DNA from: an uncultured Acidobacteriota bacterium
Lineage (GTDB): Bacteria; Acidobacteriota; Vicinamibacteria; Vicinamibacterales; UBA8438
Length of the DNA stretch: 64,000 nucleotides
Direction: 5' to 3'
Assembly: GCA_913043225.1 (NCBI GenBank)
Contig: CAJWLU010000011.1
Location: forward strand, 53,216 to 117,215
The position numbers were made by a program, and so were the translations under genes. Positions 1 through 64,000 of this stretch are shown one piece after another (position 1 is the first letter of the stretch; each line of letters begins with the position of its first letter). Under the pieces are notes generated by a model. That model searched no databases. It was given only the letters and a program-made list of their open reading frames with translations, and was not told the DNA's origin.

Positions 1-113
1 TGCGATCATCGACCTCTGGCACACCGAAGAGCAAGCTCACGTTCGCCTTATCGGAAACGTTCCGACTGCCGCCTCCGCCGGCTTCCGCCGACGACCCGGT
101 ATAATGTGCCACT

Positions 114-1073
114 TTGATGGTTAGACCTGCGGTCCCCGGCAAGGACTCCCTTCGAAAACGGCACGCACACGCGTTTCCTCCCATCCTGCATGTGGAGTTG
201 ACCAACGAGTGCAACCTCGAGTGTCCGATGTGCGCCCGCACCACCAGCATGACCCGACCGGTGCAGCACATGAACACGGATCTGTTCCGACGCATCATCG
301 ATGACGTGGCGGGACGCGGGGTGCAGAAGCTCTGGCTGCACCACTTCGGCGAGTCGCTTCTCCATCCCCAAGCGTACGAGCTGATTGAGTACGCGGCACG
401 GAAGAAAGACCTCGGACTGGTGGCCCTCTCGACCAACGCCACCACCCTGAACGAGAAGAACGCGCGCAGACTGATCAAGACTAGGCTGCACCATCTCATT
501 CTCTCGGTCGACGCCCACTCGGACGACGTCTACACTGTCGTGCGCGGCTTCGACTTCGAGCGGGTGCTGGCCAACGTTCGCGGCTTCCTCGCCCTGCACA
601 AGGAGACGGAGTCGAAGATGAGCGTGGCGCTGCTGTTCATCAATATGGGCATCAAGCGTCACGAACTCGAGGCGTTCAAAGAGGCCTGGGCACCCTACGA
701 AACCAAGCGGGTCAAGGTGGTCATCAAGAAGATGACCAACTACGGTGGCGTAATCGACACCTCCCAATTCGCCGGCGGGCAGTCCGACACCGAGGTCTAC
801 GACCGGTCGCGACGCCGCAGCTGCCCCAAGCTGTGGGACAGCCTGACTATCCAATCGAACGGGCAGGTGGTGGCCTGTGGCTACGACGTGAACGGCACTA
901 TGCCCTACGGCAATGCGAGCGACATGACGCTGCTCGATGCCTGGAACGGCGACGCGATCGAGGAACTCCGACAGCGGCACGTCGAGCTGAACTTCAACGA
1001 TCTCCCGCTGTGTGACGGATGCGATAAGACGTTCAAGAAACGCCGGACTGCACCCGACGACGACCTCATCTAG
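114..1073 (+). CDS. Radical SAM protein with C-terminal SPASM/Twitch-like domain
   Basis: CNLECPMC radical SAM motif, HHFGES-L, STNAT, C-terminal CPKLW...VACGYD...CDGC. TATAAT at 100-105. Start is TTG114 or ATG117. Confidence 0.9.
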   Translation: MMVRPAVPGKDSLRKRHAHAFPPILHVELTNECNLECPMCARTTSMTRPVQHMNTDLFRRIIDDVAGRGVQKLWLHHFGESLLHPQAYELIEYAARKKDLGLVALSTNATTLNEKNARRLIKTRLHHLILSVDAHSDDVYTVVRGFDFERVLANVRGFLALHKETESKMSVALLFINMGIKRHELEAFKEAWAPYETKRVKVVIKKMTNYGGVIDTSQFAGGQSDTEVYDRSRRRSCPKLWDSLTIQSNGQVVACGYDVNGTMPYGNASDMTLLDAWNGDAIEELRQRHVELNFNDLPLCDGCDKTFKKRRTAPDDDLI

Positions 1074-1118
1074 GCCCCTCGCTATCCCGGCAGCCTCTTC
1101 CGACCGATAACGGGAGAC

Positions 1119-1373
1119 ATGGTACGCTTCTCTCACCCGACTCGTGCGGTCGACGATCAAATCACCATCTGGTGCGAGCGCCTGGACGAGGGGTTCCGTC
1201 TCGTACATCGGCTGCCTAGCGGCAGCCTGTCAGCCGAGCGCTTCGGCGACCGGATGACGCTATTCGACGCCACGGTGCGCCTGCAGACGCAACTGACGGG
1301 CGCCGGCTGGCGGCCCGCTCCGATTACAAGTGCCAGTTCGCGCGCGGCGCGCGCCGGCCACTTTCGTCGCTGA
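1119..1373 (+). CDS. Small hypothetical protein
   Basis: 84-aa ORF with GGAGA SD-like site, co-oriented between two clear genes; no recognised motif. Confidence 0.55.
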   Translation: MVRFSHPTRAVDDQITIWCERLDEGFRLVHRLPSGSLSAERFGDRMTLFDATVRLQTQLTGAGWRPAPITSASSRAARAGHFRR

Positions 1374-1389
1374 CGCCCAAGAGCGGCCG

Positions 1390-1974
1390 ATGACCGTTGC
1401 CATCGATGTGGCACTACTGCTTGGCACCAAGGCCAAAGCTCTAGCGACCAGCCTGAACAAGCGGACCGTCCCAGCGGGGCCGGACGGCTTCAGGTTCGAC
1501 GCCCATCACCTTCCACACGTCACACTCGGTCAACACTTCGTCAAGGAGTCCGCGCTGGACGCGATCGGCGCGGCGCTCGCGGCGCTGGCCGGGACAGCCT
1601 CGAAGGTGGCGCTCCACGTCACTGGTATCGAACGCGGCCGGACCGCGCAGGTGCTGACCATCGCCTCGACCGCTCCGCTCGACGCGTTACACACTGCAGT
1701 AATGGAGGTTATGCATCCGTTCGAGGTGAACGAAGGCGACGCCGCCGCCTTCGCTACCGGCCCAGCTGCCAGACCGGCCGATGTCGCCTGGGTCCGCGAC
1801 TTCCGCACCGCGGCCGCTTACGAACGGTTCCATCCCCACATCACCATCGGCATCGGCGGCCCACCCCTAGCGGCGGTTCCCTTTCGCGCCCACCCTGACC
1901 GGATGGGCGTCTGCCGGCTGGGACGGTTCTGCACCTGCGGCAAACCGATCGCGGCATGGACGCTGGGCACATAG
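1390..1974 (+). CDS. 2H phosphoesterase (2'-5' RNA ligase superfamily)
   Basis: Two HxT-h motifs (PHVTL, PHITI); start trimmed to ATG1390. Confidence 0.8.
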   Translation: MTVAIDVALLLGTKAKALATSLNKRTVPAGPDGFRFDAHHLPHVTLGQHFVKESALDAIGAALAALAGTASKVALHVTGIERGRTAQVLTIASTAPLDALHTAVMEVMHPFEVNEGDAAAFATGPAARPADVAWVRDFRTAAAYERFHPHITIGIGGPPLAAVPFRAHPDRMGVCRLGRFCTCGKPIAAWTLGT

Positions 1975-2129
1975 CGCTTCCATGGAGCTTCGCCTCAAAG
2001 TCCGTGCTGAGCTAGTAGGCCCGACCACGCCGCCCCGCTTGGCTCGCTGCGGCGCCCGGCAGGCTCGTTCTTCACCAGCCTACTGGGGTTCGCAACGGCT
2101 GAGGTAGGATCCGGCCGAGGAGTGTGCCC

Positions 2130-2891
2130 ATGACCATGCGTGCCGGACTGCTTGTCGTCCTGCTATCGTCGATCGGTTGCTCGACATCGGTTACCGTCGA
2201 ACCCGAGGCAGCCGAAACCTCACGTCAGAGCGCCGCCACCGAGACGTCGTTTACGCCCCGAACCGTAACCGAAGCTGACATCCCGGCCGACATCGACCAC
2301 GGGTCGTGGGCGCGGCTCCCCACCATTCAGCGTGAGAACCTCGACGCCGACGGCCAGCGAGTATTCGACCTCATCGTGAACCCAGGCAGCCGTTACTCAA
2401 GCGGTCTTCGGGGCCCAATCGGAATGTGGATGTACAGTCCGCCGATGGCCGAACATCTGTTCCCCGCCAGCACTTATCTGCGTTTCGGCCACGATAACGA
2501 ACGCGACCAGCGCCTAGTCGAGTTGGCCATCCTCGCAGCGGCCCGGGCACTGAACAGCCAGTACGAATGGTCAGCCCATGAAGGGCTCGGACGCAGCGCT
2601 GGTTTGGAGGAAGGGATCATCGACCTGGTACGGCATGGCCGGTCGGTGGACGTCGAAGGCCTTCCTGGGTTCGGGGAGGTCGAGCGCACCATCGTATCCC
2701 TCGTGCGACAGTTGATCCTCGAACCGAAGGTCGATGTGGAAACCTTTGCCACCGCCCGGCGGCTGTTCAGCGAGCAGGGCCTGATGGACCTCGCCGGGCT
2801 GGTCGGCCACTACACCACGGTCAACTACACACTCAAGACCTTCGACGTGCAGCGCTCGCCTGGCCAGGAACTCGGCCTACCGCTCCCCTGA
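2130..2891 (+). CDS. Carboxymuconolactone decarboxylase/AhpD-like protein with lipoprotein-like signal
   Basis: ELAILAAAR..SQYEWSAH motif, DLAGLVGHY; N-terminal hydrophobic stretch ending SSIGC; GAGGAG 7 nt before ATG2130. Confidence 0.75.
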   Translation: MTMRAGLLVVLLSSIGCSTSVTVEPEAAETSRQSAATETSFTPRTVTEADIPADIDHGSWARLPTIQRENLDADGQRVFDLIVNPGSRYSSGLRGPIGMWMYSPPMAEHLFPASTYLRFGHDNERDQRLVELAILAAARALNSQYEWSAHEGLGRSAGLEEGIIDLVRHGRSVDVEGLPGFGEVERTIVSLVRQLILEPKVDVETFATARRLFSEQGLMDLAGLVGHYTTVNYTLKTFDVQRSPGQELGLPLP

Positions 2892-3083
2892 CCTGCGCTT
2901 AGGTGAGACGGAAGGTCAACCCACCGATGGTGCGCCAGAAATTCGGTGCAGCGTCAATGTGTACGAATCGTGAGTCAAGGTCAGCGCCAGCACCTGGCCC
3001 ATCCAGACCTGTGCCTCTGCTCCCAACTAGAACGCGGGCTGAACCTCGACCCAGCCAGCCGGCGCCACAGCCCCTCCCAGAGG

Positions 3084-3542
3084 ATGAAGGCCTCCAAGAC
3101 CACGCGTACCCCCTCTATACTGGCGCCAGCGATGGTGTGGGGTGTAGTCGGCCTCTCGGCACTCGGCTTCGTCATCTCGAGCTATGTGACCGGGGTAGCG
3201 TTCCATTGGGTCCGTCCAGATACGCGGTGGGTCCCTCCGGTATGCCGGATGGAAGAGGAAACCTGCGCCCTGGTGGTGTTCACCCCACAGGCGCGGCTGT
3301 TCGGCCCCCCGAACTCACTGCTTGGACAGGTCTTCTACATGGCGTTGCCACTGGCGGCGCTGGCGGGCGCGCTCGATCTAGACTGGGCGCGTCTCGCCAT
3401 CCAGACAATCAGCCTGGCCACGGTCATCCTCGGACTGTATCTGACCTACGCGCTACTCTTCATCAACCGCGTGCACTGCGTGCTGTGCTACATCTCGCAC
3501 GTCATCAACACGGCACTATTCGTGCTGTTGCTGATGACCTGA
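3084..3542 (+). CDS. Vitamin K epoxide reductase (VKOR) family membrane protein
   Basis: Loop cysteine pair (C-x6-C), LFGxPNS, C-terminal CVLC in a TM helix; start uncertain (3084 or 3132). Confidence 0.85.
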   Translation: MKASKTTRTPSILAPAMVWGVVGLSALGFVISSYVTGVAFHWVRPDTRWVPPVCRMEEETCALVVFTPQARLFGPPNSLLGQVFYMALPLAALAGALDLDWARLAIQTISLATVILGLYLTYALLFINRVHCVLCYISHVINTALFVLLLMT

Positions 3543-4397
3543 GCGGCCTGTCTTAGCGTCGTCGATCGGAACGAGGCGTCGGCGCTCGTCCAGGATCAGC
3601 CGATACTCAGACGCGCGCTTCCATACCCGGTTGGCCATCTCGGTGAGGTGAACTGCCTTCAGCCCAAAGTAGAGGAATAAGGCGCCGGTGGCGCCCACTA
3701 CGGCGGCCTGCAAGCCGGAAATAGCGACGCCACCGACCTGTGGCGCCAGCCGGCCCAGCCCCTGATACACCAGAAACCCAAGGACGGCCAGCATCGGCCC
3801 GGTAACGGTACGGACGCTCCACGACGCCACGCGCGACTGCTTCTCCATCAACGCACCAACCGTGCGCAGCCGGTCGAGCGACACCTCGAGCTGGTCGAAA
3901 TCATTGCCCGACAGTACCTCGCGCAGCGGCACCTGCGCCCGGCAGGCTCTGGCGACCCGCCGGTCACCACGCACCCAGGACAACCCGTTCACCGACAACG
4001 TCCAATCGGGAAACTGATCACGCAGTCGACCAAGCAACCGCTCTCGCCCCTCAGAGCTATGTTCGTGCACCGTTGAAGCGGTATCGATCTCGACCCGACG
4101 CCGCGAAGGAATCAGCACGATCTCGTGCAGTTCACCATCGTCGTGCGTCTCGACATAGGCGGCGGCGTGTGGAGCGATACCTTCGTGCAACATCGCCTCG
4201 TGATCGAGACACGGCAACCCGGGCACCGGCGGATCAAGCGGCACCTCGAGGCGATACAGCTTGATGGCTCTTAGATCGGCGAATACCCGGACGGCCTCGA
4301 ACACATCGGCACAGGCCTGACAGTCAGCCATCGACAACGACTCGTCTGGCCGGCGCGTGTCGGACGACGAAGCGGTCGTAGTAGAGGCGTCGTGCAT
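3516..4397 (-). CDS. Hypothetical protein with two C-terminal TM helices
   Basis: Plausible coding part of the 518-aa ORF; the upstream part is the antisense shadow of the 4552 gene. Start uncertain. Confidence 0.6.
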   Translation of the reverse strand: MHDASTTTASSSDTRRPDESLSMADCQACADVFEAVRVFADLRAIKLYRLEVPLDPPVPGLPCLDHEAMLHEGIAPHAAAYVETHDDGELHEIVLIPSRRRVEIDTASTVHEHSSEGRERLLGRLRDQFPDWTLSVNGLSWVRGDRRVARACRAQVPLREVLSGNDFDQLEVSLDRLRTVGALMEKQSRVASWSVRTVTGPMLAVLGFLVYQGLGRLAPQVGGVAISGLQAAVVGATGALFLYFGLKAVHLTEMANRVWKRASEYRLILDERRRLVPIDDAKTGRSGHQQQHE

Positions 4398-4551
4398 CGC
4401 TCTAATGCCCAGCGCGCGAAGCCCTCGCGCACGGTCCGGCCACCATATCACGGCCGTCTCGAACCAACCGCACCCCTCCCGCAGCGTGCCCTCGACCCTC
4501 GCAATATAATCCAGCACACACGGCGCCAGACGCGCCGGCGAGGAGGACTCG

Positions 4552-5577
4552 ATGTCGGACCAGCAGTGGTACATGGCAAAGCACGGGCACCAGATCGGCC
4601 CCATGTCGGAAGCCGAGCTCATCGGCAATATCCAGAACGGTAGCGCCGAGGCCAAGACACTGGTGTTCACCTCCGGCATGACCAACTGGACGCCACTGGG
4701 TAAGGTGCCGCAGCTGGCCGCCCGGCTAAGCGGCGGACAGGACGTGCCCACACCTCCGATGCCACCGGGACGGACCGCCCACGAGATCGACTTTGCGGTC
4801 GAAGGCACCGAGATGCAATACGTCGAGGTGGAGCTCGACCCGGGCGAGAGCGCTGTAGCCGAAGCAGGCGCGATGATGTATATGACCCAAGGCATCAGCA
4901 TGGAGACCGTCTTCGGAGATGCCAGCCACCAGCAGGAACAGTCGGGACTTATGGACAAGCTGCTGGGCGCAGGCAAGCGGCTGCTCACGGGTGAGAGCCT
5001 CTTCATGACGGTGTTCACCAACAGCGGCTCTGGCAAGCAGCAGGTCGCCTTCGCCGCCCCATACGCCGGCAAGATCCTGTCGATGGATCTATCGGAGCTC
5101 GGGGGCGAGCTGATCTGTCAGAAAGACTCGTTCCTGTGCGCAGCCAAAGGGGTGAGCATCGGTATCGCTTTTCAGAAGAAGATCGGCGTCGGGCTGTTCG
5201 GCGGCGAGGGGTTCATCATGCAACGGCTCCAGGGCGACGGACTGTCGTTCCTGCACGCCGGCGGCACGGTACACCTGGTGCACCTGAAGCCGGGCGAGAC
5301 CCTGCGAGTGGACACCGGTTGCCTGGTGGCGCTGCAGCCGAGCGTGGACTACGACATCCAGTTCGTGGGCGGCATCAAAACGGCCCTGTTTGGCGGCGAG
5401 GGGCTGTTCTTTGCCCAGCTCCGTGGTCCGGGGCGGGTCTGGCTGCAGTCTCTGCCGCTAAGCCGGCTAGCCGACCGCATTTACAAGGCAGCCCCGCAGA
5501 CCGGCGGTCGACGCCAGGGCGAGGGCTCGATTCTGGACAACATCGGAGGCTTAGGTAACCTCATAGATGGTAAGTAA
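4552..5577 (+). CDS. TIGR00266/AIM24 family protein with N-terminal GYF_2 domain
   Basis: WY..HGHQIGP...GMTNW (GYF_2); AEAGAMMYM, TGESLF and FGGEG repeats; GAGGAGG SD; TATAAT ~4505. Confidence 0.9.
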   Translation: MSDQQWYMAKHGHQIGPMSEAELIGNIQNGSAEAKTLVFTSGMTNWTPLGKVPQLAARLSGGQDVPTPPMPPGRTAHEIDFAVEGTEMQYVEVELDPGESAVAEAGAMMYMTQGISMETVFGDASHQQEQSGLMDKLLGAGKRLLTGESLFMTVFTNSGSGKQQVAFAAPYAGKILSMDLSELGGELICQKDSFLCAAKGVSIGIAFQKKIGVGLFGGEGFIMQRLQGDGLSFLHAGGTVHLVHLKPGETLRVDTGCLVALQPSVDYDIQFVGGIKTALFGGEGLFFAQLRGPGRVWLQSLPLSRLADRIYKAAPQTGGRRQGEGSILDNIGGLGNLIDGK

Positions 5578-5722
5578 GGACTTGCTCATTCATATGCCCG
5601 GGTCGACAGTGATATAATCCACCCGGCGTAGGAAGAGGTAGTTTCGTCCCTGCGCACCGCTCAAATCGGCATCTTGCACTGGGCGCCTCGGGTGCCCAAG
5701 ATCGCCCCTTAGCACACGAGGT

Positions 5723-6202
5723 ATGAGGACTATGCGGAACCCGTCTGCAGACAAGAGCCGCCGTCGAGTGGCAGCTATTTTCGTCGCGGCGCTATGCGCC
5801 GTTGTGGCCATGTTCGCTGGCGCCCCGGGCCTTTCGACCGTGGCCGCACAGGAAGCCACCATCTGGGACGGTGTCTACACCGAAGAGCAGGCCGAGCGCG
5901 GCATGAAGGTCTACGAGCAGGAATGCGCGGCATGCCACCTGGACGATCTAATGGGCGACGGCATCGCGCCGGCCCTGGTGGGATCGTCGTTCTTCTTCCG
6001 GTGGAGCGACCTCTCGGTTGGTGACATGTATGCCGCCATCCGCACCACCATGCCGCAGGGCGCACCGGCCAGCTTGAGTCCGGCGGGCTACGCTGAGATT
6101 TCGGCCTACATGCTGCAGAAGAACAACGTACCGGCTGGTGATACCGAGTTGTCGTCGGACATGGACGACCTCGAGGTCATCACCATCACCGATTCGCAGT
6201 AG
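5723..6202 (+). CDS. Periplasmic monoheme cytochrome c
   Basis: Signal peptide, WDGVYTEEQAERG, CAACH heme motif, TMP distal Met. Confidence 0.9.
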   Translation: MRTMRNPSADKSRRRVAAIFVAALCAVVAMFAGAPGLSTVAAQEATIWDGVYTEEQAERGMKVYEQECAACHLDDLMGDGIAPALVGSSFFFRWSDLSVGDMYAAIRTTMPQGAPASLSPAGYAEISAYMLQKNNVPAGDTELSSDMDDLEVITITDSQ

Positions 6203-6209
6203 CACCCTA

Positions 6210-6240
6210 CGCCCTGGCGCCGCTCCGCGGCGCCGGGGCG
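6210..6240. terminator. GC-rich hairpin after cytochrome c, probable terminator
   Basis: CGCCCTGGCGCCGC-TCC-GCGGCGCCGGGGCG, 14-bp stem with one G-U, between convergent genes. Confidence 0.55.
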
Positions 6241-6331
6241 CTCCTCCCTTCCCCGCCAAGACGTCCGGCGTGGGCTCCTTCCCTCGACACCAATTGGACT
6301 CGGGATTGGTGGGTTCCGTGCCGCCGGCCTT

Positions 6332-7795
6332 TCAGCTGCTGGCTGGTTCCGACGTCGATGTCGTCGTCGAAGTGGTAAGCCCCATCCGTTGCGCCGCCCG
6401 CTCGGCCTCTTCGCGACCCGGATAGCTGATGCCGCGACGGTGCAGCTTAAGCGTGTAGATGGAGAAGGGCGACAACCGGTGCGACAGATACACGCTCCCC
6501 ACCGTGGCCGCCATCAACGGCAGCATAATGCGGTAGTCATTGGTCATCTCGAACAGGATCAGGATTGAGGTGGTGGGCGCTTTGGCCGCAGCGGCGAAGA
6601 AGGCCGCCATCCCGACCATGGCATAGGCGCCAGACGTCGCCGTCCAGTCCGGGAAGACGAAGTGCACCAGCGAGCCAAAGGCGCCGCCGAGCATCGCCCC
6701 CATGTAGAGACTGGGCGCGAACACGCCGCCCGAACCGCCCGAACCCAGCGTAAAGCAATTGGCCACCATCTCGGCCACGAACAGGCCCACCAGCAGCTCC
6801 CACGGGAATCGCACCCAGAGCGCCGACTCGACGGCTGGGAGGCCTGCGCCATAGATATCCGGGAAATAGCGGAGTACCAGGCCTGCTAGCAGGCCGCCCA
6901 CCGCCGGCTTCAGATAGTCGGGGAACTTCCAGGCACCAAACAGGTCCTCGGCCTTGTAGAGAGCGCGCACATAAAGGATGGCTGCCCAGCCAAGAATTAG
7001 CCCCATCGCGAAGTAGAGGGGCAGCTCACGACCGCTCACCAGGTCGTAGGCGGGCGCAGTGAACGCCGGATAATTGCCCAGATACGAGCGCGCCACCATG
7101 CAGGAGCTGAGCGAGGTGAGCAGCACCAGCAGAAAGTCGGTTTGCAGCCGCCCGATGAGCACTTCCATCGAGAAGATGGCGCCAGCAATCGGCGCATTGA
7201 AGGTGGCAGCCACTCCGCCGGCAGCGCCGCAAGTAACCAACGTGCGGACGCGATGTGGCGTCAGCTTGGTCCATTGTCCCACCGCCGAGCCGATAGCTGA
7301 GCCGATCTGCACCATCGGTCCTTCGCGGCCGGCCGTGCCGCCAAAGCCGATAGTGAGCGACGAAGTGATGACCTTGATAGTGGCAACGCGCTTACGGATA
7401 CGACCGCCGCGACTGGCTAGTGCCGTCATCACTTCGGGCACGCCGTGTCCACGGGCTTCCTTCGCGAACTTGTGGATGAGCGGGCCCGCAATCAGGCCGC
7501 CGATGGCTGGCAACAGTACCAAGTTGGCGGGTCCGAAGATCTCGAGCGCGTGCGCCACCTCGCCCCGAGCAAACTCGGCCAGCCATTCCAGCACGAAGAT
7601 AAAGCCCACCGACCCGTAGCCTGTAAGCACCCCGACCACCACCGCAAGGATGATGAGATAGTTCTGTTCTGGGAGGAACGAGGCCTTGGAGAAGACCTTG
7701 GGCCAGCGGCCCATCGCCGCCCGCCACGTACGCGGCGGGGACGACGACGGCGCGGGCTCGACCGGTTCGTGGATGTCGTCTTCGGCGGAGGTCAT
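6332..7795 (-). CDS. ClC family chloride channel/antiporter without CBS domains
   Basis: [31 protein letters not shown] signature motifs. Confidence 0.95.
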
Positions 7796-9330
7796 TGCGC
7801 GTCCGGCAACAACGCGACGATACGGACGCGGTCGACCCGTCGCAGAGTAAGCAGGGCCGGCTCGACACGTCGCTCGAGCCGTTCGAAGCTGGCGCGCGAG
7901 TCCACGTCATCGGTGGCTCGCCCGTCGATCGTCAAGACCAGGTCGCCCAGTTCGAGACCAGCGGCAGCGGCAGCGCCGTCTGGTCGAGTGGCCACCACGC
8001 GCCACCCCTCGACACCATCAGCGCCAACATCCCACCGCAGGGCCACGCCCAGTCCAAGCAGCCGCACCGGCGGCTCGACGGGCGGCGCGCAGTCGACGCC
8101 TGGTAGGACCGTACCGCCGCTCAGTCGGCGGCGGCCGCGCAAGACCCGATAGCGCGTCAGGGTGCCCGCCTCGATAGCGTCCGAGCGGACGTTGAACGCG
8201 TCGACCGATTCGACCGGCTCACCGTCCCACTCCAGGATGATGTCGCCCGGGCGCAGCGACGGTTCGGGTACAAACGCCTCGGCTCGCAGCCGCTCCACCA
8301 GCAAGCCCTGCTCGATGTCGAGGAGCGCGATCACCTCGGGCGACAGCGCCGCAACAGAGATGGCGCGACACCGATCTACGCGCTGCAATTCGACCACGGA
8401 CCGGCGCACGGCACTCGACGACAGCAACCGCGTACGTTCGCCCAACACCGAACCGCCCAGTGCCACGCCGACCAGTTCGCCATCCAAGTCGACGACAGCC
8501 GAGGCGCCGGTGCTCGACAGCGGCACCGATACTTCGAGAGAGGCGTCACCCGTGTCCTCGCCGCGCGCCGCTACCAGGTGCCCGGGCGTGATCGACGAAC
8601 GACCGGAGCGGTCTCTGGTCACCGCACCCACGTAGGCTCCCGAGGGCACCGCCGCTGGCAGAACCAGACTGAACGATGGCACCCGCTCTATATCTACTTC
8701 GAAGAGCGCCAATCCCTGCTCGCTGTCGACGGCCACCAACCCATGCGGACGTGCGGGAGGTTCCTCAACCATAGGCTCAGGCTTGCCATCCGGATCGTCC
8801 ACGGCAGCGTCGTCAGTCTCGGTCGCTTCGGCCAACTCAGCATCGACTTCGCCACCGCCAACCTCTGCGTCATCCCCCTCTCGCTCGTCTGGACGCAACA
8901 GCGCCTCGCGATCGAGCTCGGCCAGCACAGCTTCGCCGGCTGCCGCGGTGGTCAGAGCCAAGCCCGGCATCACCACCACGGCCGGTACGCTATTGGGCCC
9001 CACCAGCACCACGCGGTCTTCCACTCGCTCGCGCAGCTGGCCCCAGTAGTCGTCGAAGTAGGTCAGCGGCGTCTTTTCGAGATCGGGCCGACGCGGAGGA
9101 TCTGGGGGAAGCGGCAGCGGCTCAGGCGCCGCCGTCGGCACGCCGTCGGCGTCAGCCGCCTCCACCGCGCGACCGGCCTCGAGCGCGCCCTGCACCAGCA
9201 CGCCGGCGACGATCAGAATGATCACCACCGGGAACAAGAGCTGCCGTTCGTGCAGCGTACGGATAAAGGGAATGCGAAGGAGGCTACCCACAGAAAGCGC
9301 CCATCGTTCGAGGAGGCCTAGCTCCCCCAT
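7792..9330 (-). CDS. Membrane-anchored protein with degenerate trypsin-like region and two PDZ domains
   Basis: N-terminal TM helix; VVDLDGELVGV; LRPGDIILEWDG and GLELGDLVLTIDG PDZ motifs; stop overlaps ClC start (ATGA). Start uncertain. Confidence 0.75.
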   Translation of the reverse strand: MGELGLLERWALSVGSLLRIPFIRTLHERQLLFPVVIILIVAGVLVQGALEAGRAVEAADADGVPTAAPEPLPLPPDPPRRPDLEKTPLTYFDDYWGQLRERVEDRVVLVGPNSVPAVVVMPGLALTTAAAGEAVLAELDREALLRPDEREGDDAEVGGGEVDAELAEATETDDAAVDDPDGKPEPMVEEPPARPHGLVAVDSEQGLALFEVDIERVPSFSLVLPAAVPSGAYVGAVTRDRSGRSSITPGHLVAARGEDTGDASLEVSVPLSSTGASAVVDLDGELVGVALGGSVLGERTRLLSSSAVRRSVVELQRVDRCRAISVAALSPEVIALLDIEQGLLVERLRAEAFVPEPSLRPGDIILEWDGEPVESVDAFNVRSDAIEAGTLTRYRVLRGRRRLSGGTVLPGVDCAPPVEPPVRLLGLGVALRWDVGADGVEGWRVVATRPDGAAAAAGLELGDLVLTIDGRATDDVDSRASFERLERRVEPALLTLRRVDRVRIVALLPDAQ

Positions 9331-9553
9331 AAGCATTGTAGTACGCGCCACTCGCACCCGCAACCAAGGCAGGCGCGCCAGGACAAAGAACTCTCCCCAC
9401 CACTGATGGTGACGGAGTGATAGGAGGTGTCAGCGAGTGCCGAGGACACTTACTGCTGATCGAGCAATTGCTACATCATCGCTAGACCGGCCTCCACTAC
9501 TGATTGCTCTGACGATAAAGGGCGACCTGCCAGGCCGTCCCTTTCGCTTGTAA

Positions 9554-11086
9554 TCACCCGAGGATGAAGGGCACGAGCAACAACGCGAGCGCCGGCACCA
9601 CCGTGACCGCGATGAGATCCATCAGCACCCCGTAGCGGATCATGTCCGTGATCTTCACGCGCCCCGAGGCATAGACGATGGCGTTAGGCGGTGTCGACAC
9701 CGGGAGCGCGTCGGCCACCGAAGCCGAGAGCGCGGCGGCCACGGACGGAACGATCGGATTGACGCCAGACGCCATAGCGATCGATATGACAATCGGGATG
9801 GCGATGTTCGTGGCCGCCGTGTTCGACATGGTCTCGGACAGGATGACCGTGAAGAGCGCCGCCGCGAAGGTCAACGTGACCATCTCGTCGGTCGGCACCA
9901 GCCCGGTGATGCCCTCGGCTACGACCAGAGCCAACCCGGAGGACGCAGCCATGGCGCCAAGCGACAGCCCTCCGCCGAAAAGCAGGATAGTGCCCCAGTC
10001 GATCTGGGCCGCCTGCTTCCAGGTGATGGTGCTCCGCTCGGTCTTGCTGTTGGGGAGGAGGAAGAGGAGCACGACGCCGATCAGTGCTGCCACCGCCTCC
10101 GGCACACTGGCCAGCACCGAGGCTGCCACCGGGTGCTCGCGCCCCAGAATCAGCGCCATAATACCTGGGCCTACCCACAACACCACCGTGACGCTAAACG
10201 CGATCAGCGCGTTGATCTCGCCACGGCGCCAGGGACCGAGCGCCGCCCGACGTTTTGCGATGATCTTGTCGAGACCGGGAATCTCGCTGACCCCTGTCTT
10301 TCCCACCCAGTTCAGGTAGACGAAGACGATGGCCATTAGCACCAGCACGATGGGCATCGAGAACAGCATCCACTGCACGAAGGTGATACGGAAATCGAGT
10401 TGCTCGCCAAGCATCCCTACTGCGATGAGATTGGGAGGTGTCCCTACCGGTGTCGCCATGCCACCCCGCGAACAGCAATAGGTAGTCATCAGCATCAACG
10501 CAGTACCGTACTTCTTCGGGATATCGGCTTCCGCCTCCATGAAACGGATAAGCGAGAGCCCGAGCGGAACGAGCATCGCCGCAGTCGCCGTGTTGCTCAT
10601 CCAAGCCGAGAGCACCGCCGCGAGCACGCCGTAGGCAAAGAGGATCCTCCCAGGTCTGGCACCGACGATCTTGAGCGAGAGCACGCCGAAGGCCACCCTC
10701 TCATTGACCCGGTGCACGAACAACGCGTGCGCAAGGATAAAGCTGCCAATGAACAGGAAAATAGTAGTACTGGCGAAGGGCCTAAACGCTTCGCCCGCTG
10801 GAGCCACCTGCAACACGATGGCCAGCGCCGGACCCAGCAGCGACGTGACCGCGAGCGGCAACGCCTCGGTAATCCAGAACACGATCACCAGCGCCATGAC
10901 GGCGGCCATCCGATGGCCTTCGGGCGTCAGCAACTCGAACGGCCAGGCCAGCGTGAGCAGGAAGACCAGCGGACCGACCACAAGCCCGATGCGGCGCCGT
11001 TTCTCGTCAAATTCGATCTCGGTCTGGGTCTTGGACGCGACGGGCAAAGGCGCGCCGCTCCCCGGTTGAGGCTGTTCTGCAGACAT
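9554..11086 (-). CDS. SLC13/DASS family sodium:dicarboxylate/sulfate symporter
   Basis: WITEALP, SAWMSNTAT, TPVGTPPN, SNTAA, PVSTPPNAIVY. Confidence 0.95.
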   Translation of the reverse strand: MSAEQPQPGSGAPLPVASKTQTEIEFDEKRRRIGLVVGPLVFLLTLAWPFELLTPEGHRMAAVMALVIVFWITEALPLAVTSLLGPALAIVLQVAPAGEAFRPFASTTIFLFIGSFILAHALFVHRVNERVAFGVLSLKIVGARPGRILFAYGVLAAVLSAWMSNTATAAMLVPLGLSLIRFMEAEADIPKKYGTALMLMTTYCCSRGGMATPVGTPPNLIAVGMLGEQLDFRITFVQWMLFSMPIVLVLMAIVFVYLNWVGKTGVSEIPGLDKIIAKRRAALGPWRRGEINALIAFSVTVVLWVGPGIMALILGREHPVAASVLASVPEAVAALIGVVLLFLLPNSKTERSTITWKQAAQIDWGTILLFGGGLSLGAMAASSGLALVVAEGITGLVPTDEMVTLTFAAALFTVILSETMSNTAATNIAIPIVISIAMASGVNPIVPSVAAALSASVADALPVSTPPNAIVYASGRVKITDMIRYGVLMDLIAVTVVPALALLLVPFILG

Positions 11087-11294
11087 TGGTTGCCCGGTGT
11101 ATCACATTTCGGGTCAGCCTGGCCAACAAGGAAACAACCTGGTGGGCACTTCCTCCCAGCAGATCGGTCCTAAGGAGATAGGCCGCCAGGCCGAGACGGG
11201 TGCGATACCATGCCTGGATATCCGGCGGCCTGCCCCACGCGACACACCATCCCCACGACCGGCAGCATCGTCCAGCACTACGAGACCGGCGGTG

Positions 11295-11688
11295 CATCCG
11301 GCTCACCAATTCGTTCAGTAAGAAGCTGGAAATCCACGCGCGCTCGGCACGCTGCACTTCCTGCACTACAGTCTTCGTGAAGATCCACTCGTCCCTGCAG
11401 ACAACGCCGGCTTAGGCTGAGACTGTGGGAGCTCTCGGATCTCGTCGAATGGCTCGAATCAGCGGAGGGACAATCACCATGTGGGCTAGAACCACTGCTC
11501 TGGAACGGTTGTGGCTATTCGGATCGCTGCTCACTGGAACCACCTTTTCGGTCGTTCTGGGGACCGACCTCAGAACCAGCCTCGTTGACGGGTTGTAGAT
11601 GGGGGGCGAAGTCCATCTCGGCATTGCCGTGCTTCGCGCAAGCGCCTGGACAGTACGAACTCTCAGCTGCACAAATTAAGCCACTACC
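11295..11688 (+). mobile_element. Decayed 3' remnant of an IS1-family (ISMhu11-like) element
   Basis: Frameshifted peptide pieces RLTNSFSKKLEIH / LHFLHY / FVKIHSSLQTTPA* / RLWELSDLV match the C-terminus of IS1-type transposases; putative right end CAAATTAAGCCACTACC at 11672-11688 (reverse complement begins GGTAGTG). Confidence 0.7.
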
Positions 11689-11769
11689 AAGGGGTGGCTG
11701 AACCGGCGTCGCCATACGGCGTGGTATCCTTGAGGACTAGGTTCGAAGGCGGAACGTAAGGAGGACGCT

Positions 11770-11925
11770 ATGGGTCCGATAGGTCTCCCCGAGCTGGTCA
11801 TCATCCTGTTGATTCTGTTGCTCATCTTCGGCGCCAACCGTCTGTCCGGCCTCGGCCGCGGAGTGGGTCAGGCGATCCGCGGCTTCAAGGACGAAATGGG
11901 TAACAAGGACGACAAGGACGAATAA
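11770..11925 (+). CDS. tatA: Twin-arginine translocase TatA/TatE subunit (51 aa, missing from the ORF track)
   Basis: MGPIGLPELVIILLILLLIFGANRLSGLGRGVGQAIRGFKDEM...; AAGGAGG SD. Confidence 0.95.
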   Translation: MGPIGLPELVIILLILLLIFGANRLSGLGRGVGQAIRGFKDEMGNKDDKDE

Positions 11926-11961
11926 CCCGCGGCATGCCCGCCGCAGTTCACCGTACATGAC

Positions 11962-12001
11962 AAGGACCGACGCCCACGCTTACGCGTGGAGGTCGGTCCT
12001 T
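11962..12001. terminator. Probable bidirectional terminator between tatA and the peroxiredoxin
   Basis: AAGGACCGAC..CCACGC-TTAC-GCGTGG..GTCGGTCCTT followed by ATTTTCTT. Confidence 0.7.
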
Positions 12002-12025
12002 ATTTTCTTGCGCGCCAGCCGACGA

Positions 12026-12559
12026 CTAGTTGGCCAGCCCGAGGTCTTGCATGTGGGCGACGAGATCCCCGCCGGCGGTCGACGGGTTCACTTCTTTGTC
12101 GATCCGCAGGATCTTGCCATCGCCGCCGATGATAAACGTCCACCGGAACGGGAACGCGCGCTCGGCAGTGACCACGCCATAGGCCTCAGCCACTTCCTTG
12201 GTCGGATTACTCAGTAGAGGAAAATCGGAGTCTAGCGACTCGGCAAATTCCTTGTTGGTCTGAGGGTCATCGACACTGATCATGAAATAAGCCATATCGA
12301 TGGCCTGCAACTCGTCGCTGGATTCACGCAGCGACTTGCACTGAGCCGTTCAACCACCGGTAAACGCCTTGGGGAACCAGGCCAGCACCACCACCGTGCC
12401 CGAATAGTCAGACAGGCTGTGGGTTTTGCCGTCAGACCCTGGCAGACTGAAGGCTGGCGCCATATCGCCAACCTCGAGCCCCTGAGCCTGGGCTCCGCCG
12501 ACGCCTACCGCAGCCACGGCCACGAAGACCATGACGCCGAGGGCGACGAACATCTTCAT
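12026..12559 (-). CDS. Selenocysteine-containing peroxiredoxin (AhpC/BCP-like), 177 aa, with signal peptide
   Basis: ORFs 12350-12559 and 12026-12310 are one frame joined by TGA at 12350-12352, giving [18 protein letters not shown], with U at the peroxidatic position (PxxxTxxC); SECIS-like hairpin follows. Confidence 0.92.
12306..12340 (-). promoter_or_regulatory. Bacterial SECIS element
   Basis: mRNA reads UGA-9nt-UGCAA-GUCGCUG-[CGUGAAUC]-CAGCGAC-GAG-UUGCA; apical loop starts 21 nt after UGA with G at loop position 2. Confidence 0.8.
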
Positions 12560-12834
12560 TACTCCACTCCTTGAGTGTAAGGACCGCCGAAAGACCGATT
12601 CACCCTACCAGACTGCATGGAGCGCCGTCTACTGAAACAGCGCGGTCTCGGAGAACTGTGCGAACCGGCCGAACCAGAACGTCCGGTGCTCCGACAGCCG
12701 CGGGAGCCTGGCGCCGGCCCCACTCCGGCCACGAGCCTAGGCAGCACCCGCCATGCCTATCCGACGGTCCCAGTTCGCATGCGCGTGTTTCTCAGACACC
12801 CCGCCGGCAGGGAATGGTTCGTAACGACAGCGCC

Positions 12835-13371
12835 CTACGTATCCTGGTCGAGGACGGCCACGTACGGCAGCTCCCGGTAGCGCTCATCCAAATCAAGCCC
12901 GTACCCCACGACGAATCGGTCCCCGATCGTGAAGCCCACATGCTCAAGAGCCACCGCGGTCTGCCGCCGGGTCGGCTTGTCGAGCAGCGCGACCGACCGG
13001 AGCGACCGTGGGCGCCGACCCTTAAGCGTGGACCGCAGCCACGCCAATGTGCATCCGCTGTCAACGATGTCCTCGACAATCAGCACGTCCCGCCCGGCGG
13101 GATCCTCCTGGAGATCCTTGAGCACCCTCACCACGCCCGTTGACCGGGTCCCCGCGTCATAGCTCGACAGCGTAATGAGGTCCATGGTGAGCGGTCGTCC
13201 CAGGGCTCTCATGAAGTCGGCGAGAAACACCACGCTCCCCTTTAGGACCGCCACCAAATGAGGGTCTCGACCAGGGGGATAGTGACGGTTGACCTCGACG
13301 GCCAGCTCATCGATCCGCCGGTCAATTTCGCTGGCCGTCAACAACACAGACAGACCGGGAGAGCCCATCAT
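12835..13371 (-). CDS. hpt: Hypoxanthine phosphoribosyltransferase
   Basis: VLKGSVVF, LIVEDIVDSG, LLDKP, FVVGYGLD. Confidence 0.95.
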   Translation of the reverse strand: MMGSPGLSVLLTASEIDRRIDELAVEVNRHYPPGRDPHLVAVLKGSVVFLADFMRALGRPLTMDLITLSSYDAGTRSTGVVRVLKDLQEDPAGRDVLIVEDIVDSGCTLAWLRSTLKGRRPRSLRSVALLDKPTRRQTAVALEHVGFTIGDRFVVGYGLDLDERYRELPYVAVLDQDT

Positions 13372-13429
13372 CTATGGCGATGGTAGCAGAGGGTCGATGA
13401 AACCGGGCTCGGACGGTGGAGTAGGAAGA

Positions 13430-13504
13430 TGGTGGGCGCTAGTGGATTCGAACCACTGACCCCCGCCGTGTGAAGGCGATGCTCTACCACTGAGCCAAGC
13501 GCCC
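13430..13504 (-). tRNA. tRNA-Val (anticodon CAC)
   Basis: GGGCGCTTGGCTCAGTGGTAGAGCATCGCCTTCACACGGCGGGGGTCAGTGGTTCGAATCCACTAGCGCCCACCA: cloverleaf, GTTCGAA T-loop, encoded CCA. Confidence 0.97.
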
Positions 13505-13552
13505 ACGCCGAGCAACTAGAAAGCCAGTTTACCTCAACCGGAGACGACCGCC

Positions 13553-14017
13553 CTACCCGACGAACAGCGACTCGTCCTTGTCTCGGCTGGGCTTGGGTGC
13601 CGCGGGTGGGTCCGGCGCCTGGGTTGGCGAACGGGTTGGCGGCTCGGCCGACGGCTCGTTTCGTCTGGCAAGGGCGGCGCGGATGCCATCGATGAGCGCA
13701 AACGCCTCACGCACGGGCGTGATGATGACCTGCTGCGCCGCGTCGAGGGTCTCTTCAGCCTGCTGCGATAGGCGCGAGGTTAACTGATCCGCTCGCTCGA
13801 ACTGGGCCGACGCCAACTTGGCAGCGTGCGACGCCTGGTCGCCCATTTCGTGCACCTTGGCCATAAACGGGTCGATCTCCCGTTCCACCCGATCGGCAAG
13901 TCGATTCACCCGCCGCGCCAGGACGGCGCCGAAGATCAGGACCCCGATCTGGATAAACGCCATCAGCGCGGTGGAGACCGCGATGACAATTAGGGCCAGG
14001 GTCGAAAAGTCGCTCAC
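13553..14017 (-). CDS. Membrane-anchored coiled-coil protein (DUF948-like)
   Basis: N-terminal TM helix plus helical region; coupled to the YtxH gene by GTGA overlap. Confidence 0.7.
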   Translation of the reverse strand: MSDFSTLALIVIAVSTALMAFIQIGVLIFGAVLARRVNRLADRVEREIDPFMAKVHEMGDQASHAAKLASAQFERADQLTSRLSQQAEETLDAAQQVIITPVREAFALIDGIRAALARRNEPSAEPPTRSPTQAPDPPAAPKPSRDKDESLFVG

Positions 14018-14310
14018 GCCGGCGCCTCGGACGCGTCCGAAGCGTCCTGCTTGGTCTGCGCCCGCTGATAGGCTTCGCGACCGCGGTCGATCGCCGACGT
14101 CAGGTTCTCTCGTTGCCTGGTCACAAACTCGCCCCCGCGTCGCGCGGCGTCCGAAGCCCTCTCCCGCCCCTCTTGCGCCTTCTCGTTCAATCGCCGACGA
14201 GTCTCCTCACCAGCGCTGGGCGCCCACAACAGCGCCACGGCGGCGCCGCTCACGGCTCCCAGCACGAACGCCATCAACACCGCTCCCGCATGTCCATCCT
14301 CTCGTGCCAT
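14014..14310 (-). CDS. YtxH domain protein
   Basis: FVLGAVSGAAVALLWAPSAGEETRRRL; GAGGAG SD before ATG14310. Confidence 0.9.
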   Translation of the reverse strand: MAREDGHAGAVLMAFVLGAVSGAAVALLWAPSAGEETRRRLNEKAQEGRERASDAARRGGEFVTRQRENLTSAIDRGREAYQRAQTKQDASDASEAPA

Positions 14311-14387
14311 GCTCGTTCTCCTCGCTAGGTCTTCTCGTCCCAATCATCTCATATTCGAGCCAGGCTTCCCGGCACGGACGAACGGCG

Positions 14388-16391
14388 TCACGTGAACGCT
14401 TGACCCGGACTCTTCAACGTCGCAATCTTGTCCCGCAACGCCGCCGCTCGCTCGAACTCGAGGTTCGCAGCCGCCTCCCGCATCTCGGCGTCGAGCTGGC
14501 TTAGATGCTCGTCTAGCTCGGCCCGGCTGCCGAACTCTTCGGCTCGCTCCTTCGCCACCGGTACCGTGACATAGTCCTGCTCGTAGACGCTCAACAGCAC
14601 GTCGTCGATCTCCTTGACGATCGACGCAGGCGTGATGCCGTTCTCGGTGTTGAACGCTTCTTGTAGAGTCCGCCGGCGCGTCATCTCATCCAGCGCGGCC
14701 TTCATCGAGTTTGTCACCACGTCCGCATACATGATCACCTGCCCCTTGACATTGCGAGCGGCTCGACCCGCGGTCTGAATCAACGCCCCCGAAGAACGTA
14801 GAAAACCCTCTTTGTCAGCATCCAGAATGGCCACGAGCGAAACCTCCGGGAGGTCGAGGCCTTCTCGGAGCAAATTGATCCCCACCAAAACGTCGAACGA
14901 ACCACGTCGCAGATCGCGCAGGATCTGGACCCGCTCCAGCGTCTCGACCTCCGAATGCAGGTAGCGTACCCGGACTCCGAGCTCCTGATAGAACTGCGTC
15001 AGGTCCTCGGCCATCCGCTTGGTCAGGGTGGTCACCAACACCCGCTCCCCGCATTTGGCGCGCTCGCGAATCTGGTGCAGGAGATCGTCGACCTGCCCTT
15101 TGACCGGTCTGACGTCAACCTCTGGGTCGACGAGGCCTGTCGGTCGAATGATCTGCTCGACCACGACGCCATGGCTCCGATCGAGCTCGTAGGGCCCTGG
15201 AGTGGCCGAGACACAGACCACCTGCCCCACCCGACTCTCCCATTCGGCGAAATTCAGCGGACGGTTGTCAAGCGCCGACGGCAGGCGGAACCCGAACTCG
15301 ACGAGCACTTCCTTCCGAGACCGGTCGCCGTGATACATGCCACGAACCTGCGGCACAGTCTGGTGGCTCTCGTCAACGATGGTCAGCGCGTCGGGCGGCA
15401 GGTAGTCCAGGAGCGTGGGCGGCGGTTCGCCCTCGGCTCGCCCAGAAAGGTGGCGCGCGTAGTTCTCGACGCCGTGACAGTAGCCGATCTCGCGCATCAT
15501 CTCGATGTCGAACATGGTCCGCTGATGGAGCCGTTGGGCCTCAAGCACTTTCCCTAAAGACTCGAGCTGCCCCCGTCGTTCCTCCAGCTCGGCCTTAATC
15601 GACTCGGCCGCCTGTAGCGTACGCTCGCGGGGCGTGACAAAGTGCGACTTCGGATACACGGCGACCTTGTCGTGATGTCTGAGGGTATGCCCGGTGAGGG
15701 GATCGAAGGTGACCAGCTCGTCGACCTCGTCGCCAAACAGCCCGATCCGTAGCGCCGCGTTCTCGTAGGAAGGGAAAACCTCAACAACATCGCCACGCAC
15801 CCTGAACGTGCCACGGGCGAAGTCGTGGTCATTCCGCTCGTACTGAATCTCAACCAGCTTCCGCAGCACCCATTCCCGCTCGAGGCGTTGACCTCGCTCG
15901 AGTGGCAACATCATGCCGTAATAGGCCTCTGGTGATCCGAGACCGTAGATGCAAGAAACGCTCGCCACGATCAGCACATCACGTCGCTCGAAGAGCGAGC
16001 GCGTGGCCGACAGCCGCATCCGATCGATCTCGTCGTTGATGGTAGCTTCCTTCTCGATATATGAGTCGGTCGTCGGGACGTAGGCCTCCGGTTGGTAGTA
16101 GTCGTAGTAGCTGACGAAGTACTCGACCGCATTGTCTGGGAAGAACCGTTTGAACTCGAGGAAGAGCTGGGCGGCCAGTGTCTTGTTGTGGACCATCACC
16201 AGAGTGGGCCGGTTCAATCGTGCGACGACCTGCGCCATGGTGAATGTCTTCCCCGAACCGGTCACCCCCAGCAAGACCTGGTGTGGATCACCACGTTCGA
16301 GGCCATCGGTCAGCTCCTTGACGGCGCGCGGCTGATCACCACGCAGCTCGAAGTCGGTGACAAGCGAGAAACGGTCGTCGGAGGAGGACAT
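14388..16391 (-). CDS. uvrB: Excinuclease ABC subunit B
   Basis: [46 protein letters not shown]-terminal UVR domain; start trimmed to ATG16391. Confidence 0.98.
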
Positions 16392-16444
16392 CTTGTGGCC
16401 GGTCGCCTCATGGCGACCGGCGAGGGCTTTGAGGCTTTGGGTTG

Positions 16445-16768
16445 TCACCGACCGTCTTCGTCGTGCTCGATCCAGGGGACAAAGTAGCCCTCGCGAGCTC
16501 GGATGCGGGGGTCTGAAAGCTCCGGGGAGGCGAGGGTAACTTCTACCCGCCGCCAACTTCCGTCGGTGATCGGATCAGACGAGCCGTGACCGAGCGCATA
16601 ACGGTCGGCAAGTTCCACCCCGACCTTGTCGTAGATTTCTTCTAGGTCGTCGGCGGTGTCCGTGAAGCAGATGCGGCCGACGGTCCGAAACAGAGACTGG
16701 GCGACGGCGGCGCAGGCTACCGCAAGTGCGGCGAAACAGAGGGCGATCCGGCTTGGCAGCGACAGCAT
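16445..16768 (-). pseudogene. Internally deleted VWFA-related Acidobacterial-type protein (signal peptide plus C-terminal tail only)
   Basis: Signal peptide joined directly to LEEIYDKVGVEL..RYALG...DGSWRRVEV...[10 protein letters not shown] core with MIDAS motif absent. Confidence 0.6.
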
Positions 16769-16952
16769 AGACCGCTGGCATCTTACCCGATCGACGGCGA
16801 GACCCTAGCGACGACAATCGCTACTACGCCCTTGAGGACAGGGCGTATAATCTGGCACTTGGTGGACTTTCGAAAAGTGCAACTGTCGCGGCTGGTCGGC
16901 ACCTGTCTCTGGTGCCGAATCCGGAGCTAAGACGAAAGGCTACGACTACGTC

Positions 16953-18422
16953 ATGAAGTGCGTCGCGGTGTGCCAGGACGAGACGGTTGTCCGGATCCTG
17001 GCCAAAGCACTTCCCTCCTCCTTCGAGACAGAGTTCATCGTCGAGGACCGTCTGCTCGCCCGACGGCTCAGCGAATGCGACATCACCGTCCGTGTGGGGG
17101 ACTCGCGGAAGGTGGACACTTTCCTGAAGGCCAAGGTCGACCCCAGCACCTGTGTGTTGGTGGAAGATACCGGACGCCGGAGCCCACACCGAACGATCGA
17201 GACCATCCGAGACGCAGGTGGCACCTTGATTTACCTGCTCGACGTCGGGCATCCGCTGAGTCCGAAGCGCCGGCGGGAAGCGAAGCCACACGAAGCCGAT
17301 GTCGGCCACCTGGCGCTCGCCGACCTGCTTGTAGGCGAGCTCGGCGTCCGGCTGGAACGCTCGATGACCCGAGCTCGGGTCGAGCAGTATCAACGCTATC
17401 TCGCCGACGCCGACCGAGTGCTCATCCTCCTGCACAATGATCCTGACCCCGATGCCATAGCCAGCGGATTGGCGATGCGAAACCTGCTGCACCGTACCAA
17501 GACCACGGCAATCATCGGGACATTCCAGGGGATGACGAGGCCAGAGAACCTACGGATGGCCAACCTGTTGGACATCCGCGTGGAGCTGTTAGAGCGGCAA
17601 TCGCTCGGCAGCTTCGACCGGATTGTCACGGTGGACGTCCAGCCGCACTACTTCGGCGGACTGATCGACAAGGTCGATCTGGTGATCGACCATCATCCTG
17701 AGCGAACTGGGTACAACTCAGCCTTCAAGGACATCCGTCCCGATTACGGCTCAACCTGCACGATTCTCACCGAGCACCTGCGCGCCATCGACGTAAACAT
17801 CTCCGAGCGGACCGCCACGGCGATGCTTTACGCAATCAAGTCCGACACCTTGTTTCTGTCACGGCAGACCCACGAACCGGACCTCGACGCGTTCAGATTC
17901 CTGTATCCGCTCGCAAACGCAGCGCTCGTGCGGAAGATGGAGGGGGCCGAGACGACCATCGAGCGACTAAACTGCATCGCCGATGCCGTGCACCAGGGCG
18001 CGGCTGGGCAGACGCTCTACACGACGCACCTGGGCGAAGTGGCTCGGGAGGATCTCGTCGCCTATGTGGCCGACTTCCTGCTACAGGTCGAGGAGATCAA
18101 GTGGTCGATCGTTTCCGGGATCGTCCACAGTGACGTCGTGATCTCGGTCCGAAACCTGGGAAGTTCCCGGCACGCCGGTGAGTTCGTGAAACAAAACTTC
18201 GGCGACGTCGGGAGTGCGGGAGGCCACCGCGCAATGGCCAAGGCGGTGGTGCCAGTGGTCCGCTTCACAGAGAAGTTCGGTACGACCGCACCCAAGCGGA
18301 TCATCGAGATTCTCGACCATCTAGGTCGCAACTTCGTGGGATCACCCGCTCCGCCAGATCAGGCTGCAGCGACGCCGATTACGGCCGGGACGTCGCCGCC
18401 GACTCGATCCGCTCTCCGCTAG
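16953..18422 (+). CDS. DHH/DHHA1 phosphoesterase with N-terminal TrkA-N/RCK-like region
   Basis: HNDPDPDA, VIDHH, AIKSDT, SAGGH; N-terminus V.VGDSR...FLKAKV resembles RCK_N; TATAAT at 16846-16851. Confidence 0.9.
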   Translation: MKCVAVCQDETVVRILAKALPSSFETEFIVEDRLLARRLSECDITVRVGDSRKVDTFLKAKVDPSTCVLVEDTGRRSPHRTIETIRDAGGTLIYLLDVGHPLSPKRRREAKPHEADVGHLALADLLVGELGVRLERSMTRARVEQYQRYLADADRVLILLHNDPDPDAIASGLAMRNLLHRTKTTAIIGTFQGMTRPENLRMANLLDIRVELLERQSLGSFDRIVTVDVQPHYFGGLIDKVDLVIDHHPERTGYNSAFKDIRPDYGSTCTILTEHLRAIDVNISERTATAMLYAIKSDTLFLSRQTHEPDLDAFRFLYPLANAALVRKMEGAETTIERLNCIADAVHQGAAGQTLYTTHLGEVAREDLVAYVADFLLQVEEIKWSIVSGIVHSDVVISVRNLGSSRHAGEFVKQNFGDVGSAGGHRAMAKAVVPVVRFTEKFGTTAPKRIIEILDHLGRNFVGSPAPPDQAAATPITAGTSPPTRSALR

Positions 18423-19818
18423 CCCCTACCACCGGCCCGACGAACTGTTGGTGCCCGTCATCGTAGCCGCGCTCCTGCAATTCGGCCAGAGTGTGCATAC
18501 GGTCGGATCGCGGGTCGTAGCAGCCGCCGAAGTCGAACGGACCGACAGGGTTATGGACGGGACGAATCTCGAAGGCGGCCTTAAAGTGTGACCTCCGAGC
18601 AAGCAGGGCGTCCCGCTCGGCCGTCGCTTCGAGCGTCGCCAGCGCCTCTCCCAACCGTCCTCTCCCGTCTCGACGGGTTGGTGCCAACTGGCGGGGGCCG
18701 GCGGGCGGCGCCAACGCGGACACGAAGATCACCTGCTCGGCACCGGCCCGAGCCACCTCCTCCAGCACGCGACCGATACTCCCGGGCCGATCGCACAACC
18801 GATGAGTCTCGCCACGCCATACGGTCCGCGATCCAAAGCGGACCGGCCAGGGTTCGGTCAGCGCCGGCAGACTGAGGGCGGCCGCAAGGGCATCGAACCC
18901 GTGCCGCTGAGCTTCGCCGGCCAGGTCGATCCGCTCGAGCACACGATCCTCTGGCTCGGCGCCTGGACGGTCGTATCCGGCCCCAAGCAACGAAAAGACC
19001 AGGTCGCGTCTAGCGTCGAGATCGTGGGTTACCACAAGCAGCTCTCGGAATCCTGGCTGGCCGAGGTTCTCCTTCAACAAATCGGTGAATCGCTGTCCAA
19101 GATCGGTCGGCCCTGGACGCGCGATGGACGCGGCTCCACGCATCAGCTGCCACAAGCCGTCGGCCAGCCAGCCCCGTGCGGTCAGCACATCGAGCGGCGT
19201 ACCCGCCAGCGCCCACCAGAACCCGCTACGCGTGCGCCGACGCCGCCCCCCACGTATCCAGACCCGCACAGCGGCGGCCGCCAGCACCCCGAGCAGCACG
19301 ACAAGCCCCAACACAACCACCCGAGGGAGCCAGGTAGGTAGAATCATCGGCGAGAACACCCATTCAACGAACTGGCCAAACCCCATGGTGAGCCACACGT
19401 CCCCGCCGACACCAAGGACACGCAGCAGGTAGGCGACCGGGTAAACCGCGGCCGCGACCACCACACCGACCATCGGCAACAACACCACGGTCAGCGTCAC
19501 CGCGAGTACCCACGCCGCCATCCGCAGCGCGGTACGCCAGCCATACAGGCGCCGCGCGCTCGAACCGCCCCAGAGCCCTCCGGACGCCCAGAGACGCTCG
19601 GCACCGTCGACCGACATGAATGCCGCCCCCACCACGCCGATGCCACGACCGGCCACCAGGTCGACCTTCACGCCCGCTTCATGCAGGGCGCGGACCACGC
19701 CGGCGTGATAGGCGCCAGCCGTACCGGTCCCATTCAAAACCAGCGCGGTGCGTCGGTGAGGGGAATAGCCGGTTTCGACAGACGGTGTCGACGCGGGCGA
19801 CATCGATTCGGCGGTCAC
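18379..19818 (-). CDS. Patatin-like membrane protein, probably catalytically inactive
   Basis: ALVLNGTGTAGAYHAGV glycine loop; nucleophile elbow reads GRGIG rather than GxSxG; internal TM helices. Confidence 0.8.
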   Translation of the reverse strand: MTAESMSPASTPSVETGYSPHRRTALVLNGTGTAGAYHAGVVRALHEAGVKVDLVAGRGIGVVGAAFMSVDGAERLWASGGLWGGSSARRLYGWRTALRMAAWVLAVTLTVVLLPMVGVVVAAAVYPVAYLLRVLGVGGDVWLTMGFGQFVEWVFSPMILPTWLPRVVVLGLVVLLGVLAAAAVRVWIRGGRRRRTRSGFWWALAGTPLDVLTARGWLADGLWQLMRGAASIARPGPTDLGQRFTDLLKENLGQPGFRELLVVTHDLDARRDLVFSLLGAGYDRPGAEPEDRVLERIDLAGEAQRHGFDALAAALSLPALTEPWPVRFGSRTVWRGETHRLCDRPGSIGRVLEEVARAGAEQVIFVSALAPPAGPRQLAPTRRDGRGRLGEALATLEATAERDALLARRSHFKAAFEIRPVHNPVGPFDFGGCYDPRSDRMHTLAELQERGYDDGHQQFVGPVVGASGERIESAATSRP

Positions 19819-19825
19819 CGGATGG

Positions 19826-20290
19826 TTACTCGCCGTGGATGGTCACGAGCTTCACGAGCTCGAATTCGCGCGTGCCGTTGGGCGTCGGCACCTCGACCTC
19901 GTCACCTTCTTCTTTCCCCACAAGGGCGCGGCCAATGGGAGACGCGGTGGAAATCCAGCCCTTCTCGGGGTCGGCGTCCTCTGGCATCACGAGCTGGTAG
20001 ACGACTTTGACGCCGCCAGCCTCCCGCAGGTGAACCTTCGAGCCGAATGCGACCTTATCGTTCGGGATCCGATCAAGATTCATAAGCGACAACTCAGCCA
20101 CTCGCTTGTGCAGCATGGCAAGGCGTGCCTGAACAAACGACTGGCGCTCCTTGGCCGCCTGGTACTCGGCATTCTCCCGAAGGTCACCGAGCTCACGCGC
20201 CCGCTTGATCTCCTTCGGCAGCTCGTTGTTGAGCTCCCGCTTCAGCTGGGAGATCTCGTCCTCGAACCGCTTGACTAATTCAGCCTTCAT
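19826..20290 (-). CDS. greA: Transcription elongation factor GreA
   Basis: ARELGDLRENAEYQAAKE, ISTASPIGRALVGK. Confidence 0.95.
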   Translation of the reverse strand: MKAELVKRFEDEISQLKRELNNELPKEIKRARELGDLRENAEYQAAKERQSFVQARLAMLHKRVAELSLMNLDRIPNDKVAFGSKVHLREAGGVKVVYQLVMPEDADPEKGWISTASPIGRALVGKEEGDEVEVPTPNGTREFELVKLVTIHGE

Positions 20291-20401
20291 TAGAGTTTCG
20301 CTGGTGTCCGCACAATGGCCGGACAAACCGTTACCATAGCACACTGCTCTGTCGCCGCTCGTCTTGCACCAGGTGCGGCCACACACGCTCGAGACAATGC
20401 C

Positions 20402-21205
20402 TTGGAGATCATCACCAGTCGCCGTAACCCGATCGTAACCCGATGCCGCGACGCCGCCCGCACGAACGGGCCGGACGGTCCTATGCTGCTCGAAGGTCGG
20501 CATCTCGTCGATGAAGCGTTGGCCGCCGAGCTACCGCTCGAGCTCGTGCTCGTCACGGCTGAAACGACCAAGGACGCAGACAGCGCCGGACGGCTACAGC
20601 ACCTCGAACGGGTCACCCGGGTGGTCCAGGTGCCAGTCCCCGTCATGGCAGCCGCTAGCCCGGCTGACAGCCCGAGCGGCCTGCTCGCGCTGGCGGACCG
20701 ACCTGCGGTGACCCTTGAGATCGCCCTAGCGGGCGTCACGCCACTCGTCGTCGCGCTCGTCGGCGTCCAGGATCCCGGGAACACCGGCGCCGTGATTCGC
20801 GCCGTGGAAGCTGGCGGCGCTACCGGCGTGGTAACCGTCGGCGGAGCGGACCCGTTTGGGTGGAAGGCGTTGCGAGGAGCGATGGGCAGCACGCTACGGG
20901 TGCCGATCGCCCGCACCCGGGATATCGCGACGCTGTCGGTAGCCGCGAGCGCTAGACCACTCCGTACCCTGGCCGCGGTGCCGCGAGGCGGCACGCCGAT
21001 CACCCAAGCCGACCTCGCGCGACCGACCCTGCTCTGTTTTGGCGGCGAGGGCGGGTTCGACCAGGACACCGTGGGAAAGGCGGATGAACGGATCTCGATC
21101 CCTATGCGCCCACCGGTCGAATCACTGAACTTGGCGGTCGCCTCGGCGCTCGTGATCTACGAGGCAGCTCGACAGCGGAGCGCCAGACCGGTGGACACCC
21201 GATGA
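20402..21205 (+). CDS. TrmH/SpoU family RNA 2'-O-methyltransferase
   Basis: ITSRRNP, QDPGNTGAVIR, GGEGGF, VESLNLA; start uncertain (TTG20402). Confidence 0.93.
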   Translation: MEIITSRRNPIVTRCRDAARTNGPDGPMLLEGRHLVDEALAAELPLELVLVTAETTKDADSAGRLQHLERVTRVVQVPVPVMAAASPADSPSGLLALADRPAVTLEIALAGVTPLVVALVGVQDPGNTGAVIRAVEAGGATGVVTVGGADPFGWKALRGAMGSTLRVPIARTRDIATLSVAASARPLRTLAAVPRGGTPITQADLARPTLLCFGGEGGFDQDTVGKADERISIPMRPPVESLNLAVASALVIYEAARQRSARPVDTR

Positions 21206-22596
21206 GTGGCTCGCTCTTCGACGACCCGACCATGACCCGGCCACCCAGCGACGGTCCATTGGCGGACCGGATGCGCCCACGCCACTTCGACGAGCTGGTC
21301 GGTCAAGAGCAACTCCTGGGCCCCGACCGCCCCCTACGGCAAGCCATCGAGCGAGATACGCTGCAGTCGATCATCCTGTGGGGACCGCCAGGTAGCGGCA
21401 AGACGACGCTTGCCCGGCTAATCGCGGCGACGACCGCGTCCAAGTTCGTGGCGTTCAGCGCTGTCCTCTCCGGCATCAAGGAGATCCGAGCGGTAATGGC
21501 CGAGGCCGAGCAGGCTCGCCACCTCGGCTCGCGACGAACCATTCTGTTTATCGACGAGATCCATCGCTTCAACAAGGCCCAACAGGACGCGTTCCTCCCG
21601 CGCGTCGAAGCAGGCGACATTGCCCTGGTGGGAGCCACTACCGAGAACCCCTCCTTCGAGGTGAACGCGGCGCTCCTCTCCCGGTCTCAGGTGTACGTCC
21701 TGGAGCCGCTGAACGCCGAGGCAGTCATCACGCTCCTCCGAAGGGCGCTAGCGGATGAGGAACGCGGCCTCGGAAAGGCACCACTCCGGGTCGACGAAGA
21801 GGCGCTCACAGCAATCGCGACACACGCCAATGGCGATGCTCGCGTCGCCCTCAACCTATTGGAGCTCGGCGCGTCTGCCGCGGCGGCCCCGCACCCGACC
21901 TCCGACCACGAGGCACACCTCGACCTAACACTCCTGTCCGAGGTCACACAGAGACGGGCGCTGCTGTATGACAAGACCGGGGAAGAGCACTACAACCTCA
22001 TCTCGGCGCTCCACAAGTCGCTGCGCAACAGCGACCCCGACGCCGCCGTGTACTGGCTCGCTCGGATGGTGGAAGCAGGAGAAGATCCGCTCTACATCGC
22101 TCGGCGGCTGGTCCGCTTCGCATCCGAGGATGTCGGTAACGCGGACCCCCAGGCCCTGACCGTGGCCGTGGCGGCAAAAGAGGCGGTACACTTCGTCGGC
22201 ATGCCGGAGGGCAACACCGTGCTGGCGCAGGCGGCCATCTATCTGGCCTCTGCGCCCAAGAGCAACGCGGTCTACACTGCGTACAACAAGGCTGCTACCG
22301 ACGCCCATCGCGAGTCCGCGGACCCAGTGCCCCTCCACTTACGCAACGCGCCAACTCGACTAATGAAGCAGCTAGACTACGGGAAGGGCTACCGCTACGC
22401 CCACGACGAGCCGAATGCGGTCGCCCCCATGGACTGCCTCCCGCCGTCGGTCGCGGGCACCCGCTACTACACGCCGACGACCAGAGGCTTCGAACGGGAA
22501 CTGGGACGACGACTCGACGCGTGGCGCGACCTCAAGGCGAAGCGGCGGACCGCAGGACAACGAGATATGCCGGACCCACAACCGTCGGATCCGTAG
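21202..22596 (+). CDS. rarA: Replication-associated recombination protein A (MgsA)
   Basis: [45 protein letters not shown]. Confidence 0.97.
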
Positions 22597-22598
22597 GC

Positions 22599-22769
22599 AT
22601 GCCCGGAACGCTCTACTACGTCGGTCGCGGACTGCAGCTGCTGGGGATGGCGGCGCTTCTCGAGGCGATCCTGATCGCAGGGCCAATGGGCCCCAGCCCG
22701 CGGATCTTTGGATTCGGGGTGGCCGTGTTCATCGTGGGGCACCTGATCGTCAAGCGCACGAGCGGCTAA
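22599..22769 (+). CDS. Small two-TM membrane protein (56 aa)
   Basis: ATG 2 nt after the rarA stop; MPGTLYYVGRGLQLLGM...FIVGHLIVKRTSG. Confidence 0.65.
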   Translation: MPGTLYYVGRGLQLLGMAALLEAILIAGPMGPSPRIFGFGVAVFIVGHLIVKRTSG

Positions 22770-22794
22770 CAAGACAGCGACCAAACCGCGAGAC

Positions 22795-23073
22795 CTACTC
22801 GAGGCTCACCCTCACCACCTCGTAGTCCAGATCGATACCGACCACCGAGTCGCCGCCGAGTCGCATGGCTTCTTCCCTGAACTCGCCGAACGCGATCTGG
22901 CGGGCGCGTTGCGGTTCCGTTCCGTAGGCGCCCGACCTGTCCGCGACGATGCCGCGGATCTTCGCGAGGAGGTCCCTGAAGATGTTGGCACCAACGATCG
23001 CGTCGCCGGTGACGACACCGCGGCAGGTCCGGACCCTTCGGCCTGCGACTGATGGGGTGGCCGTCGGGACCAT
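22795..23073 (-). pseudogene. YbjQ/UPF0145 family, degenerate and C-terminally truncated
   Basis: GVVTGDAIVGANIFRD, SGAY, VVGIDLDYEV present; terminal MLMV-x-A-x-GTAV motif missing. Confidence 0.75.
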
Positions 23074-23158
23074 GTGGCGTCCTTCTCGACCCATTAGCCA
23101 TGCCCGGCCCCACCGGATCGGTCCAGGCTCCGTGCCCTAATACAGCCGGCAGCTACCC

Positions 23159-24951
23159 TCAAATCCGCTCGAAGCGGCGTTCAATCTCTCGACGAGACAG
23201 ACGGAGTACGACCGGTCGACCGTGCGGACACACCGACGAGTGGGCCGTCCTACGCAGTTCGTCGAGGATGTAGACCATTTTCTCTGGAGTGAGACGGTCG
23301 TGCGCCTTGACGGCCGCGTGACAGGCCGTGGTCGCCGCCACCTGACGGAGCGCCTGGTCCACGGGGCCGCCCTCTTCAAATCCGTCGAGGTCCAGGGCCA
23401 GCGCACGAATCGTCACTTCCGAAGCGGCGATCGGCACGAGCGCCGGCACCGCCGCCACGCACACACTGTCGCCGCCGAACTCCTCCACCTCGAACCCCAG
23501 ACGCGTGAGCGCCACCTGGTGCTGCCCGAGCGCCTGTCGCTCGGCCGGGGACAACTCCAGCACCAGCGGCGTCAGCAACCGCTGGCTCTCCAGGGGACCG
23601 GCGGTCAAACGCTCCATCACCTGCTCGAACAACACCCGCTCGTGAGCGACGTGCTGGTCGATGATGGCAATCCCTTCGTCATCGACCGCGATAATGAACG
23701 TGTCGCGGAACTGGCCGAGCGGTAACATCGATCGTCCGGTAGGCACCGGCGCCGGCGCCATAGCCGCCGGCCGCATGTCACGTACCAGATCGGTGAGCGA
23801 CTGGGGCGGTGCGAATCCAGTAGATCCCGGACCGTCGGTTGACGTCGCGGTGTCGGCCAGCACAGCGACAGGCTGCGTCCACGGCCCGGGCGACGCCTCC
23901 GCGGCCGGGCCCGGCGCCCTGGTGGGAGCGGCCTCCAGCGCAACCTCCGGAGCCGGGCTGTCGGCCAGGGCGTCGCCCAGTGCCCGGCGCAGTACCTCGT
24001 GCACGAGCGAGGGCTCCAGGAATCGAACCTCGGCCTTGGCCGGATGCACGTTCACGTCGACGCGATCAGGTGGCAGCTCAAAGAACAGGTGCACCTCCGG
24101 ACTCCGCTCCTTGATGGTGGCGGCGCTATAGGCGTGGGTGATAGCGTGCGCGATAGTCCGGTCCTTGACGGCGCGACCATTCACGAACAGATTCTGCGGT
24201 CCCCTGACCGGCCCGTGACCCTGCCCGGCCAACCCCGCCGCAAAGCCGCGCACCGACACACCCGCCGCGGTCTTCTGCACCTCGACCAAATGGTCCCGCG
24301 ATTTGTAGAGTTGAAAAAGCCGCTCATCAAGCTCGGTCGCCGACGGACACTGCAGCAAGCGGCGGCTTCCACTCGCGAGGGTGAAACCGACCTCTGGGTA
24401 ACCGAGCGCAAGCTGCGTCATCAGCCTGGAGATCTGGGTGGTTTCGGCCCCATCCGACTTAAGGAACTTCCGGCGGGCGGGGACGTTGCAGAAGAGGTCG
24501 ATCACCTCGATCGTCGTCCCCTCCGATGCACCTACCTCACGGGTGGCCGTAGTCACTCCTGCCGAGACCCGGATCTCGACTCCTCTGTCGGCGCCGCGAG
24601 GGCGGGTGCGCAGAAGCAGATTCGACACCGAGGCGATGCTGGGGAGCGCCTCGCCCCGGAAGCCCAAGGTAGAGATGGCGGCCAAGTCTTCGAGCCGGCG
24701 GATCTTGCTCGTCGCGTGACGCTCGAGTGCGAGGGCCGCCTCCTCAGCGGTCATCCCCTCGCCGTCATCCTCCACCCGGATCAGCCGCTTGCCCCCTAGT
24801 TCGACGGCGACCGCGATGCGGCGCGCGCCGGCGTCGATAGCATTCTCGACGAGCTCCTTGACCACCGAGGCGGGCCGCTCCACGACCTCCCCCGCCGCGA
24901 TCTGGTTGGCGAGCTCTGTCGACAGTCGCGTGATCTTCGAAGGACGGTCGC

Positions 24952-24955
<4 letters not shown>
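23159..24955 (-). CDS. mutL: DNA mismatch repair endonuclease MutL
   Basis: IAAGEVVERPASVVKEL, GFRGEAL, DQHVAHER, ACHAAVK, CPHGRP. Confidence 0.98.
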
Positions 24956-27807
<2,852 letters not shown>

Positions 27808-27846
27808 GTCTCTCTCACGCGCGTCGGGTGCTGCGTTCGGCGTCGA

Positions 27847-30075
27847 TTACTGCTCGGCCACGAGCTCGGAGACGTCGGCCAGCCGGAGCACCCGCTGTTC
27901 GAGTCGCTTCAAGAGAGCCAGGCGACGGCGCCGGAGGTAGGGATCGGGCGCCATCACCAGTACGTCAGTAAAAAAGCGGTCAACGGCCGGGCCGAAGCGG
28001 GCGGCCTCGGCGAACGCCTCACGATACGCATCGCCGCTCTCGACGGCCGCCACGATCTTCGGCCCGCGGCGGGCCAGCTCGCGCTCGAGCCGTTTCTCGG
28101 CCGGTTCCAGCGCTTCCTCGGACACCGCCACCGCGCCGCGCTCGATGTCGCCAAACTCCCCATCGGACAGCTCTCGGGCGATGTTACGGACCCGTTTGAA
28201 GACGGTGGCCAATTGCTGGAAGTCTGCCGACCCGGTAAACTCGGGCAGCACCTCAAGCTTTCGCCGCGCGTCGAGCGGCCGCAGCTGAGCGACGTCGGCA
28301 TCGTGGGTGACGGCACGCACATTGCGCACGTCGTAGCCTCGCTGCTCGAGCACGTAACGCAGCCGCTCGCGCAGGAAGTCGATCAGCCGACGGGCATTCT
28401 CCTCCGGTGCACCGCCGGCGTGCTCCCCACGCGCCATGTTCACCAGGGTGCCGACATCAGGACGGACCGAAGACCCGGTCAGTTCAGGCAGGTCTACGAG
28501 GATGCGGAACACCCCGTGGGCCTGGCGCCGTAGCGCGAACGGATCCCGCGATCCGGTCGGTCGCTCGCCACTGAGAAATAGTCCCACCAGGGTGTCGAGC
28601 TTGTCCGCCAGCGCCACCGCAGCCCAACAGACGCCAGCAGGACCGAGGTCGCGTGGCTGGGGCGGGGCGTCAGCGGCCACGCCGATCGGAAGGTAGTGGT
28701 GATAGATGGCGCGCCAGACTGCCTCAGACTCGCCATCCTCGCGGGCATAGATGCCGCCCATCTGCCCCTGCAGTTCGGGAAACTCGCCTACCATGTCCGT
28801 GGTCAGATCCGCCTTTGCCAGAAGCGCGGCCCGCGCGGCGTCCGCTCCCACGTCGCTCGCATCGAGAGCATCACTAGCGACCCGGGCCGCCAACCGTTCG
28901 ATCCGGTGAGCCTTGGCAAGATAGCTACCCAGCTTGGCGTGAAACCGGAGAGTGTCGAGGCGTTCCAGATGAGTAGCGAGCGGCGCCCCTCGATCGGCTT
29001 CCCAGAAAAACCGCGCATCCCGCAGCCTGGCAATTAGGACGCGCTCGGAGTTGTGAGCAATGGCCCGGACGTTATCCCGGGGGGTGTTGGTGACGGCCAG
29101 GAAATGCTCGGTCAGCCGACCACGTTTTGTGACCACCGGAAAGTAGTGCTGGTGGTGAATCATCGTGGTCTTTAGCACCTCGTCCGGTAGCGCCAGGAAC
29201 TCGCGGGGAAAGTGTCCAGTGACCACCGACGGATACTCCACCAAGTCCGGCACCTCGTCGAGGAGCGACGACTCTCCTCCCGCGCCCCCTACGACGCCTC
29301 CCGCCCGAGCGGCCTGCGTGGTCAGCTTCTTGTCGATCCTGGCCCGGCGCTCGTGGCGCGACAGCAGAACGTAGTTCCGCTTGAGTGTGCGCCGGTACTC
29401 GGCAAACGACCCTACCGCCTGCCGGCCACCAGGCTTGCCATCACGAGCAAAGAAGCGGTGGCCAAAGGTGACCGCACCAGCCCGGATCGGGGCAACCCCG
29501 CGCGCTACCGCCCCAGGGGTCCGCTCGATAACGAAGGGCACGACCCGACCGCCGAACAAGAACAGGAGCCACCGGATGGGCCGCCCGAATAGCAGTTCGC
29601 CCCGGCCGTCATCGAGACGCGCATCCCAGTTCATCTGCTTCCGGAACTCGAGACTGCGGAGCGTCGCGGCCAGCACATCGCCAAGCACCGTCCGTGCCAG
29701 TGCGCCACGCTGCCGGTTGCGATGCGCCAGGTAGATGCCTTTCGGCATCTTCACTTGAATCAGCTGGTTCACCGGCACACCGTGCTTGCGTGCGAAGCCC
29801 TCCGCCGCCCGCGTCGGCTTGCCACCGGCATCGAACGCCGCTGCCAGTGCGGGTCCGGTCTGGGTCTCTTCTAGGTCTGTTTGGCGATCTTCCAGCTTGG
29901 CCACGCGTGCGACCAGCCGGCGCGGCGTCGCGAAGGCCTCTGGCTCGGTTCCGCAGGTCAGCCGGGCGTCGTCAAGTGCCGCACGTAGCTTGTTCTCCAG
30001 TTGAGTCGTCAGCGAGGGAAGCCAACTCGCCGGAATCTCCTCGCACCCGATCTCGATCAACAGCTCTCGATTCAT
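27847..30075 (-). CDS. glyS: Glycine-tRNA ligase beta subunit
   Basis: LLIEIGCEEIP, RPIRWL, EFPELQG, PTGSRDPFALRR. Confidence 0.97.
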   Translation of the reverse strand: MNRELLIEIGCEEIPASWLPSLTTQLENKLRAALDDARLTCGTEPEAFATPRRLVARVAKLEDRQTDLEETQTGPALAAAFDAGGKPTRAAEGFARKHGVPVNQLIQVKMPKGIYLAHRNRQRGALARTVLGDVLAATLRSLEFRKQMNWDARLDDGRGELLFGRPIRWLLFLFGGRVVPFVIERTPGAVARGVAPIRAGAVTFGHRFFARDGKPGGRQAVGSFAEYRRTLKRNYVLLSRHERRARIDKKLTTQAARAGGVVGGAGGESSLLDEVPDLVEYPSVVTGHFPREFLALPDEVLKTTMIHHQHYFPVVTKRGRLTEHFLAVTNTPRDNVRAIAHNSERVLIARLRDARFFWEADRGAPLATHLERLDTLRFHAKLGSYLAKAHRIERLAARVASDALDASDVGADAARAALLAKADLTTDMVGEFPELQGQMGGIYAREDGESEAVWRAIYHHYLPIGVAADAPPQPRDLGPAGVCWAAVALADKLDTLVGLFLSGERPTGSRDPFALRRQAHGVFRILVDLPELTGSSVRPDVGTLVNMARGEHAGGAPEENARRLIDFLRERLRYVLEQRGYDVRNVRAVTHDADVAQLRPLDARRKLEVLPEFTGSADFQQLATVFKRVRNIARELSDGEFGDIERGAVAVSEEALEPAEKRLERELARRGPKIVAAVESGDAYREAFAEAARFGPAVDRFFTDVLVMAPDPYLRRRRLALLKRLEQRVLRLADVSELVAEQ

Positions 30076-30088
30076 GGTGACGTTCCGC

Positions 30089-30967
30089 TTAGGCCTCGGC
30101 CGACTGCTCGTCGGTGGCCCCGACGTAGGCATGGGCAATGGCTACGGCCAGCTCGCGCACGCGCAGAATGTAGGCAGCCCGCTCAGTCACCCCAATGCCA
30201 CCGCTCGCATCCAGGATGTTGAACGTGTGTGAACACTTGAGACACGCATCCAGCGCCGGCAACACAAGCCCCGACCGTAACAGCGTCTGGGTCATCTGCT
30301 CGTGGCGGTCGAACAGGTCGCGGTGGAAGGCAGCGAACTCACGCTCGGGCATATCCACCATCCCGAAGGCGTATTTGGTCTGCTCGACCTCTTCTTGGTG
30401 GCGAACATCACGATAGGGCACACCGGGTGCCCACTCGAGGTCGTACACGTCGTCCACGCCCTGCAGGTGCATGGCAATCCGCTCGAGGCCGTAGGTGAGC
30501 TCGACCGAGACGGGAGCCAGATCGATGCCACCCGCCTGCTGGAAGTACGTGAACTGGGTAATCTCCATGCCGTCGAGCAAAACCTGCCACCCGATGCCCC
30601 AGGCACCGAGGGTGGGCGACTCCCAGTTGTCCTCCTCAAAGCGGACATCGTGCCTGGCCGGGTCGATGCCACACGCGCACAAGCTCTCCAGATATTGCAG
30701 CTGGGCCGCATCCGGCGACGGCTTGAGAATCACCTGGAACTGATGGTGCTTGAAAAGACGGTTCGGGTTCTCACCGAACCGGCCGTCCGCCGGCCGGCGT
30801 GACGGCTGCACGTAGGCAACGTTCCAGTGCCTCGGCCCTAACACCCGGAGGAAGGTCTCAGGATGCATGGTACCCGCCCCGACCTCGATGTCGAGCGGTT
30901 GCTGGATAAGGCAGCCCCGCGACGCCCAGAACTTGGACAATGAGGCGATCAGATCCTGAAGGGTCAC
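30089..30967 (-). CDS. glyQ: Glycine-tRNA ligase alpha subunit
   Basis: [43 protein letters not shown]. Confidence 0.97.
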
Positions 30968-30999
30968 ATCTTTACTCCCAGGGCCACAGTATTGCTTCC

Positions 31000-31743
31000 C
31001 TAGACTCGGCCCATAGCTCGAAGCACTTTCACCGAGCGAAGCTCCTTCTCCAAATGAACCGCCAACAGTCGTCGATGCGCCTGCTCGAGCTCTCGCCCGG
31101 CTAGCTCTGACAAGCCTATATCGGCGAGTCGACCGGGTGGGGTGCCGGCGACCCCTCTCAGAAACCCTACGGCATCGCCAGACAACAACACTCCCTGCTG
31201 GCCGGCACACCCACGGCAGACCAAGCCATCGCCACCCGGGTCAAGACGTCCGCCGCCGCTTAGGTCGCCGCCACAAGCTCCACAGGCCAGGAGCGACGGA
31301 TAGACCCCTTGCAGTCGGAGCACCCAATACTCGAAGTACCGGGCCAACGGCTCGACCGGGACATCGCCCCGCAACGACTCGACCACTGCCGCACCCAGCC
31401 GATACAGCGTGTCGTTCGGTTCTGCTTCCGGCGCGCACTCGTCGAGCAACTCGGCGAAGTACGAGACGTACCCGAGACTCTCGCCATCACGTGCGGCCAA
31501 AGGGGAACTGACCGGGTCGACATAGCTCAGTCGCACCAGATCCCGCCGCTCCCGCTCGTAGTACGCCAGCCGCGCCAAGGTCAGCGGCTCGAGACCGCCG
31601 CCAAACCGCGACTTGGTCCGGCGGGCCCCATTCGCCACACCGCGCTTCTTGCCCCGGTCGCGGGTCAGGAAGACGACGATACAGTCCGCCTCACCAAGCT
31701 GATAGGTGCGCAGAACGAGCGCGTCGGTCGTAAACAGTGGCAT
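31000..31743 (-). CDS. recO: DNA repair protein RecO
   Basis: [21 protein letters not shown], CxxC...CxxC zinc finger. Confidence 0.95.
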
Positions 31744-31780
31744 CGCGACCGCCGAACCGAAACGTCGTATTGTACAGCCG

Positions 31781-33145
31781 TTACGCTGCCTTGACGTACT
31801 GCAGGAAGACCGTTGCTAGGCCCAGGAAAGCAAAGAACCCGAAGACGTCGGTCAAGGTAGTGATGAACACGGCCGACGCCAGTGCCGGGTCGATCTTGAG
31901 CGCTCGCAGGATGATCGGGATGACGGTCGCAGCCACGGCGGCCACTAGCAGGTTGATCACCATCGCCAACCCCAGGATCAGCCCAAGGTACAGATTGCCT
32001 GACATCGACCAGGCGACTCCAGCCCCGATGGTGCCCAGCGCCAGCCCATTGCTCAAACCAACCAGCGCTTCCTTGAACACCGCCTTACGAGAGTTGCCCC
32101 AGGTGAGCTCTCCCAGCGCTATCCCGCGCACGATGACGGTGAGCGCCTGGGTGGCAGCGTTACCACCCATGCTCGCCACGATGGTCATAAAGACGGCCAG
32201 CACAACGACCTCATCGATCGTGGCCTGAAATGCCCGTACGACAAACGCCGCCATCGTGGCCGTGATCAGGTTCACGGCGAGCCACGGCAGCCGCTTGCGC
32301 ACCGACTCGCTGGCGGGCGAGAACACGTGCTCATCACCGCTGACACCAGCCAGTCGGTAAATATCCTCGGTGGCCTCGTCCTTAATGATGTCGATCACAT
32401 CGTCGACCGTGATGATCCCGGCCAACTTGTTCTCCTCGTCGACGACCGGAATAGCCAGCAGGTTGTAGTTCGCGACGTGCTGGGCAACCTCTTCCTGGTC
32501 GGTGTCGACCCTGGCGCTGATCAGGTCGGTGGTCATGATCCGCCGGAGCGGCGTCTCTGGCGAAACTAGCAACAGGCGTCGCAGAGACACGACGCCGACC
32601 AGATGCCGCCGCTCATCGACCACATAGAGATAAAAGACCATCTCCACCTCGCGCGACCCCTGGAGTGCCTGGATCGCCTCGCCCGCCGTCAGCTCCTCCG
32701 ACAACGCGAACACCGTCGGATTCATGATCCGGCCGGCGGTCTGCTCGGCGTACTCGAGCAGGTTCTCGACCTCACCCGACGCTCGCATCTGTTCGAGCAC
32801 GGCGTCCGAGATCTGCTCGGGAAATTCGTCGATCAGGGCCGCCGCATCGTCGGACGGCATCTCCTGCAGCCACTGGGCCAGCCTGCCCGGCGGATGCTCG
32901 GCAAGCAGGGTTGAGGCCGGCTCTGGTCCGTACTCGATCAGCGCCTCCATGGCGAGGCGGCTGTTGTGGCCGAGCAGCAGGTTGAGTGCGACCCGACAGT
33001 CTTTCTGGGAAAGCTCGCTGAAGAGCTCAGCGAGATCGGCCGGATGCTGCTTCTGCAGCAGGTTGACAAGGTTCACAGACGCACCAATCCGCTGCAGTCG
33101 CTTGACTGAATCGAGAACCACGTCGATTCGGCGGAGGGGTGGCAT
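31781..33145 (-). CDS. mgtE: Magnesium transporter MgtE
   Basis: HPADLA, CBS pair, RLPWL, MGGNAATQ, DPALAS..ITTLTDV. Confidence 0.97.
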   Translation of the reverse strand: MPPLRRIDVVLDSVKRLQRIGASVNLVNLLQKQHPADLAELFSELSQKDCRVALNLLLGHNSRLAMEALIEYGPEPASTLLAEHPPGRLAQWLQEMPSDDAAALIDEFPEQISDAVLEQMRASGEVENLLEYAEQTAGRIMNPTVFALSEELTAGEAIQALQGSREVEMVFYLYVVDERRHLVGVVSLRRLLLVSPETPLRRIMTTDLISARVDTDQEEVAQHVANYNLLAIPVVDEENKLAGIITVDDVIDIIKDEATEDIYRLAGVSGDEHVFSPASESVRKRLPWLAVNLITATMAAFVVRAFQATIDEVVVLAVFMTIVASMGGNAATQALTVIVRGIALGELTWGNSRKAVFKEALVGLSNGLALGTIGAGVAWSMSGNLYLGLILGLAMVINLLVAAVAATVIPIILRALKIDPALASAVFITTLTDVFGFFAFLGLATVFLQYVKAA

Positions 33146-33317
33146 AGTCCCGTCGCTCGTGTCGAGCCGTTAACGTGTGCCGGAGGCGCGAGTCAGGTTC
33201 GTCTGGATGTCCCACAGTCGCTACCAAGAACTTCTCAGTGTAGCACTTTCGCGCCAATGGACCCCGCCGCCGCGCCCATTTTGGGACTCAGGCAGAGCCA
33301 TGCGAAGATGGGGCACG

Positions 33318-34550
33318 ATGCCGATTACGACCAGAGCGTCTGCCCTCCCGAGCGTGCGAATCCACGCGCTGGCCATCATTCTGGGTTTCGGGTTGTTGAC
33401 CGCTGGTCTCCACGCTCAGCAGACGGCGTCCGAACAACGCACCCGCGCCGAGGCGGGGGATGCCACGGCCCAGTACGGCCTTGGCTACGCACACTGGATC
33501 GGTGAGAACGTCGGCCAGGACAATGCCGAGGCCGCTCGCTGGTTCCAGCTGGCGGCGGAGCAGGGGAATGCCGACGCCCAGTTCTATCTGGGGGTACTGC
33601 ACGCGGAAGGGAGCGGGGTTCCACGCAGCCGAGAGTCCGCGTCCGAGTGGTTCCGCCGAGCCGCCAAGCAAGGGCACGCGTCGGGCCAGTTCCGGTTCGC
33701 CAGAAACCTCGAGCGAGGCCGTGGGGTGGAGGCGAATGAAGCGGAGGCAATCGACTGGTTCCTGAAGGCTGCGGACCAGGGCCACGTCGATGCGCAGTTC
33801 ACGCTGGGCAGCCGGTATCTGTCGGCTGGGGGCAACAAACTCGCGGCCGAAGCGGCTCGGTTGTATCGGCTGGCCGCAGCTCAGGGCCATCTCGAAGCGC
33901 AGTACAACCTCGGCTACATGTTGTCCCAAGGCCACGGAGTGGAGCGCGACCCCGTAAGGGCAGCCCACTGGTACCGTCTAGCCGCAGACCAGGGGCACGC
34001 GGGTGCGCAGGTCAGCCTCGGATTCGTCGTTGCGGCCCAGGCGCTCGGGTTACGACGCACACCCCCGCCCGACACGGGGACGCCGCCGGACGAGGTCGCC
34101 CGTGACATCCGGCTGACCAAGGACCCGCGTCCGGAAGAAGCCCGGTTCACGCGCGGGCTGATGTACCGCTACCGGCTGGCGGCAAAACAGAGGCATGCTA
34201 CCGCCCAGTTTCTGCTCGGCACTATCTACGAGCGGGGTAAGGAGATGCGGCAGGATCGCACCGAAGCGGCGCGGTGGATGCGGCTGGCCGCAAACCAGGG
34301 CTATCTGGAAGCTCAGATCGCGCTGGGCGAGATGCTGGCGAGCGAGCGGGATGGGATCGGCGACGAGGTGGAAGCCTACATGTGGCTTAATCTCGCCGCT
34401 CAATCTGCACGGACGCGCGACGACCGCACCCGGGCAGAGCAGGCTCGCGATCTCCTGGCGGCCCGCTTGAGTACTGATCAGGTCGAAGAGGCGCGGCGAC
34501 TGGTGCGGCGCTGGCGACCCGGACCAGGCCACCCCCGACCAACACCCTGA
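33318..34550 (+). CDS. Secreted Sel1-like repeat protein
   Basis: Signal peptide; about 8 repeats of AQxxLGxxYxxGxGV...A..W...AAxQG; C-terminal AYMWLNLAA. Start uncertain. Confidence 0.9.
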   Translation: MPITTRASALPSVRIHALAIILGFGLLTAGLHAQQTASEQRTRAEAGDATAQYGLGYAHWIGENVGQDNAEAARWFQLAAEQGNADAQFYLGVLHAEGSGVPRSRESASEWFRRAAKQGHASGQFRFARNLERGRGVEANEAEAIDWFLKAADQGHVDAQFTLGSRYLSAGGNKLAAEAARLYRLAAAQGHLEAQYNLGYMLSQGHGVERDPVRAAHWYRLAADQGHAGAQVSLGFVVAAQALGLRRTPPPDTGTPPDEVARDIRLTKDPRPEEARFTRGLMYRYRLAAKQRHATAQFLLGTIYERGKEMRQDRTEAARWMRLAANQGYLEAQIALGEMLASERDGIGDEVEAYMWLNLAAQSARTRDDRTRAEQARDLLAARLSTDQVEEARRLVRRWRPGPGHPRPTP

Positions 34551-35456
34551 CTAACCGCGTGACCGCGGTGCGACGCCGGCCTGATCGAGCCACCGATCAT
34601 TTTCACGCCACTCGGCGCGCACCTTGACGTGCAGGTCGAGATAGACCCGGCACTCGAAGAAGCGCTCAAGATCCCGCCTGGCGGCCGACCCGATCTCCTT
34701 GATGCGAGCCCCCCTCGGACCAAGCACGATAGGCTTCTGCGACGGACGCTCCACCAGAATCGAACAATAGAGATGTAGCCGCCCTGGTTCTGATTCGTCG
34801 TCGAACCGATCGACCACCACCGCGGTCGTGAACGGCAACTCGGCATGCGTCAACCTAAGCAGCTGTTCCCTCACCATCTCCCCCGCCAGCAGTCGCTGAG
34901 GCTGGTCGGTGAGGTAGTCCTCCGGATAGAACGGTTCCCCCTCGGGGAGATGAGCGATGATCTCGCGCTCGAGAATGTCGACGCCGTCCCCCGTCTTGGC
35001 CGACACGGGCACGATGGCAGCGAACTCGCGCTGCTGGCGGTACCAGTCGATGATGGGGAGCAGCCTCGGCTTGGCCACTAGGTCCACCTTGTTGAGGACC
35101 AGCACGACCGGCCCGGCCGCCTTCTCCAGTTGCCCAAGGACCCACTTGTCGCCAGCGCCGATCCCATCAGTGGCATCACGGACCAGGCCGATCACGTCGA
35201 CATCAGAGATCGCCTCGTAGGCGATGTCGACCATCCGGACGTTCATCCGATGCAACGGTCGGTGGATACCCGGGGTGTCGACGAAAATCACCTGAGCCAG
35301 GTCGTCACCCGGGTAGTTCTGCACGCCAACGATACGGTTACGAGTAGTTTGCGGCTTGTCCGAGACGATCGCTAGCTTGACGCCGACGACCTGATTCAGA
35401 AGGGTCGACTTCCCAGCGTTCGGCCGACCGACGAAGGAGACATATCCACAGCGCAT
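34551..35456 (-). CDS. era: GTPase Era
   Basis: GRPNAGKSTL, QTTR, DTPG, NKVD, KH domain. Confidence 0.98.
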   Translation of the reverse strand: MRCGYVSFVGRPNAGKSTLLNQVVGVKLAIVSDKPQTTRNRIVGVQNYPGDDLAQVIFVDTPGIHRPLHRMNVRMVDIAYEAISDVDVIGLVRDATDGIGAGDKWVLGQLEKAAGPVVLVLNKVDLVAKPRLLPIIDWYRQQREFAAIVPVSAKTGDGVDILEREIIAHLPEGEPFYPEDYLTDQPQRLLAGEMVREQLLRLTHAELPFTTAVVVDRFDDESEPGRLHLYCSILVERPSQKPIVLGPRGARIKEIGSAARRDLERFFECRVYLDLHVKVRAEWRENDRWLDQAGVAPRSRG

Positions 35457-35471
35457 CAGGATCTGGCCTGG

Positions 35472-36731
35472 CTACATCGCCTCCGGGTGCGCGGCGTCAC
35501 GCCGCCACATCCTCACCTTGCGGATCCGGCGGCGTTCGGCCTCGAGCACTTCTACCCTGAAGTCATCCACTTCCACCGTTTCGCCGATCTCTGGAACCCG
35601 CCCGAGCCGCGTGAGGAGGTAGCCGCCGACCGTCTCGAATCCATCACGCTCGACGACCACGCCCAAATGCTCGCTCATGTCGGCAACGCTAACCGTAGCC
35701 TGATAGATCCAAACCCCATCGCCTTCCCGCACTGCCGGCTCCGGCTCGTCATCGTCGTACTCGTCACGAATCTCGCCCACGATCTCTTCGAGCAGATCCT
35801 CGATGGTCACCAGCCCGGCCGTCGCCCCGTACTCGTCCACGACGATGGCGCTCTGTGCCTGCTTCAGCTGCAGCTCGCGCAGCAACTCGGCCACCCGTTT
35901 GCCTTCGGGTACGACGTGCACCGGCCTGAGCAGCTGAGGCACGATCGGCATCTCGCCAGGCACCCCGTCGAGCGTCACGAGGTCTTTGGCAAAGACGAAC
36001 CCGATTATGTTGTCGAGGTTGTCACGATAGACAGGAATCCTCGAGTACTCCTCGTCGGCGAACAACGCCCGGAAGGCGCTGACCGAAGCGTCGTGCTCGA
36101 TCCCTACTATGTCGGGGCGCGGGGTCATGACCTCACGGACGAGCGTGCCGCCAAAGTCCACCACGGACTGCAGCAATCGGCGTTCCTCCTGTTCCTCTGC
36201 GTTCGCCTCGTCGCACTGGTCCACGGCTGGGGCCCCGGCCGATGTCACGATGGTCTCATCCCCGTCTCCGTTAGCGCGGACGTCGATCCGTGGTCTCGCC
36301 GACCGCCACAGCCGCAAGAGCCAGAACTGCAAGGGCCGGAACACACGCATCGTCATGTCGAACGACGGGAGCAATAATTCCAGCACACGGCCGGCACCGG
36401 CCCGCACGAGGAGCGACGGCACCACCTGCTCGACCACCAGCAAGAACCCGAAACCGGCCAGCAGGAGCCCGGCGACCTGCTGCAGGGTCTCCACCCCGAC
36501 GAGGCGTGCCAACACCACCGCTGCCGCGGCGGTCAGTAACCCGCTGAGAAACCGGGTGCCAACGTAGAGCCGCTGCGGCGCGTCGAGATAGGTGGTGAGC
36601 GAGTCATGGCGGGCGTCCCGTTCAGCACTGAGCCGTTCCGACAAGCGAACGAGCGTGCCGAACGCCGCCTCGATCGTCGCGACCCAGGCTAGCGCGCACC
36701 CAATCAGGAAGAGGAGCAACGGTAGCATCAC
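35472..36731 (-). CDS. Hemolysin-family (CNNM/CBS/CorC) protein
   Basis: TM N-terminus, VREVMTPR, YSRIPVY, VDEYG..GLVTIEDLLEEIVGEIRDEYD. Confidence 0.93.
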   Translation of the reverse strand: MMLPLLLFLIGCALAWVATIEAAFGTLVRLSERLSAERDARHDSLTTYLDAPQRLYVGTRFLSGLLTAAAAVVLARLVGVETLQQVAGLLLAGFGFLLVVEQVVPSLLVRAGAGRVLELLLPSFDMTMRVFRPLQFWLLRLWRSARPRIDVRANGDGDETIVTSAGAPAVDQCDEANAEEQEERRLLQSVVDFGGTLVREVMTPRPDIVGIEHDASVSAFRALFADEEYSRIPVYRDNLDNIIGFVFAKDLVTLDGVPGEMPIVPQLLRPVHVVPEGKRVAELLRELQLKQAQSAIVVDEYGATAGLVTIEDLLEEIVGEIRDEYDDDEPEPAVREGDGVWIYQATVSVADMSEHLGVVVERDGFETVGGYLLTRLGRVPEIGETVEVDDFRVEVLEAERRRIRKVRMWRRDAAHPEAM

Positions 36732-36733
36732 AC

Positions 36734-37195
36734 TTACTCCGGCGGGAGTCCACCGCGCCGGCGAAGCTGGCGCTCGAGGCGCTCCATTTGTCCGTCATCA
36801 CGCTCGTGGTCGTAGCCGAGCAGATGCAGGAGGCCATGCAAAGTCAACCGCTTCAACTCCTGCGCATTTGTCCACCCGGCGGCGCGGGCCTGGCGAGCAG
36901 CTAGACCAGTGGCGATTACGACATCACCCAGCAACCGGACGTCTCCAACCGCCGGCGCCCCCTGATCGGCGGGGAATGACAGCACGTCGGTCACCCGCTT
37001 GATGCCGCGGAACCGATGATTGAGATCCCGCATCTTGCGATCCCCCACCAGGGCGATGGTGAGCTCCCCGCGGGCCGCGCGTGGAGCGACCCGGATCACC
37101 CATGGCACGAGGCCGCGCTCGGTTCTAGGACGGCCGCGGCCGTCGGTGACCGTGATGCGGAGTTTAGACGAAGGGTCGGGGTCGTCCGTGGTCAT
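36734..37195 (-). CDS. ybeY: rRNA maturation RNase YbeY
   Basis: TDVLSFP, LGDVVI, HGLLHLLGYDH. Confidence 0.97.
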   Translation of the reverse strand: MTTDDPDPSSKLRITVTDGRGRPRTERGLVPWVIRVAPRAARGELTIALVGDRKMRDLNHRFRGIKRVTDVLSFPADQGAPAVGDVRLLGDVVIATGLAARQARAAGWTNAQELKRLTLHGLLHLLGYDHERDDGQMERLERQLRRRGGLPPE

Positions 37196-38217
37196 GTCGA
37201 AGCGGAGGTCGGAGACTCTTCGGCGGCGCTGGCCTCGTAGGCCTGCACGATCTTCTGCACAAGCGGATGGCGGACCACGTCGCGGTCGCCGAAACGAACG
37301 AAGGCTACTCCCTCGACCTGACCGACGACCCGCATCGCCTCGATTAAGCCGGAGACCCGGCCCGAGGGCAGGTCGATCTGGGTAATGTCTCCGGTGATGA
37401 CCGCCTTGGACCCGAAACCGAGGCGGGTCAGAAACATCTTCATCTGTTCCGAGGTAGTGTTCTGAGCCTCATCCAGGACGACAAACGCGTCGTTGAGCGT
37501 GCGGCCGCGCATGAACGCCAGCGGGGCGATCTCGATGGTGCCCCGTTCGAGCAAACGGTCGACACGTTCGAGATCGAGCATATCGTAGAGCGCATCGTAG
37601 AGCGGACGCAGGTACGGATTCACTTTCTCCTGCAGATCTCCCGGCAGGAACCCGAGTCGCTCACCGGCCTCGACCGCCGGTCGCGCCAGCACGATACGCG
37701 TCACCTTCTTTGCGGTGAGGCACGCGACCGCCTGCGCCATGGCGAGGTAGGTCTTGCCAGTCCCAGCAGGGCCGACTCCAAATACGATGTCGTGGCGGTC
37801 AATCGCTTCGAGGTAGCGCCGCTGATTGAAACTCTTGGGCGCGACGTGCCGCTTGGCCGAGGCCTTAACCGTAGCTCGGACGAAGTAATCGCAGAGACGC
37901 GCGTCCGGATCATCCAGCAGGAGTTGGCCGGCGCGGCGGACGTCCTCTGCCGACAACTGGTACCCCTCGGCCACCAACGTGCCCAGTTGCGACACCACCC
38001 GTCCGAGGGTCTCGACCGCTTCAGCGTCACCTTCGGCTAGCAACGCCGTGCCGTCGGTGCGGATCTGCACTCCAAGCAGATCCTCGAACGTCCGCAAATT
38101 AGTATCGAAGGAACCGAACAAGAACTCTGCGCTCTCGTCGGGGATGGAAATCCGGGCGGAGGTCACCGTCCCGGCGTCATCTGGTTGGTGGGTCACGTAG
38201 TTTGTCGATGGTGGCAC
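37192..38217 (-). CDS. phoH: PhoH-like ATPase (YbeZ)
   Basis: GPAGTGKT, RPAVEAGE.LGFLPG, MRGRTL, DEAQN, GDITQIDLP. Confidence 0.95.
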   Translation of the reverse strand: MPPSTNYVTHQPDDAGTVTSARISIPDESAEFLFGSFDTNLRTFEDLLGVQIRTDGTALLAEGDAEAVETLGRVVSQLGTLVAEGYQLSAEDVRRAGQLLLDDPDARLCDYFVRATVKASAKRHVAPKSFNQRRYLEAIDRHDIVFGVGPAGTGKTYLAMAQAVACLTAKKVTRIVLARPAVEAGERLGFLPGDLQEKVNPYLRPLYDALYDMLDLERVDRLLERGTIEIAPLAFMRGRTLNDAFVVLDEAQNTTSEQMKMFLTRLGFGSKAVITGDITQIDLPSGRVSGLIEAMRVVGQVEGVAFVRFGDRDVVRHPLVQKIVQAYEASAAEESPTSAST

Positions 38218-38245
38218 GAAGTGGCCGCTCTGGCAACCGGGTCCC

Positions 38246-40012
38246 TCAGCCTTGCGTCTTCAGATGAAGATCACGCAGCTGATGCGAACTGACGGTCGAC
38301 GGAGCGCCGCTCATCAGATCGACGGCCGCCGCGGTCTTCGGGAACGCCATCACGTCCCTGATTGAGGCTTCCCCGGCCAACAAAGCGATGATGCGGTCGA
38401 CACCCAGGGCGATGCCGCCGTGGGGCGGCGTGCCGTACTCCAGAGCGTCAAGGAAGAAGCCGAAGCGCGACCGCGCCTCCTCGTCGCTGATCCCCAGTAA
38501 ACTGAAGATCTGCTGCTGGAGCCTCTGGTCGTGGATCCGGATGCTCCCACCGCCGATCTCGCTCCCGTTCAACACCAAGTCGTACGCCTTCGCCTTCACC
38601 CCGCCGAGATCGGAACTCAACCGCTCCCGATCTTCATCGCGAGGCGAGGTGAACGGGTGATGCATCGACATGAAACGACCTTCGGTATCGCTCCACTCGA
38701 ACATCGGGAAATCGACGATCCAGGTCAGCGCGCGCCGTGACTCATCAATAAGCCCCTCGCGCTTGGCGAGACGCAGACGGAACTGACCGAGCAACCCCGA
38801 CGCCTCGTCAGACACGCCGGCCGCTACCAGAACGAGATCGTCCGCCCCGGCCTGTACAGCATCGAGCAGCGTATTGAGGTCGTCGGGCCCTGCCGCCTTG
38901 AGGATCGAGCTCTGCACCTCTCCGTCCTGCCCACGACGCGCCCACACCATTCCCTGCGCACCAAGCTCGATTGCCTCATCAACCAGCTTGTCGACCTGGC
39001 TCCGGGAGTAGCCGCCCGCGGCTGGCACCACGAGAGCCCGGACTACACCGCCGCCCGCCACGAGCTCGCGGAACACCCGGAACTGCGAGTCGGCAAACAC
39101 CGCCGATACGTCTGCGATCGGCATTTCGAAGCGAAGATCGGGCTTGTCCGAGCCGTACCTGGCCATCGCCTCGGCATACGGCATGCGGGGAAACGGCGTC
39201 TCGACCGTCTCGCCGTTAGCGGCAAAGATCGCCTGCATGAGTCGCTCAACAACGCCGAACACTAGGTCCTGGGTGGCGAACGATATCTCGAGGTCGATCT
39301 GGGTAAACTCAGGTTGACGGTCGGCACGCAGGTCCTCGTCGCGAAAACAACGCGCGATCTGGAAGTAGCGGTCCATCCCGGAAATCATCAGCAACTGCTT
39401 GAAGATCTGAGGCGACTGCGGGAGGGCGAAAAACTCGCCAGAGTGCACGCGACTCGGCACGAGATAGTCGCGAGCGCCCTCGGGCGTCGACTTGGCGAGT
39501 ACCGGGGTCTCGATGTCGAGAAATCCATCCGCATCGAGCGACTGGCGTACCGCCATCAGCACCCGATGCCTCAGCTTGATGTTGCGCTGCATCCGCTCTC
39601 GACGCAGATCCAGGTAGCGGTAGGTCAGTCGGATATCCTCGGAAACTGGCGTCTCTTCGGCAATCTGGAACGGCGGCCGCTTCGACTGGTTCAGCACTGT
39701 CAATTCACGAATCGCCAACTCGACCTCGCCGGTGTCGATCTTCGGATTGTAGGTGTCCTCGGACCGACGCTCGATCGGACCGCTGACCGCGATGACATCC
39801 TCGGGGCGCAACCGTTTCACCCTCGCCAGCATCTCTTCGTCGTCGCGCGCCACCAATTGGGTCACCCCGTAGCGGTCGCGAACATCCACGAAAATAAGCG
39901 AACCGAGATCGCGTACTCGATGGACCCAGCCCATGAGAGTCGCCTCTGACCCCATGTCCACGGCCCGAAGGGCGCCGCATGTGTGTGTTCGTTGTCGTTG
40001 TGGTTCAGCCAC
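38246..40012 (-). CDS. aspS: Aspartate-tRNA ligase
   Basis: RTHTCG, YRYLDLRR, TPEGARDY, LPQSPQ, FRDEDLRADRQPEF, PPHGG; start GTG40012 or TTG40021. Confidence 0.97.
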   Translation of the reverse strand: MAEPQRQRTHTCGALRAVDMGSEATLMGWVHRVRDLGSLIFVDVRDRYGVTQLVARDDEEMLARVKRLRPEDVIAVSGPIERRSEDTYNPKIDTGEVELAIRELTVLNQSKRPPFQIAEETPVSEDIRLTYRYLDLRRERMQRNIKLRHRVLMAVRQSLDADGFLDIETPVLAKSTPEGARDYLVPSRVHSGEFFALPQSPQIFKQLLMISGMDRYFQIARCFRDEDLRADRQPEFTQIDLEISFATQDLVFGVVERLMQAIFAANGETVETPFPRMPYAEAMARYGSDKPDLRFEMPIADVSAVFADSQFRVFRELVAGGGVVRALVVPAAGGYSRSQVDKLVDEAIELGAQGMVWARRGQDGEVQSSILKAAGPDDLNTLLDAVQAGADDLVLVAAGVSDEASGLLGQFRLRLAKREGLIDESRRALTWIVDFPMFEWSDTEGRFMSMHHPFTSPRDEDRERLSSDLGGVKAKAYDLVLNGSEIGGGSIRIHDQRLQQQIFSLLGISDEEARSRFGFFLDALEYGTPPHGGIALGVDRIIALLAGEASIRDVMAFPKTAAAVDLMSGAPSTVSSHQLRDLHLKTQG

Positions 40013-40017
40013 GTGTC

Positions 40018-41274
40018 TCAATCCGTTCGTGCCACCTGCAGCAGCGTCGCGGTTACCTGGTCACGTGCCACCGTCTGTTGCTGTCCGGTCTCCATCTCCT
40101 TGACGGTGACCTGATTGTTGGCGAGTTCGTCCTCACCCAGCAGGAGCACCCGCCGCGCCCCACTCCGATTCGCACGCTTCATCTGCGACTTCGATGACCG
40201 GTCTTCGTAGTCGATAAGCACCCGGAGCCCGGCATGACGGAGGTCTCGAGCCAGAAGTCGGGCTGCCGGCCACGACGCATTCCCGAACGCCACCACGAAG
40301 GCATCCACCGGCGCCGTCCCGGCGGCCTCACCGGGCAGCGCCAAAGCAAGGCGCTCGAGCCCAGCCGCGAACCCAATCCCCGGCCGGTCCGGTCCGCCGA
40401 GCTGCTTCACGAGCTGGTCGTAGCGACCACCCCCCAGCATGGCGTTCTGTGTACCTAGTGCCGAGCCGAGTACCTCGAAGGTCGTGCGGGTGTAGTAGTC
40501 GAGCCCACGGACCAGTCGGTGTGACACTCGGTAGAGAAGCCCGTATGCATCCAAGTGTTGTTTGACCGCGTCGAAGTGAGTCCGGCACGGCTCGCAGAGA
40601 TAGTCCTCTGTCCGCGGGAGCGCCTCGATGATCGGCTGGTCCGCCGGGACCTTGCAGTCGAAGATCCGGAGCGGGTTCGTCTTGGCGCGCCGTCGACAGT
40701 CTCCGCACAACGAGTCGACCTGCTCGCCGAGCGCTTCGAGGAGCGCAGCGCTGAAGCCGGGACGGCACTCGGCGCAGCCGACCGAATTAATGACCAGCTC
40801 GACCGCCTCGATACCGAGCTCGGCCACGAACGTGGCCGCCATCTCGATCACTTCGCCGTCGAGGGCGGGGTCGGTTACACCGAACGCTTCGACGTCCAAC
40901 TGGTGGAACTGCCGGTAGCGCCCCTTCTGCGGTCGTTCATAGCGGAACATCGGCCCCAGGCTGTAGAGCTTGGCAAACGGCAGCTCCTGCTCGAGCGCGT
41001 GCTGCACAAAGGCACGCACCATACTTGGAGTTGCTTCCGGCCGCAGAGTGACCCTCTCGCCGCCCTTGTCGGTGAAGGCGTACATCTCTTTCTGGACGAT
41101 ATCGGTGGTCTCCCCCGTCCCTTTAGCGAACAACTCCTCCCGCTCGATCACAGGGGTACGGATCTCTGCGTAACCGTAGCGCTCGCAAACCGACCGCGCC
41201 ACGCGCTCGACCCGCTGCCACCGGCCCACGTCGGCGGGAAGGATGTCCTGCGTGCCTTTAATTGCCGTAATCAC
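40018..41274 (-). CDS. hisS: Histidine-tRNA ligase
   Basis: LRPEAT, FRYERPQKGRYRQF, RGLDYYT, GGGRYD. Confidence 0.98.
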   Translation of the reverse strand: MITAIKGTQDILPADVGRWQRVERVARSVCERYGYAEIRTPVIEREELFAKGTGETTDIVQKEMYAFTDKGGERVTLRPEATPSMVRAFVQHALEQELPFAKLYSLGPMFRYERPQKGRYRQFHQLDVEAFGVTDPALDGEVIEMAATFVAELGIEAVELVINSVGCAECRPGFSAALLEALGEQVDSLCGDCRRRAKTNPLRIFDCKVPADQPIIEALPRTEDYLCEPCRTHFDAVKQHLDAYGLLYRVSHRLVRGLDYYTRTTFEVLGSALGTQNAMLGGGRYDQLVKQLGGPDRPGIGFAAGLERLALALPGEAAGTAPVDAFVVAFGNASWPAARLLARDLRHAGLRVLIDYEDRSSKSQMKRANRSGARRVLLLGEDELANNQVTVKEMETGQQQTVARDQVTATLLQVARTD

Positions 41275-41361
41275 CGAAATGTGTCCTCGTAGCCGACCCG
41301 CTCGCCCGCGACCAAGCCGAGCGCCGACTGGTATCGCCGGCGGTGACCCGCGCGACGGAGC

Positions 41362-41868
41362 CTAGACCTGTATGTCACGCTTGTAGCCGATGTAGTTTTC
41401 GGCGTAGCGAAGAATGGACGCGTCTTCCTCGTTGGTCGTCTGACGACGCACCTTGCCGGGACTACCCATGACCAGCGACCGGGGCGGGATCTCGGTACCC
41501 TCGGCCACGAGCGTGCCAGCCGCGATGATCGAGCCACTGCCAACCACGGCGCCGTTCAGCACGATGGCGCCCATGCCGATCAGGCAGCGGTCCTCGATCC
41601 GGCAGCCATGCAGAATCGCCCCATGCCCCACCGTTACGTCGTCTCCGAGCTTGGTGAAATGAAGGTTCTTCATCCCGTGCAGCACGCACCCGTCCTGGAT
41701 GTTGGTACGGGCGCCAATCTTGATCCAGTGTACGTCGCCCCGCAGGACAACATTCATCCAGACACTACTCTCTGCGCCGATCTCGACGTCTCCGATGACC
41801 TGGGCGCTCTCGTCCACGAAGGCCGACTCGGCGACCCGGGGCGTCCCGGCAGGGTGAGACCGTAACAT
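41362..41868 (-). CDS. Gamma carbonic anhydrase family (YrdA-like) protein
   Basis: IGDVEIG..SSVW, LRGD, NIQDG, VTVGH..ILHGC hexapeptide repeats. Confidence 0.93.
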   Translation of the reverse strand: MLRSHPAGTPRVAESAFVDESAQVIGDVEIGAESSVWMNVVLRGDVHWIKIGARTNIQDGCVLHGMKNLHFTKLGDDVTVGHGAILHGCRIEDRCLIGMGAIVLNGAVVGSGSIIAAGTLVAEGTEIPPRSLVMGSPGKVRRQTTNEEDASILRYAENYIGYKRDIQV

Positions 41869-41949
41869 CAACCGGAAATTATACGTGAAAGGACATTTGT
41901 CCCTGTTAGCACCGAGCGCCACGACAAGCGCCGGTGGCATAATGAAGCC

Positions 41950-42972
41950 ATGAGCGTCCTGGATCGCCGCGGACGGCCCCTGACCAGTTTGCGCGTATCG
42001 GTGACCGACCGCTGCAACCTCCGGTGTCAATACTGCATGCCGGAACAAGACTACGTCTGGCTACCCCGAAAGGACCTACTCAGCTTCGAGGAAATCTCAA
42101 GCCTGGTGGACATCTTCGCATCGGTGGGCACAGACCGCGTCCGGATCACGGGTGGTGAGCCGCTCCTCCGCAAGGACCTGCCCGACCTGATTGCGCTGCT
42201 TACCCAGAAGCCGGTGCTTGCGGACCTGGCGCTCACTACCAACGGCATCCTACTCGGTGACCAGGTGGACGCGCTCCGGGCCGCCGGACTCCCGAGACTC
42301 ACCGTCAGCCTCGACTCGTTAAACCCCGATCGGTTCGAGCGGCTCACCCGCTTCCGCAACCTTGACGCGGTGCTCGCCGGCCTAGCGCGGGCGGCTGGCG
42401 CCGGCTTCGATAGTCTGAAGATCGACACCGTGGTCATCCGAGGTGTCAACGACGACGAGCTTGTGGCCCTGATCGAGCACGGGCGCGGTGTGGGCGCCGA
42501 GGTGCGGTTCATTGAGTACATGGACGTGGGAGGTGCGACGCGGTGGTCGATCGCCGACGTGGTGCCCCGTCGGGAGATGCTGCACCGGTTGGGCGAACAC
42601 TACGGACCGATCACACCAGTCGCCGAGTCGACCTCGGCGCCGGCCGACCGCTTCACACTGCCTGACGGCACGACCTTCGGCATCATCTCGTCGACAACCG
42701 AGCCGTTCTGCCGCCTGTGTGATCGGAGCCGGCTGACGGCCGACGGCATGTGGTATCGCTGCCTGTATGCGCAGGACGGTACCGATTTACGGGGACCGCT
42801 CCGGGACGGTGTCGGACCAGATAAACTGCGAGACCTTATCACCAGGATCTGGCAAACCCGCACCGACCGAGGCGCCGAAGACCGCCTGGCCTCCGAGAAC
42901 CGATCATCCCTGATCCCGGTCGAGACTCTCCAAAACCAGCCCCATCTCGAAATGCACACTCGCGGCGGCTAA
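41950..42972 (+). CDS. moaA: GTP 3',8-cyclase (molybdenum cofactor biosynthesis)
   Basis: LRVSVTDRCNLRCQYCMP, TGGEPLLR, FCRLCDRSRLTADG...CL, terminal GG. Confidence 0.97.
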   Translation: MSVLDRRGRPLTSLRVSVTDRCNLRCQYCMPEQDYVWLPRKDLLSFEEISSLVDIFASVGTDRVRITGGEPLLRKDLPDLIALLTQKPVLADLALTTNGILLGDQVDALRAAGLPRLTVSLDSLNPDRFERLTRFRNLDAVLAGLARAAGAGFDSLKIDTVVIRGVNDDELVALIEHGRGVGAEVRFIEYMDVGGATRWSIADVVPRREMLHRLGEHYGPITPVAESTSAPADRFTLPDGTTFGIISSTTEPFCRLCDRSRLTADGMWYRCLYAQDGTDLRGPLRDGVGPDKLRDLITRIWQTRTDRGAEDRLASENRSSLIPVETLQNQPHLEMHTRGG

Positions 42973-43074
42973 GGCTCCCACTGTGCGAGCGTCTCGTCCC
43001 GTCGGCAAAGACCTGTCTGGTCGATGCTATCGCCGCTACAATGGCGAGCTGCGACCCCGGACGACGACGAGACC

Positions 43075-45192
43075 ATGACGCCCACGACCGCTACGGCCGA
43101 CACCCTGACGCCGCTTCTCAACCCCCGCTCAATCGCCATCATCGGCGCCTCGGACGACGCCACCCGGATCGGCGGACGACCACTCGCTTACACCCGCGAG
43201 GCTGGTTTCGTGGGGCCGATCTTTCCAGTCAACCCCAAGCGGACCACGGTGCAAGGACTTCCTGCCTTCCCAACTATCAGCGACGTTCCCGAACCGATTG
43301 ACGCCGCCATCATCGCGGTCCCCGGGCCCGCCGTAGTCCATACCGCCGAGCAATGCGCCGCGGCTGGAGTCAAGGCGGCGATCGTATTCAGTGCCGGATT
43401 TGCCGAGATGAATGCAGGCGGCAAGGCGGCCCAGGACAACCTCACTGCGCTGGCACGTTCGTCGGGCATGCGTATCGTCGGACCGAACTGCCTGGGGGTC
43501 TACAACCCGGCCGAGCACTTTTTTGGTACCTTCACCTCCACTTTCGAAGCCGGCCGGCCGGAGCCGGGTCGGGTCGCCCTGGTCACCCAGAGCGGCGCCT
43601 ACGGGAGCCACCTGTCGCTACTCGCCACGCTCCGGGGCATCGGCATCCGCTACATGGTGACCACTGGAAACGAGTGCGATGTCGACGTAGCCGAGACCAT
43701 CGGGTGGTTGGCGATGCAACCGGAGGTCTCGGTCATCGTCGCCTACGCGGAAGGGGTGCGGGACCGCGAGCGTCTCTTTACCTCACTCAGGACGGCGCAC
43801 GAACAACGCGTGCCCGTGATCTTCCAGAAGGTGGGCAAGACCAAGGTCGGCGCCCTGGCGGCACAATCGCACACCGCCTCGCTGGCTGGGGCCGACGCGG
43901 TCTACGACGGTGTCTTCCGACAATACGGTGTGCATCGCGCCAGGGACACCGAGGAAATGCTCGACATCGCCTACGCGGCCAGCTTCGGTATCCTCCCGGC
44001 GAGCCGCCGCGTCGGCCTGATGTCCGTGTCCGGGGGCGTCGGGGTCCAGATGGCCGACGAAGCCATCGAACGAGGGCTGGAAGTGACGCCGATGAGCGAA
44101 GCCGCCCAGTCTCGGCTCAAGGAGATTCTGCCGTTCGCCTCGCCACGAAATCCGGTGGATATCACGGCGCAGGCATTCAATGACCTGAGCCTGGTGCGAA
44201 CCAACATCGAGACCATGCAGGACGAGGGGATCTATGACTCCATTGTTGGTTTCTTCACTTTCGTGGCGGCCGCCCAGGCAATGGCTGAACCGATCGCCCA
44301 GACGCTCGAGGCGGCAAGGAAGCGGGCTCCCGACACCTTTATGGTGCTGTCGATCGTCGGACCGCCCGAACTCGTCAAGCGGTACGAGGAAGCGGGCTAT
44401 CCGGTCTTCGAGGACCCGTCGCGAGCGGTGCGTGTAGTCGCGGCGCTTGCGCAGTTTCACGAGGCGCTCGAACGTCCAATGCCGACGACGAACGCCACAG
44501 CGTCTGGCGCTTCGCTTCCAGAAGCGCCGATCTCCGAAGCCAACGCCAGAACACTCCTGGAGCAGGCCGGTCTCCCCTTGGCACCGGCCAGGCTCTGTGC
44601 CACTGCCGACGAGACCGTCGACGCAGCCGACTCCTTCGGCTACCCGGTGGCGCTCAAGATCGTCTCACCGCAGATCGCGCACAAGACCGAGGTGGGCGGC
44701 ATCGAACTGGGAATAGCTAACGCCGCAGGCGCCAGGCGGGCGTTTGCCAGCATCACCGGACGGGTACGTTTGACATGTCCAGAGGCACAGATCGACGGCA
44801 TGCTCGTCTCGCCCATGGTCGACGGAGGCGTGGAGGCGATTCTCGGCGTGCAGCATGACCCGACCTTCGGACCAGTAATCATGTTCGGCCTGGGCGGCAT
44901 CTTCGTCGAGGTAATTAAGGACGTAACCTTCCGGGTGGCGCCGATTGACGAGGTCGAAGCTGAGCGCATGATCGCCGAACTTCGTGGCGCGCCGCTCCTG
45001 GCCGGCGTGCGCGGCCGTCCACCCTGCGACATCCCGGCCCTCGCGAAGGCGCTCGCCGCCCTTTCGCGTTTCGCCGCCGCCCATGGCGACACCCTCGAGA
45101 GCGCCGAGTTAAATCCCGTAGTGGTACGCCCTAACGGCGAGGGGCTCGCGGCTTTGGACGCACTTGTCGTGCCAAAGGCCACGAAAGACTGA
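43075..45192 (+). CDS. Acetate-CoA ligase (ADP-forming) family acyl-CoA synthetase, fused alpha/beta
   Basis: PRSIAIIGAS, GPNCLG, QSGA, SHTASLAG, NPVD, HKTEVGG, DPTFGP. Confidence 0.92.
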   Translation: MTPTTATADTLTPLLNPRSIAIIGASDDATRIGGRPLAYTREAGFVGPIFPVNPKRTTVQGLPAFPTISDVPEPIDAAIIAVPGPAVVHTAEQCAAAGVKAAIVFSAGFAEMNAGGKAAQDNLTALARSSGMRIVGPNCLGVYNPAEHFFGTFTSTFEAGRPEPGRVALVTQSGAYGSHLSLLATLRGIGIRYMVTTGNECDVDVAETIGWLAMQPEVSVIVAYAEGVRDRERLFTSLRTAHEQRVPVIFQKVGKTKVGALAAQSHTASLAGADAVYDGVFRQYGVHRARDTEEMLDIAYAASFGILPASRRVGLMSVSGGVGVQMADEAIERGLEVTPMSEAAQSRLKEILPFASPRNPVDITAQAFNDLSLVRTNIETMQDEGIYDSIVGFFTFVAAAQAMAEPIAQTLEAARKRAPDTFMVLSIVGPPELVKRYEEAGYPVFEDPSRAVRVVAALAQFHEALERPMPTTNATASGASLPEAPISEANARTLLEQAGLPLAPARLCATADETVDAADSFGYPVALKIVSPQIAHKTEVGGIELGIANAAGARRAFASITGRVRLTCPEAQIDGMLVSPMVDGGVEAILGVQHDPTFGPVIMFGLGGIFVEVIKDVTFRVAPIDEVEAERMIAELRGAPLLAGVRGRPPCDIPALAKALAALSRFAAAHGDTLESAELNPVVVRPNGEGLAALDALVVPKATKD

Positions 45193-45221
45193 AGCCTTTG
45201 AGCTTTGATTCTGAGCCGTAC

Positions 45222-45263
45222 GTGCGAAGGGCCGCACGGTCGAAACCGTGCGGCCCTTCGCAC
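45222..45263. terminator. Perfect 19-bp hairpin between convergent genes
   Basis: GTGCGAAGGGCCGCACGGT-CGAA-ACCGTGCGGCCCTTCGCAC. Confidence 0.8.
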
Positions 45264-45284
45264 CTAAAACCCCAATTCTCCGCC

Positions 45285-47363
45285 TTACCCTACGTCAACA
45301 GTCTCGCTGTCCTTCTCCTTACCGCCGAGACCCTGGATCTGGATCACGCCGCTGCCCTCGGACTGCGGCTCCTTCAGGATGTGTTCGCGATACATCTTGG
45401 CCATACGCTCGTTCTCAGCCTTCTCCTTGGCTCGAGCCTCAAGCTTCTCCTGCCGGGCATTCTTGGCGATGCCTTGCTCGTCGAGATCGGTCTGGAGGCC
45501 GGCCGCCACCGCCTCGGGGTCGAGCACTAGGTTGTGCTCCTTGCTCTCCATATTGACGTCCTTGCCACCGGCGAAGATCTCGTGCCGACCGTGCTCGTCA
45601 TACCACTTGGTCAGCGTGGCGGTCATGTGCATCTTCTCGATGATGTTCCGCCACCCGATCCCGGTGTTGTAGGCACAGAACGAAATCTCCCCTTCCTGGG
45701 TAGCGTAGGGGATGATACAGCGCTCAGTACGCCGGAAGTCGTAATTGAACAGGTCCTGGAACCACATGCCGGCGATGAACAGGAAGTTCCATCGGTCGGC
45801 GCGCCGCTTCTTGATATCTGCCTGGGTCCGGTCGCCCGTCACCTTGCCGTAATCCTTGCCCGACGCCCCGAAAGTCTTGTCGAACTTCTGCACCAGGTCC
45901 AGCAGTTTGAAATGGGTCGGCGACTTGAACGGGTCGTAGTTCCGCACCAACGCCAGGGCCATACCCACGGTCGCCAGCTTGCGGCTCCGTCCGCCGTCAC
46001 TAACTCGGCCAAGGTCCTTGGCCAACCGTTCGGCCTTCAGGAACGCGGTCACCGGGACCGACTCCTTGGTGTCCTTGTCGATCATGACCGCCATGCCGAT
46101 GCCGCAGTTTGGATGGCAGCCACAGTTGAGCTGACCCCAGTCGGCCTGGGGCCCATGCATGTAGTCGGCCGAGTCGGTGAAGGTGCCCATGAATGAGATC
46201 GGAAACCAGTCACGCACCGGCTCGCCGATACCAGTTTGATCCTTCACGTCGTGCGCCAAGTGCGACAGTGTGTAGCGCTGGGCGTGCCGGCGGTCGTCGG
46301 TGATCTCCTCGTCACGGCCTGTGAACGACACCGGCTGGAACGACAGGAAGTTGATCTTCTTGGGATTGTCGAGCGCGAACTGCACCACCCGGCCGACCTG
46401 CTCGTTGTTGATCCCGTTGATGATAGTGATGACCGGAACGATATCGACACCGGCGTTGTGCAGGTTCTCAATCGCCCGCAGCTTGACATCGAACAGGTTA
46501 CCAACCAGGCGGTGTGAGTTGGCGGCGTTGCCGACGCCGTCGAACTGCAGATACGCGTAACGCAACCCGGCGTCTGCCGCTGCCCGCGCGAAGTCAGGGC
46601 TCTTGGCGAACTCGATGCCGTTGGTGGCCGCCTGGACGCTGTTGTAGCCGACCTTCCGGGCATAGCGGATGGCGTCCAGGAAGTAGGGCGAGATGCTCGG
46701 CTCGCCACCGGAGAACTGCACCGACATTTGCCGCTTCGGCTTGATGGAGATGGCGTTATCGAGCAGCGTCTTGATGTCGTCCCAGCCGAGTTCATGCACG
46801 AACCCCACCTGGTTCGCATCCATGAAGCACGGGTCGCACATCATGTTGCAGCGGTTAGTGAGGTCGATCGTCAACACCGACCCGCGACCGTACTTGATGG
46901 TGCTGCTGCCGTGGTTGTGTAGCTTCTCGTCGTTGTGGGCCCGCATGTCGGAGCCGGGAAACGAATCTTCGAGATGCTTGAAGAACTCAGTATCGATGGC
47001 CATCACGTCCTCGAAGCGGCCATGCTCTGGACAATCCTTGACCATCATGATCTTGCCGTCGCGCTCGATGATGGTGGCCTTGATCTCGCCGACCTTCTCC
47101 GTCTGCAGGATCCGGTAATCGACCTTGCCGTCGACAATCGACTGGCGCGCCTCACGCACACAGACCGGGCAGAGCGAGTCGGTCTCGCGCGGCCAACCTA
47201 GGGGCGGCTTCACCTTCTCCTTAGTCTTGAGCAGCGGCTTGTCGGCCCAGGCCGGAGTAAACGACGGGTTTTGACTGAATTGATTAAAAAAATCAAACAC
47301 CCGAAAACCGGCGTCTGCGACGATCGTGGCGCCCTTCTCCACATACTTAATAGGCTTATGCAT
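45285..47363 (-). CDS. Tes/GDGT-MAS (MJ0619-like) radical SAM protein, candidate membrane-spanning lipid synthase
   Basis: TDSLCPVC...KDCPEHG metal site, DLTNRCNMMCDPCF, QFSGGEP, ATNGI, YLQFDG, CGCHPNCG, FQDLFNYDFRRTERCIIPY...SFCAYN. Confidence 0.85.
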   Translation of the reverse strand: MHKPIKYVEKGATIVADAGFRVFDFFNQFSQNPSFTPAWADKPLLKTKEKVKPPLGWPRETDSLCPVCVREARQSIVDGKVDYRILQTEKVGEIKATIIERDGKIMMVKDCPEHGRFEDVMAIDTEFFKHLEDSFPGSDMRAHNDEKLHNHGSSTIKYGRGSVLTIDLTNRCNMMCDPCFMDANQVGFVHELGWDDIKTLLDNAISIKPKRQMSVQFSGGEPSISPYFLDAIRYARKVGYNSVQAATNGIEFAKSPDFARAAADAGLRYAYLQFDGVGNAANSHRLVGNLFDVKLRAIENLHNAGVDIVPVITIINGINNEQVGRVVQFALDNPKKINFLSFQPVSFTGRDEEITDDRRHAQRYTLSHLAHDVKDQTGIGEPVRDWFPISFMGTFTDSADYMHGPQADWGQLNCGCHPNCGIGMAVMIDKDTKESVPVTAFLKAERLAKDLGRVSDGGRSRKLATVGMALALVRNYDPFKSPTHFKLLDLVQKFDKTFGASGKDYGKVTGDRTQADIKKRRADRWNFLFIAGMWFQDLFNYDFRRTERCIIPYATQEGEISFCAYNTGIGWRNIIEKMHMTATLTKWYDEHGRHEIFAGGKDVNMESKEHNLVLDPEAVAAGLQTDLDEQGIAKNARQEKLEARAKEKAENERMAKMYREHILKEPQSEGSGVIQIQGLGGKEKDSETVDVG

Positions 47364-47561
47364 TCTCTGCTCCCAGTTCGGAACCGGTCCGACGCTGCTG
47401 CCTTCGATCGAACTCTTTTATCCCCCATAAGATAGTCAGGATTCCCTCAAGCTCGCGGAAAAATCGGCGAAATGGCTTTTCTGCCGTGCGAACGGGCGTG
47501 CAGCGGGACGATTGGGCATTCAAGAGCAACCAAATCGCCGCCGATCAGGGCAGATCGACCG

Positions 47562-48206
47562 CTATTGGGACGCCGCCCCCTGCCGGAACGTGAGATTATA
47601 GCGGCCCTCTAACCCCAGTGTCGCCGGTCCCGTACCAGGCAAGATAGCCGCGACCCCATGGTAGCGGAGCCGGCTTCGCCCTCCGAAAACGAACCCGTCC
47701 CCCGACGCGAGCGGCACCATGGTCTTTGGCTCCGCTCGGGTGAATCCACCTATGATGAACTTCGCCGTGTCACCGAGCGACACCGAGACGATGGGCAGAC
47801 CGGCCTCGAGTGTTTCCGGTCGCTCATCCTTATCTTGGTGCAGCCCCATCTTCCCGGCCGGACCGTAGTAGTTGAGGATGCACACGTCCGGCTCGACCGC
47901 CGTCCCCGCGGCTACCGCCATCTCACGGGCCAGTTCCGAAAGATCCGCCGGCAAGGCAGGGACGGGCCGGCCATCATGGTCGTCACGCGTTGCCTGGTAG
48001 CGATAGGTCCGCGCATTCCAGTGGTAGCCGAGACAGACCATCTCGACCCGCATCTTCCCGCGCCCGCGGACGGTCGGGACATACCACCCGACCGGTCCCG
48101 TGCCAATCACATGACACTGCTCGGCAAGCCGCCGCTGCGCTTCCAGCGAGAGGAAACCCTGGAGATGCACCGCATCTGGATAGACCTCGACGCAACGAAC
48201 TGTCAT
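47562..48206 (-). CDS. alkB: AlkB family 2-oxoglutarate/Fe(II) dioxygenase
   Basis: PDVCILNYY, MGLHQDKDE, SVSLGD, RLRYHGV, RYNLTFR. Confidence 0.92.
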   Translation of the reverse strand: MTVRCVEVYPDAVHLQGFLSLEAQRRLAEQCHVIGTGPVGWYVPTVRGRGKMRVEMVCLGYHWNARTYRYQATRDDHDGRPVPALPADLSELAREMAVAAGTAVEPDVCILNYYGPAGKMGLHQDKDERPETLEAGLPIVSVSLGDTAKFIIGGFTRAEPKTMVPLASGDGFVFGGRSRLRYHGVAAILPGTGPATLGLEGRYNLTFRQGAASQ

Positions 48207-48316
48207 CGGTGCTACTCTACCCTCGCCTTTGCTCGCCGCCCACCACGACGAGGCGAACCACAGCGAGCCCGCCGCAGAGCTGACCCGGGCGGGCGTCATG
48301 TATCCGAGTGCTCAGT

Positions 48317-49465
48317 ATGCCCCGTTCGAATGAAGTCATCGTGATCGGTGCCGGCGTGTTCGGTGCCTGGACCGCGCTGCAACTGCGCCGCACTGGCCGC
48401 TCGGTCACCCTGCTCGATGCCTTTGGCACCGGCAACACCCGATCTAGCTCCAGCGGGGCAACTCGCGTCATCAGGATTGGTTACGGCGCCGACGCCATCT
48501 ATTCACGCTGGGCCCAGCGTTCCTTTCACGCCTGGCACGAGCTCTTCCGCGACTGGAAACAAGAGCTCTTCACACGCACAGGCGTCCTGTGGATGGCACG
48601 CAGCGAAGACCCGACGACCGACGAGACCATCGATGTCCTAGGCCGACTGCATGTACCGTTTGAAGTGCTCGACCGCGACGGGCTCGAAGAACGCTTCCCG
48701 CAGTTCAGCTTCGGTCCGATCAGTCGGGGTATCTTCGAGCCTAACGCCGGCACCATCATGGCCAGGCGAGCCGTTCAGATGGTGGTGCGACAGGCGGTCA
48801 AGCAGAGCGTCGACTACCGGATCGCCTCGGTTCTCCCTCCGCAGGAAGACGGTCCGATCGACAGCATCGTCACTTGCGACGGAGAGCGGTTGTCAGCCGG
48901 CACGTTCGTCTTCGCCTGCGGCCCCTGGCTACCGAAGCTGTTTCCCGACGTCCTGGGTAGCCGGATCCACCCGACCCGGCAGGAAGTGTTCTTCTTCGGC
49001 GCCGAACCTGGAGACCGACGCTATCTTCCGCCGGAAATGCCGGCCTGGGCCGATTTCGTCGGCGGCGTCTACGGCGTACCGGACATCGAGGGTCGCGGCT
49101 TCAAGATCGGTCTCGACCACCACGGTCCGCCATTCGACCCGGACACGGGCGAACGGATCGTTTCGGACGGCGCCTTGCAGGTGGCGCGCATGATCCTAGG
49201 CAAACGGGTGCCCTCTCTCGCGCACGCCCCGCTGCTCGAAGCCCGGGTCTGCCAGTATGCGAACAGCTGGAACGGGGACTTTCTGATCGACCGCCACCCG
49301 CGCCACGAGAACGTCTGGCTGGTCGGGGCCGGCTCGGGCCACGGCTTCAAGCATGGCCCAGCAGTCGGTGACTACGTCGCAGCTCAGCTGTCGGCCCGCG
49401 AGGACCCAGAACCGCGCTTCACGCTGACCGGCCATCGCGACAAGCAGGAGCGCGGCATCTTCTAG
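48317..49465 (+). CDS. Monomeric sarcosine oxidase/SolA-like FAD oxidoreductase
   Basis: VIGAGVFG, SSSGATRVIR, CQY (flavinylation Cys), DFLID, GSGHGFKHGP. Confidence 0.88.
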   Translation: MPRSNEVIVIGAGVFGAWTALQLRRTGRSVTLLDAFGTGNTRSSSSGATRVIRIGYGADAIYSRWAQRSFHAWHELFRDWKQELFTRTGVLWMARSEDPTTDETIDVLGRLHVPFEVLDRDGLEERFPQFSFGPISRGIFEPNAGTIMARRAVQMVVRQAVKQSVDYRIASVLPPQEDGPIDSIVTCDGERLSAGTFVFACGPWLPKLFPDVLGSRIHPTRQEVFFFGAEPGDRRYLPPEMPAWADFVGGVYGVPDIEGRGFKIGLDHHGPPFDPDTGERIVSDGALQVARMILGKRVPSLAHAPLLEARVCQYANSWNGDFLIDRHPRHENVWLVGAGSGHGFKHGPAVGDYVAAQLSAREDPEPRFTLTGHRDKQERGIF

Positions 49466-52005
49466 CAACAGTCCGAGTCGGGATCGCAACAGCCGGCATC
49501 AGGGTCGGCCCTCACGTCCTTTAGGCCGTTCGGACCATCCACGATCGAAAACGACCCGGCGTATGGTGCCTGAGACAGTTTCGCTGCTGTATCGGTGCAC
49601 ACCTCGACCGCTTCCCCCCTAGGAAAGAGGTGGCCTTCCTCGTCGATGACCCCCTTCTGCGGACCGAGATAGATAGCGTACTGGCCGATGAACCGGCAAC
49701 CGGCCTTCTTCTCGAACTTGTAGCCACGGACGGTCACCGAATAGAACTTGCAGCCCTCGACCTCCCGCCAGAAATTCTTCTTGAGCACCGACAACCCATA
49801 AAACCCGGCCTTCTCCACGCCGGTCAGGAAAGCCTCCTCAGTGAGGGCGCCGGAAATGCATTCACCCCATAGCTGCCCATCGGCGCGCATCTTGGGCGAC
49901 ACCTCCTCCTCGGACACGATATCGGCTACCACGAACCGTCCGTGGTCTTTGAGCACTCGCCAGATCTCACGAAACACCCGCGGCTTGTCCGGCGAGAGAT
50001 TGATGACGCAGTTGGACGTCACGACATCCACAGCGCCATCGCCAACCGGAATCTCTTCGAGGAATCCCTGGCGGAACTCGACGGCGTCATACCCCAGCGC
50101 CGCTGCCACCTTGGGCTGGCACTCCCGGGCCACCGAGAGCATCTGGTCGGTCATATCGACCCCGTAGATCCGTCCCTCGGCGCCCACCTTCTTCGCCGCA
50201 ATGAAGCAATCAATGCCGGCCCCTGACCCGAGGTCAACCATCGATTCACCAGGCACCAACGCGGCCGCGGCAACCGGGCTACCGCACCCGTAGAAGCGCT
50301 CGACCACCTCTGACGGTATGTGCGCCAAGTCCCCAGCCGACGGCTGCACGGGGCAGCACAACTCCTCCTGCGGCTTCTCCGCCGCATTGCCGTAGAACTC
50401 GCGCACGGTGTAGCGTGACTTGTCGAGTACCTCTTCGGACAGAACGCACGCCGAGTGTGTCGTCCGCACGATGATGTCCTCCTCGTGCAGGGTCTGCTGG
50501 CCCATCCCCCGAAGCACCACCGGACGGTCGTAGCCGGAACGCGGCTGCAGTGCTCTCCGGCCCTCACGGATCAAGTCGCGCAAGGTGTCGTCGGCCAGCC
50601 CCTTGTAAAGGTCACAGTAGGGATCGTGGGCAACGAACGCCGCGCGTCTGGTCGCGCCCTCGGCCGCGGCCCCCCAGTAGCCATGTTCGACATCGCCACC
50701 GCCACACAGATACCTGAGCCCGCAGGAACGACACTGCGGTTTGCGTTCGACCGTGGCGTCCCGAAGGTCGCGGAACACCTGGCTCTCACGCCAGATGTCG
50801 GCCAGTGAGGCCTCTGCAAGATCACCGCAGGCCAGGTCCTCGACACCAGCCATCGACGCGGAGGGATAGAGCCGGCCGTCGGTGTAGAGACACAGGCTGT
50901 TCCAGCCAGCCCCTGCCAGATCGTTCTTGACCCCAGGACGGCCATCGAACCGGAGACGAAACTCTTCGATGTTATCGATCGACACACCCAGTTCGTCGGC
51001 TACCACTCCCGCCTTCCGCACCGCAGCCAGGATTTCGTCAGCCGAGGGTAGGTCAGCGAACACCCCTTCGAGCACCCGACCGCGACGGTGGGGCCAGAGC
51101 AGGTGCAGGTTCCGCACTCCGTGCGCATGGGCCAGACGCACCAACCGGTCTAATACGTCGAGATTGTGGCGCAGGATGGTCGCGGTCAGCGTCGGTCGCA
51201 AACCGGCGGCCACCGCGGTGTCGATGCCGTCGAGGATGCGCTGGAACGTACCCTCACCACGGATCGGATCGTTGGTCTCCGCCGTCGGTCCGTCGAGGCT
51301 GATCTGCACCCGCAGTCGGGGCGTGGATGCAGAGGGGTCGATTGCCTCGGCGGCTGCCGCCTCGGCCTCCAGACTTAGCGCTACAAGTCGGTCAAACCGT
51401 TCGCCCTTGAAGACCGTGCCGTTGGTCAGCACTACCAGCTCCCTCCGAAGCGTGCGCACGACATGGTCGATCAGCTCGAGAATGTCTGGTCGAGCCAGTG
51501 GCTCTCCGCCAGTGAAGAACAGCCGCGATGCCCCGAGCGCCACCGCCTGATCGATGGCGTCCGTGATCCGCTCGGTCGACAGGCCCTGTTCCCGCTGCGG
51601 TCCGGACGACACCAGACAATGCGCGCAGCTGAGATTGCAGAAGTCGTTGACCTGAACCCAAAGCTCGGATAACCGCTCGGTGTCGAGATACGCCGACCGA
51701 CCGAGATAGGGGGCCGGCGCGGCGCCGTTGGTCGAGAGAAACCCGTGGCGGAGACCGTCATGCGCGAACGTCTCGACGTGCAGCCAGGAGCGCATGACGT
51801 CGAGACCGCTCTCACTGGCATAGTCACGCACGACCTGCGCAAATGGCGTGCGGCCGTCGAACCGGCCAAGCAACCGAAGACCACGTTCGTCGGTACCGAT
51901 CCAGTGGGGGCTGGCCGGATCAAGTGCCACCACGCCTCCATCGACCGGGTGGACAGAGTAGGCCGGGGCACACAGAATCGTCTGGTCTTCAATATGAGTA
52001 GCCAT
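49462..52005 (-). CDS. Fusion of PqqD/RRE-like region, radical SAM, SPASM and ArsM-like arsenite methyltransferase (847 aa)
   Basis: CNLSCAHC, FTGGEP, CRSCGLRYLCGGG; then VREFYG..ELCCP, YGCGSP, DLGSGAGID, GVDMT..ML, SNCVINL, WGECISGA; Cys-rich tail GCCDPDSDCC. Confidence 0.9.
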   Translation of the reverse strand: MATHIEDQTILCAPAYSVHPVDGGVVALDPASPHWIGTDERGLRLLGRFDGRTPFAQVVRDYASESGLDVMRSWLHVETFAHDGLRHGFLSTNGAAPAPYLGRSAYLDTERLSELWVQVNDFCNLSCAHCLVSSGPQREQGLSTERITDAIDQAVALGASRLFFTGGEPLARPDILELIDHVVRTLRRELVVLTNGTVFKGERFDRLVALSLEAEAAAAEAIDPSASTPRLRVQISLDGPTAETNDPIRGEGTFQRILDGIDTAVAAGLRPTLTATILRHNLDVLDRLVRLAHAHGVRNLHLLWPHRRGRVLEGVFADLPSADEILAAVRKAGVVADELGVSIDNIEEFRLRFDGRPGVKNDLAGAGWNSLCLYTDGRLYPSASMAGVEDLACGDLAEASLADIWRESQVFRDLRDATVERKPQCRSCGLRYLCGGGDVEHGYWGAAAEGATRRAAFVAHDPYCDLYKGLADDTLRDLIREGRRALQPRSGYDRPVVLRGMGQQTLHEEDIIVRTTHSACVLSEEVLDKSRYTVREFYGNAAEKPQEELCCPVQPSAGDLAHIPSEVVERFYGCGSPVAAAALVPGESMVDLGSGAGIDCFIAAKKVGAEGRIYGVDMTDQMLSVARECQPKVAAALGYDAVEFRQGFLEEIPVGDGAVDVVTSNCVINLSPDKPRVFREIWRVLKDHGRFVVADIVSEEEVSPKMRADGQLWGECISGALTEEAFLTGVEKAGFYGLSVLKKNFWREVEGCKFYSVTVRGYKFEKKAGCRFIGQYAIYLGPQKGVIDEEGHLFPRGEAVEVCTDTAAKLSQAPYAGSFSIVDGPNGLKDVRADPDAGCCDPDSDCC

Positions 52006-52042
52006 AGGACGCTTCTTGGACGCGCGGCGCCAACAGAAAGTT

Positions 52043-52672
52043 TCAGCCGACGTCGGCGCCGACCCGGGGAGTCGCCACCTCACGTCGCGCGGGCCTCCTG
52101 GCGTAGTTGAACCAGATCCGGCTGCCCAGTAATACAGCGAGGACCACCGCATAGACCAGCGGCGGACGGATGTCGATCTTCACCAGCCAAAGATAGTGCA
52201 CGACCCCGGCGATGGCGGCGAGATAGGCCAAGCGATGCAACTGGCGCCAGCGTGCGCCTCCGAGACGGCGGATCATCCCTCGGGTCGACGTGATCGCCAG
52301 TGGGACCAACATGACGAACCCGGCGAAACCGGCGGTCACATACCGGCGTTCGACGATGTCATCGAAAATGAGGGTGAAATCGAAGAAGAAATCGAGCACC
52401 AGATAGGTGCTGAAGTGCAGGGTGGCGTAGAAGAAGGCGAACAGGCCCAGCATGCGCCGGTAATCGGCCACCCAGCCCCAGCCCGTGAATTTCCGGATGG
52501 GCGTGACCGCCAGCGCCAACAGCAGGAACCGGAGTGCCCAGTCCCCCGTTCGGTGCGTGATGTCCTCGATCGGGTTAGCGGTCAGACCCCCCGTCGCGGC
52601 GGCCCAGAGTAGCAGACCCAGAGGGGCCAGGGCCGCGGTGAATACCCACAACTTCGCGCGGCTGACCGCCAT
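52043..52672 (-). CDS. msrQ: Sulfoxide reductase heme-binding subunit MsrQ (YedZ)
   Basis: ANPIE..TH.TG.WAL, LAVTP, RRMLGLFAFFY..LH, W..LHRL.Y. Confidence 0.95.
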   Translation of the reverse strand: MAVSRAKLWVFTAALAPLGLLLWAAATGGLTANPIEDITHRTGDWALRFLLLALAVTPIRKFTGWGWVADYRRMLGLFAFFYATLHFSTYLVLDFFFDFTLIFDDIVERRYVTAGFAGFVMLVPLAITSTRGMIRRLGGARWRQLHRLAYLAAIAGVVHYLWLVKIDIRPPLVYAVVLAVLLGSRIWFNYARRPARREVATPRVGADVG

Positions 52673-52675
52673 AAG

Positions 52676-53635
52676 TCAGTAGTTCTCGGCGAGGTCCATC
52701 CCCTCGTAGAGGCTAGCAACCTGATCGGCGTACCCGTTAAACATCTGGGTCCGCATCCGGAAGAAGCTGCCAATCCGACGCTCACTCGCCTGGCTCCACC
52801 GGGGGTGATCCACCTCGGAATTGACGTTCGAGTAGAACCCGTACTCGTTCGGGATAGCCACGTTCCAGGAATTGCGAGGCTGGTCCTCCACAAACTGGAT
52901 CTTAACGATCGACTTGATACTCTTGAACCCATACTTCCAGGGCACCACGAGCCGCAGCGGAGCGCCTTGCTGGTTCAGCAACGTCTTGCCGTAGACACCT
53001 ACCGCCAGGATGGTGAGCGGATGCATCGCTTCGTCCATCCGCAACCCCTCGACGTAGGGCCACTCGAGGGACGGACCACGCTGCCCCCGCATCTCATCGG
53101 GCCGATAGAGGGTCTCGAACCGGACGTACTTAGCCTTCGAGGTCGGCTCGAACCGCTTGATAAGGTCTCCGAGCGGGAACCCGACCCAGGGCACGACCAT
53201 AGACCACGCCTCGACGCAGCGGAGCCTGTAAATCCGCTCCTCAAGCGTATGGGGGCCGAGAAGGTCCTCAATGGGCACGTCTCCAGCCGGCCGGTTCATC
53301 TCGCCCTCGACCCGCACCGACCAGGGGTCGATCGACATCTCGTGTGCGTAACGGGCCGGGTCGCCCTTGTCGAGGCCAAACTCGTAGAAATTGTTGTAGG
53401 TCGTGATGTCCTCGAACGAATTGAGTTCCTCGTCCGTGCTGAACGGAGACTTCACCAGGTCCGGAATGTCCTGCTGGGCAGACACCGTCCCGTCATACTG
53501 GCCAAGAATCGACGCGCCGGACACGGCGCCAAGCGCCGCACCCGAGGTCGCCTTGATGAACTGCCGACGGTTTCGGTAGAGGTGCTCGGGGGTAATCTCG
53601 GATGAACGGATGTCCGGTGCCTGCCTGATCAGCAT
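52676..53635 (-). CDS. msrP: Protein-methionine-sulfoxide reductase catalytic subunit MsrP (YedY)
   Basis: SEITP...NRRQF Tat signal, [36 protein letters not shown]. Confidence 0.97.
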
Positions 53636-53692
53636 TTGTCTCTCCGCGCGGTTACCGGTTCACGACGTGGGCCAGTACACACTAGTTCCCGC

Positions 53693-54493
53693 TCATCGTC
53701 GCCTCCAGCCGCTTGGGTTGTCAACGGGACTCCGGTGGTCCGGGCCTCGGTCTCCCTCGGTAATCTGGCACCCGAGGGGTGGGCAACGGCGTCCCCCGTC
53801 ACTCCATACCGGATAAGACGCCGCCAGGCTCTGGGGGGACTGTCCTGCGAGGTGCCTCACCAGGATCGAGAGGTTGCCCCCGGTCCGTCGCCACCAGCCA
53901 TCACGCTGCCACCGGCGGGCAGAGACGGTAATCGGTAACCTGGCGCGATGGAACCGGCCGGTCCGTCGTAGACGACGCACGAGATCGGCGTCCTCCATCA
54001 GCGGCTGCTCCTGGTAGCCTCCCAGTACCTCGAATCGTTCCCGCTTGACGAAGAGCCCCTGGTCGCCGTAGGCCACGCCGAGCCACCGCACCCGGAGTCG
54101 AACGCCCCACTCAATGAGACGCGGTTGCCACCCCTGGGCATCGATGGCCAGCCGGTAGCACCCGGCGCTCGCACCGCGCGCTTCGGCCTCGGCGAACGCG
54201 CCGGCCCATCCCTCGGACAGCAGCGCGTCGGCATGAAGGAACAACAACCAACGGCCGACTGCCCGGGCCGCTCCGGCGTTCATCTGCGCCCCCCGACCCC
54301 GAACGCCATCGACCCACACCACGTCAGGCCGGGCCCGACGCAACGGTTCGATCTCGATGTCGTCCTGGGCACCATTAGCCACGATGAGCTGGCGTTCTGG
54401 AGCAGGCCGCAGGGTCGCAAGCAGCCGACCCAGTGGTTCGGCGTCTCGATAGACGGGAATAACGACCGACAACGCGGTCTCAGGCATGGACAC
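53693..54493 (-). CDS. GT2 glycosyltransferase, TIGR04283-like
   Basis: SVVIP, GRGAQMNAGA, LLFLHAD, YGDQGLF, PLMED, SARRW. Confidence 0.88.
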   Translation of the reverse strand: MSMPETALSVVIPVYRDAEPLGRLLATLRPAPERQLIVANGAQDDIEIEPLRRARPDVVWVDGVRGRGAQMNAGAARAVGRWLLFLHADALLSEGWAGAFAEAEARGASAGCYRLAIDAQGWQPRLIEWGVRLRVRWLGVAYGDQGLFVKRERFEVLGGYQEQPLMEDADLVRRLRRTGRFHRARLPITVSARRWQRDGWWRRTGGNLSILVRHLAGQSPQSLAASYPVWSDGGRRCPPLGCQITEGDRGPDHRSPVDNPSGWRRR

Positions 54494-55176
54494 TAGCTCG
54501 AGGCCGCGGGCAGCCCGAGGAACGTGGTGACTTCGACCCAGAGCCGGTCCAAATCGGTCTTGAGTTGATGGTCGTCGGCGAGCAGGACGAGGTCGACCCG
54601 CGACCGACCGGCCGCGAATCGCTGCACCATGGCAGGATCGACGATGTCGTCTCGACTCCCCTGCAGGATCAGCGTCGGGACCATAGTCTCGATGGCGAAG
54701 CTATCATACCGCTGCGCGTCAGCGTACAGGTCATAGCAAAGCTCAACGCGCTCCCCGGTACCGTAGTGCTCGATCTCCAGCACACCACCCTCACGCCAGG
54801 CCTCGAGTTCGGCCACGCTCAGGCCCGTCATTCCACGTCGACCAAAATCGAGCGCGGGGGCAAGCATTACCAAGCGCTCGACCGGCGTTCGGACCTCGGC
54901 GCCAGACGCCTGGCGTTCCCGATTGCGCTCGGCCACGTGTGCGGCCACGAACGCCCCCAGACTGGATCCCAGCAGCGCGACTGGGCCCGGGGTCAGTTTA
55001 TCCATCAACGATTCGACCTGCTCGATCATCCGCGTGGTGGTCATCGTCGCGAACTCTGGCTGGTTCAAGTCCGGACAATGCAGGCGCACACCGATCGCCG
55101 CCAGCCGCTCCCGCAGAAACACCGCCTTCGAAGACTTAGGCGACGATGCAAACCCGTGGAGATAGATAAGATGCAC
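54493..55176 (-). CDS. YqiA/YcfP-like alpha/beta hydrolase
   Basis: YLHGFASSP.S.K, GSSLG, QG..DD, DDH catalytic triad. Confidence 0.9.
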   Translation of the reverse strand: MHLIYLHGFASSPKSSKAVFLRERLAAIGVRLHCPDLNQPEFATMTTTRMIEQVESLMDKLTPGPVALLGSSLGAFVAAHVAERNRERQASGAEVRTPVERLVMLAPALDFGRRGMTGLSVAELEAWREGGVLEIEHYGTGERVELCYDLYADAQRYDSFAIETMVPTLILQGSRDDIVDPAMVQRFAAGRSRVDLVLLADDHQLKTDLDRLWVEVTTFLGLPAASS

Positions 55177-55191
55177 GGCCTCACCAGCGCG

Positions 55192-55605
55192 CTAGAGCCA
55201 AGTCTGACAGCCAGGACGACATCGACAGGGAATCTCCTTGTCACCATCGGTGTGATAGTCGTAGGCCAACTCTTCACCCTCCTCGATCCGCTTGCCGGCA
55301 ATGATCCAGATGACGCCACCAATGATATTGGCGTAACAGTTCGGCGTACACGAGTGATTGATGAACCGCGCCACGTTGCCCCTCACGTTGGCGTCGATCA
55401 CCCAGTGGGTGTTGATACGAAAACACCAGATCTCTCCTCGTCGAAGATACCGGTCCTCGCGGTCCTCGCTTTCCTTCGACGAAATCTTCTCGCCCTCGTA
55501 TCTGATGATCCGTTTGTTTTTGTTGAGACCTTCCTCGGCGAACACGCCCCACCCGTGGAGCTTTGACCGTTTCCGCTTGATTTTCGGGAGATAGATCTCA
55601 CCCAC
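55192..55605 (-). CDS. SET domain protein-lysine methyltransferase
   Basis: HGWGVFA, RFINHSCTPNC, GEELAYDY, post-SET CRC..C. Confidence 0.93.
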   Translation of the reverse strand: MGEIYLPKIKRKRSKLHGWGVFAEEGLNKNKRIIRYEGEKISSKESEDREDRYLRRGEIWCFRINTHWVIDANVRGNVARFINHSCTPNCYANIIGGVIWIIAGKRIEEGEELAYDYHTDGDKEIPCRCRPGCQTWL

Positions 55606-55717
55606 GCCGCCACCGTCCTGTCGTGTATGGTCGTCGTCATCGCGACCCGTCGCTTCACTAAAGCCGCTGCATCATACCAGCCGCCATGACGGCCTGCCGG
55701 ACCGTATAATCTCGCCC

Positions 55718-56104
55718 GTGACCAGCCCCTGCGAGGAACCAACCCCGGCGCTGCTTCGCGAAGGGGTCGAACAATTCAACCGCGGTGAGTTCTTCGAACA
55801 GCACGAAACACTGGAAGACCTGTGGCGGGAGGAGCAGCGCCCACTACGACGTCTCTATCAGGGCATCCTGCAGATCGGGGTGGCGATGTATCACATCCAG
55901 CGTCGTAACCATCACGGCGCCGTGTACATGCTCACCCGCGGGTCCGGCTACCTGCGTCCATTCGCCCCGAGCTGTCAGGGCGTCGACGTGGACGACCTCT
56001 TGGCTTCAGCCACACGTCTCCTCGAGCTCGTCGAGCGCCTGGGACCGAACCGACTTGACGAATTCGACTGGAACGACGCGCCCCGAGTTCGCTGGATCGG
56101 CTGA
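55718..56104 (+). CDS. DUF309 protein
   Basis: FNRGEFFEQHETLEDLW, QGILQIGVA..H. Confidence 0.9.
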   Translation: MTSPCEEPTPALLREGVEQFNRGEFFEQHETLEDLWREEQRPLRRLYQGILQIGVAMYHIQRRNHHGAVYMLTRGSGYLRPFAPSCQGVDVDDLLASATRLLELVERLGPNRLDEFDWNDAPRVRWIG

Positions 56105-56120
56105 CACGTATACTCGACCG

Positions 56121-56813
56121 ATGCCCACCACGTCCGTCGGTTTCACGAAAGACACCCTAAAGTTTCTACGGGCGCTCAAGCGCCACAACGAGCGCGACTG
56201 GTTCAACGCACACAAGGCGAACTACGAAGCCCACGTGAAAGCACCGATGCTGGCCATCATCAAGCGGCTCGCCACCGACTTTCCACAAATTGCGCCGGAT
56301 TTGGTCGCTTCGCCCCGATCGATGTATCGCATCTACCGCGACACCCGGTTCTCTCCGGACAAGACGCCCTACAAGACCCACGTCTCGGCCGCCTTCTCGC
56401 ACCAACGTCTACTCAAGAACGAGAGCGCCGGTCTGTATTTCCACCTAAGCCCGACCGAGCTCTGGATTGGTGGTGGGCTCTACGCTCCACAGACGCCGCA
56501 ACTTCACCGGATCCGGGAGCACATCGTCGCCAACCTGCAACGGTTCGGCAGCCTAGCCGAGTCACCGGCCGTCAAGCGCCTGGGTGGCGTACGCGGCGAA
56601 CGATTGCAGCGGGTACCCCGCGGGTTTCCCAAGGACCACAAGGCGGCGGACTATCTACGGCTAAAGCAGTACTTGATCGGCGACCAGCTCGATGCGGAAA
56701 AGGCGCTCAGTCCCCGGTTCTACGACATGCTGGTTCGGCGCTTCACCACTATCGCGCCGTTCATCCACTTCCTCAATGCCCCGCTTGCCGCCGCGGCGCC
56801 ATTCAGGCACTAG
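56121..56813 (+). CDS. DUF2461 (TIGR02453) protein
   Basis: FL..L..HNERDWF, RIYRDTRFSPDKTPYKT, LQRVPRGF. Confidence 0.9.
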   Translation: MPTTSVGFTKDTLKFLRALKRHNERDWFNAHKANYEAHVKAPMLAIIKRLATDFPQIAPDLVASPRSMYRIYRDTRFSPDKTPYKTHVSAAFSHQRLLKNESAGLYFHLSPTELWIGGGLYAPQTPQLHRIREHIVANLQRFGSLAESPAVKRLGGVRGERLQRVPRGFPKDHKAADYLRLKQYLIGDQLDAEKALSPRFYDMLVRRFTTIAPFIHFLNAPLAAAAPFRH

Positions 56814-56834
56814 TGCTCCACGCCGCCCGGTCAA

Positions 56835-59800
56835 CTAATAGAAGTCGCGGGAATCAGGCGTCGCTTTAGTGTGCGTGAAGTCGTGGAAACGCTCGGCGCG
56901 CACTGAAGCAACGCCATTCTGCAGCTGAAGCACTCCCTCTACCAGCAGAAACGGCCGCTGGAGGATCGTCACCTGCTCGGTGGCAAAGACATCGGGTTTG
57001 ACGATAATGTTCGCCACTCCCGTCTCATCCTCCAAGGTCAGAAACACAAAGCCTTTGGCCGTCCCCGGGCGCTGGCGCGTAATAACGTTACCTGCCACCC
57101 TTACCCGACGTCCATGCCGCCCCTGGGGCAAATCAATCGCCCGCAGCACGCCTCGCAAGGCCAGCTCCTGTCGTCTGAAGGCAACTGGATGGGGGCCGAT
57201 GGTCACCCCGGTACCCGCATAGTCGGCCACCACCCGCTCTTCCGGCGACATCTTTGGCAACGGCGCGCCTTCCCGCGCCGTAGAATGCGAGGCGCGCTTT
57301 GGCGGGCGATCCCGCTTCTCTTTAAACAACTCGCCAGGGTCCCGCACCGCTCGCTCGACCTGCCACAATGCCGTCCGCCGGTCGTATCCGAACGCGTTGA
57401 GCGCACCAATCTCGGCCAACGTGGCCAACTCGTCTCGTCGAACCCCCGTGCGTTCGACCAGATCTTCGATAGAACTGAACCGCACTCTTTCGGTCCGTGG
57501 CAACTCAGGCAGCCAGTCGGCCGCACAGAGGCTGCAGAACCCCCTCGCGCGGGCGGTGTCCTGATCCACCACCTCGACCATCAACGGGTCGTCGCACCCG
57601 CACTTGGGACACGCCAGCGTGATGGCATCGCTCGCGTGGCGACGACGGTCGGTCCCGACCGCCGCCATTGCCTTCCCCTGTTCAGCCCGCAAGCCGGTCA
57701 CATAGCGCAATCCAAGGCGAATTGCGCCATCCTGCTCCACGGTGCAGTCCCAGTCCGAATGCTGAACATCGATGCGAGCAAACCGGACCCCGCGGCGCTG
57801 GGCATCCTTCACCAGGGTGGCGGGATGGTAGAACCCCATCGGCTGGTTGTTGAGCAGTGCCGTGTAGAAGGCCGCCGGGTAATGCGCCTTGAGATAGACG
57901 CTGGCATAGACCAACAGCGCGAAACTCGCGGCATGCGACTCGGGAAAACCATAGAGCGCAAACGAGGTGATCGCGCGCACGATCTCATCGGCCGGCGCAC
58001 CCGTGATCCCGCGTGTCGCCATTCCCTCACGCAACGACACTTCGATCTCGGTCATCCGACGTTCCGAACGCTTGAACCCGAACGCCCGCCGCAATTCCTC
58101 CGCCTGCCCGCCCGAGAACCCGGCCGCCACCATCGCCACGCGTAACAGCTGTTCCTGGAACAGTGGCACGCCCAGCGTCCGGCGCAGGATCGGCTCGAGC
58201 GAGGGATGGGGGTACTCGACCGGCTCTCGACCAGACCGGCGCTTCATATAGGGATGCACCATATGTCCCACGATGGGACCAGGCCGGATAATGGCCACTT
58301 CCACCACGATGTCGTAGAAGCACTTCGGCTTTAGACGCGGAAGCGTAGCTATCTGCGCGCGAGATTCGACCTGGAACACCCCGATGGTATCGGCCTGCTG
58401 CAGCATCTCGTAGACGGCCGGATCGTCGGGAGGCAACCGGGCCAGATCGATCGCTCCCGAGCGATCCGGCCCACCCCGATCTCGGTTGATGAGCGCGAAG
58501 GCCTCCTGCAACGCAGCCATCATGCCCAGACCGAGAAGATCGACCTTCACGATACCCATGTCGGCGCAATCGTCTTTATCCCACTGCACCACGACCCGCC
58601 CAGGCATGGTGGCGGGCTCGAGCGGCACCACTTCGTCGAGCCGTCCCTGGCAGATGACCATGCCTCCCGAGTGCTGCCCCAAATGACGAGGCAGGTCCTG
58701 GATCCGCCGCCACAGCATCCCGAACCGTTGGATCCGCGGGTCTTCGAACTCGCTCCCCACATCGGCCAGCTGACGGCTCAACGAGTCGTCCGGGTCGGTC
58801 CATTCGAAGTTATTCATGACCTTGGCCAGCCGATCGATCTGGCCTGAATCGATCGACAATGTCTTCCCCACGTCCCGCGCCGCGCTCCGCCCCTGGTAGG
58901 TGATGACGTTGGCGGTCATACCCACTCCCAGCTGGCCATACCGCTCGTAGACGTACTGGATGACCTGTTCCCGGCGATCGCCACTCGGTAGATCCAGATC
59001 GATGTCCGGCCACTCGCCACGCTCCTCGGACAGGAAACGTTCGAAGAGCAGGTCCATCCCCACCGGATCGACCGCCGTGATCCCCAGGCTGTAGCAAACG
59101 GCGCTGTTGGCGGCCGACCCTCGCCCTTGCACCAAAATATCCTGCTGCCGGCAGAAGTTGACGAGGTCCCAAACGATGAGGAAATACCCGGCCAGCTCGA
59201 GCTTCTCGATCAGGTCGAGCTCGCGCGCAATCTGGCGGCGAGCGCGCTCGTGATACGGCCGATACCGTTCACGCGCACCAACCTCCGTAATCGCGCGAAG
59301 GAACGCAATCATCGTGTCGCCAGTCGGCACCGGATAGGTGGGAAAGCGGTAGCCGAGATCGGCCATGGTGTAGCTCAGCCGTTCAGCGAGCTCCCCGACC
59401 GTGGTGAGAGCTTTGGGCTGGTCCCGAAACAGACGACGCATCGCTGCGGGCGACTTGAGATACCGCTCAGCATTCCGGCCCAGTCGACGACCCGCCTGAG
59501 CGAGCGTGGTCTTGTGCCGAAGACAGCTCAGGACGTCGTAGAGGGGACGGTCTTCCGGTGCGGCGAACCGCACCCCATTTGTGGCGACCAACGGCACCCG
59601 GTAGGCATCAGCCAGCGCAAGCAACGCCTGGTTATCGACAGCTTCGTCTCGAGTCAGATGTCGCTGCAGTTCGACAAACACCTGGGACCGACCGAAGATC
59701 CCCAGTAATCGGTCGAGCAACCCACCGACACCGTAGCGGTGCCCCATCAGAGCCGCCCGCCCCGCTAGCACAACCAGCCCTTGTGCGTGCTCCTCCAAAT

Positions 59801-60176
59801 CCTCGAGGGTGAGCGCCGCTTCGCCCTTGGGCACCTCAAGCTTCCGCCTGGTCAGCAGTCGGCACAAATTGCGATAACCCTGCTGAGTTTCCACCAGTAC
59901 GGGCAACCGCCAGCACCCGGCCAGCGCGGGCGCGTCGCGCTCCGCGCCATGTGCGCCGTCCCATCCTTTCGAGATGGTCAGTTCGCATCCGACAATCGGC
60001 TTAATCCCTGCCGCCTGGGCGGCCTTGTAAAACCGAGGCGCCCCATAGACTCCATCGCGATCGAGTAAGGCCAGCGCTGGATAGTCCAGCGCGGCCGCCC
60101 GGGCGACCAACGCCTCGGGGAGCGACGCTCCATCAAGGAAGGAAAAGGCGGACGCCGCATGGAGCTCGACGAACAT
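56835..60176 (-). CDS. dnaE2: Error-prone DNA polymerase DnaE2 (ImuC)
   Basis: ELHAASAFSFLDGAS, GRGSAANS, PDIDLD, PRHLGQHSGG, YGFPESHA, QPMGFY, RQRPGTAKG, terminal SRDFY. Confidence 0.97.
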   Translation of the reverse strand: MFVELHAASAFSFLDGASLPEALVARAAALDYPALALLDRDGVYGAPRFYKAAQAAGIKPIVGCELTISKGWDGAHGAERDAPALAGCWRLPVLVETQQGYRNLCRLLTRRKLEVPKGEAALTLEDLEEHAQGLVVLAGRAALMGHRYGVGGLLDRLLGIFGRSQVFVELQRHLTRDEAVDNQALLALADAYRVPLVATNGVRFAAPEDRPLYDVLSCLRHKTTLAQAGRRLGRNAERYLKSPAAMRRLFRDQPKALTTVGELAERLSYTMADLGYRFPTYPVPTGDTMIAFLRAITEVGARERYRPYHERARRQIARELDLIEKLELAGYFLIVWDLVNFCRQQDILVQGRGSAANSAVCYSLGITAVDPVGMDLLFERFLSEERGEWPDIDLDLPSGDRREQVIQYVYERYGQLGVGMTANVITYQGRSAARDVGKTLSIDSGQIDRLAKVMNNFEWTDPDDSLSRQLADVGSEFEDPRIQRFGMLWRRIQDLPRHLGQHSGGMVICQGRLDEVVPLEPATMPGRVVVQWDKDDCADMGIVKVDLLGLGMMAALQEAFALINRDRGGPDRSGAIDLARLPPDDPAVYEMLQQADTIGVFQVESRAQIATLPRLKPKCFYDIVVEVAIIRPGPIVGHMVHPYMKRRSGREPVEYPHPSLEPILRRTLGVPLFQEQLLRVAMVAAGFSGGQAEELRRAFGFKRSERRMTEIEVSLREGMATRGITGAPADEIVRAITSFALYGFPESHAASFALLVYASVYLKAHYPAAFYTALLNNQPMGFYHPATLVKDAQRRGVRFARIDVQHSDWDCTVEQDGAIRLGLRYVTGLRAEQGKAMAAVGTDRRRHASDAITLACPKCGCDDPLMVEVVDQDTARARGFCSLCAADWLPELPRTERVRFSSIEDLVERTGVRRDELATLAEIGALNAFGYDRRTALWQVERAVRDPGELFKEKRDRPPKRASHSTAREGAPLPKMSPEERVVADYAGTGVTIGPHPVAFRRQELALRGVLRAIDLPQGRHGRRVRVAGNVITRQRPGTAKGFVFLTLEDETGVANIIVKPDVFATEQVTILQRPFLLVEGVLQLQNGVASVRAERFHDFTHTKATPDSRDFY

Positions 60177-60191
60177 AACGGACGACGACGT

Positions 60192-61736
60192 CTAATCCAC
60201 CATCGCGTCGACGAACCAGCGGTCGGTCTGGCGATCGAGGAAGATGCGATATACGCCGCCGTCGGCCAGTGACACATCCCACTCGTCGCGGTCCCAGGCT
60301 CCGGGGGTCGTAGGGGCGGAATCGGCAGACGGTTCGTGGTCGGCGTCCTGCCACCACTCGCCCGACTCGCGCCAGGGACCAGCAGCTTGCCGTACGGCGC
60401 CGCCAATCACACGGGGAGCGGTGACGCGCACCGGACGCCCGTGCTCCACCGTGACCCTGGCGGCGACCGGCGCGCGATAGCGACGCAACATTGGCCGTAA
60501 CGGCGAAGCGCCCGGACACGCGCCAAGCCGACGCCAATCACCCTCGATCGCGGTTTCGCGGACGGTGTCGCTCTTTGTCCGCTTCGTTTTCCAGGAAGCG
60601 GACCGAGGCTGGGACCGGGCTCGTAACGGATTCGACGATGAATCGGCCGGAGCGAACGCCCGCATCTCGACGCGGTCGGCCCCATGGGAATCGAGCACGC
60701 CCGGAGAACCACAGCGCTCTTCGCCGACCAGCGCCGTCAACCGCGCCATCAACACCGACATCTTTTCCGGCGATGGCTGCACCTGTTCGAGCAGCGAGAA
60801 CTGCTGGGTGCGCGCCGGCACCTGATCCACACGAACCGTCACCTGGTCGATGCCGGCTGCCGGCGGGTGTGACTCGAGATCGAGCAAGATCAGCGTGCGT
60901 AAGACCTTCGGATCCTTGATCGACATGGGCAGCTGGAGCGTCCGGGTATACAGCTCCTTGGTCACCAGCTTTAGGTGCACGTGTAGCACGGCGGCACCCA
61001 CACCCGCCCGCTCGAGTCTGGTGCAGAGCGGATCGAGCACTCGCCCCAGGACAAACGACAACGGCTCGAGCCCTTCAACCGGCCACTCGATCGCCAGTGA
61101 CGACTCGAACCACTCCTCGGCCGACGCGGGTACCAACGGCGCTTCGTCTTCACCCTGGGCAAACCGCTGCAAGGCCAACCCGCCCGCCCCCAACCGCTCG
61201 AACAGCTCGGGAGCCGGGAGCCGCGCCAAGTCTCCCAGCGTACGGAGCCCCCAGCGCCTTACGATCGACAGCAGGGCGAAGGCCGAAACAGCAGGCGGCG
61301 CGCTGGCCGCGCTCGTCCCCTGTCGTGTCCGGGTCGACGATTCCTGGGCCTGTTCGCGATCCAGCGCTTTCAAGGTATCAAGCGACAGCGGGGCCAGCGT
61401 CTTCGCCTCTTCACCGGGCGCTATCACCGTCAACCCACTCCGTTCCTGCACGACTAACTGGCCAGCAGTGCGGGTCGAAGCGATCGCAATCCGCACATAC
61501 AGGCGGGCCTCGGCGGCCGAACGTCGCAGGCTCTCCCCCAGCTCTCGGTCGTCACCGAACATCGTGGTCAGCCCCGCGGTGTCAAGCACCACTAGGTTGT
61601 CACCATGCACTTCAATACGAGGCGAATACTCCCGAGCCAGACGCACGAGCCGGTCGGTGACTCGGGCGGGACGAGGCACCCCATCGCCGGAGCGAAACGC
61701 CAACCCGCGCTGAGGCGCGTAGAGACAGGCAAACAT
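60192..61736 (-). CDS. imuB: Y-family polymerase-like ImuB
   Basis: MFACL, YSPRIE, WGLRTLGDLA, QFSLL clamp-binding-like motif, AGPWRESGEWW..WDRDEW; TGATG overlap with imuA. Confidence 0.88.
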   Translation of the reverse strand: MFACLYAPQRGLAFRSGDGVPRPARVTDRLVRLAREYSPRIEVHGDNLVVLDTAGLTTMFGDDRELGESLRRSAAEARLYVRIAIASTRTAGQLVVQERSGLTVIAPGEEAKTLAPLSLDTLKALDREQAQESSTRTRQGTSAASAPPAVSAFALLSIVRRWGLRTLGDLARLPAPELFERLGAGGLALQRFAQGEDEAPLVPASAEEWFESSLAIEWPVEGLEPLSFVLGRVLDPLCTRLERAGVGAAVLHVHLKLVTKELYTRTLQLPMSIKDPKVLRTLILLDLESHPPAAGIDQVTVRVDQVPARTQQFSLLEQVQPSPEKMSVLMARLTALVGEERCGSPGVLDSHGADRVEMRAFAPADSSSNPLRARSQPRSASWKTKRTKSDTVRETAIEGDWRRLGACPGASPLRPMLRRYRAPVAARVTVEHGRPVRVTAPRVIGGAVRQAAGPWRESGEWWQDADHEPSADSAPTTPGAWDRDEWDVSLADGGVYRIFLDRQTDRWFVDAMVD

Positions 61737-62473
61737 CACTGCTCCTCCGGTGTGGGATAGGTGGACCGTAAGGTGACAAACGCGTCCACCGGGCGGCGAA
61801 TGCGAATGACCTGCGCGCGCGATTCCAGTCCCTCGAAGACTCGGCCGCGATCGTGGTCGCCGGCCCAACCCGCTTCGACGTTCCCATCGAGCACAACCGT
61901 CTGCCCTTCCGAACTCCGAGCCACCGGCTCTGGCGCTAGCACGAGACCTACCGTGCGACTATGCTCGAGCACCCGCGACAACCTGAGCCAGGTCGTCATC
62001 GGCAACTGCCGCAGCACCCGTATGGGCACATCGGAGAGATCCAACGCGACAACGCCGAATCCTCCCGCGTCCAGCACCAGATTCATCGCCTTGATTGCCT
62101 GCTTCACTGTCTGGGCCAAATCCCGCGTACGCTCACGACCGCGAATCCAGAGCAAGCTCGACAGGTCCAGACCCGCGGCCGCGGCCGACACCGGGTCGAA
62201 CCGATCGCAGGCGTCGACCAGCGCCAGCAGCTCTCCACGGGCCATCGCGGCTCCGCACACGGTGGTCAACACCCCGGTGCGGCCCGAAGACCCGGCGCCG
62301 ACTATCTCCGACAGATGTCCACGAGGGAAGCCACCGCCGAGCAGCTCGTCCAGCGCGGCCAGACCTGTTCCGGCCAGATCCGACGTCTTTGGGTCAAATG
62401 AGTGAGAGGTAGTGCGGTCGAGCTTTCGCTCTCGCAACAGCGATTCGAGTCGAGCAACGGAGGCTGCAGTCAT
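61736..62473 (-). CDS. imuA: RecA-like ImuA protein
   Basis: TGLAALDELLGGGFPRG..SEIVG..SSGRT degenerate Walker A; first gene of the cassette. Confidence 0.85.
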   Translation of the reverse strand: MTAASVARLESLLRERKLDRTTSHSFDPKTSDLAGTGLAALDELLGGGFPRGHLSEIVGAGSSGRTGVLTTVCGAAMARGELLALVDACDRFDPVSAAAAGLDLSSLLWIRGRERTRDLAQTVKQAIKAMNLVLDAGGFGVVALDLSDVPIRVLRQLPMTTWLRLSRVLEHSRTVGLVLAPEPVARSSEGQTVVLDGNVEAGWAGDHDRGRVFEGLESRAQVIRIRRPVDAFVTLRSTYPTPEEQ

Positions 62474-62475
62474 TG

Positions 62476-62490
62476 TTTCGCCTTTTGTTC
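62476..62490 (-). promoter_or_regulatory. Putative LexA (SOS) box, GTTC-N7-GTTC type
   Basis: TTTC-GCCTTTT-GTTC, 2 nt upstream of the imuA ATG, one mismatch to the Acidobacterium/Alphaproteobacteria direct-repeat box. Confidence 0.7.
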
Positions 62491-62549
62491 GCTATCATCG
62501 TAACCTCCTCTCTCTGTTGGAATCAAGAAAAATGGTAATCGCTGTTACC

Positions 62550-62939
62550 ATGGCGCGGGCGGATCCCGTGCTCTTCGAAATCATCGATATCCTGCGCCGC
62601 GGCGTGTCGCTGCGCTGTCCCTGCTGCGGATACGGCCATCTGTTCAAAACGTGGCTCCGAACCCACGACCATTGCCATGCCTGCGGCGAGCGCTTCGAAC
62701 GTGAACCGGGCCAGTGGTTTGGCGCCGTCTATGTCAATCTCGGTCTCTCGGTATTGTTTGGCCTGCTCGGATGCCTGATCGCGGGGCTCTTCGTGCCGCT
62801 GTCGCTCTCGCTGCTCCTTCGGGTCGGATTCCCGGTCTCGGCCATGGGACCGATCCTCTTCTTCCGTCTCTCCAAAGGCATCTGGACAAGCATCATCTTT
62901 CTAGGTGAAGGGCTCTACATTCAGTGGCCGAATCGGTAA
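62550..62939 (+). CDS. DUF983 family membrane protein
   Basis: RCPCCG.G.LF, CHACGERFEREPG..GA, two TM helices; start 62550 or 62568. Confidence 0.85.
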   Translation: MARADPVLFEIIDILRRGVSLRCPCCGYGHLFKTWLRTHDHCHACGERFEREPGQWFGAVYVNLGLSVLFGLLGCLIAGLFVPLSLSLLLRVGFPVSAMGPILFFRLSKGIWTSIIFLGEGLYIQWPNR

Positions 62940-64000
62940 TCCCTTCCTCTTCCGATCCTCTCCCGTCCGCCGCCCCTTCGACGCCACCGACGCAGGAGCC
63001 ATCCGGCGTCCTGGTGGCGTTCACCTTCGCCAAGTTCCGCAACCTGTGGCTGGCGGCGTTCACCTCCGCGGCAGGCACCTGGATTCAGCGCTTCGCCCAG
63101 CAGTGGCTGATTCTGAGTCTCACGGGCTCGGCCTTCATCCTCGGGCTCAACACCTTCCTCGCCGAGCTGCCCCTGTTGCTCTTCACGCTGATCGGCGGAG
63201 TGATCGCCGACCGGCACGACCGCCGGCATCTGCTGATGGGTTCGCAGGCCGTGCAGATGCTGTGCGCCCTGACCTTGACCGCGATGGTGTTCTTCGACGT
63301 CACCCGGGTGCACTACATCCTCGTGTTGTCGTTCATCGCCGGCCTAGCCCAAGCCTTCGGGGGACCGGCCTTCCAATCGCTCGTGCCATCCCTGGTCCCG
63401 CGGCGGCATCTATCCAACGCGGTCGCGCTCAACTCCATCCAGTTCAATCTGGCTCAGGCGATTGGCCCCGCTATCGGCGGCATCGTTCTGGTATCACTCG
63501 GCATGGCGGCCTGCTTCGGGCTGAACGGACTGTCGTTCCTGGTCGTGATCGTGGTGTTGCATTCGATGGAGGTGCCCCGGCCAACCCCGGGACCACGCAA
63601 ACACATCCTGGCCGAATTGGAAGGCGGCCTCTCATATGTGAGACACGGCGGCGCGTTGCTGTCGCTCACAGCGCTGGCCTTCGCCACCACCTCGCTCGCG
63701 CTCCCCATCCGCGCCTTCCTCCCAGTGTTTGCCACCGATGCGGCGCACCTCAGCCGAATGATGACCACACTGGGGGGCGGGGCGGTGGCCGGTGCGCTGA
63801 TCGTGGCCTGGCTGGGCTCGTTCGCCCATATGGGCCGCACCTTGCTCCTAGCTCAGATCGTATTCGGAGGATTGGTGGCCGCCTTCGCGCTCACCCCCAC
63901 GTCGCTGCTTAGCGATGTGCTGCTCTTCCTTGGTGGCGCAGCGCTGCTAATGGTCTTCTCGCTCACCAACTCGCTGGTTCAGCTCGCCGTCCCGGACGAG
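62924..64000 (+). CDS. MFS transporter (MFS_3-like), runs off the window end
   Basis: Read by eye: FRNLWLAAFTSAAGTWIQ, GGVIADRHDRR, AFGGPAFQSLVP, NAVALNS; not in the ORF track because no stop is reached. Confidence 0.9.
   Translation, partial: MAESVIPSSSDPLPSAAPSTPPTQEPSGVLVAFTFAKFRNLWLAAFTSAAGTWIQRFAQQWLILSLTGSAFILGLNTFLAELPLLLFTLIGGVIADRHDRRHLLMGSQAVQMLCALTLTAMVFFDVTRVHYILVLSFIAGLAQAFGGPAFQSLVPSLVPRRHLSNAVALNSIQFNLAQAIGPAIGGIVLVSLGMAACFGLNGLSFLVVIVVLHSMEVPRPTPGPRKHILAELEGGLSYVRHGGALLSLTALAFATTSLALPIRAFLPVFATDAAHLSRMMTTLGGGAVAGALIVAWLGSFAHMGRTLLLAQIVFGGLVAAFALTPTSLLSDVLLFLGGAALLMVFSLTNSLVQLAVPDE

What the first reader, a model, noticed from the sequence alone, without database searches (positions are those of the whole stretch)
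49462..55605. Candidate organoarsenic pathway: rSAM/SPASM-ArsM fusion co-oriented with MsrPQ, a TIGR04283-like glycosyltransferase, a hydrolase and a SET methyltransferase
Seen: six minus-strand genes with gaps of -1 to 57 nt (SET, YqiA-like, GT2, msrP, msrQ, fusion). Known: ArsM methylates As(III); in cyanobacteria the radical SAM enzyme ArsS adenosylates dimethylarsenite toward arsenosugars; TIGR04283 glycosyltransferases co-occur with those genes; arsinothricin synthesis also pairs a radical SAM enzyme with ArsM. Inference: this locus makes an arsenosugar or another C-As product using a fused non-ArsS radical SAM enzyme, and MsrPQ may reduce As=O/S=O species or repair oxidative damage. I know of no description of this combination. 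msrP has its own SD and a possible promoter, so the linkage could be coincidental.
Basis: partly seen in the sequence, partly recalled or inferred. Interest (0 to 1): 0.85.

Follow-up and report, generated by a model that had tools for sequence, protein, structure and literature searches.

The report
Radical-SAM/arsenic-methyltransferase fusion among bystander genes
One gene here joins an arsenic-methylating enzyme to a radical enzyme unrelated to the two known arsenic radical enzymes and probably builds organic arsenic compounds by an undescribed route, whereas the neighbouring repair, hydrolase and SET genes look like inherited neighbours rather than parts of that pathway.

Summary
The six genes are real. 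The core is an 847-aa RRE–radical SAM–SPASM–ArsM fusion: ArsM-type cysteines are invariant (59/59) and it is not ArsS (56 vs cut-off 300 bits). In other lineages it sits among arsenosugar-cluster genes (25/37 loci), and its radical SAM family is separately fused to ArsM (both orders), TIGR04282 and TIGR04283. Within the family, fusion (19/37 genomes) and ArsS (17/37) overlap in only 2, but 13 of 15 ArsS-only genomes lack a detectable ArsM. SPASM clusters are being shed (AuxI Cys lost 56/59, AuxII 11/59), as fits a redox-neutral ArsS-like reaction; an invariant linker Cys520 is the best arsenic-carrier candidate. The six-gene pathway is not supported: msrPQ adjacency is one inherited clade (15 rows), occurs in 1/37 other loci (msrP only), SET/YqiA in 0/37, TIGR04283–msrP synteny persists without the fusion (14/17), and msrP has its own conserved promoter-like element (20/27). 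No chemistry is shown. This scan already reported the fusion on seven other genomes; no paper on it turned up in ten library searches.

The parts
49462..52005 (-). RRE-radical SAM-SPASM-ArsM fusion, 847 aa (core of the finding)
   Evidence: AlphaFold2 model pLDDT 85, pTM 0.81; folds match CteB/TigE and CmArsM/CrArsM/AS3MT
51736..51978 (-). PqqD/RRE-like N-terminal domain (about aa 10-90)
   Evidence: model aligns to CteB from residue 14, Z 30.8; PF05402 on homologues; no Pfam hit on the window's own first 100 aa
51616..51639 (-). CX3CX2C radical SAM motif (C123, C127, C130)
   Evidence: 59 of 59 aligned homologues
50596..50928 (-). Degenerate SPASM domain (aa 360-470): AuxI ligand positions are A364, S382, D438; AuxII motif C425/C428/C434/C464 kept here
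   Evidence: alignment to PqqE with ligand numbers from PMC5715301; column counts
50431..50541 (-). Linker (aa 489-525) with invariant Cys520 (codon 50448-50446), candidate arsenic carrier
   Evidence: C520 in 59 of 59 and in other architectures of the family; role inferred
49534..50421 (-). ArsM/AS3MT-type methyltransferase with C551, C574, C666, C716 and the AS3MT C-terminal domain
   Evidence: phmmer to CrArsM and CmArsM E 2e-39 to 4e-39 with Cys aligned; each Cys 59 of 59
49465..49491 (-). Cys-rich C-terminal tail (aa 839-847)
   Evidence: 56 of 59 homologues end in CC; low pLDDT
52043..52672 (-). msrQ (bystander by the tests here)
   Evidence: NF003831 over cut-off
52676..53635 (-). msrP with RRxF Tat-type motif and Cys140 (bystander by the tests here)
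   Evidence: NF003767 over cut-off
53695..53724 (-). Conserved sigma70-like promoter element before msrP, inside the non-conserved tail of the GT2 ORF
   Evidence: 20 of 27 msrP upstream regions; 0 of 59 fusion, 0 of 38 GT2, 0 of 34 YqiA upstream regions; function not shown
53693..54493 (-). TIGR04283 GT2 glycosyltransferase, remnant of the arsenosugar-type accessory cluster
   Evidence: over cut-off; co-located with the fusion in other phyla; also kept in genomes without the fusion
54493..55176 (-). UPF0227/YqiA-like alpha/beta hydrolase (GSSLG), lineage synteny only
55192..55605 (-). SET-domain protein, lineage synteny only

Best explanation
The fusion is a single-chain stand-in for ArsM plus ArsS. 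Step 1 (inferred, strong): the ArsM domain methylates As(III) to mono- and dimethylarsenite with SAM. Step 2 (inferred, moderate): the methylarsenite is passed to the invariant linker Cys520, which the model places where a C-terminal segment closes the barrel. Step 3 (inferred, moderate): the radical SAM cluster cleaves SAM and the radical adds to arsenic; the As radical returns its electron to the cluster, so auxiliary clusters are dispensable and are being lost. The likeliest product is 5'-deoxy-5'-dimethylarsinoyl-adenosine or a close analogue, passed to TIGR04283/TIGR04282-type enzymes (the latter on another contig here). msrPQ, the hydrolase and SET belong to an old chromosomal block of this order into which the arsenic-type genes are interleaved; the fusion probably reads through from the msrP promoter but MsrPQ is not a pathway enzyme. 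Shown: anatomy, conservation, neighbourhoods. Not shown: any chemistry or co-transcription.
For: ArsM Cys equivalents. Accessory genes of arsenosugar-type clusters near the fusion in 25 of 37 loci outside the family block; the same genes flank separate arsM + arsS in 2 genomes of the same order (L137, L138). Of 103 distant homologues of 430 aa or more, 53 are fused to ArsM (46, three of them with ArsM first, one also with TIGR04283) or a TIGR04282-like domain (7). Fusion 19 and ArsS 17 of 37 family genomes, both in 2, neither in 3; ArsS in 3 of 36 other fusion genomes. AuxI Cys absent in 56 of 59, AuxII in 11 of 59; ArsS adenosylation is redox-neutral (PMC13598754). Viperin and BlsE structures align to the model out to residues 521-529, and the viperin C-terminal extension closes the barrel (bioRxiv 2023.09.13.557418). 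Purine nucleoside phosphorylase follows the fusion in 2 loci. Bystander evidence.
Against: No biochemical data. 13 of 15 ArsS-only family genomes have no ArsM-like hit at E<=1e-15 and their arsS is paired with TIGR04169 away from the GT genes (10 of 10 loci), so the complementarity is not a clean ArsM+ArsS swap and follows genera (9 fusion-only, 5 ArsS-only, 1 both, 1 mixed, 2 neither). TIGR04283 and TIGR04282 are each in 36 of 37 family genomes, including those with neither enzyme, so they do not depend on the fusion. 11 of 37 loci, among them 8 Nitrospirota loci, show no accessory gene or PiT. Some relatives are fused to TusA (2) or non-ArsM methyltransferases (4). The RRE is strongly conserved and unexplained. 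The functions of TIGR04282/04283 are NCBIfam labels; no paper testing them was found. A structural range gives only first and last aligned residue, so the position of Cys520 is a hint.
Confidence: 0.55

Rival explanations
1. Same fusion and arsenic substrate, but a different radical product: ArsL-like transfer of the aminocarboxypropyl group, or H-abstraction from a methylarsenical followed by coupling to another acceptor, giving an unknown organoarsenical.
For: The radical SAM domain shares only the N-terminal core with ArsS (27% over 154 aa; profile positions 3-142 of 303). A remodelled polar pocket is invariant or nearly so (H306, R310, K360, D362, D438, E440, H441). ArsL shows that a CX3CX2C enzyme can cleave SAM the other way (bioRxiv 2024.02.01.577332).
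Against: Neighbours are sugar-transfer genes and, in 2 loci, a nucleoside phosphorylase, which fits a ribose-bearing product; no RCCLKC tail.
Confidence: 0.2
2. The radical SAM half is a peptide or protein maturase (RRE binds a partner encoded elsewhere or the linker itself) or does S/Se chemistry; ArsM is a tailoring or merely co-regulated partner.
For: Architecture and best folds are RiPP maturases CteB, TigE, ChlB, SuiB; RRE residues P33, W35, G42 invariant; TusA and generic methyltransferase fusions in the Cys-retaining relatives.
Against: No small ORF (20-95 aa) within 4 kb recurs across lineages among 2450 tested in 63 loci; no room for one next to the fusion here (37-nt gap, convergent overlap); maturases typically use the auxiliary clusters that this family is losing; repeated fusion to ArsM and TIGR04282/04283.
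Confidence: 0.12
3. One reading: all six genes form one pathway, with MsrPQ reducing As=O or S=O species for the fusion.
For: Tight spacing. msrP within 10 kb of the fusion in 11 of 19 family genomes and of TIGR04283 in 14 of 17 fusion-less ones; in other families of the order msrPQ lies between accessory genes (L153, L154); one further case of msrP directly before the fusion in another lineage (L099).
Against: One inherited event (15-row clade, SH-aLRT 100); sister clade has a GT-C gene in that slot; msrP in 36 of 37 family genomes regardless; YqiA-msrP synteny in 11 of 18 genomes of other families, 8 of them without TIGR04283 near; own promoter element; different compartment (Tat motif; periplasmic location of MsrP recalled). 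No title or abstract start among the 15 of 822 papers listed linked MsrPQ to arsenic.
Confidence: 0.06
4. Only the ArsM half matters (detoxifying methylation); the radical SAM half is decaying.
For: Loss of SPASM cysteines; the fusion is missing from 18 of 37 family genomes.
Against: CX3CX2C and many N-half positions are invariant across about ten phyla; lost cysteines are replaced by conserved residues rather than randomised; no intact stand-alone close homologue family of the N-half was evident among 63 shorter hits.
Confidence: 0.07

Closest known systems
ArsM + ArsS of arsenosugar biosynthesis (ArsS = TIGR04167; ArsM = NF038099)
   Same: Arsenite methyltransferase coupled to a radical SAM enzyme; same accessory genes (TIGR04283, TIGR04282, PRK06370 oxidoreductase, VTT, PiT) flank either set.
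   Different: One polypeptide; radical SAM half is RRE/SPASM-type and scores 56 bits against TIGR04167 (cut-off 300), matching only the N-terminal core; no TIGR04169 partner found in this genome.
ArsL + ArsM of arsinothricin biosynthesis
   Same: Radical SAM plus ArsM; arsenic held by cysteines outside the cluster motif in ArsL, as proposed here for Cys520 or the tail.
   Different: No RCCLKC tail on the radical SAM domain; NF040538 194 vs cut-off 500; glycosyltransferase context.
RRE-radical SAM-SPASM RiPP maturases (CteB, TigE, SkfB, PqqE)
   Same: Same three-domain fold over residues 14-482 (Z 30.8, rmsd 4.4, 412 aligned).
   Different: AuxI cysteines absent, no recurring precursor ORF, C-terminal ArsM.
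CmArsM / CrArsM / human AS3MT
   Same: All four catalytic Cys positions and the C-terminal domain.
   Different: Fused behind a 525-aa radical SAM module.
MsrPQ methionine sulfoxide reductase system
   Same: Both subunits pass their curated cut-offs.
   Different: Nothing found; ordinary member in a lineage-conserved position.

Membership tests
ArsM/AS3MT arsenite methyltransferase | Four conserved Cys (CmArsM 44, 72, 174, 224; PMC6138428) | tested here: met
   C574, C666, C716 align directly to CmArsM/CrArsM Cys and C551 to the N-terminal one; each 59 of 59
ArsM/AS3MT arsenite methyltransferase | Class I methyltransferase fold plus AS3MT C-terminal domain | tested here: met
   Top 11 listed Foldseek rows are ArsM/AS3MT structures
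ArsM/AS3MT arsenite methyltransferase | Curated NCBIfam cut-off (NF008823 263; NF038099 400; NF040538 500) | tested here: not met
   232, 145 and 194 bits
ArsM/AS3MT arsenite methyltransferase | As(III) methylation activity | not testable with these tools
   needs assay
ArsS (TIGR04167) | Score over cut-off 300 and full-length match including the Cys-rich C-terminal region | tested here: not met
   56 bits, positions 3-142 of 303; 27% over 154 aa to a family ArsS
ArsS (TIGR04167) | Adenosylation of DMAs(III) to DDMAA | not testable with these tools
   needs assay
ArsL (RCCLKC-tail radical SAM) | C-terminal RCCLKC / CCXXC motif on the radical SAM protein | tested here: not met
   radical SAM module ends in a single-Cys motif (C520); the CC tail follows the ArsM domain
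Radical SAM superfamily | CX3CX2C motif and partial TIM barrel | tested here: met
   PF04055 82 bits; 59 of 59; fold
SPASM subfamily | Seven-Cys motif binding two auxiliary clusters (PMC5715301) | tested here: not met
   AuxI positions A364, S382, D438; Cys at all three in only 3 of 59
SPASM subfamily | SPASM fold | tested here: met
   PF13186 29.3 vs 21.5; anSME Z 29.8
RiPP maturase | RRE domain | tested here: met
   structural alignment to CteB and TigE from residues 9-14; PF05402 on homologues
RiPP maturase | Co-encoded precursor peptide | tested here: inconclusive
   none recurring within 4 kb in 63 loci; a distant precursor is not excluded
TIGR04283 glycosyltransferase | Score over cut-off 182 | tested here: met
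   210 bits, positions 1-221 of 221
MsrP / MsrQ | Scores over cut-offs; Tat motif and Mo-ligand Cys | tested here: met
   460 vs 207 and 178.5 vs 130; RRQF and C140
Esterase YqiA equivalog | NF008291 cut-off 252 | tested here: not met
   36 bits; belongs to Pfam UPF0227
Arsenosugar-type gene cluster | Methyltransferase, radical SAM, TIGR04283 and TIGR04282 present in the genome | tested here: met
   fusion and TIGR04283 in the window; TIGR04282 on C3, PRK06370 on C17, DUF547 on C16, all over cut-off
Arsenosugar-type gene cluster | These genes clustered at one locus | tested here: not met
   only TIGR04283 is next to the fusion here; GT-C, PiT and DUF3047 not found by tblastn

The most novel reading that the evidence does not exclude
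A RiPP-maturase scaffold has been turned into a third, independent family of carbon-arsenic bond-forming enzymes: it sheds its auxiliary Fe-S clusters stepwise and uses its own C-terminal peptide as a built-in 'precursor' whose single Cys shuttles methylarsenite from the fused ArsM into the radical site. The family has fused repeatedly to ArsM, TIGR04282 and TIGR04283 in about ten mostly uncultured phyla, so uncultured Vicinamibacterales and others could be an unrecognised source of arsenosugars or of an unknown organoarsenical.
Probability: 0.3. Interest if true: 0.85.

Novelty: new variant of a known kind. Interest (0 to 1): 0.62.

Why it matters
Only ArsS and ArsL are described as radical SAM enzymes that form C-As bonds (PMC12159101). 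A third, unrelated scaffold in one expressible chain would widen the known producers of organoarsenic compounds beyond cyanobacteria, give a marker gene missed by ArsS-based surveys (databases call these 'methyltransferase domain-containing protein'), and offer a natural series with two, one or no auxiliary clusters for testing what SPASM clusters do.

Tried and rejected
ECF-type promoter (GGAAC-N16-CGTC) before msrP: present in the window but in 1 of 27 msrP upstream regions; rejected. Generic promoter/terminator scan: at chance level. Foreign-island signal: none; GC and GC3 of the genes are within the range of neighbours, SET being lower in GC. Co-transcription: four RNA runs with 0.05-0.06 word share, held only as short contigs; pieces of 95-99% identity touch all six genes, none of the 32 pieces listed (27 not shown) bridges GT2-msrP or msrQ-fusion, and DNA in the libraries is not excluded, so no conclusion. 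Three contigs stop at 53658-53666, just before msrP, but no DNA run was laid, so this is not used. Single-sequence fold of aa 1-530: pLDDT 33, discarded. Goldman-type anSME paper not held, so the overlap of model residues up to 528 with the tagged anSME chain 4K36 is left uninterpreted. Fisher test on fusion versus ArsS (p 1e-5) not relied on because genomes are related. Rows dropped: of 77 loci, 14 were left out of neighbourhood counts (L103, L108-L120: partial or ArsM-only matches); 59 of 64 fusion ORFs (770 aa or more) were aligned; weak oxidoreductase hits under 38% identity or 150 bits were removed (raw count with PiT 29 of 37, 26 of 37 after). Acr3: only a 40-aa piece found on a small contig. 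Literature: ten searches gave no description of this fusion; subscription papers, including the primary ArsS papers, are not held, and no supplements were read.


Full report
Observation. The six co-oriented ORFs exist as described, with gaps of 15, -1, 57, 3 and 37 nt. The fusion starts at ATG 52005 and is 847 aa. TIGR04283, MsrP and MsrQ pass their curated cut-offs; the hydrolase is UPF0227 and the first gene a SET domain; none of the 25 best NCBIfam models shown for the fusion (of 76) reaches its cut-off. The window lies in a 96% complete genome of 55 contigs; the closest fusion homologues come from records titled Acidobacteria/Vicinamibacterales.

Anatomy of the fusion. An AlphaFold2 model from 45 homologues (pLDDT 85, pTM 0.81) matches CteB over residues 14-482 (Z 30.8) and ArsM/AS3MT over 548-827. 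So it is RRE + radical SAM + SPASM + linker + ArsM. In 59 aligned full-length homologues C123/C127/C130 and the ArsM-type C551/C574/C666/C716 are invariant; these match the four catalytic cysteines of CmArsM (alignment; PMC6138428 passages). Against PqqE (ligand numbers from PMC5715301 passages) the AuxI ligands are replaced by A364, S382 and D438; only 3 of 59, the most divergent Nitrospirota forms, keep them; 11 of 59 have also lost the AuxII motif. The linker Cys520 is invariant (59 of 59) and recurs as the terminal motif of the radical SAM module in other architectures: 19 of 21 ArsM fusions, 19 of 19 long forms, 7 of 7 TIGR04282-like fusions, 20 of 47 unfused hits. Viperin and BlsE chains align to the model as far as residues 521-529; the viperin C-terminal extension closes the barrel (bioRxiv 2023.09.13.557418, one passage). 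This hints, but does not show, that the linker folds back over the active site.

Not ArsS, not ArsL. TIGR04167 scores 56 bits over positions 3-142 of 303; a family ArsS aligns at 27% over 154 aa only. There is no RCCLKC tail, the arsenic-binding motif of ArsL (bioRxiv 2024.02.01.577332, abstract and first half of text; bioRxiv 2026.04.29.721666 passages).

What travels with the fusion. Of 77 loci fetched, 63 with a near-complete fusion were mapped; 26 share this window's chromosomal block and 37 do not (grouping made by reading the maps and record titles, so partly by the feature itself; the tree agrees that the 26 are Vicinamibacteria). In the 37, within up to 10 kb per side (several contigs shorter): TIGR04283 11, TIGR04282 13, either 18, PRK06370-like 12, VTT 10, PiT 13, DUF547 5, GT-C 4, DUF3047 3, any of these other than PiT 25; msrP 1, msrQ 0, SET 0, YqiA 0. 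Eleven loci show none, eight of them Nitrospirota. In two genomes of the same order the same accessory genes flank separate arsM and arsS genes (L137, L138), so the fusion fills the arsM-arsS slot. Among the 150 best distant hits to the N-terminal half, 136 were new ids and 103 of these are 430 aa or longer: 23 radical SAM-ArsM, 19 with a further C-terminal domain (DUF5714 confirmed for 6 of 6 scanned, the rest labelled by length), 1 with ArsM and TIGR04283, 3 with ArsM first, 7 behind a TIGR04282-like domain (1 of 4 scanned over cut-off), 5 with another methyltransferase (one a broken ArsM), 2 with TusA, 43 alone or fragmentary. The ArsM-first and TIGR04282 fusions lie outside the 53-row AuxI-less clade that holds this protein (quick tree, midpoint root), so the link to these partners arose more than once.

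Fusion versus ArsS. In 37 genomes of the family the fusion is in 19 and ArsS over cut-off in 17, both in 2, neither in 3; ArsS is in 3 of 36 other fusion-bearing MAGs of unknown completeness, with no background rate measured. Against a simple swap: the pattern follows genera; 13 of 15 ArsS-only genomes have no ArsM-like hit; their arsS sits beside TIGR04169 and away from the GT genes in 10 of 10 loci fetched; TIGR04283 and TIGR04282 are each in 36 of 37 genomes whatever enzyme is present.

MsrPQ, hydrolase, SET. msrP is in 36 of 37 family genomes. It lies within 10 kb of the fusion in 11 of 19, but all 15 distinct msrQ-adjacent fusions form one clade (SH-aLRT 100), whose sister has a GT-C gene in that slot. 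TIGR04283 is near msrP in 14 of 17 fusion-less family genomes; YqiA is near msrP in 23 of 31 family genomes and in 11 of 18 of other families, 8 of these without TIGR04283 nearby. In five genomes TIGR04283 has left and YqiA-msrPQ-fusion remains. Seventeen of 36 other fusion genomes encode MsrP, only one next to the fusion (L099, without msrQ). A TTGACA-N17/18-nAnnAT element precedes msrP in 20 of 27 loci and none of 59 fusion, 38 GT2 or 34 YqiA upstream regions (post hoc pattern). MsrP has a Tat-type motif; that MsrPQ repairs periplasmic methionine sulfoxide is recalled, not looked up. The block SET-YqiA...msrPQ is therefore old synteny with arsenic-type genes interleaved. For the opposite view: msrPQ is embedded among accessory genes in two other families (L153, L154), and in this clade the fusion probably shares the msrP promoter, so co-regulation is plausible.

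Mechanism. Most likely (0.55) ArsM makes DMAs(III), Cys520 carries it to the radical site, and the 5'-deoxyadenosyl radical adds to arsenic. ArsS does this redox-neutrally, the As radical re-reducing the cluster (PMC13598754 passages), which would explain why auxiliary clusters can be lost. A nucleoside phosphorylase gene follows the fusion in two Omnitrophota loci, fitting a nucleoside product. In this genome TIGR04282, PRK06370 and DUF547 are on other contigs and GT-C, PiT and DUF3047 were not found with the queries used. Every chemical step is inference.

Novelty. Ten library searches found no account of the fusion; PMC9312934, PMC13188914, PMC9582695 and PMC12159101 were read as keyword passages only. 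The primary ArsS papers are not held, and no supplements were read, so a mention there cannot be excluded. Named database members carry generic names. Seven earlier unchecked notes of this scan reached the same reading on other genomes; my reading was recorded before seeing them and they are not counted as support. New here are the test that removes MsrPQ, SET and the hydrolase, the msrP promoter element, the stepwise cluster loss, the Cys520 motif across architectures and the ArsM-less ArsS genomes.

Verdict. Real and uncharacterised enzyme, probably a new variant of C-As biosynthesis; the six-gene pathway is not supported. Interest 0.62.

Noticed in passing
window 45285-47363 (-): 692-aa radical SAM protein resembling tetraether lipid synthase Tes (313 bits, cut-off 450), conserved at 77-90% identity at this position across the family.
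   Followed up: no
window 56835-61868 (-): imuB-like gene and error-prone polymerase dnaE2 (over cut-off); lost from this position in several relatives.
   Followed up: no
L127-L136 (family genomes G003, G006, G010, G011, G013, G022, G023, G027, G034, G035): Two-gene TIGR04169-arsS unit at scattered loci; 13 of 15 ArsS-only genomes have no ArsM-like gene, suggesting use of external dimethylarsenic or another substrate.
   Followed up: partly
L005 1393-3146 (G000:C3): TIGR04282 gene overlapping an HpnL/flippase-like membrane gene next to recR; open frames of about 570-690 aa around TIGR04282 in many relatives suggest a fusion of the two.
   Followed up: partly
proteins P0138, P0158, P0163, P0170, P0188, P0193, P0199: TIGR04282-like domain fused in front of a full SPASM radical SAM ending in an F-x-C-I motif; an unnamed architecture.
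   Followed up: partly
proteins P0082, P0098, P0107, P0121, P0137, P0156: Radical SAM-ArsM-DUF5714 (MbdU-like) triple fusions of about 1000-1080 aa lacking both auxiliary-cluster motifs.
   Followed up: partly
proteins P0080, P0088: Same radical SAM family fused to TusA sulfur-carrier domains.
   Followed up: no
L105 12336-13820, L107 12325-13803, L106: B12-dependent radical SAM gene directly after the Cys-complete Nitrospirota fusions.
   Followed up: no
G067, G068, G069, G079, G080, G082: MsrP matches with one in-frame TGA, possibly selenocysteine forms.
   Followed up: no
L054, L057, L071, L093, L094, L098: TIGR04283 fused to a second GT2 domain and followed by an MptA/B-GT87 membrane glycosyltransferase, hinting at lipid-carrier sugar transfer in the ancestral cluster.
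   Followed up: partly
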